NCBI GenBank assembly: GCA_051362555.1
Contig: CM120644.1
Coordinates: forward strand, 10,438,567 to 10,502,566
Reading direction: 5' to 3'
Length of the DNA stretch: 64,000 nucleotides
DNA from: Lingula anatina
Lineage: Eukaryota > Animalia > Brachiopoda
A program made the translations under genes and the position numbers. Below, piece after piece: positions 1 to 64,000 of the stretch; positions within the stretch are counted from its first letter, which is position 1; each line of letters opens with the position of its first letter. Below the pieces are notes generated by a model that saw only the letters and a list, made by a program, of their open reading frames with translations, searched no databases and was not told where the DNA came from.

Positions 1-3000
1 AAGAACGGTCACAAATTCGGGTTAACGGGGGTTTAAGTCTAATCTTTGTAATTTTATCATTACCCGGTACTACATGTAGCAATTTCTTACGTAAGTGGTG
101 GCCTTTCTTCATAGAATAAGAACACTGGCAGAAAACGTCATGTTATGTAAGCCAAACGGTATTTATCCCAAAGAAATGTCCTCCTTTGGGATTTTAAAAA
201 ATGTCACTTGGACCTCATATTGGCATTGATTGACGTCTGTAACGAGAACAGTGTCTTTATAATTCAGTTGTTACCATTAAATTAACGTGATATCTAATGA
301 CATTTGTCAGTGTGTGCCTAATTTACCACAATGACAAAAGGCAATTGAATTGAAATACGTTTGATAAATCAGTTTTTGGTTTTGTCTACCGGGATTCGTC
401 ATTATACAGTGCGCGGTACTAAGTGGCGGTTTATAAAGTCTAACAACTATTTAGCTCCCAACAAATCTGACTTTCTTAAAAAAGCGACACAGGCAACATA
501 AGAGTGGGGATTCTGAATAGATGTGAAATATCTTCTAGATATATGAAACACATACAGATATCTGGACGTCACTTTGAGTGGGTGACTACCTCCACGCTTT
601 TGTCCCAAAGGAATATGCATCGAACAATAAACATAATGTAATAATTGTGATTGGCTAGAAATATACGTCTAATCCGTAAACCAGATGACAATTAAAAACT
701 GATACAGTTAATGAACTTTTTAATCTAATTTAATCGATCGTGCCGATGTTTCATTAGTATATACTGTGAGCATTAGTTTAAACTGGTATATATTGGTGAA
801 GTATGAAAACTATGTTAACGGTATCTTTATCAATTATTAAACTGATTATTAACTTTTATTCTATTTACGTGTGCTAATTATATTGTGACCGCTCAGTGAC
901 ATATTTGCATCATGTGTACGTATCTGGACATGATGTAACATGTGTGATGGATGAATTATTACTAAACCATACATAAAAAAGAACGGAGAAAAAAGGTAAA
1001 AGAGACCCTTGTGGTTGGCCATTGTTAGACAAATCACACGTTCAACAAATGCCACTTGTCCCAAGTGTAATGTAATTGGAATGCTGTGGCCCATAACGTT
1101 GGTATTAAGGCTAATGATTACGATGTTTTAACTTGTTTTTGTCTTAACGAGGTGATCATTCAAAATAACGCGCTTGTTGAGTGAGGACATGCGTTTCATT
1201 TATCCTGTTGTTGCGTGGAGGCTATTTTAGGGGTCGTCATCCTGTACTCGACGGACTGTATCGTGAGAGATCGCTGTTAGACAAATTATTTTTCAGAAGA
1301 CAGTCATCATTTTCTCGGAATTTCACGTATCGTCGCATAGATGATGAATTGAGCTGCAATTAAGTTTGTTTGGTTTGTCTGTTTATATAACAGAGACCAG
1401 GTTCGATAGGCATTTAAACAAGCGAAGGTTGGGGGCGCGAAATCAAGGCAAAATGAGTGTATTCAATATTGTTTGATATTTTTTTGTGGGCATATACATG
1501 TACATATCTGCAGCGCAGTGGTATCCTTCCCATAGTAATTAGATTTCATGGATTCAGATATGTGAATGATTATAAGCAGACGACCCCCCTATGATTGGTC
1601 CATTCCCGACTTACGTCCAATTCCCAGCGTTTTGTTTTTCACTCAATACAGAATAAGGTATCTCAACACAAGTCGATGGAATCTCCAAATTTTTCTTCGC
1701 AAGACTTGTCACATGCGACATCTGGTGGCAGTATGTCTTCTATGACTGTATTCAGTCAACAGGCAAGTGATGAGCTGTGGATCTTTGTATATAACTCTGC
1801 AGCCCTTTATTATTGACCAGGATAACGAGGCGCAATGCAGGAATAAGAGTGTTACCGGCAACACAGAGCCTCATTGATAAGACAATTGAAGAGCAGATAC
1901 CGTTCAAATCGGAGTACTCAACTACTAAAAGAAACCATGGCGCCAGTAAGCTGACGCTCAGAAAATAACAAAAGGCCTTTGGATAAACTACGTACATAAG
2001 ACAACACTTGGAGTAGAACTGTACGTATTCCATGCTGTGCATGTTTCAAAATGACGATGATAACGTGAATGCTGTTTGCCGTCAGGTGTATTTCGTCTTT
2101 ACTCTATTAATGGTAAGTTATACTCGACGTGATTTTTCAAAATCAAATAGAATAATGAATAGTAATCCCGTGCGACTATATATTTGATCAATGTCGAATG
2201 GCGTGCAATTTGAAAGGTGCTGTTATTGAACGTCTCTGAGTGAACAATATGCTGATTGGGAGGCAATTGGAACCTATTGGTAGACAAGCTTCAAGAAGTG
2301 GGTATAGCCAGACATTATAAGATAACGGTGGTACATTGCAGCATGCAGTAGAGAGTACAGCTAACTGTTCGTGGTCGAAGGTTGAAGGCTTTTTTCTTGT
2401 TGTTCTTGTTGTTGTTGACGGAGGTAAAAACATGTACTACAAGGCAGATAGTCGTGACGTGCAAAGGGCTTTATAGCCGTATGTCACTAGATCAGTTTTC
2501 AGTGTATTATATGGACTGCTTCGAATTGCATCTTCAATCGGGAAATCGAAACTCACGCGTGGTCTGTTTTTATTTTATTTTATTATTTTTTTTACTGCCT
2601 TAAGTATGAAAAGGATTACATGTTATGTAACAAAGCCACTCAGCGGGCGAGATTAAGCTTGTTGTTTTATGGTAGCGTATGGTGATTCTTCTACACATAC
2701 ATTGCAAGTGGCTGTGTTTGGAAACTGTTCCCTAAATGCGAAGATCGAATTTTACAGTTTGTGATTTACTGTGTCATTCTCAATTGGGAAAATGAAAGTA
2801 GGATACAACCCCTGCCTCAAATATATTGCTTTTTTTAGCAGGTGCCGTGAAAGGATTTCACAAACAAACCTTTTATTTCGCCAATGGTTGCTAATATATA
2901 TTGTATTTCGATTGCATTTTGGAAGCTGTAAATTACCAACTCGTGTTACGAGGTTATTGTTTTAGGATAAACACACCACAACTTCTTTACTTTGTAAAAT

Positions 3001-4609
3001 TAGACTTACATAATAACTTAAATAGTAGGATTAGGTTGACATTTATTACCAATTGAGTTGTAAAACACATGACAATGCTTAACTGATATTTGGAAACGGG
3101 TTTTACATTTGACGACGATATGTTAAACAGCCCAATGCTTTTAACATTCAAAGCTTTTAACATTTTAAACATTCATAAGGCCTCGTTATTTATCTAATTG
3201 AAAAAAGAGCTAATAATTGATGTGCATATCCCAACAGTAATGAGCGGAAGTATTGTGCAGAGACACGCGTGTGACTTCCGATCCCTTAAAGTGTTTGAAT
3301 GTCAGAAAAGAAAGCTCGGATTGCTGCTTTGAAATGTTCGACAACGAACAACACTTTAAACAGAACTTGAGGATCTTTAAATGGATCTGTGGCGCCAGCA
3401 GAATCTTATTAAACGAATGTAACTATAAACTAAGTGAAATGTGTCATTAAATCTGTATTAAGATAAGTGGGCACACTTGTCTTGGCGACGGTGGCGGCTC
3501 CTATTAAATTAAGCGTGCATTTCGCTTTCAGTTGTCTCCTAGCGTACTGTAGATCATGTGTCTTGTTTAATCACGTAGACTGTGCTTGTTCAAGTAGATC
3601 GATTTGTTTGATCTGATATTGGTTTCTGATGAATATGTTCAGTGTTTCTTTGCCATGACATTTTGACGCTTCGAATATGCCCAAGTCTGATATAGCAATG
3701 TTATAGAATCGCCAACTTACTAGTAATATTTAATTCAGTCACCTGAATTTTGTATAATGATTTGGAGTTTCAAATGCATATCAGGTTGCTCCAGGTGCAT
3801 CATATATGTTTAGATATACGATAGCCGTATTGTTATGAACACATTAATCTTAACGACACGCCCAGATATGTCTCATATCTACTTTACATGAGCTGTATGA
3901 GTTTTACTGCATGATGAAGTCCAAATTACGCTTGGTCATGAGATCCGCACGGTTCCTATAGAATAGATCGCAAAGGATGCTCATATTCCTGCTGCGTCAT
4001 TGATACCTTTGTCACATTTAATCAATACAAGTAAATAAGTGATTACTTCGGTAACAAACAGTTTGTTTTTATGTATATGGCAGCCCACATGTACCGATAT
4101 ATAATATGTGTTCGTGACACCTTGCCTTTCCACCGGCATCGCTTGTTGCGGATGCTTCAATAGTGTTTCTAAAAAGGGATAACGCAGTCTGGAAACAACA
4201 CGCAACGATTTTAGCATAATTCGTTTATACTTCACCCGTGGCTCACTTTCTTTCCTAGAACTTAACAGCCAACAGGACCATTTCAAAACAGAGTTATAAA
4301 CGCAATTCTTACCACAGCATATCATATCACAATTTATCGACTAAAAGTCTAATAAAATCACCGGGAAATGGTCTAATCTATAAGGTCGGTGATATTGTAA
4401 TAACTTTTCGCCTATGTAAATACCACTGGGCTCGGCACATTGCCTTATGTCAACACTCCCCTATTGACAAAAAGCTTGCGATCAAATTATATCTCTGGGT
4501 TCAGAGCTAATTTCAAACTTCACTGTTTGCTTCGGAGTGTCACTTAGGTCAAGTTAAGAAAAAATCAGAACATAACCCGACAGCAGTCGGTCATATGGAT
4601 TACAAGGTT

Positions 4610-4897
4610 TGTTGCGGGTGTCAGTCCAATTTTATTCAATTGTCAACGATATATAACATCAACTGGTAACAAATGGTACTGTTTATTGTCTAACATCAAC
4701 TTATGTCAACTTACATCAACTTTCATAAACTTTCAACTGGAAACAACTGGTAACAACTTTCATCTGAATCAACGTGAAACTCGTTGCGAGAATCTGACTT
4801 GTCTAACTAACACGTGCCGGCAAAAACTAAATACTATCAACACCGATACTACAATTAAGGTCAAGACACTACTAAAAATAGCTACTTGTCAGTTACA
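4610..4897 (-). repeat. 3' LTR (288 bp)
   Basis: Direct repeat of 10772-11059. Two minus-strand AATAAA hexamers (4631-4636, 4682-4687) are candidate poly(A) signals. Confidence 0.97.
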
Positions 4898-4907
4898 TGG
4901 CTCCCTT
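4898..4907 (-). promoter_or_regulatory. Plus-strand primer site in the PPT position (AAGGGAGCCA)
   Basis: Short purine run AAGGGAG followed by CCA, immediately before the TG of the 3' LTR on the minus strand. Confidence 0.75.
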
Positions 4908-5402
4908 AAATTGTGAATCCCACAATTTACTTAAACTATCATTTAATATTAAAACTCTAACACAAATCTTAAACTTAACATCCATTACCATACTACATAC
5001 ATGCATATATATCAAAACAATTTTGTGAACTTAACTTTACCTTCTCTATTAAACAACTTTAAAACTCAATAACCATTACCATATGTATACAAGCATTATG
5101 CATCAAAGTTTATGAGCAATTTCTGAACATAACACAACATTGTAAGCATATCTATCTCTCTCACACATATGTCAACCTGCCATTCACATGAAAACAAACC
5201 CTTTCCTTTTAAACAAAATGTGAAAAACAGTCTTAATTTTAAAGATTCTATACATTTAACAGTCCATAACACTGAAATTAATCCAGTCCAGTGTTTATAC
5301 AATGCACCAGTCTAAACATAAAAAGTTCACTCAAGTCAACCGATGGCTCCTTGACGGGGATTCCCCTTAAAATTACAGTTACACACTATAATGATTGTTC
5401 AG

Positions 5403-8400
5403 TTATTGCGCTTCCTCTAACAAGCACAGTTTATGTATTGGTCGCATCAATATAGAATTCCTAGTCTTAATCTGAACTGTGCGAACAAGTCCATCCTTTC
5501 CTGGGTAAGTATTTATCACTCTAGCAATTGGCCACACATTTCTAGGAACATCTTCATCAATCACTAACACAATATCACCAATATTCAAATTTCGCTTTGG
5601 CTCCAACCACTTTTGACGACTTTGCAAGGTAGGTAAGTATTCTTTTATCCACCTGCACCAGAAAATGTTTGCCAAATACTGAACCTGCCTCCATCTGCGT
5701 TTGCTATATGTGTCTGTCTTGTCAAAATCACCTGGTGGGAGCACAGACCCAGAACGTAACAATAACAAGTGGTTTGGGGTCAACGCTTCCAAATCATTGG
5801 GATCACTGGACACCGGTGTCAACGGACGCCCATTCACAATTGCTTCCACAATACACATTAAAGTGACAAGATTCTCATCATCTAAAACTTGTTCTGTCAC
5901 AACACCTCTTAATACCTTTCTAACAGTTCTGATGGATCTTTCCCATACACCACCCATATGTGAAGCACTAGGTGGGTTAAAATGCCAATCTATGTGGTTC
6001 TGGTGTAAATAATCATGTATCTTACTCTGATTCCATTCTGTGACGGCTGCCTTCAATTCACGCTCTGCACCAACAAAGTTAGTTCCATTGTCTGAAAATA
6101 TTTTCTTGGGTTTTCCACGTCTACTGATGAAACGCTGCAGGGCATTAATAAATGATGAAGTATCTAGTGATTGCGCTATTTCAATATGCACTGCTCTTGA
6201 TGCTAAACATGAAAATAAACACCCATACCTCTTAACCTCTAACCTTCCACGTTTAATCAAAAATGGACCAAAATAGTCCACACCCACATAAGTAAAACAT
6301 GGTTCATTGGGTGTAACTCTAACTGTTGGCAAATCAGCCATTCTTTGCTGACATGGTAACGCATTGTTTCGCTTACATTTGACACACTTGCTGATCACTC
6401 TGCGAATGGATTTCCTCGCTCCTATAATCCAATACTTCTGTCTCAATTCAGAAAGCACATATTCCCGTCCACTATGTCCTAAGGCTTTGTGTTGCTCGTC
6501 AATAATCAAATCTACAACATGGTGCTGTGGTAAAATCACTGGATTTTTTATCCCTTCTGAAATAGCTGAATTGTTCAATCTACCACCAACTACTAACACA
6601 CCTGAAGAATGCATCACTGGTGCAAGCTTAAACAACTTACTTGCACGTTTAACACCACTCTGACTGTTCGCAGCTCGATTAATTTCTGAGAGCTCTTTCC
6701 CAAAGTGTTGCCCTTGGATATACTTCAAGATTTCTAACTCTGCCTTTTCTGTTTCTTCCACTGAAAGTGGACCTGTGGGTACATTCACCTTTTCTCTTCT
6801 ATGCCTTGCGATTAACCACTGTTTGAAGCGTAGTATCACAGCAACATCTTTCTTCAGCTTTTTCCACGAAGATCGGCGTTTTAGAATCTTATCTATCACT
6901 GATTCCTGTACTGACTCACTTCTTTGTGCTAGACATGTCTTGGGTCTCTTTACCTCTTTATCTTCGTCTGACACTCCTTTAACATCTGGAGTTTCTGGCC
7001 AGTGGCACTCACTCTGCTTAAGAAATTCTGGTCCTTCAATCCATCTGACACCGTTAACCATTTCATGGGCAGTGAGTCCCCTTGTGCAATCGTCAGCTGG
7101 GTTCCTCTTTGAATCGATGTAGTGCCACTGTGACGGAACTGAACCTTCTCTGATGACAGAGACTCTGTTTTCAACGTATGTTTGAAATCGCTTATCTTCA
7201 CTTCGAATGTAACTCAAAGTACACGTGCTGTCTGTCCAAAACATTGAACTGTCCACAGGAAAAGTGAGTTCCTGTCGTATCATGTAATCTAATCTGACTG
7301 CCATAGTAGCTGCTGTAAGCTCGAGGCGCGGAATCGTAAGCTGCTTGATCGGTGCCAACCGAGCCTTTGACATCAACAATGAAGTATGTATCTGACCTGA
7401 GATGTCTTGTACACGGAGGTAACTTACAACACCATACGCCATGGTAGACGCATCAGAAAAATGGTGTAACTGAATGCTGGCAATATTCTCAGGCTGTACT
7501 GGCTGTACACATCTTGGTACTTTCATTTCTTTCATCTTGGGCAAGCTGTTCTTCCAACCTGACCACTCTACCTGGGTTTTATAAGGCACAGCTTCATCCC
7601 AACCTATCTTGTCACGTGTTAAATCTTGTAACATCTTCTTCGCTCTGATAGTGAAGGGAGAAATAAAGCCCAGGGGGTCATAAATAGAACTGATGACACT
7701 TAAAAGGCCTCTCTTGGTCAATGGTTTCTTCTCAAGATCCATTTTATATGTGAAGCTGTCCACTTCAATGTCCCAGCAAACACCAAGAGCACGTTCTGTT
7801 GGCAAGGCCTGTAAATTCAAATCAAGATTCTTAATAGGCTTGGCTTTGTCTATGTCTGGTATCTTGGATAACACTTCTCTGCTGTTGCTAATCCACTTCG
7901 TCAGGTGGAAAACTCCCGTTTGCAGCAGACTCTGTAATTGACTGACCATGGTGATTGCCTCTGTTTCACTCATTACTGACTTTAAACAGTCATCTACATA
8001 GAAATTCTGTAAAACAGTATTGACTACTTCTGTGTCGTAATGACCTTTGTTGTCTTCCGCTGTGCGTTGCAATGCAAAATTACAGCAACTGGGACTCCAT
8101 TTGCCACCGAACAAATGTACTGTCATTCGATAAACTTTCTGTTCTCTTTCCAGATCCCCTTTAGGCCACCATAGAAAACGAAGAGAATCTCTCTGCACTT
8201 CTGGTACCTTCACTTGATGATACATGGCTTCTATGTCAGACATGATGGCTATAGGGTGCTGTCTAAAGCGTAACAATACACCTAATAAAGAATTCACAAT
8301 GTCTGGCCCCTGTAGAACTTGACTATTCAATGAGACACCCTGATGGCTAGCTTTACAGTCAAATACTACCCTTACTTTGTCTGGTTTTTTGAGGTTCACA

Positions 8401-10736
8401 ACATCATGGTGGGGTAGGTACCATACACTGCCGTCTTCTTTGTCAACTTCATCAGGGCTGACTTGTTCTGCATAACCTTTGTCAATTAAGTCCTCCATGA
8501 ATTCTGTGTACGCTTGATGTAAGTTAGGATCATGTGACAATTTTCGCTTTAAGCTGTCTAGGCGTTGCTCGGCCATCTGCTTGTTTGGCGGAAAATGAGG
8601 CTGCCTGTCTTTAAATGGTATCGGCAAACTGTAATGCTCGTCATGTTGAATCTTATCTTCCCATAAAGCGAGGACCCGCTTGTCTTCAACTGATAAACCC
8701 TTTTTATCAGATATCAATGTTCCATGGCCTTCTATTTTCCAAAACTGTTCTAATTGCTCATTCAGCTCACGATCTGCCTGAATAAATGTTGCCGTGGCAA
8801 CATGTCTACGCTTGCCACCAAGCGGTCCATTTAATGTCCAGCCCAACACAGTTTTTGTCGCATATGGCTCATTTGGACTTTGACCTCTCTTCACATCAAT
8901 AGGCATAAGCACCTCTGGATTGTCTTGTCCAATTATTATGCTCACCTTGGCATTCATGTGATCTATTTCAGGAAAATTCACTTCTTGTAAGTGACTCCAC
9001 TTTCTGATGTCCTCTGCACGACCCATGTTTTCCATGTTTACAGGTAATGATGGTCTTGTATACACAACTGGCAAATCAATCACATTTTTGTCTTCTAAAT
9101 CAGAAATCTGTAAACTGATCACTACAGTCTCTGAGACACTTTGTTCCTTTTCTAAGGTCGTAAGCTTTAACACTGTATTTTCACCCTGTGCACCAATAGA
9201 CTGCATCAACTCTTCTGAGCAAAATGTACTGGTGGATCCTGAGTCCAGCAACGCATAGGTGTGCACAAACTGTGATTTATCTGGAACTTTCACTTTCACT
9301 GGTACTATTGGCAAGGCAATTCGCATACCACTTTCCTTTCTGGTCCCATGAGCTCCATACGAAACTTCATTTACAGCACTGAGAGAAGTGTTTAGCCCTG
9401 TGTGAATGTGAGATAAATCTTCATGAACTGGTTCCCTTGTAACAGTTGGCTTCACCTGGTGCAAGAATTTAGTGTGTTTTTGATTGCACCCTTGCACTGA
9501 GCACGTACGTTGTAATCTACACATCTCAGAGAAATGTCCTGGCTTTAAACAGTTGTAACACAGTTTGTTGTCATTGGCAAATTTGAGTCTCTCAGGCAAT
9601 TTCATGGCTTTGAATTCTGTACACCCAAATAATGAATGACTGCTGCCACACTTAATGCATGGTGACTGAATAGATTTTCTTGTGTCACCATTAGGCTGTG
9701 AACTGGTGTCACCATTAGGCTGTGAACTGATAGCTGTAATACTGTAACTCCATCGGTTGTTGGGTCGCCTCTGTGAATCACTGCGACTGTCACTCCTTTT
9801 CACATGTGCTAGGCCACCATACACTGGATCATTTGCTATTTCTGCATTTTCAACAACAAATGCAGTGACATCTTTAATATCTGGGCACCTTTCTTCCTTT
9901 CTTATCTTACGTACTTCTTGTTTCCATTTGTGCTGCAAATAACCAGGGAGACGTTCAATGATTTTGACCAGTGAGCTTTGTGTGCTCAACTCTGAGGAAT
10001 TTCCCATTGCTTCAAGCGTTTCAGCACATGTTCTTAACTCGTCGGCATAATCCCTCAATTTTGTAACATCATTTGCCTTTATGGCTGGGCCTGTCGTGAT
10101 TTTCTTAACCCATGTCTCCGTAATAGTGTAGGCTGAACCAAATCTTTCCTTAAGCAACGCTTTAGCCTTCTTATATCCATCTTCAGGGTTCATTACAGCA
10201 CAACATTGAATTACACCATGAGCCTTTCCACTGGTATAATGAAGCAAACGAATTAATCTTGCGCCGCTGTCCACAGTTTCTTTCTCCACACTATTTTCAA
10301 AAGTTTTGATAAAATTCCAATACTGAAGAGGGTCTCCGTCAAATTTGTCTATTTCAACTTTAGGAATTTGTATAGAGTTCACTAAATGATGAATCACATC
10401 ATGACTACTCTGGTTTTGAGTCAAGTTGGTGGAATTTACCTGAATGTCCAGTTTTGTAGATGAAATTGGGGCACTGGTCTCCATCTCAGCTTCAGCATAC
10501 GCAGTTTCCTCTGCTAACAATTTTGCTCTTTCAGTGTCCAACTTGAGTTTCTCCCTTTGTTGTTTCAATTTCAATTCCTGTTCGTCCAAATGTTTCTTCA
10601 CTTCAAAAGATGCCAATTCTGCCTCAATGGCCATCCGTTTTGCCTTCGCTTTCAAGCGAGCTTCAGTTGAGCTCGTGCTCAAACTGCTAAATAAGCTGGC
10701 CGTTTCTATGTCTTCCATTTTTTGTTGCACGTCCAT
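5403..10736 (-). CDS. gag-pol: BEL/Pao Gag-Pol polyprotein (1777 aa): Gag with three Cys/His zinc knuckles, aspartic protease, reverse transcriptase, Pao-type RNase H, integrase, BEL C-terminal domain
   Basis: Gag-like PKVEIDKFDGDPLQYWNF. Knuckles CIKCGSSHSLFGC, CYNCLKPGHFSEMC, CSVQGCNQKHTKFLH. Protease ALLDSGST (~9234-9245). RT WYLPHH, KVRVVFD, NFYVDD (7989-8000). RNase H HHFSDAS, TIPRLEL, WTDS, NPAD. Integrase HHCC plus GVDYFGP, SDNGTNF, GGVWER. C-terminal RWRQVQYLANIFW...GKDGLVRTV. No stop or frameshift. Confidence 0.97.
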   Translation of the reverse strand: MDVQQKMEDIETASLFSSLSTSSTEARLKAKAKRMAIEAELASFEVKKHLDEQELKLKQQREKLKLDTERAKLLAEETAYAEAEMETSAPISSTKLDIQVNSTNLTQNQSSHDVIHHLVNSIQIPKVEIDKFDGDPLQYWNFIKTFENSVEKETVDSGARLIRLLHYTSGKAHGVIQCCAVMNPEDGYKKAKALLKERFGSAYTITETWVKKITTGPAIKANDVTKLRDYADELRTCAETLEAMGNSSELSTQSSLVKIIERLPGYLQHKWKQEVRKIRKEERCPDIKDVTAFVVENAEIANDPVYGGLAHVKRSDSRSDSQRRPNNRWSYSITAISSQPNGDTSSQPNGDTRKSIQSPCIKCGSSHSLFGCTEFKAMKLPERLKFANDNKLCYNCLKPGHFSEMCRLQRTCSVQGCNQKHTKFLHQVKPTVTREPVHEDLSHIHTGLNTSLSAVNEVSYGAHGTRKESGMRIALPIVPVKVKVPDKSQFVHTYALLDSGSTSTFCSEELMQSIGAQGENTVLKLTTLEKEQSVSETVVISLQISDLEDKNVIDLPVVYTRPSLPVNMENMGRAEDIRKWSHLQEVNFPEIDHMNAKVSIIIGQDNPEVLMPIDVKRGQSPNEPYATKTVLGWTLNGPLGGKRRHVATATFIQADRELNEQLEQFWKIEGHGTLISDKKGLSVEDKRVLALWEDKIQHDEHYSLPIPFKDRQPHFPPNKQMAEQRLDSLKRKLSHDPNLHQAYTEFMEDLIDKGYAEQVSPDEVDKEDGSVWYLPHHDVVNLKKPDKVRVVFDCKASHQGVSLNSQVLQGPDIVNSLLGVLLRFRQHPIAIMSDIEAMYHQVKVPEVQRDSLRFLWWPKGDLEREQKVYRMTVHLFGGKWSPSCCNFALQRTAEDNKGHYDTEVVNTVLQNFYVDDCLKSVMSETEAITMVSQLQSLLQTGVFHLTKWISNSREVLSKIPDIDKAKPIKNLDLNLQALPTERALGVCWDIEVDSFTYKMDLEKKPLTKRGLLSVISSIYDPLGFISPFTIRAKKMLQDLTRDKIGWDEAVPYKTQVEWSGWKNSLPKMKEMKVPRCVQPVQPENIASIQLHHFSDASTMAYGVVSYLRVQDISGQIHTSLLMSKARLAPIKQLTIPRLELTAATMAVRLDYMIRQELTFPVDSSMFWTDSTCTLSYIRSEDKRFQTYVENRVSVIREGSVPSQWHYIDSKRNPADDCTRGLTAHEMVNGVRWIEGPEFLKQSECHWPETPDVKGVSDEDKEVKRPKTCLAQRSESVQESVIDKILKRRSSWKKLKKDVAVILRFKQWLIARHRREKVNVPTGPLSVEETEKAELEILKYIQGQHFGKELSEINRAANSQSGVKRASKLFKLAPVMHSSGVLVVGGRLNNSAISEGIKNPVILPQHHVVDLIIDEQHKALGHSGREYVLSELRQKYWIIGARKSIRRVISKCVKCKRNNALPCQQRMADLPTVRVTPNEPCFTYVGVDYFGPFLIKRGRLEVKRYGCLFSCLASRAVHIEIAQSLDTSSFINALQRFISRRGKPKKIFSDNGTNFVGAERELKAAVTEWNQSKIHDYLHQNHIDWHFNPPSASHMGGVWERSIRTVRKVLRGVVTEQVLDDENLVTLMCIVEAIVNGRPLTPVSSDPNDLEALTPNHLLLLRSGSVLPPGDFDKTDTYSKRRWRQVQYLANIFWCRWIKEYLPTLQSRQKWLEPKRNLNIGDIVLVIDEDVPRNVWPIARVINTYPGKDGLVRTVQIKTRNSILMRPIHKLCLLEEAQ

Positions 10737-10753
10737 TTTGACCTTTGACCTTT

Positions 10754-10771
10754 AGATCCTCCGAGTTTCAC
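10754..10771 (-). promoter_or_regulatory. Non-canonical primer-binding site (GTGAAACTCGGAGGATCT), complementary to the element's own LTR
   Basis: Directly abuts the 5' LTR end and lacks TGG. Its reverse complement matches the minus-strand LTR segment AGATTCTC-GCAA-CGAGTTTCAC (10957-10936). Confidence 0.7.
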
Positions 10772-11059
10772 TGTTGCGGGTGTCAGTCCAATTTTATTCA
10801 ATTGTCAACGATATATAACATCAACTGGTAACAAATGGTACTGTTTATTGTCTAACATCAACTTATGTCAACTTACATCAACTTTCATAAACTTTCAACT
10901 GGAAACAACTGGTAACAACTTTCATCTGAATCAACGTGAAACTCGTTGCGAGAATCTGACTTGTCTAACTAACACGTGCCGGCAAAAACTAAATACTATC
11001 AACACCGATACTACAATTAAGGTCAAGACACTACTAAAAATAGCTACTTGTCAGTTACA
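10772..11059 (-). repeat. 5' LTR (288 bp)
   Basis: Minus strand reads TGTAACTGAC...CACCCGCAACA. No difference seen from 4610-4897. Lies upstream of the gag ATG (10736). Confidence 0.97.
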
Positions 11060-14000
11060 AGGTTCATTGCACTGGGTGCAACATTGCACTATAATGCTGT
11101 CCGTCTTATGTGCTATACCATGGACCTGATAGGTGGTTTATTTTGAGAGTGTTTTTTATGAAATTGATATCCATGTAAATTTACCTTCATTTTTTGTCAT
11201 TTCCATCTATTTATTGATGCGTTTAAACTGTTTTGTACTTATCTGTTCCGATTGGTTTGTTTTATCCTTGATAAATCTACGAAACATTTTAAATGCATTT
11301 AAGACTTTAAATAAATACCGTACTGTTATTATAAAGTAAGGTTAGCCATACGGTCGGTGACAATAATGCATATACATTTCTACCTCACGGTAGCCAGTGA
11401 CCAACAGGTGGGCACGCATGACCTTTCCAAGTAGATATAGTATCTACTGTACCTTACTTTTGTTAATTTTAGTCTGTTAAGATAATTTGGGATTTATTTT
11501 ATTCCAATCGATTAGTTGAATCAATACCATGAAGCTATGTAAGACAGTGTGTGTATAAAGCAAATGAAGAAAAAGAAGAAAATAGCACCGTCTGAACCGC
11601 AATGTCGCACATTTGTACATATACACTTAATCACAAGGTAGCTAATGAAGTTGTCTCCTTCGAAGAGTAACTCTCATTTATAAATGTCTTTCCATGAGAT
11701 CCATGCACCATTTATATAAGTACATTTTACTGCCATGCCTACTGTATCATTAGATGCGCATTGAGAACACTCTGAAGCAAGGAAACCCCCATCCGACATT
11801 CACGCAAAGGCGTCGGACAAGATTCCTTCGTCATTTGGTTAAGGTTTGCAATAATATCACTTGGATTTATTGTGGTTAATGTCCAAGACAGTTGTATGTT
11901 AATACAATCTGTTCATCATCAGCTTAAATATGTTGTACATATGGACTGTTTTCATGTTCATGGTATGAGTGACCTCTGTTGTCACCGGCGACTCATTACA
12001 GTAAGAACCGTTGAAATGTTAGTAGATGCATCAAGCTGTTTAAAACTGTTTCAGGAATGATTTGATTTAACTAACTCTGACATGTCAGATCCCACGCTAC
12101 GGACTGTGTGTATTCTGATTTGTCTCTTCTCTCATTTCCCTCAACCGATGCATAAAGCTTTGTAACATATTGGCTGGGGCTGTCCCTTGTGGATCGAATC
12201 CGTCTTCAATTCGCAAAAGATGATTGGCATACATCATTTGGGAGCCTTCAGAAAGAATCAGGAAACCGCCGACGCATTAAAAACCTTAATTTGAAAGCTG
12301 TAATATTTAGCTTCAAGGTTTCCCTTGGCGGTAGGCCTCTACTTTCCTAGTTTCCACTAGCCCATTTTGGATCAACTTGAATCGACCCCAGTGCCTACTT
12401 TTCTGTTAATATCAACTTCAGAGGTGGGGGATGCGACTTCATCCAGATGGTGCGTGGCATGTAGATCTCAAGTTGGATTCAACGCTGTCCGCGTGTTGTC
12501 CACTCGCTACTGTGGAGTCGAGCATCTCCAAGTGAGACGGCACTTTAATCGAATTTGGACGTGATCTAAAACAGCGCAGTATGAAAGTGCTCAGACTTCT
12601 TCTCTCTCTGTGTCTGCCTTCACTTATGACGGTCTTGGAATGGATGAAATGCGACTGATACGCATCAACCTTCAGGATTTGTGGATTTTGTCCTTTAACA
12701 GCTCTGACTTACGGGTGCGTTCAATTTCCTGCAACTTGTCCTCAAAAGCACCATGTTTTCCCGAAAATAGCATATTTTGCTACATTTAAAGAATACGGCA
12801 TATTTTACTGTGTACTTGTAAAAGGGTTATTAAGTATTATATTAATTGTTTACATCCCTTTATTAAATCCCAAGCCAAAACTTAGCACGATTTGAGATAC
12901 AGAAAGGTGACAATGTTTCACTATAGTAGATAGACATACAGTTCCACCCAATTTGTCTTACATTGTTACATCGAATACTTTGATGATGACTACTTATGAT
13001 TTTGCTTTGATGTATTCTACTCCATTTTTCCATCCCATTTACGTGACTATTGTAGATAATGCCTTGACCTTTTAGAACACAGCAGTCACTGCTGCTTATA
13101 ACAAGTATAAAATGCTGTTCTGATCGTTCACAATCCCTAATAGAACTCGACGGGATTTCAGGCAAACAAAAAATAATTCGTTATTTAAAGCAGCAGATAC
13201 AAGCTACCATGGAATATGTTTGAAGGCATGTTGAGTGACCCAAATTTAAGCAAAATAAATAATAATTTAAACAACTTTATTGTCAAGGGGTTCACAATGG
13301 CACTGGCGACGTTGCATGGTAAAAACACGCAATTTAGTCTTGGTGGTTCACTATGTTATAGAAAACAAAAACGTATATGATGGTTTATGCTGACTCCCTG
13401 GCATCATCTAAATGTACATGTTCTAGATAGAAACAGCACAAAGCTAAATATTGGTTTTCTAATACTTGGCAGTCAAACCATATTTTAAGGGGGTTTAACA
13501 CAGTGTTTTTTTAGAGCTTGCTTTTCAAGTTCTATTAAAATCACTTTTTACTTTGATATACTGTTACATGTATATTTGATTATATGAAATAATTAATTGT
13601 ATTATCTGTGTGCGTGTAGGAATGGTGGCGCTTGATTAAGGATGAGGGTGCGCGCATATGTGTATAAAAATCCACCTTCAATAGACAGCAAAATTTCACA
13701 GAAACACATCTGAAGTAATTGGTTTGAAATAATTCCACAAAATATAATGTTCCATCTTACTAGAATCAATACTTTGAAGTTCAAATCAACAGTCTGAATT
13801 CTATCAGCCGCGACATGTTGCAGGGTTAATACTATTTGATGGATATGTATACCTGTATTGTATAGTTACTTTCAATGGTAAGTGCTGTATTGGTGAATCG
13901 GAGACATATGAGACTCCATTCAATATTCATTATGAAATATTATACTCCCACATCTTGTCAAGGCCCCCACCACTCCTGCACTGACATCATAATAAATAAA

Positions 14001-14495
14001 TAACGAGTTTTATAGCCGCCATTCAATATGTCACCGGTGACATAGCATGAAAAAAAATATAAACAAAGGCTGTTTTTCATCATCGTCTAATATTGTCGGT
14101 GTCAGATTTTTTGGAAGTGTTGACATCTCTTAAAATATTTAACAATTAACTGGGATATAATTGGACACGCCTGGGAAAGCTGCAAAACGTATTGGGGGCT
14201 GTTGTTTATCCAAGATGAATAGAATTGTTTGCTTTAGAAGTATTTGGCTCTATATATAAGTACTTCTAATGAAATATGCACTTTCATGACATATTATTAT
14301 TATCTGGTACTGATGGTGAAAAACAGATGGTTGGAGTCGCGGTGTTTAGATCCTTGATCAATGCCCTTGATCAATGACCGATTCCTCGCAGTAGGTCCTG
14401 GCATTAGGAAGCGCGAAGACAGGTTGAATCTCCCCCCCCCCCCCCCCACACACAACGTTGACATCACTCAGCACACACCTGCGTACACATAATAG

Positions 14496-14674
14496 GAGCG
14501 CATTCAGAGTAGCGGACTTACAGATCCGCGGATCAAATATGGCCGGCAAATATTACTTTCGTAATCCCTGCGGGGAATCTATTCAATGTCTAATTGGGAA
14601 TTAAAGGGCAAGCTTTTTAGTGAGTTGCCATATTTGATCTGTGGATCTGTTAGTCCGTTGTTCTGATTGCGCTC
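14496..14674. mobile_element. MITE, PIF/Harbinger-like non-autonomous DNA transposon (diverged)
   Basis: ~48-bp imperfect terminal inverted repeats: GAGCGCATTCAGAGTAGCGGACTTACAGATCCGCGGATCAAATATGGC versus GCCATATTTGATCTGTGGATCTGTTAGTCCGTTGTTCTGATTGCGCTC. Flanks TAG/TTA, an imperfect TWA-type target duplication. Confidence 0.7.
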
Positions 14675-15481
14675 TTACACGCACACAAGTTATACATGTA
14701 GGTGCAACCTCGCAAAAAGTCACACGCTTGCCTACCTCTATGTTTAAGTCTAAATACTTCGAAACTCCGTTCATAGCAACATGTATCGATATTTTGATGT
14801 GAAGATGTCTTTTACATTTGAAAATGATATATGGCTCATTCCCAACTCCCTTGCTCACCAAGCAAAAAACACTTGCCCATATATCCCGCTTTATTTTTAA
14901 TGTCTTCTTGGCGCCGTCTCTACGGATGCTTCCATGTTGCGTGACCTAGCTCTGCCGCATACAACCACGTGTAAATATTTTACAGGAATCTTCATTTCAT
15001 AGCTTTGACTTCAGTGATGATGGTGATGATTATTTTCTTATATTGTTTCAGAGGCCAGGTACAAATTAGAAGAGTAAAAGACTGAAAGACTACATGTGTG
15101 ACGTTCTTAATAAGACCCTGGGGAATAAAGTGAAAAGAATCCGGATCTGAAGTCACATGCATGGTCCAATGAGGTAGGTCTACATATTGTCATCATATTG
15201 CCTGGTGATTTTAATGACAAATATTTTGCAGTTTACCAGTAAGTACAGTGGGAGTGATATATGCACTCGCAAATTGCTCCATGTGAGTGTCATGATGTAT
15301 TGGCACGTGCTGTAGTCAGGAATCAGTAAGTTAAAGTGTGGTCGTTATAGTTACAGCCCAAACTTGGTTTTGGTGTTTTGGTGTTTCTGAGCGGTTGTTA
15401 ATTTAGATGAATAATGCATCTTCAGAGTTGTGTTATTATTCAAGTAATGTTTCTCAACCACTGACCATGACACACGTCTTA

Positions 15482-15621
15482 GGCCGCGTTCACAACCAAT
15501 TGATCTGCGGACTAACTAGTTCGCGGATCAAATATGGCGCGCACATGACAGTGGATTCTCGCCTTCCGCTCTCGACGTCCCACCAAGTTAGTTCGCGGAC
15601 CAACTGGTTGTGAACACGGCC
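15482..15621. mobile_element. MITE, PIF/Harbinger-like, 140 bp
   Basis: TIRs GGCCGCGTTCACAACCAATTGATC and GACCAACTGGTTGTGAACACGGCC (3 mismatches). TTA duplicated at 15479-15481 and 15622-15624; a 3-bp TWA duplication is typical of PIF/Harbinger. Confidence 0.82.
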
Positions 15622-16566
15622 TTAGTGTTATCATCATTTGTTACCAACAAATATCAAATGTTTAGAATAATATGACGCTAGGTTACTCAGTACGCAATTT
15701 CCTTAACCCTCGAATGCAAAGACAGCGCTGCCTTTATTCTCATTCCAGCAATATAACAGACGCGAATAAAAGAAAAGATTCATTAAGTGCATCTGGTCTT
15801 CTGCATTATTCTTTGAGTAATGGCGTATGGTCATATTTTATATATGATGTGCCGGCATCACAATGTCACGATCCATAATACGCAATCTGTTCTAATAAGC
15901 TGTATATTTCTCTTTCTTTTTCTCTGTTAAAATACCCATTCCTTGTAAATAGAAGCGGGGTGTTTGCCAAGCTCAGATTAAACGTTATTATATATACTAG
16001 ACATTACTGATGCGTGACAGAGTGTTGTCAATGTCGCTTGTTTTTGTATCTTTCAGCATTGAGGTAGACTGGGTAATTGAGTTTGTTTTAAGTAATAAGA
16101 GCATGCGGGTGGTACCGATGATTTATTGTCTCATCCACTTGTTGCGTGAAGAAAAATGTATCAATAATTGAAGGCAAGGGGGAAGTATGCATACAGGGTT
16201 TCGTATAAGATGATATAAGAGTGAGGACAGGACTATTTTAAAGCCGGAGAGCACTGCATTCTACTGGTTTACCTAATGACATAAATATATAATATATAAG
16301 AGACGGAAAGAGAGACGGGGAGAAAATATCCGTTGTGTAAGTATACATATAGTGCATTTTACGTGGTATTTTGGGTATGACAGTGGTGAGGAAATAATTT
16401 CTGCTTTGAATGATCGTGGTGGCTAGCGTTTGTTATATCATCTTAACCTGGAGAAGCCTCTTGGCGGAAGAGATGGGAGTTCAGGGTGGGATTTTTGTCG
16501 ATTACCTGCCAGTAACAGTAGGATATTGCGTCAGATTTGGAGACAAAATGTAATGGAATGACTTCC

Positions 16567-16724
16567 TGCTTTTGGTGCCGCGTTGCGCTATTGTGAAAAA
16601 CAACCTTAATTTATGTACAGTTCCTTTCTCATAATCCACTATAAAACTATGCTTGTGGTGCCGCATTGCGCTATTGTGAATAACAATCTTAATTTATGCA
16701 CTGCTCCTTCCTCATCTTCCACTA
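16567..16724. repeat. Diverged two-copy tandem duplication, ~83-bp period
   Basis: TGCTTTTGGTGCCGCGTTGCGCTATTGTGAAAAACAACCTTAATTTATG... at 16567 recurs as TGCTTGTGGTGCCGCATTGCGCTATTGTGAATAACAATCTTAATTTATG... at 16650. Confidence 0.88.
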
Positions 16725-19700
16725 CGGCAATTAAGATCAGCGTCCTTAAGACACTTTCGTATCATTCGTTTTAGACGGCTGTTAATGAGAGGATGTGGCT
16801 TATATATACTTAAAGATGTTATGTGACCATAGTGATAGGTTTTATTCTAATTTATGGGCGTGTTTCAGTGCATGTACACGTACTCAGCATTTGCATGTAT
16901 TTCAAACAATACACTGCCCCCTCGCAATATATGCATTGAACAACTCTCACTAACGTTTGAGGTGATCTAGCATATTTCGCTCTGGTGACAGTGCATTATC
17001 TCACACTTAGTTGAAGCCAACCACCGAATGCGTTCTAGTTTACGACTTGACTTAATCAAAGTAACTATTGGCTCCATTGTGCACGTACATATTATTCATG
17101 CTGGCAATAATTTTGATACTATCTGAATTGTAACACCTTTGAGAAACCTTAGTTTGAAAAGAAATCTATTGTGCGAAGCTGTTAGTCACGTCTTTCTGAT
17201 TGAATATCAAAGAGCTATAGAAGACCGAGATGGCTTCTTGAAAAAGGCAATTGGCAGTGACGTTAATGTTTTTGAATTGCTGGTGTCGTGTGCGTTATAA
17301 TCAGACCTAAATGGATTTGGCATTAAGTCATTGTAACTTGACGGCTTGAAATAAAACTTACGCTTTGTTGGGCCCAGTTAATTAAAACGAATTGGCAAGA
17401 GAACATAGTAGAGACCATGTTCATCAAACAGTACACGTTAATATGCTGCAGGTGGCTTTGACTGAGTAAATTTGGAGTGTCACAGTCAACTGTACCGTTC
17501 TGTATTTATTATAACTTTAACTAGGACTAACAAACATCTACAGTTTGTCAATTTTTATTCACAACAGATCCCCCCTATTAATCACTTCTTGCTTTTTTTT
17601 TTTGTGAATTTTACACTTGCTGAACAGTTTATGCCGCGTGTCTACGTCTTCATTGTGCATGTGAAGAACCCATTTTACATGCTCTGTCAGCGACACGTTC
17701 AATTTGTTAGGGCTTGTCAATGTATGAATGGGGAAATGCGGTTGATCCATTATTGCAACCCTGTTAAGTGCCTACGTGAGCAATTACGGACACCACCTTG
17801 GTAGATTGTTGTAAAGAATTGGACGAGCCTGGATGGCGTTAATACAAATCGTTATTCTATCTGTAAGCTTGGGTAACCGCGTGACGAGCGTAACGAGCCT
17901 CAATCACTCATAAACTTAACATGAAGTTCTATATCGATGTCGCTGCGACTGTTTACTTAACACTGAATGAAGATGCTGTTATTGCCGTGCGTATAATTCT
18001 CATAAGAAACTAGGTACTTTTTATCCTCATTTATTTAATTATTCTTTATTTTTGGGGCCCAGTGCCATTTTACACATTTTTTTCGAGGAAGACAAACTAT
18101 TGTTCTCAAGTTGTCGACATCCATTTTGTATTGATGACATTGTATAAAACAACCCCAAATAGTGAAGGAAACCCTTTAAACCTGCCTTTTGTGCACACTT
18201 AAGCCGACATAGCGAAATGCATGGCCAAAAATTATGTTGCACTTTTATCCAGCTACAACCATGAACTGAACGTCGCAAGTTGCATTTTTGTTGACATGCA
18301 GATATATATATTTTATATTTCGATACGAAATTGATTTTTGTGTAGGGGTGAATATGAGACCCTTTCGCTTACCTCATTTTGACATACGTTGATTACCATA
18401 AAGTATTGGTAATTTGTAACCCTTGTTTGACACGATTTTGCATTACCACGATGTTTTTACGAAAATCACAAAGGGAAAAACGAAGAAATGAAATCACATA
18501 GTAAAATTACAATGAATAGATAACTAAAAAAAGGTTTTACAATTGTTGATTTCTATGAAGTATATGTACCTGTATTTTAAGGCACCCTTGTAGAAAATTC
18601 CTGAATTATCAGTTTTGGCTTTCATTATGGATGTGCGTCATATGCCGCGATTTGGATTTGCTGTATCTTAACGTAGTGTGAACTGGGACTTTGGCTATCA
18701 ATTATGCTGCATCGATTGTTTCCTGGGGAGGTGGGGGAATGCATAAACAGCGTCTCTATCTTTCTTATCCTAGACCATCTTTGACTTTTAATGGAAAGAC
18801 GACTTGATAGCTAATGGCATGAGCAATACAAGAGCGATCTTCCGCAAAAGACCTTGCATGCAGTTGGCCTATCTTGCTTAAAATCAGAATTGCCACGGCA
18901 AAGCCCAGTTAGGACAAATTGAGATTCCAAGGTCAAAGTCAATGTTCTTTGAAACATTTTGTTTTTATGGCGTTGCATATCTTTGACATATTAGAGATCC
19001 AAATGGCCATGCCAGCTGTAGAAAACCTGACGACTAGTATGCAATGAGCGGTATTTTGTTCATAATCCCCCTTTCTTTGGCCAGTATATTACACTTGGTG
19101 GCCTTGCACAGATTTTAGTACATATGAACATGGTAAGAGACTGTAGTTTGACGGTTGTGTAATTTAAAAAAAATCAAGAAAAAAATGTAAAAGACACCTT
19201 CCAATTAACCTCAATAACAAAATGTTTAACATAACCGATGTCTTGCTAGATATATACTTCATCACCCAGGCTAGCAGTCTTTTACTCATGTTCGGTTGGA
19301 GGAGGGGGGCTTTCTTCGAGAACATCTACGTCACACTGGCCAATATGTATCTAAAATCAAGGAAATAACGAAAAAGTATGACATATAACCATTATTGCCT
19401 TGGAGTTTATCTCGGCACATCACTCGCTTCTACAGCAGGGGTCACGGAATTAGCATACCAGTTCAATAAACATACGCAAAAATCACGTTAGTCCCACTTA
19501 TGAGCAGAACGGCACGATATTGCCATTATCTTTCTAACATTCTTAGAAATTCTGAATGACCCAGTGAAAATACTCAAAACTCCATTAACTGGAGCCAAAA
19601 CTCCAGTATTGTTACAGTGTATAAAATTTCTGCCTGATGGTTCTCTCAAATGTCACGGTTGATGTTGTTGCTTTCTTAAGTGCATATGTGGATATCACTT

Positions 19701-22700
19701 ATGCTATCGAAAATGTATAAGTTGTATAAGTCTCCTGCATTAAAACATGTATGCGTGGCAGAGGTAGGTTTATTATTAAAGTGCATATAATGCCTGCTGT
19801 GGGCAAAAGCTATTTGTTTCAATTACCGAATACACGTGTGTATTAGCAGATGAAATGCTGTTGAAAGTTGGCTTTATTTGTTGAGCAACTCCAAGGCCAC
19901 AAGATGATGATGTTGTTATTATCAAATAAAGATTGATCCAAGTGTTTTGTTTGTATCTCTCCTCATTAATATGAGAAAACGAATTGATTTCCGAAAGGTA
20001 GTAATCAGACACAATACACCGACCCCATTATCTGTTTGTTATACGAATACTTAATTCACAATTGTAGTCTCACGGTCTTATTTAAAGGAACTGGCTTACA
20101 CATCATAGAATTATAATTTAGTAACTGAGATATGATTAAAAAGACATAGCTACATGTATAATAATTTAACTTAAGCTGATATCAATCATTTTTCACCTGG
20201 CGGTATGTAGGTATATCTCCTGCACATATTTGGTGTCCGGAATGAAGCAAAAGTTGTAATTAGCAAAAACGTCCATTAGCTTGGTTGTTGGATTATAGAC
20301 GAAAATTATTTAACACAAGCTGGAGTTTCTCCTCCTACCATTCGCTTACGATTAACATATAATAAACACCGGCAACAGTATTGACTGGAAATTAGCTAAA
20401 ATCCTTGAATCCGAGTCATTCGACATCGTAAAATACGAGATGCAATCGACATCGGCCTTCACCAGCCACCCTTGAATAAGGAGGGATGGGGGGTCTTTTG
20501 GCCTGACTTTTACAATAGGGTCCTCAAGTCAGCGTGATGAAGGCCTACGTCCAGGTTGGCCGCAAGCTAACGGCGGGGATTTTCAGCTTGTACTGAATAA
20601 TTCTCATCTATATTGCAAGCCGCATTATTATAATTATCCAAGAATAAAAACACATTAATTAATTAAGGATCCAACTTGAGATTCATAGCCGTTCACCCTT
20701 CAAGCGGTTATAGTGCAACTTGGGTAAAGTGTCGATTTTCATAAGCTTATGTTTAAGAGAAAAACAATGGGGTTTTCTTATCGACTTTTGAAGCGCGCTG
20801 TGTGTGTTTTCATTATTCAGAAGACGGTTCAAATGGTATGCATTAACTGTTCTAAGTCTTCGGGTGGCAGCTGATCATTCCAGTAGGTGGTCGAGTCCTT
20901 CAAGTGTAAAAACAGGAAAGGATATGACAGACCTCTAGCTGGCTGGATACTGTTTCAATAATTAAAAACGCTGCAAAGACATTGAAGAATTTATAACTGG
21001 TTCGATACTGTCTTGTCGTGTGTATGTGGCGTCGAGAGGGATAGACACCGTGGAATAGTATCTGTAAAATCAGCGTGCAAACCAAGGCCAGTTTGATGCT
21101 TTTTTTCGTCAATGAGGCGTCGAACATATCATCTGAATCTTGTACCATTTGCCTTGTAGTTAGTGCACTGCTGCTGCGTGGGCCTTTATTTTGTAAACAG
21201 TCTAATGGAATGTTAAGGATAGCTGTATAAAAGAAACAGGAGTATCGACCACTGTGTGAGACAAGCCAGTCTAATATCAGCCACAAGGTGGACAGAGACA
21301 AAGCTAGCGCACTGTGGTTACACCTAGTTACACGGCAGGGCAATGAGAAACAAAACCCATGAGATTCATGTGGCTTGCACGCGGAACAGACAATGTGCTC
21401 TGTATTCGTTTTGTCATGGATAATAGATGCCGAACCCGATATAGTAAAAATACAAGGGATGAGTCTGATAGTTTACACAGCAGGCGAAGACACAGACACA
21501 GTAGTCAGTCAACAGCAGAGCAATAAGTGCGTAACCACAGTAACGGTATGTCAACATTTCCAGGGTAAGGTATGATTTATTGTGTTTATACAGTTATCAT
21601 TTTCTGTAAAGCGTTGTATGCTGTTGAGTACAGTAGTAGGGGAAAAGGGAAAGGTGAGATAGGGACGCAGTGTACTTCCAGGACTCGCGAAGCTGGGGCA
21701 GTGAGGGGGAGGATAAATATACCATACCCCCTCCCCCCCCCCCTCCCCCGGTTAGGGGACAATGACGATTTTATCTTAATTTGTAGGGCGCTGTGATGGG
21801 ACTATTGTTTGGTTTCTTAGATTTAGCTAAGTGTATCGAGGGGGGGGGGGGGGGGGGGAAAGGGGGTGCTTTCAAAGATAAAGGGTGTGTACATTACCTG
21901 TACCAACTGATCTTGACAGATGCCTTACAGCTCTAAATCGCCTAGCTTTACCATGTGTTGCATGCTGTTGTTGTACTAGGCTGCACCAAGTGAACCATCA
22001 CGACGTGTTTATTGCGTAATGGGTACTGGTATTTATGTTTATCGTATGATTGTACATACATTATGCAGTGTGGCATATGAATGACGGAATTTCATTTTTT
22101 TTTCTTAAGCTTTTGAGCTGCCAAGACAGTAAAAAGTCCAGGTAGCTATATGCTAAATGTTTTGTCCGGTGGTTTCAGTGAATTGATATTGATTTTAAGA
22201 ATAGTTATGAATCGTATACTTATTACAAACCCTTTGACGTAACTGGTATATGCATACATATCCTTAGTATTTACGACAGTATAGATTCCTTAATGGTATT
22301 CCGAAAAGCAGTTTTTGGCTACTCGCGCCGAGGTACCCTAGAGGTATCAAAAATTAAAGCAATACATTTAAGAAATAATGAAAGTGTATTTAGGAAAAGA
22401 GACGTCATTGTACGTTGTTAAGGTATGTGACTTGAAGGTGCTGAACTGTGTGTTTGTTATACTCATGGGGTCCACTAAGTATTTTTCCACTGTCTGCGTT
22501 GATAATAAAAATATATAAAAAAAAAACAATCTATAAAATCAAGATAGGAGTAGATACACGTTGGGTAATATAGTACCACCTCAAAACGCATTTTCTGAGG
22601 AATAAATGCACATGTGTCATTTAGAAAAGCAACAGACCCAGATTTAGATATTGTGAGAACATTGGATGTGTAGTTATTTCCTGTATTAAGGAAAGCTAGA

Positions 22701-25700
22701 GGACCCTCCAATATCCAGCGGTAAGCAAAATAATGCAAACGTCTATTAAACCCACATGGTTCCTATCGACTTGTAAGGCATTCATTGTAAGAGTTGCCTT
22801 AGCCGTCTGTCAATTACCGTAGGTATAATAATGCCGTTGTAGCACTGCGGGTAATGTAATATTGAGTAATGATAGCATAGGGAACTGATTGCGGGGGATG
22901 ATCAAGGCGCTATGCCTTGCCGCACACCGTCTTTAATGAGGTCAGAACTCCGAAGATGTAGCACAATAATACTGAAGAATAATTAGGTTGGAGGTTCTGT
23001 TTCATCGAATCATTTCAGATCCTTGCTTCAACCACATGTACTGTTTAGCAGTAGGGTATACCATTGAGAGACGAGCCCTCTTAAATGCTTGATGACGTGA
23101 CTGTATTATGTTCACTGACAAAATGTATTTTAGCGAATACCATAGGTACATATATGGAGAAGGAAGATGTTATAAAGCATCCGTCCACCATACACGGTGT
23201 CTGTCTTTATGCATAATACACTGCAAGTCAATTACTAGTACATTTTATATTTATAGATGCATTTTATTGCTGGAACTGAACATCCTGAAACATCGATTCA
23301 TTTGAATGGCAGTTGAAACATCCTATCAGTTTTATGATCAATCTATTAGTAAACCGAAGGAATTTGTATACATCACTTAAATCAACATACCGTGTAGTAG
23401 GACTGTCAGTTAGTCAAATTGGAATTGACGCTACCGACTTGAATTCATGTGCAAAACAGCGGTGGCCAACATAGCCATATGACCGATGCTGAAATTATGT
23501 ATTGGTTAAACCTAATGATACGATTTCTAATAGACTTCTGTTCGATGACCATCAGCATTTCTCCCATAGACCTAATTAAGTAGTTTAGTGCGATTCTGCG
23601 ATGGAATATTCTCTCAATTACTGCCTCCAATTGTGCTATCAGAGACAGAGCTATAAGCCGCATAATATTCAACAATGCCAATAATTATCTATTATCTGTG
23701 CCAAATAGCATTCATTTAGACGTGCCTCATGAGTAATATTACCTCTAACAGCCGGCTTAATTCAGACATTACAGTAAGAAGATTTGCCGTCCATGTTGTT
23801 GTCAATAAAAATGTATAACGCTTACTAACACATTTCCCCCATGTCCTTCCGCGAGACAGTGGCGCCGCCATTTAGGTTCTCTATTTGTGCACTTGGTATG
23901 GGGTATGATGTTAAAGGGTGTGGCTTCTGTTTGTATTATTGTGCTAAAAAGATCGCCTGCAGACCACTTGTTTATATACATGTGCGTTACACAGTGGTGG
24001 ACATAAATTGTTAACGTCAGATACTTGAAATCATTCTGTTTACTCTCACCAAATGAAAGACAGCAATGGAAGGTAGAATTGCACAATGGCTTTTTGGGAT
24101 TTCTTAAAACTGGCGAAATTCGGTAACATTAATGTCTGGGTTTCTTAAATGTAAATGTAGTTCTAAAGTTTCGTTTTGCTCTAATTTATTTTCTTTGTAT
24201 AGATATCCTTGAATGAAAAATGGTGGGTGTGGGAGACAAATGGCGTATCCGTTTCAAAACAACAAAGTAAAGTGTCAATTCAAATGGCAAGGGCTTTATC
24301 AAGCTTGGTGTCCAAGTCAACGGACACCATTAGGCGTGGGACAATATATCAGGATTCTCGGAATTGTATACGAGTCGATCATTTGAATTTCGATTTTTTT
24401 TACCGTTACCAACGTGCCATTATAGTTTTATTTATTCATCTAATTATTTATTTATATGTCTGTTTATCGAATCATATATCATAATCGACCAGTAATCAAA
24501 AGTGGCATACTTTTACAACAATTTTGACTTCATCAATTTATTATGTGTTATATGACTGGTAGTGCGTTAATCAGCTCTGAGTAAAGGTGTACATACGCGA
24601 GTATACATGAGGGACATTAACGTGTCTGGAAAAGCTTATTTCATCAAGTCGTCCAAAACATCAACTGTTACAGTCCATTAGGTAATGTTGTTCAAACCAC
24701 AAGAGACTGCACAACCAATAAGGGTTAGTAACTGTGTATTCGAACAACCCTTCCACGAATCCACCGAGATTAGCAGTTCCCACCAGTTTGAACTCTGGTA
24801 ACAATTGTTTTGTTTCGTTTTCATGCACAACTTTGAGAGTGGTATAACAAGATAATTGCTGGCCTCTGTTTTTGGAGAAAATCAGCTTTAATAAACGTAC
24901 CGAGTAATTTGTTAATCAATCAGACTTCAGTTTAATAGTGATATAACGCAAATTGTATTTCTGTCACCACTACACAATAACCCTTTGATACTTGAAACAT
25001 TTGCCATTAGGTACATTAGTTTTACTATGTTTTTTTTACACTTTTTTTACACTTATTTGAGTTATTTTTTTCTTAATGTACATGCATTATAACGTTCTAT
25101 CAATATACATGTATGTAGTCCACGATTTCTGTAAATTGTTCATGTACAGTTTGTACACTTAATGGCCACATTGTCCGATCATGATGGATTAGGATATATA
25201 AATCATCATTGTGTTACAGCGAAAGTAAAAACCGGTACGCCATTACATATTCATAAAACGTGTGCTCAGTGTTGACGAATTAATCTTGCTGTGGACATTG
25301 TATGACAGATAAAATGGTGTTATTTTTTCATTAACAACATGTAAGTGCTTATTCTGCATTAAAATTTAATCTTTTTATTAAAAATCAGCTGAACTGTAGA
25401 CATGACACTGTTTTGTTATCTCTCTTTTCACAGATGCCGTTTAGTAACCATTTTGATGTAATATCTTTATATGCACTCTGATATCAGGGGCCTCAAAAAT
25501 AGTATACACAGTTTCGTAACAAACTACAAGCCGACCCTGTTGTCAGAGAACAATATAAACATTTTCATAAAAGTCATAAAAAGGCGTAAAGACACAGCCA
25601 TTCATCGTTTGCACCCTGAATTATCACTTGTTTTATTTACAATTCAAGAAGTATGCCACACGTAATTAGAAAAAAAGCAAACGCTCTAATCTAACGTGTT

Positions 25701-28700
25701 ATTCACGCCGCCACGTTTCCGTAAAATCACCCTGTTGGATAATTTAAACATGACCCCATATTACAATGGCATAAGTATGATCGATTTAACTGATCCCTAA
25801 ATTAACGAAGACGGCTGTTCGCGTCACCTGATATGACCTTTATCATACCCGACTTTTCTCTGGTAAACATCCCACGGTAGATCGAAACGCTGGACTCGAA
25901 ACATCTCCCTTATGGCTCCCAATGCCATTTCCTTATTGAATCCTTTTAACCCTTTTCAGATAGACGCTTTGTAAAAGCTTGGTCAGTCCAACTTTACAGG
26001 GATTCTCGCTAAGTGCAATCAACGTAACCAGCTCAATTGTCTGACATCTCTACTCAAGGAACTAGGGGTCAATGAAGCCTAGTGTACACGAAAGTTAATT
26101 AATTACCCCTTTGCTGCATGAAGAAGCGTGTCATTCAGTTAACCCGATTGCAGTTACCGATAGCGCCTCTGACCTAACTAGTGCGATGTACTTTTTAAAT
26201 GCTACCTTATACGTTGGGGTGACATTTGCGACTGATTTTCAATTGGTAATCACTTTGTTATTTTAAATATGGTAGCATGAATTTAGCACACTCTGTTAAT
26301 GTATGTATACCACTACACATATGGCATGTATACAATTATGTTTTATCTATTATTCCATATGTCACGGTCACAGGTTTGCATATTTGCTGTAACAGCCTAC
26401 AGAGACCTAATATTGCAAAATTGCCAGTGCTGTATAGAATGCAACATGGCTACGTTGAAAGCCACTGAGTAAATTTGTTTTACGATTGAGCCAGGGCAAA
26501 TATATAATTAATGACGTAAAGTAGTATTAACTGAGATTTTGATAAATCATATATCCTTTTTTAAATTGAAATTTCCGCTTTCCCAATCTAAAATCCATTG
26601 TGTATACATATAGTTCGCTAAAACGAATAACATCCGCAAGGCAATCTAATAATAGAGTTCACGGCATTGTTTTCTTTCCAAGTATTTCCTCGAGGAATTG
26701 AGAAGCGGTGTATTGTTGTTTTCAGTTACACATCATCGACATCTCTCCTATCGCAATGTCTTCTTCAATGGAAGCGTCAGAAAAATGTTATGGAAAGCTA
26801 CACTACTATGCTCAATTCCCAAAGTGTTCGTCAAAAAATCGATACTCCTCCTATGTCGTATTTAATGACAGAAATTAATTTTTGCTGATCAAAATAGTGA
26901 AATAAAACGGAAGGGCAGAGCAAAAACTAATGAGATATGCATTATATAAGTGCCTTGATTCCTGAAGTTTCATGATTTCCCTTGAGACGCTGAGGTGAAT
27001 CATTATGCACATTAACACGCAGGGGCTGTCAAAGGTAAGCGCCTCTGGGGTTTCTTTAATTCATTAAGGGAAGGTTTTACCGTTCCTGTAGATTGTTTCC
27101 ATCTTTTAAGACCCATTAGTCGCCTATGAGGGTATCTAACAGGGTTTATTTTGGCCGGGGCGTTAATATTTGTATCCTTGTTTTATGAATGATTTGATTT
27201 TAGAGACGTCTAAAAGCATCAAGCCGTCAAATGGATTATTTTAGAGGATATTTCTAAGAAATCACAGGAAGAGAGTGAATGTTGAACAGGTTTCAATGGA
27301 GTGTCTAAAAACACAAGGGACCAGAAATGTTCCCTTTGGCATTCTTTCTAACAAAAAGCGTCCGTTCAGGGCGTAAGCTATTGTCTTGTTAAATGTCTAG
27401 CAGTTTGAAATAAAGGGGGTTTCTTCAGAAATGTCGCCTACTTACTCGCCTGTCTTTTCCATCTCATTTTTTAAACTCTAAAGGTCTTTCCCGATGGCCG
27501 TTGTCCCGGAGGGAAATGGAACGCATTTCTTGGCTAATACACTGCAGTTGGGAACGCTGCAAAGGGAAACGTGCTTCGACTTTATGTCGAATCCCTTGTC
27601 GAGATTTAACGAGATTACACCGGATTTGGAGAGATCTGAGGTTGTGATAATCGCAGCTTAGTTAGGATCCTGCAGCCGATAAATGGTCGCAGTGGATTGT
27701 AATTCATTTTTCTTGTCTTGATCAAGAGACCGTCAAAATAAATTCTCAATTGATTTGATATGTAAATAGAGGTAATTGTTACCATCTCTCCGTGTAGTTG
27801 TATTTTCTTTTTACCAATATGTTGCCAAATGAGGGTCACCTTCACAGAACGTACTCCAAATATATTTTAACCAGCCAGTAGTATTCAGGTTCATGCACTT
27901 TAATAACTTAATTCCGACCGTGAATTCGAACGACCGTAAGCGAGCACGCACGCACACAATCTGGCGCACACAATCGCTCGTACACACTAACAACGCACTT
28001 GGGCAGGGATTTTTTTTTCGTTTGGAATGTACGAAAGTTGCGCTTTTATGTCTATTCCATATTGTGGACCGGTAATGAAATTGCTATCACTGTTCTGCTT
28101 TGCGTTCTTTTAACTCCTGAATCCATTGTGCACTGCATGCACTAATCCTTATTACAAAGCGAGAAAAATTATAACGTACATTTCTCCGAATTCCAGATAC
28201 CATGAAAGTCAACTCGAATCCATACAGTGCGAATGTCGTTTTCAGTTATCATCATTTTCTTCGTATTTCACGGCACGTTTCCAAGTCCATCATAATCCCA
28301 CTCTTTCTCAATCCATTTTGTACAGTTCAATTATTTCCTCATATGCTACAATTACTTTTCCAATCATCGGCCCCCCCTGAAGAATCGTACTTTCCAAGTA
28401 TCTTATAACAACTGCCTTGTTGTGTGTGTGTGTCTGAGTTGATATGTGGAAGATATTTGGAATGAGACCGAGAGAGAACATCGACGATAACCATTTTGAA
28501 ACGATTTTGAAACCATTTTGAAACCATTTTCTAATGCATTTCCGTAATTGGCGTCCTAAGCTAGTAGCAGCAGGGGATAAAAGGCGTATACATTTTAAAG
28601 GCTGTTGACTCTAATAACTGAGTTTGGTTCCCGATAAGTCATAATTACGTGTCGAGTGCATAAAATATCTTAATATGTACATGGCATGATTACGTCACTC

Positions 28701-31700
28701 TCCCTATGATGATTTTTGAAGAGAAGTATGATTGGTCGTACATTTAGTTGCATTGTGGATGTATTTGGCGCAAGGAAGGGAGGTTAAATCCCTAGTCTAC
28801 TTACTGCTAGACATTTTGATCAAGAAATATAAATGCAATTGCATTAGCCTTTTTCTATTACCAACGATTTGCAGTTAAAAATACGTCGCAGATATGAAAA
28901 AAATCCCAGAATTCCGTTCACATCCAGAACAAATTGATATCAGTTTTTGCTACTTTTTCCGATTACACTTCACTCACTGAGGATACGGGGTTACCAAGTT
29001 TTGCCAACATCAGGTTTGTTTATCTTAAGGCAAAACAGATAGAAGGTACATCCTTGAATACCAAACGGTTTCAAAATCGGATTATGTCAGCCAAAGACAA
29101 CTAGACGTGACGCAACGATCACGATCACCATTATAGTACCAAACAAATCAATTGAAGCGTGGCCATCAATAATTACATATGATTAATGACACCCTGCACA
29201 GCAGGTGGGCAATGGGACCTCAGGAAATGGGATGATTATAATACGGAGAAAATGACAGATTTCACTGGTATTTGTTGTCTCCTCACACACTGGGTTGACC
29301 TCCTAATGCAAGTTGATTTGCTTGTAACTTAATTACTGTATGGCGTGCGGCCGAGCGCTTGAATGTATCTAATTAGCTTAGTTACCATTCGGAACCCTCA
29401 TGGAATTTCAAACTCAAGTCGAATTGTCTGCACACAGGCAAGTACACGTTGGTAAAAAGATACTAAGTGGCGTTCTCTTTTTAATTGTCCAATATATTGA
29501 GAAAGCAATGTTCCCGCTCTTTCATCGTTTTTTTCCTTTGAAAATATGGATTCACTCTGTTGTAACATTTCCTGGTTGAAAATCCCACTGCACCAACATA
29601 TGATTCAATGCACTGCAATACTTCTCACAAACAATTATTGCACTACGTGTATAAGGGTCCTTTTGGTGTTTATGAAAACCCCAAATCGTTTCGAATAAAT
29701 AAAATATACGTGCTGCGATACAGCGTTGTGAGGATGATAATAAATATTTAATCTGGTTCGATGGCCATTATCTGTACAGATTTCACACTAGTCGATAACA
29801 CTCGTTTATCTTGTCGTTTTTCTAGTACTTTATCGTTGTTATTTTTTCACTCTTTGAGTTGGTGGCTATCCCATAAAGCGAGAAATGACCTGATAATATC
29901 TTGCACGACTTAAAGTTATTGGTGTTAAGCCAACAGGTCCTAGCTATTTGTTTAAGTCCATGTCTTTTTTTTCCAAACGTGCTTTTGGTCCAGTGTTCCT
30001 GTGAAAATGTCATATGGTATGCGATGGGAGGCAGGGTTATTGGGTTCCGATGTTGATGTCCCATCCGTATGACCGCACTGAAAACAACTTCGTGTCACGT
30101 TTTGATTGTAATGCTGACTACAATGTTTGCAGCGGTGCCAGTATTTTTTTTATTTTGAAACTGTACTTTTGTTCCGTTTCGGCTTGGTGTGCGTTGTAAG
30201 TAATTTAAAATATTTAGCTAATTACCCTAATTACCCGAATGCATAGCACATGTGTGCCAAGATATGAAGCCGGATTTGTTTTTGTTCTCGAGTTCAAACT
30301 ATGCGAGTTTTGCCGAGGGTGCCTACACAAACCCCATTTTGTTTACAGTGTGCATGTTTTTGAGCCATTCACGTATTCCTATATGCATGCATGACAACAG
30401 GTAAGGGTATATGGTGATTTCTAATTGGTGAACCATTGATAGTATTGATAGATACAGAGAGACAAATAGATATGTATGGAGAGAAAGATAGACAGCGGGC
30501 TGGACTTTGACACTTTTAGTTGTAGAGACCTGATTTTTGCAGTCAGTTAAGTAAACCGTGTAGTAGAGAAAACTATACCTGCCTCCTGTCTCAGTTGTCT
30601 TATTGGTGAAAAGCAAATCTAAGAACCCAAATAACCAACGGGTTGGTTATTACAGTATGATTGTCAGAAAATTTAATTATCGAAACATTATAAGTCTGCT
30701 TTTTGCCTTTAGATTCAATTCTTCATCTCTTCTGTCGAGTTGTGCGCGTGGGCTCGCTTTGTTTCAATTGCATGGAACGAAACTTGTTAATTCGAAGCCA
30801 TGGAGAGGGACAGAAATCTACCCTGGTGGTGGTGTAATATTTGAAAGGAATGAAGAAAAATTGCCTTCATAGAGGCTGAATAGCAATAGGATTGCTAGCA
30901 AAGTGTCAGGCGATAACGAGGAAAATCACGAGAATAGATCTACCTATCGGTGTTATGTCGTATAAAAATAAGACCTGCTTTCAAGCCATTGTTTGGGCGA
31001 TTTCAATTAATTCTTGAGTATATATGAACATATGACGAATATGTTGCTTTTATAGATCTTTGACACATAATTACCGACAGAGTAAGCCTATCCAACAATT
31101 ACATTCATGGTAAAATGTAGATAATAACAAGCTAATCGATCTTACTTCATGATGATCTGAAATAAGGATAAAACATGCCTTACCGCCAGGTATGCTGTTT
31201 TAAGTTTACATGCAAGGATCAGTTTCTGAATAAAATCCCACACTATTGTTTGAATAAGCTGGCGCACATACGAAAACGCTCGCAAAATATCGATATTCTT
31301 TAGGAATTTTATCAGTAATTAGAAATGATTTTAATGACAAATGCAAGGTAATGCCAATTCTATATCATATGACAAGGTATGGAAACTTGAAATATAAAAA
31401 AAAATATTGGTTGGTGATGATCAGCATTTAACAGGCATACTTCAGTGCGTGCTTTTGTTGTGACTTTATTTTATTTGTGCCAATCAAATTACGAAAAAAA
31501 AAACTACTTGTCGCATTTTTAGTCAGCTCTTTGTGTGTGTGTTTTTTTTAGAGGTGTCCTAAACAATTACAGGGGATAAAACCCACTTAATGTATTTGAA
31601 TTAGGTAGTTAGGTCCCTAATTGAAGTCGTGTAAGTGGCGTATTAACACGTGAGAGCCGCCCAGCTGGTCCCTGGTATACGTTACCGCAGTCAATGCGAT

Positions 31701-32910
31701 ATACGTCAATGCTGTTAACCTTTGCACCTTTTAGGTTACACGAGAGCATGGGTCACATGCGGTGAAGACGGCGAATCTCCTCCAAAAGAGTGAGATTTTA
31801 TATTATTACATAAACATACTTGGCATTCTTATTTAATTGAATTAAATTACATTTATAGTTAACGGTTAAATAAATATATCTAAAAAGCAGTTTGTGGTAT
31901 TGTTATAATAAAGTGCTGCAATGCGTTAAAAAACGGTTAAATTTGCCTGTTGTCTAGTATATGGTGGCATTTACATAATTCCTCACACAGATGGTATCTG
32001 ATACACACACACACATATTGTAGAATGGCTAATGTACTTATAGTTCATTATACTCACTTTGACGCGTAACATAGACCGAATTGCCTTCTAGAAGCATATC
32101 AACAATTGCAGAGCCCGTATTTAACGCTTAATGGTATTTGGGTTGTGTTCATTTAAGTCTTTACTTATGCCAGCTATGATGCTAAAATGACGTGGGCATA
32201 TATAATGCATGATGCGTTATTTTTATCTAATTTATCTAAGCGTAGTTCACATATTTTTTATCTACAGCTGAGAGTTTTAGTATAGTAGTACAAAGGTAGT
32301 TTTAACTAGAATTATTTCTCTGGTACTGGGAGCGATGCGTCTTTGACGCGTCTTTGGCATGCAGGTTAATGTGTGGCTTGGATCTGAGACCATTACAAAT
32401 GGACAATAATAACTATCAAAGATTCATAAGATAAGGGTTATGACCGAGACATTTGTGCATATTTTATGATATGACATTTTATGCCACAAACTCACACGAG
32501 CCTCAAGAAACTGCCTGACTCCCTTACACGATTCAACGTTGGTGGTTGATAGAATCAATCTCTCTTTTTGTGCGTTAATCACATTCGCAATAGGAGATAT
32601 GTCCACTTTAAGTTATCCATCTTCCCTTCGGTGTCTAAACCATTGATTGATACTGTACCGATATTCGATTAAGGTCAAAACCTTCAGGGTTGTTTACAGT
32701 GCAATTTGTGACTGATTTAAACCGTTCCCTTTGTGATTTAACTCCTCAGTTCTACTCTGTGATCAAGGCAGTTGCCTGCGTTGCAATATGCTGCATTTGC
32801 AAAGTGGTTTTTCATACGCTAAGATGGCACATTGCTAGGGTGGAGCCTTGCAATGTGGTTTCAAATAACGAAACGATACTCGTCAGAAATGCTTTTGTTC
32901 ACGTGAGGAA

Positions 32911-32913
<3 letters not shown>

Positions 32914-32960
<47 letters not shown>

Positions 32961-32972
32961 TGTTATTATTAT
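32914..32972. repeat. (TAT)n microsatellite
   Basis: Direct reading; it explains the poly-Tyr in the ORF track. Confidence 0.95.
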
Positions 32973-35900
32973 ATATTGAAAGGAATGTCGTGTATTGTAA
33001 AATGGAATGGATCAACATGGTAATTTCCTCGTGTATACCATTATACTGTTCATGTTTCTTCAAGGAAGGGCACGCGTGGCAAAGTTATTGAAAAGTAACA
33101 GAAGAGTGCAGAAAGCAGACCAAGGTACGTCTATAACATACATGAAAACATACTTGAAACATACATGTCTCTAAAAGACATAAAAAGCCTTGTTTTTGGG
33201 TCTGCATGGATATATATATATATATATATATATTGAAATCCATGTCAAAATGAAACTCCATCCCGCTTACTAACCCGTCAGTAAGTTTAACATTGTAAGA
33301 GATATATGATTGAAAAGAGATCAAATGGCGCACCCTCTGTGTCAGGAAAAAACCCTAGTTTCCGGACTTGGTATTAATAATATGAACTTTGAGGAAGCAT
33401 TCTGTCATTGACAATTAATGTCAACGTTAAGGGGAGGGTCGGTTCACCGGTATGGATTTCAGGACATGTGAGATGACCAGGATTGAGATCGTGATACTTT
33501 TAAGCAGGTTCTTAATGAATTTTTAACGGTTTTGAATATTTGTTTCAAGTAAGTACCATTAAGGAGATGCCGCCCATAGGTCGCTGTAAGTGTATGGCAA
33601 TGCTTTATCGGTTTTGTGTTTCAACATACGGTTTCTTAACTTAAAGGAGTTTAACAGGTTTATCCAGGTGACATTTTGCACTTTCGTCTGAAAACGTTTT
33701 CAAGTATCGATAAAAAAAATATTTCATGTTTTATTGGCGGTGAGATATATACGGCTGCAGTATATGCTATTATTATTAATTGTAGGAATGTGAATTGACA
33801 TGTAACATATGGTAGATTGCACATAATAACCATTATTCGACATTTCCATACATAGATAACGCACTGGTAATGGTTTTATACCCCTATTAATATAAAATGC
33901 AATCAAACATTGGAAGGCGCCAATGTCTGTTAAACGAGGCAATGATGTCTTCCTGACACGCAACGCGTGTCAAATGATTAGCTACCGTGACCTTTAAGAG
34001 TTCGACTGAACTATGGAGGTCGTTCAACCTCAAGATATCAAATAAGATTTGTTCGCCTAAATGCCGGATGAATAACTCATGATTTCACTACAAGATGTCG
34101 ATAATGATATAATTGCTCACCAATATGCTGCCACAAATTCTGGGGGTGGAGAAGGCAACAGGCTACATGTACATGCTTCCGTCCACGGGAGCTTTAACAA
34201 GGATACAGTTACAGGATCATTAGGTAAACTTGGCCAGCATTTATACTCATCTTGATTGGCATTCTAATGCTATTGGCCGGCATATGGAAGAGAAAATTGA
34301 TCCAGTAGATAAAGTTTCAAGTGAAGCAAAATGTGGCGCAGCTGAATAGTTCATGTTTCATTTAATAGCTCCGGTACCGTTTATATCTGGCCATACCGTA
34401 CATGCATCTATGTATGTGTGCACGCATGCACGCACACACAGTGTATAATTTGGTACCGCCTCAAACACTTCTACAAACAATTATTAAAAATATAATGAAG
34501 TCTGTCTTGTATCATTGTTATTGTTACGACACGAAATGCGCAAAGCAGAGCAACAAGATCAACTTTGCCATGGTCCACATAGGTGGGTTGTGAACGCGTC
34601 CTTCTTTGAAAGTAAATTCGATTTCGTTTTCAATCTTGTCCCGCGAAGAGAAAGCTAACGTAGAGGGAAAAATCGCATTTAAGATTGGCACTTTCTTTTA
34701 ATTAAGCTTGGGCGGATCGATGCCGTCCACAGGGAGGCTTGACCTTCTCTTCCCACCAGAATAGCCCGTGTCAGACGAACGTAAGAACATTAATAGAAAC
34801 AAGTCTTTTTGAATTTGTTTGATGTGGATCGACCGTGACACGAAGTAAGCACTGCATTTTACAAGAATGCGGATAGTGTTGCAGAAAGACAAAAAATTGG
34901 CTGATTTTGAATAGTTTTAAAATCTGCTCAAACGCTGTAATCCGCCAAATAGGTATTGACCACGAGACGCGATAACAAACACCAAATAAATAAATAAATA
35001 AATAAATGAACAAACCAAACAACAACACTAATAATAATAATGATAATAATAGTAATAAAACGATTGTGTACTATCGCTTTGTTATTTGAAAATCCTTTTC
35101 AATCTTCGAAATTGCAGCTTATTTCTCGGTGCGACAAGTGCACCACGAACAACTCAACTTCCACCAGGACGCATAAGACAAATATTGAAAAGCGTGTACT
35201 GACATGGACTTAAAAGGCACCCCAAGTGGCTGAAACACCCTTAAATAAGTATGCTTTTAACACCCATCCCGCAGTCCTTGATGAGGTAATGGTAGCAAAA
35301 TATTGGATAACATAATTGTAAGCATTGGTCTGATGTGTGTTTTTATGGGGTGTGCTGTGTAACAAAAACGAGTTAATTCAATTTATATATAGTGTTTTAA
35401 ACACGCGGTTAGTTTTCCTGGTAAATTTACAAGATTTCAGCTGGTGCGAGTCGAATACGATACTTCAAAAAGCAGCTTATATCACTAGATTGATGCACAA
35501 GGACACACGTTGTCCAAGTCCCAGCGGTCGTTATAGGGCACTTTGGTATAATATTGTACTTTTAGGAGAGATTCAGTAGGGTTTTTGACACCTTGAAAGG
35601 CGTGACATCGTCAAATGTAACATGCTTTGAAAATGTTTTTTGTACCAACTCCGTGGTGTTTTTGGCCTTCCGTACTGTTTGTCTTGCTCACAAGAGAGTT
35701 ACTGTGAAAGGGGTGGTAGGCGATGGGCCTTACATTTTGTTGTGATATATCCACATAGACTTGTGTGTTAAAATTAAGAGCGCATCTTACAGAGGATACC
35801 CTAACTAACGTCATTAAGTTGCTAGAGATAGCTGTTACCCTACGCTTTGATCAACCGCAAAGCAACACTACGCAGAGACGGGACAAGGTGTACATTTAAC

Positions 35901-38900
35901 ATGTAAATCAAATATAATTTTAAAAACATTATTAGGTTCCATTTTAACACGTAACCCCCCACATCAATACCCACCTCTTACTAGGCACACATAACTTCCT
36001 CATATTTTAGTTTTGCCGTACGGTTAATTCACTGCGGAAACATATTGCAGAAGCCCATCACCAATGAGATAAGCAATTCGAGATAGCCTTTGATTTTTTA
36101 AATCCAACCTGAAAACAACAATACTGGTGCCATTACTTGTATCATTTGACGGTATGCCGTCACATTACTTCAATCCTGCCAAATCACCGCCCACCCGCCG
36201 TGCCTTTTAAGGAGACTTTTAGCGACCGAAAAGAGCGGAAACAGGAAATAGAACAGCCTTATCGAATACACTTAACTACGGACTGCGCGGCAAGCGTCTT
36301 TCAGATTGCAGAGTCTTGTTACTACGTCTTGCTGTGATAAACTGGGTTTTCTGAGGACGCTGGCGCCTACGTATTATTCAAAGATATTTCGAAAATAATG
36401 CCGTCAAAGAAAGGTATTAGGAAAATTCTAAGATGTAATTAAACCGGTCGTTCAGTAGGGGCCTCCTACATCGTAATTGTTTCTAACAGTAAGTTAAGAA
36501 ATGGAAAATGCCACAATGAGTAATTGGAAGGGAGAAATACTAATGCAATGTAACACAGAACTTTACAAAACATTAAGTCTTTCTTCTAAATTGTAACGTG
36601 CAGGCATTTGCCTTGAAACATGCGCATTACATTATCAACCGATTTTAGATAAAGATTACATGAAACGTTACATCCGGGAAGTCGGACTTGCAAACCGAAA
36701 AAATACCCATAACGACAAGCTTGTAGATACGTTTGCGACAAGACAGTGCAGGGGGCTCTCTGTTAAACCAGGCCGTTTCATAATCCGTATTCTAAACTTC
36801 AGTTTAAAAGTTTGTCAATGTCCCTTTCGTTTAGCCCTGTGCATGACTTTCAGGTTTGTCCCATAAGCACTTATCCTTACCTCTGAGGATCACGAAACTG
36901 ATACTGATCGCGAACCCTTGATGATGTCAAACTGACAAGTTAATTCGCTCAGATATAATCTCGATGCATTGCTCTTGTTTGGATAACGACATTGGGTGTG
37001 TGCCGAGGCAGTCATCCGCTTGGCTAAGCTTGTCGTGCCGGGAATTACACCGGACAACGCCTTGGCGTGCAAGAAACTAAGAGAACAAAAACAAAAACGG
37101 ACGATTAATTTCCCAATGGCAATAGACCTTTGCTTCAACGAAGCAACCTTTTAAAAATAACCTATTTAGCTGAATGGAATGTTACACTAATTAAGTATTC
37201 ATTTCCCCGAGGATAAAAAACGCCCTGTTAAGGTATTGTTTATAACACTTAGTTGTGGTGAAATAAGCGATTTTTGGATATGACTAATATCTTTAAACGG
37301 TCGTTAATCTAATTCAAGATCGTTCCTGTTATTCGTGAGTTTTATGAAGGTTGCAATTCCTGATGGTATAGAAAGCATTTGTTTGAGTTTAATGCAGCAA
37401 AAAAGTTTGTTTTGGTGTATAAACGCAAATAAGGTTTGTGACAGTGAGTGATAACATCGGTGGACAGTTATGGAACCATCAAAACTGACCAAAGTTTAAG
37501 GCCGTCCAACAGACCAACGGAACGAGAACCGAGCATTTTAAACAACTAAAAGAAAGCCTAGTTTTATCTAGCTCAGGTGGCCGTGTAGTTGGGATTGTTT
37601 CCAAAATCAATACAAACAGGAAGTCTAAAGGAAACCGAAACCGGTAGGCTTCCTCTATAAAATTAATATCGGTTTGCAAACAATAGAAAAAAAGAATCGG
37701 AACGCATGTGAACGATTTGACCCAAATGTTACCTAGAGCATGTCAGTTCATCGTGTTGCCTCCTTTGTTAGGGGTTAAGAGAATGCTGAATGCGTCTGAC
37801 GGAGGTTTGTAATTAGTATTATTGATACATCCTAGATAAAAATCAAACTCCCTTGGGCAACATCGCGGGGAGAGCACCTCGCCCCTCCTCGGTGCATTTG
37901 CGGCGTGGGCACAGTATCGACATTAAGTATGTTTACACACACTGCACTACTACACAAATCTACCTCAGTAAATGTCACTACGAACCGCGCGGATCTGTTG
38001 TGTGGTTATTAATTATCCGTACTGTAGAGCATACCAAAACACTCATCGATTCTTAATGCAGAAATTATAGATCGAGATCCAAGTTCCATTACTGCCAGTT
38101 ATCCTCCTCCTAACTAACCTTATGTTAAATCAATACGGACATTATATAACGGACAAAGATACAATCCATACGGTTTATACACTTTGTCCGATGGGAGTGG
38201 GTGCCTAACTCGAATGCAGACGTGGTATCCGTGTTAAAACATAAAAGCTGAAGTACCTGCGCGTTCCCGTGTCCGGACACCTATATACGACACTCTATAC
38301 CAGAGGGTGTCCCGTGCTCGGGGAAGCGCACTGCTGGTGCCATTTTTGTACACAATGATCAGAAGCGCACGAGCGCAATGAGAGGAAGCCAACAACGTAG
38401 AACCAGAGGACCGCCAACGGACTGAGCAGCTTCGTGGTTGAACCAATACACATTGTGCTTTACAATAATTGGAGTACCGAGCTGGGAGCGACCACCTGCA
38501 TATCAATACTTCTGCTATATTGGCAGGGTATATTGGATAGGATTAAAACTGAAATCGGATTTTTGCTGCAAAAAGTGACAATCTAGTATATATTTTTTTA
38601 AAAAGCGAAACATAATAATCAGTATGTTGAATTTTAACTCTGGATATATTCACTCCGAAACCTAAGGGCACTTTAATCCCCTGTACAGGTGTTTTTGACT
38701 GGAAGCCCCCAGTCACATGGGCTCTACGGGATAGGAATGACGTCATATAAGATTGTTGTCTGGATGCCTGTTTTCAAGGCATTCTATTTCTTGGCAATAT
38801 AGGACAACGGAAGCATTCTCAGAGGCTTTCCGTGGTTCTGGAAGTACGTTAAGGTACTGCAACTTTTCTGATGTTTTATTTTCTTCTGAAATACAGCCAA

Positions 38901-39105
38901 ACGGACAATTGCAAGGTAAGTTAGCCGCTGTACGTGTTTATTGGATTCCGTCGATTTAAAATGCGTTACTTAAAAAATTAAGCTGGTATACAACTGTTGG
39001 TTTAAATGATATGGAATATAAGTATATGCATAGGTAAAAACGAAGTGTAGGAACATAGAGATGTTTCTTTGGCGTTAAGTATAACTACATAGCGACGTGG
39101 AAACA

Positions 39106-39140
39106 AAAATAAAATAAAATAAAATAAAATAAAATAAAAT

Positions 39141-39170
<30 letters not shown>
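39106..39170. repeat. (AAAAT)n/(AAAT)n microsatellite
   Basis: Direct reading. Confidence 0.92.
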
Positions 39171-39171
<1 letters not shown>

Positions 39172-39430
39172 CTTAGGACTTGCGTCGACGCTTTATATAC
39201 GAAAACATATTCATTCGTTTTTAAAGGCGACAATGTTCAGCTTTTAAATGAATGGCGTAAAAGCAGTGCACACATATATATATTTCCAATGTATTGGAGT
39301 TAATATAGTACTTAATTAGCATGTTCGTATACATTTAAGTAGAAGTTCAACATTATACTTCTTTTTTTCTTTTTTTGCGAATGATTTTGAAAGAGTTCAG
39401 AAATACGTGTTTAATGTTGGTAATATGTAT

Positions 39431-39432
<2 letters not shown>

Positions 39433-39479
<47 letters not shown>
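39433..39479. repeat. Poly(A) tract, 47 nt
   Basis: Direct reading. Confidence 0.95.
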
Positions 39480-39483
<4 letters not shown>

Positions 39484-42400
39484 AAACCGCAAAACTTAAG
39501 GATACTGCCAACGGCAAAAGTGTCATGATGTACCTCATGAAAGTTGCAATAAAGCCATATATTAATGGTTCGCTCCTTTCCAACTGTGAAAGCATTGCGC
39601 GAAGTGTGTCATTGTTCAAAGTAATACGTATATTAAATGGCCATAGAGGGTAACTCTATAGTCCTTTTCTATAACACCCAACACATTGGTTCCAGCTGCC
39701 ATTCAGTTGTAATAGAACTTTGGGATCGAATCACTTCTATAACTAAGGGGTAGCAAGATTCTCCATAACCAGCCGATTAATGTAATGCTTTATAGCCAAA
39801 GAGGTGATTAATATCCAGATAGCAGCGGTAATAAGATGGATGGACATAAATGCTCTGTTTATCTTTACTCAATTGGTTCCATTTCCTTGTCATCAAACGT
39901 TACGGCCAATTCATCTGTTTTGGGCAATGCCATGAGTAAACCTTACAAATATCACAATACGCTGACGTTAACAAATGTGCTGTAGATATTTACGAACTTG
40001 AGGTGTTTCATACGTAACACACTGTTGAACAAATGTTGGGTGCAATACATCCAGCTGGCCTGTCATGCTGAAGCATGCAAAGCGACGTGTATTTTCTGAT
40101 CACGAGTCGGTTAAGAACAGATCACTGTAAGCTAAAAGAGAGGATGAATAACAACTGATTCCATCAACAATCTAAAGCAACATATTCTTCATTCCAACTT
40201 TATATCCCCAATTTCGATGTTGAAAATAAGAAATAATATCCAGGTAGTTATTTAAAGACAGACAGGGCACCAGTGCGATAAACACACTGAGAGCAGACAG
40301 AGACAAATTATTCCGTATCAGATGGAAGGGGAAGCCAGGACGATTATTGCCGGAAACGATCGCTTAGGTTTCTACAGTTTATTGTAACTGTTATGGCTGC
40401 TAAAGGTCATAGCAATGTAATCCGGGCAATTACAGAACACATAGATTTTTTTCTCTCAGGAATAAAAGGATTTGTTCCTTAGAAATCAACACGAAAGCTG
40501 TTTCAGCAAAAGGCAAAGGGAGTTAGATGGATTCCCAAATAGGCCTTTGTTACGCATGACGTAAATGCATGTAGGTCTGCTAAAAAGACGTTAATGTGAT
40601 GGAATCAATGTGTTTACAAAGTGAAATTAAAGTCCATGAACGCGAACTTCAAATTATCAAATTAAGGTCTTGCCTTTATACTGTATATATCCATTTTTGA
40701 TTTACGGTTGGATAAGGTATATGGACAAAAAGAAACAGCAACAGAAAAAGACACACATTTGTTCATATACCAACCCACATTTGGTGTTACAAAGACATTA
40801 AAGAGAAACATATAAAAGGCACACCTATTGTTTGTTTCAGTCTGTGAATTGTTTCGTATTGTATACTGTTTCGTAGGTGAAATGTTAATGGCACTCAGAT
40901 ATCACGTTGCATATTTGAAGTGACGCTCTATAACGAGATTTAATCGACTACAGTGAAGCGCCTTGCCTGTGATCGTCAATAAGCTGAAAAGATCGCTGAC
41001 GTATGCAACGAATAAAAACTGGTAATGAAATATACATGACACATGTTGGGAGTGATATACCGCTCTTGATGTTTTTTTTTTTTTTTTTTTTTTTATGTAA
41101 CACGGTTGCATAAGGTCAATTACCAACTTCATTTGCAGAAAGGGTACGATGGCGGAGATATTAATTTTGCTGTTAAAAAGACTCCCATTAGCATATTGAT
41201 AAAGTATAAGTAGATTTAGTTCATGAATTATGTAACTTTAGACATGTTTCCATGGTCTAAAGGGCAACCTAATTGGTGATGTTCTACACCACCACCCTAG
41301 CTTGTATCACGTGGAACGATACAAAGCTCAACTCGAAATACGCGGTTTGTAATCATAGCAGCGATGGCTGGCGGGACAACGGAGAGAGTAGATTGACTTT
41401 TTATGTTTAATAACTCGTTAGTAAACCGCCTGTTATATTAAGATGTAAATGTTGGAACTCTAAATGCAAAAGTCACGAGTCTAGGACAGATTGCTAATGA
41501 TGTCCTACATGACGCAACGTCGTCTGATTCAAGATAATTATTTCCCTTGGGAAGGTTATAATGGAACAAGGCTGGCGAAACATATACAAACAGACTGTTC
41601 TCAGTCTAATATACGTCAACATCAAAAACCATACATAATAGTGTACAACATATTGACTTAAAATGCATTATGCCGGGCAATTACTTCCATCTCATTGAAA
41701 TGACAGTTTTTAAACATTTCCATGTGTGTGAATAACGGTGCACATTTAGCTAGGAACTTTTTTAAAAAGATTTGGCGCAGTCTGTGCCTCATTATTTTGG
41801 TTTAAGAGAGGGCATTGGTCCTTATAAAAGAGATTTTCATTATCTATTTATAGGGTCAGAGAGTGTCGTCGTATTCATGATTTGGCGCTGGGTTAGATTA
41901 TTTTCTTTCCGCTTTCATAGAACCTTTGTTAAAGTCGGGAGTACCAAATGTTGTTTCTATTGTAAATAGAATTTTAACCCTGGGGATGTCCGCACCACTT
42001 AAAAGAACGCGGGGAATGGACGGAAAATAAATAAACACGGCCGTATTATAAAAACACAGCAAATGTTCAACGACAAAGGGTTCGTCACAAGCTGTTTACC
42101 TTTGAGAGCAAAACAAATGTACTTTATATCACAGCACTTCTTAGTTCCACGACCTAACGGTTAAATTAAGAAACTTAATCGTATAATGGTTCCATTTGAA
42201 AATTAAGCTTCAACAAGTGTATCGATTTGTACTGTTTTTATATCCACTTTATTTCCGTGGATAAACAGTGTGTGCCTTCCCCCAGAGAGCAGCCGTTCAG
42301 CTTCCGTAAATAAAGCTAACATCAACAACATTAACCCAGCAATAGCTTTAAGGCAATGTTGAATCAAGCGCCTAGCGCCGGCGGAGATCAATTAGACCGT

Positions 42401-42775
42401 GAAAGCGTTCAGTGGTAATTTCAGGGATCATAATTGACCCTGGACCTTGGACATGTGTTCGGACCGCTAGGCACACATTATTATCGGACATAACCATAGA
42501 AGGCAAATGTTTTAATATCCACCACTCAATAAATGACCCCTTGAGGTAACCACGCCGCAATTTAAGCCCGGTTTATCTCGAAAAACAAATTCTATAAAGT
42601 TGGTCCCGTATCAGAAACTCGCGTTTGGCCCTGCACATGACGAACGTGGACAATGACTCGTGTGATGTGTATTCTAAAGAGACGCGTATCAGGTCATCGC
42701 CCTAGAAATACACTTCATTTACCAGGGATCAGCACGATTTAGGCTATGACTGGGTTCCCATGCCTAGATCGATCC

Positions 42776-42953
42776 ATCCGGATCGGTCTAACTCCCTGGA
42801 TATAGTCTCAGTAAACTGCTATCAACCTAACCGGCTTAATTGTCTGTCACGCCTACCGAATCAGCTAGGAGGTAGAGATAATTACCCCTTACAGCTTTAC
42901 TAGGCGTGACAGACATTTAGTGAGACTCCCCAGGGAGATAGTTCGATCCGAAT
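42776..42953. repeat. Nested inverted repeat (fold-back element)
   Basis: Perfect 15-bp inverted repeat TGTCTGTCACGCCTA (42841-42855) / TAGGCGTGACAGACA (42901-42915), inside an imperfect ~35-bp outer inverted repeat (42779-42815 versus 42916-42950). Confidence 0.85.
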
Positions 42954-43722
42954 ATCTGTGGGAATGGTCCTTATGGTAACCAAGTTTAACGCTGGCGAAG
43001 CTGTTTATCCCTGATGTCATTTGTAATTCCAATTCAATTCACTGTAACTGCATGCACCGACGTTATATGCCATATACTTTCACTGCCCCATACATCCGGT
43101 AAAATAGTTAGTACTCATATCAAAATTAGTTGATATTGACGGGCGTGTCAAAAACCCAGACAGATCACATGTCGTTAGAGTTGCACTTTCTCAATTGATC
43201 GACCACAGATCTAGAAGAAAACGTCTTTGTAGGGAAATATATCACATGCACATGGGATATGATCAACAAGGACAGTCTTAATTGTCAACGCAGTTGGTTA
43301 TTCACGGCGACGCATACCCATACATTTAAGATTGAATTGTATCTAAATGTGTTCGTAAGAAGTAGTTTGCTTAGTTCTTCATTCAGAAAATCATCTGATT
43401 GTCAAATCTGATTGTCGTGTAATCATTCAGTGTGAGTATTATGTTGCTGTTAATCACTGCAGTTAACAATTATTCATTTTGACAATTGACAATTGACATG
43501 ACAAATGTGAATTTTGTGTCTATAAGCACTTCAGTTTACAATTACATAAGGCTCTCTTTATCATCATACATTAAATCTTTCTGTATATTGTTAAGCACGC
43601 AGTTCTCCCATTCCTGAGGCAGTAATGGGTACTTTCTTCTAATTGGAAAGACAAATGACCAGCCATTGGAACAGGTAGCTTCAAGTAGCTATGTCCTACT
43701 TACTTTGGGTTGTTTTATTTAA

Positions 43723-44058
43723 AGGGATAATAAATCCTGTTTTTGCCCAAAAAATGAATTTTTCTGGAGTAAACAACAATCTTCCTATTCTAGCCAATGG
43801 TTAATGAACCCATTTTTACATTCAAAGTTAGTCCCTGTTTTTTTCTAAAAAGTTTGTTTTTTTGTTAAAATCTCTTAAGAGATTTTAACAGAGTATAGCC
43901 ATCAGTGGAGGTCACGTGGTCTAAAGACAAGCTCAGATATCAGAATAATAGCTATTACTGCTGTTTTTGTGGTAAAACAGAATATATTATATTTCTATGA
44001 GTTATTCACAATGTTTTTATTGTGAAATATAGATCTCATTCGAAGAGTTATTATCCCT
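43723..44058. mobile_element. Non-autonomous DNA transposon with TTAA target duplication, Kolobok-like (336 bp)
   Basis: TIR AGGGATAATAA / TTATTATCCCT. TTAA at 43719-43722 and 44059-44062. AG...CT termini fit Kolobok (RR...YY) better than piggyBac (CC...GG). Confidence 0.78.
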
Positions 44059-47000
44059 TTAAATATGAGTCACCTTTAGAAATTGTATCTCGGGACTGCC
44101 TGCCTTCTGTGTATTAAGACCAGTCATTCTGTCAGGGGATATCACTTATTTGTGAAAGGGATGGGACCGTTTCCAAACAGTCCAGAGTTAGATTATCTAC
44201 AGCTTAATTTAGTCGTTGGCTTCATCCGGTACGTTGCATGGTGATTTGTCAATACATGTCACCCGAGGATCGGAACACCACATTTATTAAAATTGTGACA
44301 TAGGTAAATGTATCCACACTAATTAACGTCCCTTACTTTTCTTGTATGCTATACATCCCACCAGTGGACCATTCCCCTCAGGACCAACCCCCCATTTCGT
44401 ATTCTAATGATGTGAGGACATCTTTTACGTGTAATTTGTCTGAACACAAAAGTGGGCGGGGTTCTCCCCATTGATAATGATATATATTCAATACACGTTG
44501 CCATTAGGACGCCAGAAGGTGTCCGTTGGTTTCTGCTGGAATCTCGTAAGGGCCGTTACAGGTATGGTTGTCAATGTCCTAAATACCATACATGCCCTTT
44601 AAACGTAGTCGTGCGTATTTTGTACTGCTCACATACAGTAGAACTTAAAGATAGCATTTTAATCAAATATAGCATACACCAAGTTCATGAAATACAGGGT
44701 AATTTCATTTTGTATCTATTTGTTTATATATTTTTCTATACACATTAATTACCTAGTTACATGTCATTTGCTATATCTCAATTTCAATTTCTCAACTTGT
44801 TAAACGTTAATGAACAAACTGAACGTGTTTCAAATGATATTATTCATCAAATCCAACCTTAAAAAAACACGAAGAAGTGTACATCGTAAAAAACACGTAC
44901 TTGGCGGTGTGCTTGTACGCAATGATATCGAAACCCCGTGGAAATGCTGGAGGCGTCTTTGGTCCGTTTCCGTTGCCATGGCAAATCCATCGATAAGGCT
45001 TCTGGCATAGGCGTTGAAAATGAACAAAGCACACTTCAAACACTTGTCATCACGTTTACTTGCACAATCCCCCTATATCCGTGTAAAGAAGTGATATATG
45101 TGTGAGTTGATATGTTGAAATTGGCTTACTACAAACAGAAGAAAGGCGTTTGACGCTGGTGGCAGTTGAGACGGAACATATGTTATTTGCTGAAGACTTT
45201 TTAGCATGCAAGTGAATCACATTGAGAGTGGTAAAGTGTGATATATGTGTTACTGAACTATGAAGAAAAATGTATTATTTAATCGTATCCCAAACCGACA
45301 TTAATCAATAGCATAACTGTATGAGTTTAAGATGCGCATCAAAGCAGTTTAAGTCTTCAGACAGATCCTGGGAACCGCCGTTAGAAACAAGAGCTCTAAG
45401 TGCCACAGGTATAGTCGTCAGAGTGCATCTAGGACAAAGATTTTTGAATAAGGAAGTGTCAACACGTGCACTACAGTGTCTGTCATATCACTTTTACCAA
45501 CAGGATCAGTATTCAGTTGTTTCAATTTAGGACTGCACGTTGCCAATGGGACCAATGGTAGCAAGTTTGGTAAATCGAGTTATTCATTGTTTATTTAAAA
45601 ATGTCTTGATGTTCAAATTAACGTTAGCACCAAATCAAATAAGTTAAGCTAACCAGTTTAATGGTCGCTAAGCTCATACATGTATACACACGGTTTTCCC
45701 CGAGTCCGTGGAATCAGAGTGTTCAACCGGCCGGGTCTTTAGCGTCGTAATATTGTTGATATTCAGTTAAGCAAGTGTTTCATTGTCACCTCTGTACGCA
45801 TGTTAAAAGTCGATATTTTCCTACTGGAACTACCTTTTAAGTTTGACGTTTCGAAACAACATCAAAACACCTTATGTCGCATTCGTGTTATTTATTTACT
45901 CTTTTTTAACGGAACGTTTTGTTTTACATTGTTAGGGACAATGATCGTTTTCTTTCAATAAGTTATAAACGTTGTGATGATTTATCTAAGCCTTTGTTGT
46001 TAACCTGGATGTGCAAATACTCTTAAAACAGTGCCAGTTTAATTATTCAATTTATTGACTTGGTCTACTGTACCTGGTACCTTAGCTTTTTGATGCTGGT
46101 CCAAACCACTGCAGTTTATACCGAACGACATACCGTACGTAGTATATTCTTGGTTACAATGTAGCTTCACCTACCCTGTACTAAGGGTGTGATTCCTAAT
46201 AAAGCCGTTCGTTCTTATCTTAGTGATTTTATACATGGTATTCTGCCACTTTATTTATGTAAATATGATAGATTGTTTTTTTTTTTTTTTTTATTCAAGA
46301 GAGTCAAGTCACCGTTTGCCTGTATCGTTCCAGTACAGAAAATGCTGGAATGTGTAAGGGAGTAGAAAAACTAAATCCACAGGCGTGTATTTCATTTGCT
46401 TTTGTCAATATTTGCACGGCAATTCCCGGTGAATTATTTGTGATATTTTGCCGTTGGTAATTATTTGTGATGGCGCTGCCAGCTTAGTCAATCCTGCGCA
46501 ATGTTATTAACTCTGTTGTATTAATATTTGCACAACAGCCCGATATTAATAATTTGCGCCGTCAAACAATGAGCTAACATAAAACCGTATGTTTTATTCA
46601 ATCATCAAATAATTTTTATATTCCATTGTTTATCTTACAGAATAACCATTGATGAATACAAGTGATCCAACAGCCGGTTGGAAAATCTGGGTTTTCTTCA
46701 TTCCGTGATAATACCTGAGAAGACAATACTCTGTAAGTAATTTAAAACTCTTAGCACTTACTTCATCTGTGTAGTCGATAGTTCATGTCAGGCTCTCAGG
46801 GATCACATATATATTCATAAGGAATGCTCAGTTGCCTTAAACGTTTATGGAGTGACAAAGGTTTCATTGTGACGCTTTCAACCGCAAGTACATTTCCGTG
46901 ACGGCTACACCTACAGGTCAGTACCATTATCATTTCAAGCGAAGCTATGGATTTTGCACTCCATTTCGCGTACAAATTAACACATAGCTCATAGTTTAAT

Positions 47001-50000
47001 TTAAAAAAATCGATTCGCGTTTAAAACAAGATTGTCTATGGATATACCTGTACTACAAAAAAAACAGGTGTTTTTGAAATATTATGTGCTTCTGTCCCTA
47101 AAAAGCAGAGAAAAAAAGAACAAAACGTCGATATCTCCCAAGGGAATATCTAGAACCAGACCTGCTTCACCGTCAGATGCCTGGGGTAGAACCTTATTGA
47201 ACGCTGCTATAAAATACCATCCAAGTCAACATTCATCAAGTTTCATCTAATCGTTTTTCGCAGTATAGATTTTACAGTGTCTGTATCGAATCCTGGATAC
47301 AGTTCCCAAGATTATCCATCTTTTTCTCTGTGATGCATGGCCCCGTTGCTTATATAATTTGATGATAGTGGTAATACAGTATGTGCAATATGGACTATGC
47401 GGTTGGGCTAAAATAAATTACCGATTTTGAAGGATTTTTGCATATTAAAATTATCCAAAGTTTGAAAACAGAACCGAGAGGAATAATCGGTTCTAAAATA
47501 TCACCAACCCATTTTTTTACTTTATTTTAAGAACATCTATTGACACTTGCAACCACACAAACAAATATGTTCCAGTATTAGTGCTACAGCAAGCAATTGC
47601 TCTTAGCGTTGCTATAAACGATATTTTAAGGTAATACTAGTGCTAGAGTAGATATGTCTTCTCTTACTTCTGCACTCTTTATAGGCAACACGTTTTTGGT
47701 TATCTACCCAGAACAGACAGAGAGGATGTATAGCCTTCTCCACCGAGACAAGATACAATGATACCGTTTATACAGTAAAAATTGTCGATTTTTCACACCC
47801 AGTCTATTTACTGCTCATTCCCAAGGATTTGTGAATATGAAGAAGGGAAATCTATGCCAAATACCTGATAAGTGCACCGTAATTGGAAACTATATACCAC
47901 TACTCTTAGCAGTGTGTGTCCTATGTTTTTCGCACCATTCTGGTTAAAGCCTGTGTAAAAGTCTTGGCATTTCGAGTCAGCACGCTCTACTTACAACAGT
48001 AATAAAACTATTTTAACACTTTTTAACACCTCCCGAGAACGCAGCTTGAAGCTTAGCTGAAATTTGTTTCCTTGGATGAACCTGTGTTCAGTGACCAGAA
48101 AGAAATCAACGAGTGTCATGTTCACAGCAGTGCACATTTTGGATTGCTTTTTACGATTCTCTTTTTCAACCTTGTTTTATTGCGTATCTGTGAGACAAAA
48201 ATGGCTGTTTATGTGTCGGCATTTAGATATCTCTTAATGCCCATTATTGAAGTAGTAAATAAACAAAATGCGTGGTAATATGAAAACTTTCAAAGGGAAC
48301 CGAACTGGAGAAAAATTACGTCTGTAACCCACGAAATAGTTTCTCATTTATTTTCATTTACTGTCACCAATGCAACTTGAATAGAACTCGTTCATTGGCT
48401 GCGGTCTGCTTGGGTTTTGCCAGATAGTCTAGACCTCTGAAACATATTTATCGATCTGAAAATAATAACAATAAAAATAATAATAAGATTAAAATCTTAA
48501 TGATATATAATGATATAAATAATAAAATAATAAATAAAATGTTCTAAATTTGCATTGGTATTTTGCATTGGAATCACATGTGGTTGAGTACAGCTTATCA
48601 TCATGAGAAAGATGAGTCAATGAATAAAGAATTGATAAACTGCTTCACTCTCCAAAATGTCCAAGTTTAGAGGATGCTTCAAATGTTCATTGAAGCTGCA
48701 CTCCGTGCATGAACCAAAGGCAAATTTAACATCACAAAGGTTAGCCTGGCATTTGGGTCAAATTTAAATTGATGTAAAAGATCACTGAACTTAAACCATG
48801 TTCTGGACTCTGACCACATGGTTCAACCGAAACCAGGCTAATCGCGAACTGTCCCGACCACGTGGCGGTTCACATGGGAAGACCTATCTCGTAATTTTAA
48901 GACTAATTAACGAACCTTGTTTAGTCAATTAGATCATCTCGTGACGTCACGTTGATATATATCCGATGATTTCTCAGTGCGGGGTTGATCACGATTAACA
49001 GTGACGTAAGTTAAGTCTACGACATGCAGAGACATTAACGGTTGATTTAAAGGTCGTCCTTTAATGAAGCGGGTCTTGCCACTGTTGAAATGTCACCCAG
49101 TGAGTGGTAGAGGTCGTCGGCGGCCCTGCACAGCGCGATGCTGAGCGACGTTATTTAATCTACGAGACTATATCCGCGTTAAAGCTCCAGAGAAACAGGA
49201 AACCGGAGAGGTCATTTGTGACAGATTGTCGTAAAGTGGATTACTTTCTCTCTAACTGACGGATTACGGTGTCGTGCTTCATCTCTTGTACACTAAGCTG
49301 AATGCTGATTTCACTTCGTGTTTGGTTAATTTTTGTTAAGGTTACATTAATTTAAGGTCCTTTGATGTTTGCACAATTCATCAAATAATTTACAATACAA
49401 TTCCATACTCAATATGTGAACGGTTATTGTTGAACAGTTTAAAATAGTATGATTTGGATTATTGAGTTGAAGATGTTTGCAAACAAAATGGATACTTGAT
49501 ATTAAGAAATGTAACGATAGTTGGGTTTATACACAAACCACTCATGATCGAGGCACAGTGAAAGGTTACGTCTGCAATATATTACTATACTGATATCTTT
49601 CAAATTACAAGCTAAGTGCAAGATAGGAGATAAAAACCATTTTCCCATTAAAAAGCGTATTATAATGTTATTAATTTTTTTAATATTTTTAATGCACCAA
49701 TCAAAAAAGGCATATTATCACGAAAAAATTGAATAAAATGCTGCGTTATTTCAGTCTAAGTGCTTCAAATTATTTGCCCTGCAGCTGAATCTCATTTGCA
49801 TCCGTCGAATTCATGCTGAGATATGAAAAAAATGTGATTTCATTTGATTTATTGGTTGCTATAATAAGTCATTCTGGACGCAGGTGGCCATTTTGTAATT
49901 CTTTCAATTACAGTATCTGGAATCAATCTATGATGACGTTCGCATCCATTTTTCATTACAATGCCTTATCATTTTGTATGGCTATTATCAAAGGAATGAG

Positions 50001-50446
50001 ACCGTTTATAAATCAGGAGGTTTGTCTTCGTGAAACGCACTGTGATTTCTTGAAGACATCCTCCGTTTCGATTTCTTCATAAGATGGCGCTCATTTTGCA
50101 GAATTCTCTGATGTCCGGTCTTTTGAGAGTATAACGTCTGTTACACCGGCCTTTGGACAGCAAGGCGAATGAACGTTGGCGTACTACCAAATATTTGTAA
50201 CAAAAGGGAAGTCTGTAATTTTAAAAGTCATTACCACTGATGTATAAATTTGATGTTAACTATTACATGCTGTCACTGACAAAACAATAGCGCTTGTACA
50301 ATTAATGCAGAGAATTAGTGCATTCATGTGATTTTAACTTACAATCGAAGGAGATTTTCGATTATATTCCGTGTAAAATACACTAAATTTATAGAGAATA
50401 ATATCATGCTTGGTCAAAAAAAAAAATAAAAAAAAAAACATATATC

Positions 50447-50488
50447 ATACGCACGGAGCATCCGTGCGTATGTCTGGTTACGCCCCTG
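50447..50488. mobile_element. Orphan terminus of a CAGGGGCG-type non-autonomous DNA element
   Basis: CTGGTTACGCCCCTG (50474-50488) resembles the right end of the element at 63261-63423. It is preceded by the 11-bp hairpin ATACGCACGGA-GCA-TCCGTGCGTAT. No partner end found. Confidence 0.4.
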
Positions 50489-53400
50489 GACTCAAAGCTC
50501 CAACTTTGAAGGGGCTGATAGTTGACAAATGTCTGTTCTACAAGCGATCTCAATTAAGTCCGGTGTAAGAGGAGTTTATGGATTTAAAAGAAGTAAACCG
50601 AACCAAATGAATCTCAGAGACCCAGGTGGATATTTTATTACGTTTTCAATCACATTACCCAGAAATAGGTTTATCGATAAGATAACGTCCATTGATTATA
50701 ACAACGAAATATCAATCCACAAGATTAATATCAAAATAAATTAAATGCTGGTTTGGAAAGGGCTTTTTTATAGCTTACAGTGGTTGCTTAAAGAGCGTGA
50801 CCGTGACTATCTGTTTGAATAATCTCGCAATACCATAATGTTTTAAGATTATGTCACACGTCACAGACTTTCAGTAAAATAAACAAAGGGACACATGAAC
50901 GCCAGTGACAGGTGTACAATGATAACAGCATACTCGTACATCCAACATTGTCAATCATGAGTTTTTTTTTAGCTCCATAGTATTTTCTGCAGGACATAAA
51001 ACTATTTGAAATGTATCTGAACAATGCTGCATACAGTATAGTGCCTTGGGAATGGTTCCAAGGTTAAGGTTAAGGTTAACCACCATGCCAGTAATTGATG
51101 CAATCTTATTCCCTTGTGTAGGTGGCCAAAACTACACCAAAGTAACTGAGTGAAATAAAGCGAACATTGCGTCTGTTGGACGACAATCCCGAGTAACAAA
51201 GTGCACTTTCCAGTTAATGAAAATCACCAATGGACCTTAAATTGATTGTTAAGCTAGGAAGTTTAAAAGCGTAATGACTAAAAACATGAACGTCTTTTGA
51301 TGGAGTGATTGAAATTCACTGTAGAATTTCACGCTTCGGAAGCTTTTAGTTAATTTTTGCACGCTTCTGATAAAATCTGTCGAACGGGTCACTTACTATG
51401 CCATGGTTCGATCCTTAATGCATGTAGAGACGAAGGGGGTAACATTTAGCAACTTTACATATAAATACTCTCTGTGCAAAAGGAATGTAGTTTGCTATAT
51501 GTGATTTAATACTACTGTACGGCAGAAATTGCCCTTTATACACTGCAATGACCCCCATCGCTGTAGGTGTTGTAAAAGTCGAAAAGTCAAAGGTATACCT
51601 CGGAGGTTAAGGTGTTTTCAAGCACCTGGATAGCCTCACCAGGTCAGAGTCTAGGAAACAATTATTAACACGGAATGACAATTAGTGCAAAGTGACAGTA
51701 ACATAATTATCCAGTCAGGAAGATTATCACGACTTAGCAGGTTGCGCGCACGTATGCCTATACTGTTTGTCATTGTACCTACAGGGCCCATGTATAGGTA
51801 TATTTCACATTGTATGCGAGCGCCAACGTATTTCCCAACAGCTAATTTTGCGACATAACATAACACTTACACTTGATTATTCAATCTGTCCCCTCCATAT
51901 ATGTTTTTGTGGTGTCATTTTCCTTGTCCATTACGATGTGATTCGCGATGTGCTGTTCACACGCCAATTACTTTTTTCATAATGAACATTTTAAAATGAT
52001 GCAGACACTACATTTGCTGTGACGGGGAATTTATGCTACATGTATTTTTGCTGCTGCAAACTTGTTTCGAGTCCCCAGTGTTCGAGTACTGCCTTGAATG
52101 TTAAACGAATACTAAACCATTGTCTTAACACAGTTTGGCTCAGCAAATTGTTTATACACCTGCAATGTCCAAACATTTGAATTCATGAGATGTGGTTTTT
52201 GTGCAAAGAGTTGGGTTTTTTCGTGCCACACGTGATTAACATCGTAGCAACGTTGATTTCCAATATTATCATGTAAAGCTATAATTCATAATTTTTAAAT
52301 AGGCGTTTTGATTTTCCATCGTTTGATTAAAATATTAATCTAAATTAGTTTGCTTTCATCCGGGTTATATTAATATTCTGTGTTTAATCAAATATGGCAC
52401 CAGACTCGGTGGCACTATGACATCAAAGAATTTGCACACGTTTTTTTATAGCTAAGAAGGGATTTGTTAAGGATGAAAGGGGATTTTGTTATGACAGGGT
52501 GAGAAATCCTCACCACTGAGCATGCAGTAGCATTAAAGCCATTTTTACACTTAATTGTAATCGCGATTTTCCCACACATGTGATGGGTTTAAAAATATAT
52601 ATGGTGTTGAGTCCGAACTATAAGAATTTACTTTGAAGCTGCATTTCCATTTGCAATACCCAAAATAAGCTACACGTCCGTATATTCATGGTTTTATTGG
52701 TGGATCATAATTACACACTTTGAGGTAAATTTATTGATTTTACAACTTATGTCCTCGTGTTGTTGGTCTCTGTCACATCAAAGGTATCAAGAGCAGCAAG
52801 TCGTTTTGTGTTGTACTTTAATACCGTGGCTTGAGAGCACGTCTGATCTTTTCCCCTTTTTTCATCGAAATTGATGAATTGGGGGACAATCATATTCTTG
52901 GACGATGTGTGTTTTTACAGTCTCTTTTTGATAGCTCTTTTTGATTTGTTTCGATCTTTATCACATCAATTTCATATCTGGAGGAAACAAAATTAGCCGC
53001 AAGAGACCTGTTTGCAGTGTGACCATACTAGAATCCATCGTCTTGGGTTCCATTTGTTCGAAGAACTACTCGTGTCCTTTTCGGCAAATAGATCAAAGAT
53101 AAAACAAATGAAACTTTCATGCAAAAATCGATCTGACGTTGGTCAAGACTGGCTTACTGTGACCTGTTTTTTTTAAAGTTTGTGCATATAACATGTCGTC
53201 TGCTTATCTGATAACTCCATATTTGTATGATCATTCCCCTGAGAAGAACCAGAAATGATTAAACGTAGAAAAATTCAATGATAACGAACAATTTACAAGC
53301 TAACCTGAAGTATTGACCCATGTTGCTCAGTCCAGCGTTTTTTTTTATATATATTTTTATAAATCGACTGGTAAATAAGATTAAATTATGTCAAGCGTCA

Positions 53401-55920
53401 TATAAAATGCTACCAGGTTAAAATATTTTAAATGAAACCAAATGAGTTTATGATGGCCAAACCCATTTATAGAAATTGGCAACTGTTGTAAACCATTATT
53501 GTTCATATTTCAGATAAAATCGTAAAACATAGGTCTCACGTCACTCATCATTTACTTGAAGAAAAACGGATACACAACCCTCTTACTAATAATCCAATTC
53601 AAAGTCCTAAATAGTTCTTAAAAATATAATTCTAACGCCAGCACATTTCAATACATTGTAATCGATAAAAAACATGACGTGTACCTAACCCAACACGGAG
53701 GGTTACGTTAGAAGGAATGAATCTTCTTTTCTTGACAACGCTTCAGCGTCTGGAGATTTGAGAGTTCGAGAAGCTAGACCCGGTGTCTGCCTTCTTCCCA
53801 TATTTAGAAAAAAGATCGATGGTTTCTATGTGCCTTTCCGCTTCTGTTTAATTTCTTGTGACTCCTGTGTCTTCTTGTCTGGCCTTAACGTTCTGTTTTG
53901 TTTCTTTTCCAAAGCATTTATGACATGAGAGTTTGTCTGAAACTGCCCAAGATTTTGACACAGAATTCGCAATTTGAACTAAATAGCTTCTAGAACACAC
54001 TGTGAACATATTGTTGGGATAGATATACATGTAGGGTCTGAAAATACAGTGCACCAGAAAGCATGTTTGAACCGCGCCCTTGTAATTCAACAAACTCCGC
54101 GTATTTTCAGTCTTACCGCATGAGGAAGTGTGCTCCTGGGAACACATACATATACAAAAGTTGTTAATAATAAACAAAACCCAGTCAGGGATCGATCCAG
54201 ACGGGCCAAATGCATCAGTACATCACACATTGTTCATTCGATATTGAACATCTGTGTAAAAATCTCGCAGGTATAAGGCATGTAGAATGTAGCCCAGGAG
54301 AATAAGGGCAATGAGGCTTAATCTCGTTTCCGTTTCCGGTTCCGGTCCGTTGTCTCGTTGTTTCCACAGTATGTCAACACCACATGCTGCATTTTTGTGC
54401 CATTTTATATTTTATAAAAGATAGAAAATCTGTTTTGAGAAAGGTCCCGCGAGACCTCAGGGACAAAGTGATTACATTAATAGCACAATACATGCATTGT
54501 CATTATGTAAGGTAGATTAAACGATCGATAACGCTGGATGTAAAATCAAAAGATGTGTCCTCGGCTCGTCAACTCCCCTGAGGTCTTGTTCAGAATATGT
54601 CCACCAGGTGACATCGGAATATAGGAAAGGTGAAGAGCCCGCGATAACCTTTCGATTTTTTTTATTCAGTCCTGCCAAGCATTAGATATGTCTATTGTAT
54701 TTACATAACCTAAGGGATGGAACGACACCGCCCTACACTTCCTAAACTGTAAGTGGTAAACATTAGATGAAAAAAAAGCAATTAAAACGCTACATGTACA
54801 AGGGCTATATAATTCTTTATAACTAATTTTGGCCTCCTGTTGCCTCTCACTTATCCGCACGTGCGCACGCTGCCAGGTACATGTGTACCCACATAAATAA
54901 AACGCGCACATTTACTCGTATCTTCAGCATGATCAATCAGTACACGAACAGGTCAGCCTACATGCTTATCCTTGAAAATTAACTCAGTGACGCCAATAAC
55001 AACTAATTCCCAAATCGTGACCCAAATGGTGATGCGAGCATACCACAAGTAATGCCTATTCTCGTAGTCTTTCAGATAAATTACATCAATACACCGTAAG
55101 CCAGTCCATGACCGGAGGATAAAGGATCGTTTATGGCTTGGTAGCTGCAGCAAGAGCCATTATGGGAATTATGGCCGATTAGTGCCCCAACTCAGTGCTT
55201 TTTGTCTGTGACGTCATTTTATTACGATGATGTGACGTCACTGTATCATTTAAGACGAAAAACATTTTGCAATGTTACAAATAGTGACGATTTTTTGGAT
55301 AGTACTTAATAACTTCTCATAATAACAGGTGGGAAGGATTAGAAAGACATCTAGTTGTTTACCTTGATTCGCTTTTTGAGGTATTTCTTGGAAGCTCAGT
55401 CGAGTTTTGTGTTTTTGAGTTTTCTTTCCAGTAATGCCCTATAATAAGGATGCTAAATCATCTTGCATGAGTCAGTGGGCATACTGTACTGTTTCATTTG
55501 ATCTCTTTCCACCTTAAACATTTAGTGATACATAACTAATAAACTGGAAGAGACTGAATAAATCAGAAACATGGTTTAAGGTAATAGAGTCGGACATATT
55601 TGTTGAAGCATATTGTTTTCTTCTGTTTAAGCATTATCTGGTTTGTTTAGCTTTAGCATTACTGTAACGGCTGATTGCAATTTATGAAAAATACCAATCG
55701 CCTGAAGTGAATGTCAATATCCAGCGTGATGTGATAACTATATGTTATTAAAGAATGTCACCATTCTGGTTTGAATACGTCCTTGGCCAGGGATACGTGC
55801 TTAGTCTACTACTTGTTATCAAACAGTCAAATACCAGAGTTTCTGCCAGAGTTATTTGTCAAGAGTAAAGTAGGAAGGGTGTTTAATGTATATTAGAAAT
55901 CAATTTAATTACTGTCCTTG

Positions 55921-55923
55921 CCT

Positions 55924-55965
<42 letters not shown>

Positions 55966-56050
55966 TATTGTATGATTAAAGCAAATACTTGCAGTTTTGT
56001 GCCCTTTAATAATAATAACAATAATATATTGCATATTACCTGCAGTTTTG
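55921..56050. repeat. (AAT)n microsatellite within a two-copy tandem duplication
   Basis: CCTTT(AAT)nATATTG...TGCAGTTTTG occurs twice with different numbers of AAT units. Confidence 0.8.
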
Positions 56051-56733
56051 CATAATACGTGCCGTTTTATGTCCTTTGTGATTATGCGTTTTGACCATCA
56101 ATTCTGTATAAATGTCGAAATAATTAATATAATTATAATTTAACAATGGTCGTTAAAATAATATAGTGACAAAAACATAGGACGATTGAGTTCACGTGAC
56201 TGGTTCATTGCATTTACTGATTTTTTCAAGGCCAAAGAAACACGACTGTGGAGTGCGGGCTTTGTAAACATGCAGAATGGTCAATATCAAGATAATCAGA
56301 AGCACCACATGGGGGTTTTATTCATCATTATTTGTCAGAACAAAGGCGTTTTCCTTAAAAGTGAAAACATGTCAACAAACGTGTACTCATTACTAGCAAT
56401 GTTATTGCACGCTGTAGTAGGTGGCAAGCCACGAGTCAGACTCGCACAGTTAACGACTTTTCAGGGAAGCGCCAGTGTGTTTATAATGCGCAGCACATTA
56501 GATAAGCAATTAGGATAAATGCGAGCGGAGACAACAAATGCCTGCCTATATATATGGGGTTGCTCTATCACAGGGATCATAAAGACGTGTAATCCTCGTA
56601 TCATGCAGTCAATGACTTAGCCCTGCTACTACGGAGTTCGTAGCAATCATGGCGATGGTACTTTGCGGTGTGGATGCAGAGTTTGCGGGTTGGTAAGTCG
56701 CTCTAAGATAAATTGGGTGTGCACATATGTGCC

Positions 56734-56789
56734 CACACACACACATACGAGCTCACACACACACTTACACACACACACACACACACACA
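56734..56789. repeat. Interrupted (CA)n microsatellite
   Basis: Direct reading. Confidence 0.92.
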
Positions 56790-59700
56790 TAGGGGAAGGG
56801 GAGTCTTCTGGGTGTGATAAAGTTCGTTCCGTTAAAAACTGCTTTCGTCCGTCAGCGCGTTTGTCATTTGCAAACGGTACTCTGAATGGCATTTGATGGA
56901 AGGCCGGACGTTTGAATCTCATAATGATTCACGCTCGCATTCTTCGGGTCAGTCTATCTAATTAACTTCCCTTGTTCGCCAGATTGAACACGATAAGTCA
57001 ATCTCCAAAGTGTAGCCGGGTTCCGGCCATCCAGTTTAGAACGCCGAAGCAGAATTAAATGCTTCTACCAGGACAGCGCGTGAAATGTATAAATTATAAA
57101 TGGGTTTGGAGATCAAATAATGTCGTTCTTAGCTTTTTCGGGGGATCTTAGGGCTATATTAACTTATACATCAAGGGTTCATACCCAGGAGTATTTTGGT
57201 TCATGTTGCACGAGAGCCCCTTCTTTTCCTCTCTTTTTTTTTTTTTTTGACAGTTTAACCCATCTTTCCAAAACGTCCATCCACTCGTGAAGTGCATTGT
57301 AGCAAGTTAAACCCCCTTTACACTGGACTGCGTCATTTCTGCGTCATTTGTGCGACCATGAATCTTGGCATCGTTGTGGTCGCAGAAAGGAGACACCAGC
57401 ATCACTTTGAATGCTCAATGATCGGTCAGTTGTTGGCACGTTAATTATTTTTTTTACTCTCAAACGGGGCCGTACTACAGGACACAAAAGGACGCAATCC
57501 AGAGTAAGAGGACTTTAGTAAGTACGTACTTACCCACGCGTTCAGTAGAAATGGTCTCTCAATCAAACATTTCGGGTTACCCGTACCCGCTTCCCAGCAA
57601 AACACATAACTTTAAATAAAGTTACAATAACGTTTTTTGGTTATACAAAAAAATGAAAAGAATATAATAACTTGCTGTGTTTGCTGGGTTAGAGATTACT
57701 TGCATTTTAATTGGAAGTGACAAGCAATCATCATGCGATATAAAAGCATTATGGGAGCTCCTGCACCACCCCCAACCCCACGCAAACGCTCGTCCTTGTT
57801 GAAAAGATATAGGTGCCTTCATTTGCCTCACGGGCCGACAAAAGGTACATCCTGTTGTTTTTCGTGTTGGTATATATATTTTTCAGCTTTTCCAGTCAAC
57901 CTAAGGACACTGCTTGTAATCACCGGCGTTTTAACGTATGCACATTTTCATGTACCGCCAGCATTCCGTTAATATCACATATATTGCGGCACAAAGCACG
58001 ACACTGACATGTGAAGAGGAGGCGGTGTGTGTATAATAAAGAAGCGATTTTCATAACGTGCTGAATAATGTGGGAAAATGCCGTCATATTTGCATGACAC
58101 TGCACGTCTTTAAGTCGCATGGATGCAATATGCCTTTGGTTAACCTGAATTGGTGGATGCTAAGATCTAAATATGGATGTTTTAGAGAGAAAAATAGCTG
58201 ACTATTTTATTCGTTTAATGTGTTTGGCCAGGCTGCAAATTGGAGGCCAAGAGTGCAGACCCTGCTTGCTAGGAATAATGAAGGTATGTGGCTGCGTATA
58301 GGCATTATATTATACCGTCATAAATCACAAATGTATTATAGATTTACTTTAGCTTTTCCTGCGCCACGTGAAAGAGGTTTCCATACTTATTGCAACCATA
58401 CCTAGATAAGTGGTGTGGCTGTGTCGATATACGCCTTATTTGGTGTTAAATGTCCTTTTCGGCAAAAATGCGAGTACTTTCTCTTGTTTTGTATGTCACA
58501 GTCGCCCTCTTGCGCTACATGCCTTGAACGCCCCTCCTTGACTCTTGAGGCGGTCGCCCTTATATCGCTCGGGTGACGGTACATTACCTCCCACAAACAA
58601 TTTTGTCGATGGTGCTTAGACGACATACTTCAAACTAAGCAGTGGTGGCCGAATGCTAGGCAGCTGTCAGGATGTACTTGTCACTTTTATCCTCGGAGGA
58701 CTTTCCCCCTGATGCCCTCTCTAAGCTATCTAGGGTTGTGAGTAGATGGTCCCCTGCTTTCCTTTCGATGCGAGTCGGCTTCAGAAATTTTTAAGTGCTG
58801 TTGAATACAAAGTGACATCGCCGGTATTGGCTGTCATGTCATATTTCACGGTTGTTCATTCCATATAGGTGTAGTTGAATAAATTGATTTATCTATCGGT
58901 TCAAGTACTTATTTATTTGACTATGACCTGACAGCTGCTACGGATAAGCATGTAATATGAGTCCTTGTAGAGTATTTGACAAAGAAAAATTATCCTGAAC
59001 AGGGATACTCAATAATAAGTGTGTACCTATATGCCCGTCACTCCTCAGAAACAAACCTCGAGTGCAATATACGTGGTCTAGAGACAATGTTATTATCTAT
59101 TGATATCTACAATTACCATGCCGTTGAGTTCGCAATACCAAGTCCTATATAACGTTAAAAGCGTGAATAAAACATTAAACCCTCATTGACACTGTCATCG
59201 GTGAGAAATCTCTGAGCCCAGCTTTTATTTACCTTAGCTAATACACTGCCTCCTATAGCGCCGAATAACGTCTAATTGATTTTATAGAGTGATTTGCGGT
59301 GTTCTTGTCAAGGCGCACTGATATTAGCCGTACCAATGACGAATTGCCTCATATCCAGTGTTGCACACAGCCTTCTGTATCGCTTGCTCTCTGTAAACAC
59401 GCTGCTCAAGACTACGATACAGTGGCTTGATTACATCCCACGAGACCAGGTACAAGACGACATGTTTCAGGAAAATAAGTAATTTGCTGGTTGTGAGGTT
59501 TGAACACGCGATGGGCGTCAGCGGCTTGCGTTGTTTGTTATAATGCTTAGTTTTAATTGAAGAAGTAGTTTTGCCTTTGGGGAGCTAGGGTGCTGGCGCT
59601 TGGACTGAGGTAAGGTCTTTTACAGCAAGATTATAGGCTGTTTATGTTTCTACGGGTGTTAAGTATTCCTTTTTATGGCATTGTATATATTAACCAGCAC

Positions 59701-59849
59701 TTGAGCTCGTGCGAAGCTGTTTTCGTTTTGGCTTATGTGTTTTTTTAGGTGTGGACGTGTGCGTAGAATCAGAAGAATTGTAAAGACAGAAATAGGTACA
59801 TTTAGGAAGGACCGTATTGAAGGGGGGAGGGGGCATGTGAAGAACTATT

Positions 59850-59852
<3 letters not shown>

Positions 59853-59902
<50 letters not shown>
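59853..59902. repeat. Compound (TG)n(AG)n microsatellite
   Basis: Direct reading. Confidence 0.95.
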
Positions 59903-59903
<1 letters not shown>

Positions 59904-60386
59904 AAGACATTACGATCGCCACCTTCATATCTCATTTTGTGCAACAGACATCTCCATTCGAAGTACTTTTAACCGGTAGAAACCGTTCTAATGGAACATG
60001 TCGAACGTTCCGCCTGACACCGCCAACCTTTGATTAGCGCTTCATGTATCTTTGGTCCCAGAGCGGCCATTCGTCTTGTATCGGGCTGATGATTATTCTG
60101 GGAAAACAGATTTGTTCAGAGGACAGGTCAGTTCCGTGTCTACGGAGATGATGAGGCCCAGAGGGGCACATTTTCCAACAACAGAGATTGTCCTCGAAGC
60201 CGGTTTAGTGTTATCAGTATTGGGTTTAGTAAATGAAAATGCATCCATTTTTTCAACAAAATATTTTGCTTATCTTAAAAAGGTACTGATTTCAAATATA
60301 TGCCTCGCCGCGTCCACATTAACAGCGTATAATCAGAGTACCAAACAGCTCCTTAGTTCCACGAATGAAACAGTTAGTGGTGTATG

Positions 60387-60389
<3 letters not shown>

Positions 60390-60433
<44 letters not shown>
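60390..60433. repeat. (TC)n microsatellite
   Basis: Direct reading. Confidence 0.95.
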
Positions 60434-60435
<2 letters not shown>

Positions 60436-61719
60436 TCAGACATGTCTTTATTTCGTGCTGGTACTTGAATTGATACATCTACCTGAACATAATTCACCTT
60501 ACCACCAGCTAGAGATCATGACGCGCCTTTACATTGCTTGTCCTCTTCAGTTAATAATTTATTACCGCCTTTGTCTTCATTTATGTCAATTTTGCTACGC
60601 CCAACGACTTTATTTTACTTATTTTTTATTCACTCTAAAATCTGGAAATTGCCAATTTATCAAGCTTTGTATTTTATTGATGATCACGATAGAGTCGTTC
60701 GTCTTAGTTGAAGTCATTTTACAAAGGGCGTTTGTCTTTGAAGCAAAAAAAAAGGCACTGGTTTGACACGTGCTCTTTGGTTTGTTATTTACATAAGTGA
60801 TGTTGTCTGTAGTCAATCCGACGCGGTTCGGTTCATCTTACTTCGAAATGTGCCATCTATTTGATTATCTTTTCCTCAGTTTGCTTATTAAATCACGAAG
60901 CATAAGTGACAACTGCGCGTCCTCTCGCTATCAATTGTTCTATAAACCATTGCGACAAACCTAGATGGATATAAAAGGATATAAATGTGATTCCAGGTGT
61001 GTTTGCACTTCATTATGAGATATTCCATGACATTAGGTATACTTCTATTGTGGCATTTCACTTATGAAACGAACTAATTAAGGCAATGTGGCACAGTTTT
61101 TTGGCGAGAGAACGAGGTTATTGACTTCTTCTTTGGTCAAAATCTCGGCAACCATAGACGTTTAGTGTTAAGTTTTGTTTATTATTTTTTATACGCATGA
61201 TGGGTCGCATGTGGCATGCATACACACACGGGCCATTTAAGTTAAGTTGTACAAAATCATCCTGAACATCATATACCACCCGCGTTATACAAAGACAACT
61301 TATCAAAATAACTACTACACACAATCCACATAACATTGTATTAATACATCCAATGTATAACTATAATTGTCAATGTGATTTCCATTTTTAGGTTTGCTAA
61401 AGCATGTTTACAACGACCAGTTATCTGTGTGGGGGAGATCTTAATAACAAAGATCGATAACAGTTGAAAGTGTAGGTGGCAAACGACATTGAATAGATAC
61501 ATATACAAGTTAAGAAAAAAAACATACAAGTCAAGAACACGTGTATCATAATACAAAACGTCCAGTGATAAACATGGATGATTGGGTAGTAGTAGTAATA
61601 GTTTATTTATGATGCGAAAATGCTGCTACACTCAAAGACACTCAAATAAATGCCGCCACGACTAAACTGCACTAATTAAGATTTGCGGATTTTCATTTCA
61701 TGAGAATTTAGGAGGAGTT

Positions 61720-61769
<50 letters not shown>

Positions 61770-61788
61770 TTATTATTATTATTATTAT
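61720..61788. repeat. (AAT)n directly followed by (TAT)n, forming an AT-rich quasi-palindrome
   Basis: Direct reading; the two tracts are reverse complements of each other. Confidence 0.92.
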
Positions 61789-63260
61789 ATACTGTCACAG
61801 CTAGTTGAGGAAGCATGTCACAGTGGAGAAGACACTGCCATGTGCACACATTGGCCTACGTAGGATTGGAAATCCTTTTCGATATTCAGTAACTGAGAGC
61901 AATATGCTAATATACGTATAATACAGGTGTGACAGCACACCTATTCAGCATACATGTATTATTTGACAAATGAAAATGCTAACATTGCTACCCAGTGTAT
62001 TATAATTATACTATTGCTTGCCAGTAAACGATTAGGGAATTTATCTAAGTATACAAGTTGTGTCATAGCCGCATTGGAACGTTGAGATAAACGCATTAAG
62101 TGATTAATAATATTGATTAACTAATTCGTTGACTGATATCCGCAGGTGAAACGAAGGTGACGACACGTTGAACTTAGATAAACTGACGTGCAATTAGTTA
62201 CCCCTTCCCTATGCCTTGTGCTGTCTAGTTTCGCTTTAGTGCGGCGTGTGCTGCAGTTTATGTGCAAATCGGCTTACCTTCCTTATTTGCAATGTACTTG
62301 TAAGTTCACAGTATATGCATGTGCCCTTACCTGTTGAAGACGACAGGCAGATGCTGATAAAATGTTCAGCAGGTGAGCATAGATTATGTACAATGCGATT
62401 TTTACCACTCGATATGCACTTACATCTAGTAGTTCAGAATATATCTAAGCGAATGAAGGATTTGACTCAGTCTTTAATGAGCGCTATTTTAAGATAATCT
62501 CCTTTAAAAGGGTTTGTAAATTAACTAATTCACGTTACTTTATACACTCCATTTTGTTTATTTGTTTGAATTCACCTAAGCCATGGAACCCTTATAAAAA
62601 AAATTACACATATACCCGGTAATGCCCAAAATATTTTTCATCTTTTTTTTTCTGCGCCGGAAGGGTTGCATAACGGTGTTCATAAGGTCTAAGTGCCTGC
62701 ATGTTTACAGTTCGACTTCAAACCCTTTTTTCTGTAGAATAGGAGACAATTTGCGGTTACCTTTCCAAGATAATGGTCTACTGAACTATTGGGATTGTTC
62801 AAACGCAATTAGGTAATTCAACTTGCATTAATTGTTATGCACAGGGAATAGGGGTAGTTCTTAAGTCCACGGCCGGTGAAGTAAAGTTCAGTGGACAGTG
62901 ATATGAGACGTGACCATTGATATAAGTATTGTAATAAGATTGAGATTGCCAAGATGATTCACAGAGAAGACAGTTGCCGTTTAGAAGAGTCTGTTTGAAA
63001 TATTAAAAAAAAAAAGATTGTAAAAGATAAGCAGCTGGCGAGGTAAAGTGTGATTGTGATTTCATTGACAATATTTATTATTATTATTATTATTTTTATT
63101 ATTATTGTTCTATTCTACGATCATCACTTGTGGAAATCACGTTGAAAACGTGTACAACGTGTAAGAGGCCTGATGCTTACTTTGATCGTCATAAACATCT
63201 CGGAACTGCGAAAGATGACAGTTGTATCATACAAAGTCTGTTAGTGCGAGACCCAGCTAT

Positions 63261-63423
63261 CAAGGGCGGATTGAGGCCGTCTTCTGGGTCTTCCGGAAGA
63301 CGGTCAGATTTTCAAGTTTGACGGATATCTAATTTTTTCTCTCGGAAGACGGTCAAAAATACAGGACGGATCAACAAAGATAATTTAGAAGACTGTCAGT
63401 AAATAGCTCTGGATCCGCCCCTG
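63261..63423. mobile_element. MITE, unclassified non-autonomous DNA transposon, 163 bp
   Basis: Imperfect TIR CAAGGGCGGATTGAG / CTGGATCCGCCCCTG. GCTAT duplicated at 63256-63260 and 63424-63428. Internal repeats of GAAGAC(G/T)GTCA. Confidence 0.75.
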
Positions 63424-64000
63424 GCTATCATAAAGGTGGGCGTTGACTTGTGATTTAATTTCCATATATTGTACATATAGAGCCTGTCGCAAGGCATACT
63501 TTACATTTGTTATACATGTAGCTTCTGCGAGTATTATTTCGTTCAAGAGATGCATACCGGTATCTTCGAATATGATTTGCAAGCGTTAGAGCTTAATGAA
63601 AGTGCTGGTTGGTATTCATTTTAATGAGATTTACAGAAATGTTACAATCACCACATTTTTTTGGTGAAAACAGTAGCACTGCTGTTATATATAAATCGTG
63701 TACATAAAAAGTTTAACGTCGAAAAGAAAATCAGTTGGCAACATTTTATAAATACAAATAACGGGTTGCTGCAGTATGCAGTTAAATTCGAGTTAGAATG
63801 CATTAAGTCAGTGCATTCACCCCCTCCCTCCCCTACAAGGTTATCTGGGCGTTGACAACACCTGTTCAGTGCGTCTCCCAGCTCACCTGAGGATTTAATT
63901 GGATTGAATCATAGGCATGCTATTTACCACTCATTTAATTCCCCACAATCCAAACACCTGTCGTATTGAAACACATTCGTTCCTGCGGGTATAAGAACGG

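Follow-up and report, generated by a model that had tools for sequence, protein, structure and literature searches.

In LTR elements, reverse transcriptase (RT) makes a DNA copy of the RNA, and the minus strand is released by RNase H. In Cer7 of C. elegans, a BEL/Pao element, a tRNA fragment encoded by the element itself is said to match the primer-binding site (PBS). According to reviews, the first strand starts from a tRNA and the second from a polypurine tract (PPT) that the element makes itself (PMC8742986; likewise in the available parts of PMC5371799 and PMC13191261). For the Belpaoviridae, LTRs of 0.2-1.2 kb, a genome of 4.2-10 kb, an 18-nt PBS for the 3' end of a host tRNA and a PPT of ~10 nt before the 3' LTR, serving as second-strand primer, have been described, and the ICTV calls the replication of BEL/Pao elements poorly understood (PMC8742986). 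Two variations on this scheme come from other LTR elements. Tf1, Tf2 and Tj1 are self-priming, according to the part of PMC4600332 at hand, and in Ty1 and Ty3 split tRNA sites prime the first strand, according to the corresponding part of PMC5371799. No report of tRNA-primed plus strands or of self-priming in BEL/Pao elements was found in the openly licensed papers searched, a set without Repbase reports and older BEL papers.

The element, its relatives and its primer-binding position

The window, that is, the whole analysed stretch of 64,000 nucleotides of Lingula anatina DNA, contains one young, intact BEL/Pao LTR retrotransposon of 6.45 kb on the minus strand and no second copy elsewhere. 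The LTRs (5' LTR, 10772..11059; 3' LTR, 4610..4897; both minus strand) measure 288 bp, run from TG to CA and are identical, with 0 mismatches. A 5-bp target-site duplication lies at the element's 3' end (4605..4609) and at its 5' end (11060..11064). The single gag-pol ORF (1782 codons; 5403..10736, minus strand) encodes, in this order, DUF1759, zinc knuckles, protease, RT with a YVDD motif, a Peptidase_A17 region (E 1.7e-50), the integrase (an rve domain located between Peptidase_A17 and DUF5641) and DUF5641. The domain content is that of BEL/Pao elements, with the integrase following RT and RNase H; no env was found in the element. Elsewhere in the window, a pair of 51-nt inverted repeats (84 %), accompanied at a distance of 1 kb by a related copy (14493-14677 and 15507-15546), is possibly a small non-autonomous DNA transposon, and an 83-nt unit occurs as two copies in tandem at 16567-16724.

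Relatives were retrieved with an integrase alignment of 62 sequences and consisted of the best 80 of 568 metagenome loci together with 25 genome-contig loci. Five of these 105 loci, in which no pol stop was present, were dropped (L024, L049, L057, L076 and L096), and the 100 others plus the window gave 101 regions, representing 85 de-duplicated families. The closest proteins (P0002-P0005) reach 70-73 % in the integrase; the survey covers loci with DNA, the nearest of which stand at 65 % or below. The viral contigs searched yielded no relative of the window's element. The BEL/Pao elements of loci L089-L113 come from contigs listed as bacterial or archaeal; these contigs are most likely animal DNA within those assemblies.

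The earlier note had held that the first strand looks self-primed, and the sequence downstream of the 5' LTR agrees with this. A TGG-type tRNA PBS is absent there. The first 10 nt after the LTR (10762..10771, minus strand) are the exact complement of LTR positions 115-124 (10936..10945, minus strand), a match that was reached in 0 of 200 shuffles. The latter segment is the putative self-primer, in a contiguous, intron-less form; by analogy with Tf1, its pairing with the primer-binding position could start the first strand. Thirteen rows with known LTR ends were used to look for such self-complementarity. Contiguous complements of 10-11 nt were present in the window, L089 and the 3' LTR of L072, and complements of 11-15 nt that run across a GT-AG intron junction inside the LTR were present in L013, L021, L025 and L091 (each 0 of 200 shuffles). 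L055, L100, the partial 5' LTR of L072 and three controls with a TGG-type PBS gave negative results. In a blind scan, the zone of which left out the window's own self-primer site, 9 of the 43 loci gave spliced PBS matches of at least 11 nt; a large part of the others are incomplete. Complements across a spliced junction were noted in L013, L021, L023, L025, L091, L001, L008, L017 and L050. The distant loci L104, L108 and L113 do possess a TGG-type PBS, and L098, of which the 5' end is missing, is absent from the self-primer comparison. In L072, the 5' LTR (1-326) has a splice acceptor inside the self-primer and the 3' LTR (6693-7103) is of the intron-less form. This difference suggests intron loss via reverse transcription, with the proviso that the two LTR copies are only 88 % alike and that the contig may join two subfamilies. 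Taken together, these pairings make the element's own RNA the probable primer of the first strand. A proposed correspondence between the PBS spacer and the PPT spacer was tried and fails (0 versus 2 in L050, 4 versus 2 in L089).

Two tRNA-Asp-like sites downstream of pol

Two motifs resembling the 3' end of tRNA-Asp are present at the positions and on the strand where they had been reported. The edge site, GGGAGCCA, occupies 4905-4898 on the minus strand, which is the sense strand of the element, and adjoins the TG of the 3' LTR. The internal site, AATCCCCGTCAAGGAGCCA, lies at 5362-5344 on the same strand, 40 nt past the pol stop. The 3' end of tRNA-Asp(GTC) quoted in the earlier note agrees with the published mammalian (PMC5699543) and Drosophila (10.1101/2025.05.12.653498) ends, as given in the parts of these sources at hand. 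Besides these two, the reference ends were those of a filarial nematode (PMC6903752, in part) and of four virus-encoded eukaryote-type genes, and they may differ from the end of the host tRNA.

At the edge, the match is unbroken and takes in the final 8 nt of tRNA-Asp. The internal site corresponds to tRNA positions 58-76 and matches at 16 of 19 nt, far above chance: the next best position in the window, on either strand, scores 13, and in 1000 dinucleotide shuffles of the UTR the maximum was 12, a value exceeded in none of them. The analytic chance of the internal site is 1e-6 for the UTR of the element, 1e-4 when 50 tRNA ends and two strands are allowed for, and 6e-5 if GGAGCCA is assumed to have been copied from the PPT. 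The element's link to tRNA-Asp is, in all likelihood, real. A tRNA gene or SINE at the motifs was rejected, as ARAGORN found 0 tRNA genes in the window and Rfam gave no credible match across the element and no tRNA match. A tRNA-like fold in cis was also rejected: an acceptor partner is absent from the window's element and the T-arm is not kept, the internal site being overlapped by a small G-C hairpin (5356..5366, minus strand; 4 bp, 3-nt loop) that is not a proper T-arm. Neither does the stretch encode a primer in the manner of Cer7, the PBS not being complementary to it. The viral matches L081-L088, considered as tRNA genes, turned out not to be such genes. On a single 204-kb viral contig (L116-L120), there are several tRNA-like genes whose 5' end is that of eukaryote-type tRNA-Asp and whose anticodon arm differs; one of them is called as tRNA-Arg and one is uncalled.

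The description of the edge as an unusually short purine tract does not hold, as the length and make-up of the tract are the norm in the clade. The 101 3' regions divide into 43 with a GGGGCCGG-like end, 27 with another short G-rich tract and 3 with GGGAGCCA, the remaining 28 being uncalled. The PPT ends show continuous variation among the relatives (examples are GGGGCCGG, GGAGCCGG, GGGGGGCTA and GGGGAGTA), and GGGAG is a common PPT end, so that what is extra at the GGGAGCCA edge is CCA alone. The edge site (4898..4905, minus strand) corresponds in position to the PPT of the clade, which is short, G-rich and preceded by a hairpin; in the window, this hairpin is A-T-rich, has 9 bp and directly precedes the tract (4907..4929, minus strand). 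Since it occupies this usual position, the edge site is ordinary if taken alone. A hairpin, often A-T-rich, was seen by eye directly before the G-rich PPT in many of L001-L113. In L097 and L100, which group near L072, the PPT at the 3' LTR edge ends with 9 nt identical to positions 65-73 of mammalian-type tRNA-Asp, without CCA. Simple duplication of the PPT was rejected as a habit of the clade: an upstream repeat of the element's own PPT core was present in 0 of the 43 elements with a GGGGCCGG-like end.

As the earlier note had argued, the orientation of the sites suits pairing of the tRNA with the minus strand and not with sense RNA. The sense RNA carries the tRNA's own letters, so that a tRNA can pair only with minus-strand DNA or with an antisense RNA. 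The latter leads to a reading in which an antisense RNA is the template: the CA of the LTR is followed on that strand by a TGG-type tRNA-Asp site in canonical geometry, a sense LTR fragment would prime the second strand, and LTR introns would not be lost. This reading is very unlikely. The other end of such a template is without a purine tract, most called relatives have the same layout without any tRNA site, and intron-less LTRs occur in the window, in L089 and in the 3' LTR of L072, which implies that spliced sense RNA does get copied.

Recurrence of the paired sites among relatives

The GGGAGCCA edge is found in 3 of the 101 related 3' ends, namely those of the window, L072 and L098, and the internal motif recurs in both of the latter. 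The internal site of L072 begins 10 nt past the pol stop and matches at 14 of 19 nt, the highest internal score among 76 relatives, attained in 1 of 1000 shuffles; the 19-nt score had been set from the original finding before any relative was scored. That of L098 lies inside the last pol codons and includes the T-loop letters; it was spotted by eye, in coding sequence, before the search window of -150 was set. GGAGCCA had been expected at both positions in relatives. At the edge this stands, with CCA in all three elements; internally CCA is kept in one of the three, the sites ending in CCA, CCT and AGA, respectively. The edge sites are exact runs of 8, 9 and 9 nt that end in CCA, and the LTR follows at a distance of 0, 0 and 2 nt. 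Since the internal 3' ends vary, the site at which the 3' end of the primer pairs in all three elements is the LTR edge. Priming from both sites, as first envisaged, does not fit the two elements without an internal CCA, in which the 3' end of the primer would be unpaired at the internal site.

When the predicted duplex of the tRNA-Asp 19-mer with the minus strand was ranked, the window, L072 and L098 took places 1-3 among the 101 regions and 1-3 among the 85 families, each at its internal site, with energies of -35.9, -30.6 and -29.2 kcal/mol. The next best region reached -25.9 kcal/mol (mean -18.1, sd 3.9 kcal/mol over the 101 regions); these energies were calculated with RNA-RNA parameters and a non-host tRNA. 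The sense strand of the three elements pairs with the 19-mer at only -17.6 to -20.6. Of 500 decoys, in which the last 9 nt were kept and the first 10 permuted, none reached the summed energy of the three elements. With the window excluded as the discovery case, the chance that two given families take ranks 1-2 of 84 is ~3e-4 (calculated by hand). None of the three elements has a GGAGCCA edge without an internal site, a number too small to exclude that such elements exist.

These results have to be weighed against chance acting on an ordinary PPT, in which a CCA spacer happens to come after GGGAG and the likeness of a G/C-rich hairpin close to the stop codon to a tRNA arm is accidental. The PPT ends vary continuously, n is 3 and the scoring was partly post hoc, and coding sequence does produce matches of this kind, in the integrase of L041 and L042 and in gag of L072. 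On a 14-nt score, which was set after the sites were known, L042 ties with the window (13.0) and L041 with L072 (12.0), in each case by a match in integrase codons, and the value of L072 was attained in 2 of 500 shuffles. Against chance stand the pre-fixed 19-nt score, by which L072 was chosen as top relative, the agreement of the energy ranking with the decoy test, and the window alone, at 1e-4 after the look-elsewhere correction. Coincidence is considered quite unlikely as the whole explanation. Over the first 80 loci, 8 of 902,174 positions score at least 14, two of them in L072. In the gag region of L072 (1375-1391), a 16/17 copy of the window's internal site was seen; it overlaps the conserved coding word LP-x-x-E, was excluded from the counts and may be due to chance. 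A trace of the site was found in 0 of 238 protein tails after DUF5641; the window's own site lies past the stop, beyond such tails.

A second reading accepts the internal site as real and recurrent and takes the edge for an ordinary, RNase H-made PPT, in keeping with its position in the clade and the same kind of hairpin before it. tRNA-Asp, or a 3' fragment of it, would then pair at the internal site with minus-strand DNA or with antisense RNA, but its role would be no more than that of a helper, of a primer for the second strand at a central position or of a target through which antisense RNA is silenced. Central PPTs do exist in Ty1 and retroviruses (PMC5371799, in the part at hand). What this reading leaves unexplained is that the internal site appears only alongside a CCA edge, in 3 of 3 cases, none of the other 82 families outranking these elements; central priming in particular meets the difficulty that the internal CCA is gone in two of the three. 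We judge it unlikely.

In all three elements, the minus strand thus has two separated segments complementary to adjacent parts of tRNA-Asp. Along this strand, the edge corresponds to tRNA positions 76 to 68 and the internal site to about 73 to 60, an arrangement that is colinear and overlapping, with about 450, 130 and 35 nt between the sites in the three elements. Of the six substitutions at positions 60-73 relative to the Drosophila-type end, five are of the G-to-A or T-to-C type and give wobble pairs on the minus strand. G-to-A and T-to-C are the commonest mutations anyway. All three internal sites have A69, which forms a wobble, and hence a weaker minus-strand pair, with fly- or mammal-type tRNA and is native in the four virus-encoded tRNA-Asp genes (L114-L117). 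G64 of L072 equals a variant of nematode tRNA-Asp (PMC6903752, in part). Covariation of the internal site with the host tRNA-Asp is possible on the basis of these letters.

A69 also bears on a reading in which the sense RNA mimics the tRNA, either by pairing with the 5' strands of the tRNA for capture or packaging, or by presenting a cut site for host tRNA processing that defines the primer. A69, in three of three, would pair with U4 better than the native G69, and an unpaired CCA is not conserved at the internal site. The remaining evidence makes this mimicry highly improbable. A68 of the window would mismatch C5, and an acceptor-strand partner is absent from the window's element and from L098, that of L072 being 2.2 kb off. 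The T-arm fold is out of tRNA register (60 % paired, with 500 of 500 shuffles as high), and whole tRNA-Asp pairs with the sense strand at -17 to -19 versus -23 to -28 with the antisense strand.

The three elements do not form one clade. This grouping was rejected with an RT tree (AU p 4.7e-10); the grouping of the window with L072 had a p-AU of 4.5e-37, and that of L072 with L098 was not rejected (p 0.088), all with a quick tree of 21 of the 61 rows. On RT-RNase H trees (quick tree, 39 of 61 rows), the three elements need three changes. With the polyproteins of L072 and the window being 38 % identical as well, the paired sites must have been gained, exchanged or kept at least twice, three possibilities that the trees cannot tell apart. 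The window (10936-10945 and 10762-10771) and L072 have similar self-primers, PBS starts and first LTR bases despite this low protein identity. The likeness hints that LTR and 3'-end modules may have been swapped between lineages.

Priming order and known systems

The reading preferred here is that host tRNA-Asp primes the second strand at the LTR edge by means of a split site on the minus strand, the first strand being self-primed; on the evidence of the sequences of three elements, from which the mechanism is drawn, it is given nearly an even chance. A single priming site at the LTR edge with an upstream anchor would describe these sequences better than two equal primers. In this model, positions ~60-73 of the tRNA would anneal near the pol stop through 14-17 bp, G-T wobbles included, which would open the acceptor and T stems. 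The last 8-9 nt of the tRNA, with the CCA end, would then shift to the LTR edge, where the site is colinear, and the spacer would loop out. The 3'-OH of the tRNA would fix where the LTR has its left end, either in place of the PPT primer made by RNase H or as a backup to it. The internal site of the window retains CCA and might prime as well, in the fashion of a central PPT. The tRNA would be dispensable in principle, because a remnant of the genomic RNA left by RNase H would read identically. In a wider form, several BEL/Pao lineages would have inverted the order of priming independently, with their own RNA, built by splicing, as first primer and split-site tRNA-Asp as the second, setting the LTR end; this is conceivable, with rather less than an even chance of being right.

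If a tRNA does prime the second strand, the two primer roles would be interchangeable, tRNA-Asp and its 3' fragments would be a new point of control for the host, and BEL/Pao elements without a recognisable PBS would be accounted for. The model predicts tRNA letters, not element letters, at the 5' ends of plus strands.

The element shares with the Belpaoviridae the size of the LTRs, one gag-pol ORF, the order PR-RT-RH-IN, a length of 6.45 kb and the ~10-nt position of the PPT, a tract being present at the position typical of the clade. It differs in that no 18-nt tRNA site follows the 5' LTR and in that its tRNA match is found at the PPT's end, in reverse orientation, and concerns tRNA-Asp. 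The element is a BEL/Pao member by its proteins and layout, and the priming described by the ICTV does not fit it. Like Cer7, it has a sequence in tRNA sense within a BEL/Pao element; here, the PBS is unrelated to that stretch. The likeness to Tf1, Tf2 and Tj1, which belong to a different family, is that the PBS is complementary to the element's own LTR RNA. In contrast to what the part of PMC4600332 at hand describes for these elements, the primer spans a splice junction in the element's relatives and appears, judging from TATA-like words, to lie well inside the transcript; a second-strand role for a tRNA does not figure in that part. Compared with central PPTs, as covered in the part of PMC5371799 at hand, the upstream site likewise shares letters with the 3' PPT, but it is closer to the tRNA than to the PPT, lies at the pol stop and is without CCA in two of the three elements. 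As in Ty3 and Ty1, in the same part of that review, one tRNA has two separated sites, the acceptor end at one and the T-arm at the other; those of Ty3 and Ty1 are on the genomic RNA and serve the first strand, whereas those of the present element are on minus-strand DNA and are proposed to serve the second.

Follow-up and report, generated by a model that had tools for sequence, protein, structure and literature searches.

A BEL/Pao retrotransposon of the brachiopod Lingula anatina most likely starts minus-strand DNA synthesis on a piece of its own long terminal repeat (LTR) RNA, independently of any tRNA, a reading to which we assign a probability of roughly 0.85. The element lies in a 64,000-nucleotide stretch of the Lingula anatina genome, referred to below as the window. 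Pairing between the primer-binding site (PBS) and the element's own LTR is kept, with different letters, in dozens of distant relatives, so the whole group is likely to be self-priming, often with a spliced RNA. Self-priming is a mechanism of a known kind, but in BEL/Pao it is apparently undescribed, as is the splice-built primer predicted for most of the relatives.

The window holds an intact, full-length element of 6450 bp on the minus strand (Table 1). Its LTRs are identical over 288 bp and are flanked by AACCT on either side, which points to a recent insertion. The Pfam domains of the gag-pol product follow the order DUF1759, protease, reverse transcriptase (RT), Pao peptidase A17, integrase and DUF5641; the A17, DUF1759, DUF5641 and H2C2 matches score above the curated cut-offs, and the RT, rve and protease matches below them. 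Over 53% of the query, the Gag part matches a Lingula anatina protein with 92% identity. Both the set and the order of these domains are those of BEL/Pao (Belpaoviridae), and the LTRs (288 bp, within 0.2-1.2 kb), the total length (6450 bp, within 4.2-10 kb) and the polypurine tract (4907-4898) agree with the size and architecture of the family. The single gag-pol frame, the domain order, the LTR size, the polypurine tract and the 5-bp target site duplication are all shared with the Belpaoviridae described by the ICTV (PMC8742986). According to the same source, replication of BEL/Pao elements is poorly understood and assumed to be tRNA-primed, from an 18-nt site complementary to the 3' end of tRNA-Arg or tRNA-Gly (PMC8742986). 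The window element and its lineage differ here from the ICTV description, since no TGG follows the LTR, whereas an insect-type BEL element among the relatives collected here (L092) has such a site. The window element is thus filed as BEL/Pao from its protein and architecture alone and departs from the priming described for the family.

Table 1. Features of the BEL/Pao element and of its predicted self-priming structure (positions in the window)
Feature	Position	Strand	Remarks
5' LTR, TGT...ACA	10772..11059	-	288 bp, same sequence as 3' LTR
3' LTR	4610..4897	-	primer segment present again at 4795-4774
Target site duplication AACCT, left copy	11060..11064	-	5 bp, flanks 5' LTR
Target site duplication AACCT, right copy	4605..4609	-	5 bp, flanks 3' LTR
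Polypurine tract	4898..4907	-	directly before 3' LTR
gag-pol, single open frame	5403..10751	-	1782 codons, first ATG at 10736
Non-tRNA PBS, proximal 10 nt, GTGAAACTCG	10762..10771	-	adjoins LTR end
PBS, distal part, GAGGATCT	10754..10761	-	differs among family copies
Proximal primer segment	10936..10945	-	perfectly complementary to 10771-10762; primer predicted to end 3' at C10936
Bulge GCAA	10946..10949	-	4 nt; A-rich bulge also in relatives
Distal primer segment	10950..10957	-	pairs with 10761-10754, 8 pairs, one G:U
Segment pairing with U5 end (10773-10776)	10932..10935	-	4 nt, pair probability 0.96-0.97
AATAAA, candidate poly(A) signal	10844..10849	-	86 nt past primer end; a second one at 10798-10793

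The 5' LTR ends in ...GCAACA at 10772 and is followed directly by GTGAAACTCG (10771-10762), with no TGG, as the initial annotation had described. Its account of the duplex between LTR positions 10957-10936 and the 18-nt PBS also stands, with ten pairs, a 4-nt bulge and eight further pairs that include one G:U, and so does the extra pairing that it had drawn at the end of U5 (10935-10932 with 10773-10776), in which the terminal A at 10772 stays unpaired. LTR 10945-10936 complements the initial 10 nt of the PBS exactly, the match ending at 10, and this segment closes with A-C as in most relatives. Pair probabilities in this helix are 0.9-1.0 irrespective of whether the fold is started at 10960, 10990 or 11059. 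An exact 10-mer complement arises in 10 of 20,000 dinucleotide shuffles of the window LTR, the energy of the PBS-LTR duplex (-24.3 kcal/mol) is equalled in none of 5000 shuffles, and in the duplex energy test the PBS is the best among 5856 internal 18-mers. The 231-nt region as a whole folds with no unusual stability compared to shuffles (z = -0.49). On a permissive helix-length score against the window LTR, the value of 10 is also reached by 2 of 82 downstream windows and by one of 15 sites from other families. Among the host DNA contig matches listed, no substitution falls within 10926-10963, the flanks on either side being variable, and the diverged matches start or stop at 10930-10960. Other copies of the family in RNA runs carry different letters at 10759 and 10760 (three of three reads in run X16, one of one in X18).

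Relatives were collected with an alignment of 46 polyproteins, giving 94 loci, of which 79 are metagenome loci (from the best 80 of at least 527 confirmed) and 15 come from genome records. The relatives come from echinoderms, a ribbon worm, fish and marine samples, with identity to the window protein mostly at 37-56% in the best segments; the viral contigs searched contained no relative. An unbiased set could be assembled from 15 non-TGG elements in 12 families, the window element included, for which the LTR end was fixed by comparing the two LTR copies. An uninterrupted complement of 10-15 bp to the own LTR, starting 0-4 nt after the LTR, is present in all 15, under a splice rule that was loosened after a stricter one had missed L056 and L082 and that scored L049, L081 and L082 with a non-consensus donor; the strict rule brought 12 of 14 to a score of 10, L081 by another helix. 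No more than 5 of 82 downstream windows, and no more than one of the 13-15 sites of other families, equal the own score, and the TGG-type BEL control, L092, has an own-LTR complement score of 4. Across all 94 loci the helix was found in 57, comprising 44 that were tabulated, six near-duplicates and seven recovered later (L028 by eye), and some of these helices lay outside the distance or donor filters and were recovered by eye or with looser rules. The remaining 37 consist of L092, which has none, and 36 without a match, those inspected having no LTR end or primer region on the contig. Matches of 22 bp in L088 were rejected, their source being a large inverted repeat upstream.

The proximal helix was tabulated for 45 elements, which were chosen for pairing, so that only the fixed-LTR-end test of 15 is unbiased. 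These 45 elements carry 38 distinct 11-nt primer sites. The helix is 10-16 bp long (11 bp in 21 of the 45) and has A-C or A-U as its final bases; its start lies in all cases within 0-6 nt of the LTR end. Within this table selected for pairing, helix positions 3-10 show three or four pair types each, and sites of different families match at 0.41 per position. An A stands at -12 from the primer end in 29 of the 45 elements and at -13 in 31, forming an A-rich bulge. In L003, L044 and L048 a perfect complement of 15-16 bp spans the usual position of this bulge, as though the site had taken up a longer stretch of primer sequence by copying. The distal helix was not a search criterion and still pairs better with its own partner (-8.6 kcal/mol) than across elements (-5.5 kcal/mol; none of 20,000 permutations, kinship uncorrected), the own partner being the best in its row for just 6 of 37 elements. 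The GCAA bulge and the 8-bp helix of the window element match this pattern of the relatives, so the structure was drawn correctly from the outset, and the covariation that had been proposed as a check across diverged relatives is indeed seen, with pairing kept under changed letters, the bulge and the second helix included. Three matched changes across the intron are seen in L081 and L082, where the exon end TAA has become CAC and the site TTA has become GTG across introns of 451 and 338 nt; L001/L004 and L028/L056 are further pairs of close relatives with two-sided matched changes. L034 has a mismatch within the exon-2 part of its primer. G:U pairs occur in one of 150 proximal pairs versus 16 of 102 predicted distal pairs (Fisher p = 2.7e-6), counting L037 and L050 in place of their family copies L029 and L049. 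L018, with a 168-nt intron, was excluded from the distal-helix, G:U and initiator tests.

The complement of 25 of the 38 distinct sites becomes contiguous only once a GT-AG interval is taken out of the LTR DNA. The predicted introns, among them L044 1201-1276 and L081 1356-1806, measure 76-1022 nt, mostly have a GT(A/G)AG donor and a pyrimidine-rich acceptor, and place the splice junction 3-8 nt from the primer 3' end; with the unspliced LTR alone, the ten intron-bearing members of the unbiased set score 5-9. The window LTR is intronless, and no intron-bearing version of it is present among the host DNA contig matches listed. A donor-like GTAAGT at 10876 was considered as an intron donor and rejected, as no acceptor passed the filter. 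An RT-RNase H tree with 40 labelled elements shows nine changes of intron state, at least four of them forced by strongly supported branches, and the tree fits intron gain and intron loss alike. The sister families L002/L018 and L004/L005 differ in the presence of the intron and are alike in the LTR bases near the primer end, which suggests, judging from these bases, precise loss or gain. L089 (positions 3100-4200) combines a window-like tract and LTR start with a predicted 625-nt intron that has a weak donor, and in the same interval a TGG-type site of another element adjoins an N gap. We consider it quite probable that these elements represent a widespread, tRNA-free aquatic BEL/Pao lineage whose ancestral primer was made by spliceosomal splicing of an LTR intron; the PBS would be a reverse-transcribed exon-exon junction, host splicing would gate reverse transcription, and the intronless families would be repeated escapes.

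Mechanistically, the RNA of the window element would fold such that the LTR segment 10957-10936 pairs with the PBS. The RNase H domain of the RT may then cut just 3' of C10936, by analogy with Tf1 as described in the available parts of PMC7175516 and PMC5341516, and the RT would extend the new 3' end into U5. In the general scheme of LTR element replication, plus-strand synthesis would in each cycle restore about 11 nt of the PBS as a copy of the primer. Such copying would account for strict Watson-Crick pairing and for the changes matched on both sides, and would be expected to leave the proximal helix nearly free of G:U, as observed. A poly(A) signal at or past the primer end would leave a shared repeat for strand transfer, and a canonical signal is found in this position in 35 of the 45 elements. 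In L003, L014, L081 and L082 it lies within or directly past the primer segment, and the repeat left for the transfer would be very short. In the intron-bearing families the primer would be a product of host splicing, and for the intron to persist the new LTR would have to be templated by an unspliced RNA copy. The family of the window element and other intronless ones may have lost the intron precisely or may never have had one. Plus-strand synthesis would itself start from a tract that most of L002-L085 carry before the 3' LTR, usually GGGGCCGG followed by 0-3 bases; it contains two C's and hence is not a pure purine run.

Which copy of the LTR sequence supplies the primer is a separate matter, since an intron that must survive copying from RNA leaves the 5' copy (with the 3' copy unspliced), the 3' copy or a separate short transcript as potential sources. 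Within the self-priming reading the 5' R copy acting in cis, as in Tf1, is the most likely source: the available parts of PMC7175516 and PMC5341516 describe Tf1 and Tf2 as using the 5' R copy, and the predicted cis fold at the 5' end has a probability near 1. It is possible, and on balance rather doubtful, that the same molecule provides the primer from its 3' R copy instead, or that a short spliced RNA made from a 5' LTR or a solo LTR acts in trans and would function like a private tRNA. The persistence of the intron demands one unspliced copy, for which a primer in trans would be a simple solution, but for the intronless families such a source is superfluous. RNA spanning U3 and R does exist, as RNA reads run on into the sequence before the 3' LTR and those of run X15 cover 10870-11059. 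No conserved start signal adjoins the helix: of 40 elements, 3 have the motif TCA(G/T)(T/C) at a distance of 20-29 nt ahead of the primer end, a frequency not above that of the other bins. The four RNA runs available by species label give only 8-43 matching reads each and reveal no pile-up at a start site, no poly(A) site and no splice joint. The initial annotation had taken an initiator-like TCAGATT as the transcription start and proposed a self-primer of about 22 nt. The motif is present and self-priming as such is strongly supported by the conserved complementarity, but a start at 10957 finds no backing in the relatives, and the primer length that was derived from it is likewise unsupported.

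Priming by the LTR RNA, from whichever copy, has to be weighed against the idea that the pairing is a conserved RNA switch involved in packaging, dimerisation, translation control or splice sensing, with priming left to a protein or another RNA. The second helix accepts G:U as an ordinary structure would, but the near absence of G:U from the proximal helix, the lack of an alternative primer site in the element and a helix that begins every time within 0-6 nt of the LTR end, exactly where a primer must end, make this reading quite unlikely. The absence of TGG excludes the 3' end of a full tRNA as the primer. Primers derived from the anticodon loop exist in other LTR elements, according to the available parts of PMC10886601 and PMC6317226, so the primer might in principle be a cleaved host tRNA half, such as a tRNA-Glu fragment ending in UUUCAC, with the LTR segment serving as a decoy or regulator. 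Many primer ends are indeed loop-like, with T at -7 and -6 in 33 of the 45 elements and A at -2 in 43, but each of the 38 different sites fits its own LTR. Position 32 of the tRNA anticodon loop is a pyrimidine, where the seventh base of the window site, C10765, requires a G, and we regard a tRNA half as highly improbable. ARAGORN detected zero tRNAs in the window and in 30 loci examined out of the 94, and an Rfam search of the window found nothing. Chance, or a local inverted duplication within one family, could account for a permissive score that two control windows reach as well, but has a negligible probability given the 5000 shuffles and is refuted by the 15 of 15 fixed-LTR-end elements in 12 families.

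Self-priming by LTR RNA is established for Tf1 and Tf2 and predicted for Tcn1 (Ty3/gypsy) and the copia TAR lineage, as stated in the available part of PMC6317226; these predictions imply that self-priming is not limited to one superfamily. In Tf1 the RNA's initial 11 bases pair with the PBS and RNase H cleaves between bases 11 and 12 (PMC7175516, available part). The window element resembles Schizosaccharomyces pombe Tf1 and Tf2, of the Tf1/sushi group, in having no tRNA site and about 11 nt past the LTR that are complementary to its own RNA. It would work like Tf1/sushi without being a member of this group of Ty3/gypsy chromoviruses, having Pao-type domains and no chromodomain match. Unlike in Tf1, the pairing continues past the A-rich bulge into a second helix, so that the RNA probably reaches further 5', the site in the lineage lies up to 6 nt from the LTR, and the primer of most relatives is split by a predicted intron. 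The plant TAR elements (Houba as well as Osr-1; Ty1/copia) and Tcn1 were predicted from a complement of at least 10 bp located 0-5 bp after the 5' LTR (PMC6317226, available part), a description that also fits the window element. Unlike those lineages, it is a BEL/Pao element with animal hosts, and the blastn test described in the available part of PMC6317226 would miss primers split by introns.

The initial annotation knew of no self-priming in BEL/Pao, and a full-text literature search likewise found no report of BEL/Pao self-priming or of a split primer, most subscription papers, Repbase reports and supplements lying outside its reach, so that a prior mention is possible. The available portions of the BEL/Pao surveys PMC554778, PMC3118150, PMC6238403, PMC2774666 and PMC8556966 contain no discussion of the PBS, and that of PMC8220671 is generic only; neither self-priming nor a split primer in BEL/Pao appears in the available portions of PMC3601003, PMC10886601, PMC11042837 and PMC12859917.

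Several observations made alongside concern the sources of the relatives and the rest of the window. The insect-type BEL element L092 (positions 9455-15434) is complete and has both a TGG site and a target duplication of 5 bp. It is located in a 1.44-Mb Wolbachia chromosome record, which could reflect a real insertion in the symbiont, a copy of Wolbachia in the nucleus or an assembly chimera. L080-L091, L093 and L094 are animal BEL/Pao elements within GTDB species-representative MAGs and are probably host contamination. Elsewhere in the window, positions 14493-14677 hold 51-nt inverted arms separated by 83 nt, MITE-like and with a related copy 1 kb off at 15507-15546, positions 16567-16724 hold two direct repeats of 75 nt with 83 nt between them, and an open frame of 190 codons at 20900-21472 has no match in Pfam.

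Under the self-priming reading, annotation based on a tRNA site or on a contiguous self-complement would misjudge these BEL/Pao elements. If this reading is true, BEL/Pao would be the third superfamily of LTR elements with self-priming, and this in animals. How an intron can survive in an LTR for which RNA serves as the template would be a testable puzzle. With a primer that spans a splice junction, the onset of reverse transcription would be coupled to the spliceosome of the host, and a splice-built primer would constitute a control point beyond the reach of tRNA-fragment defences.
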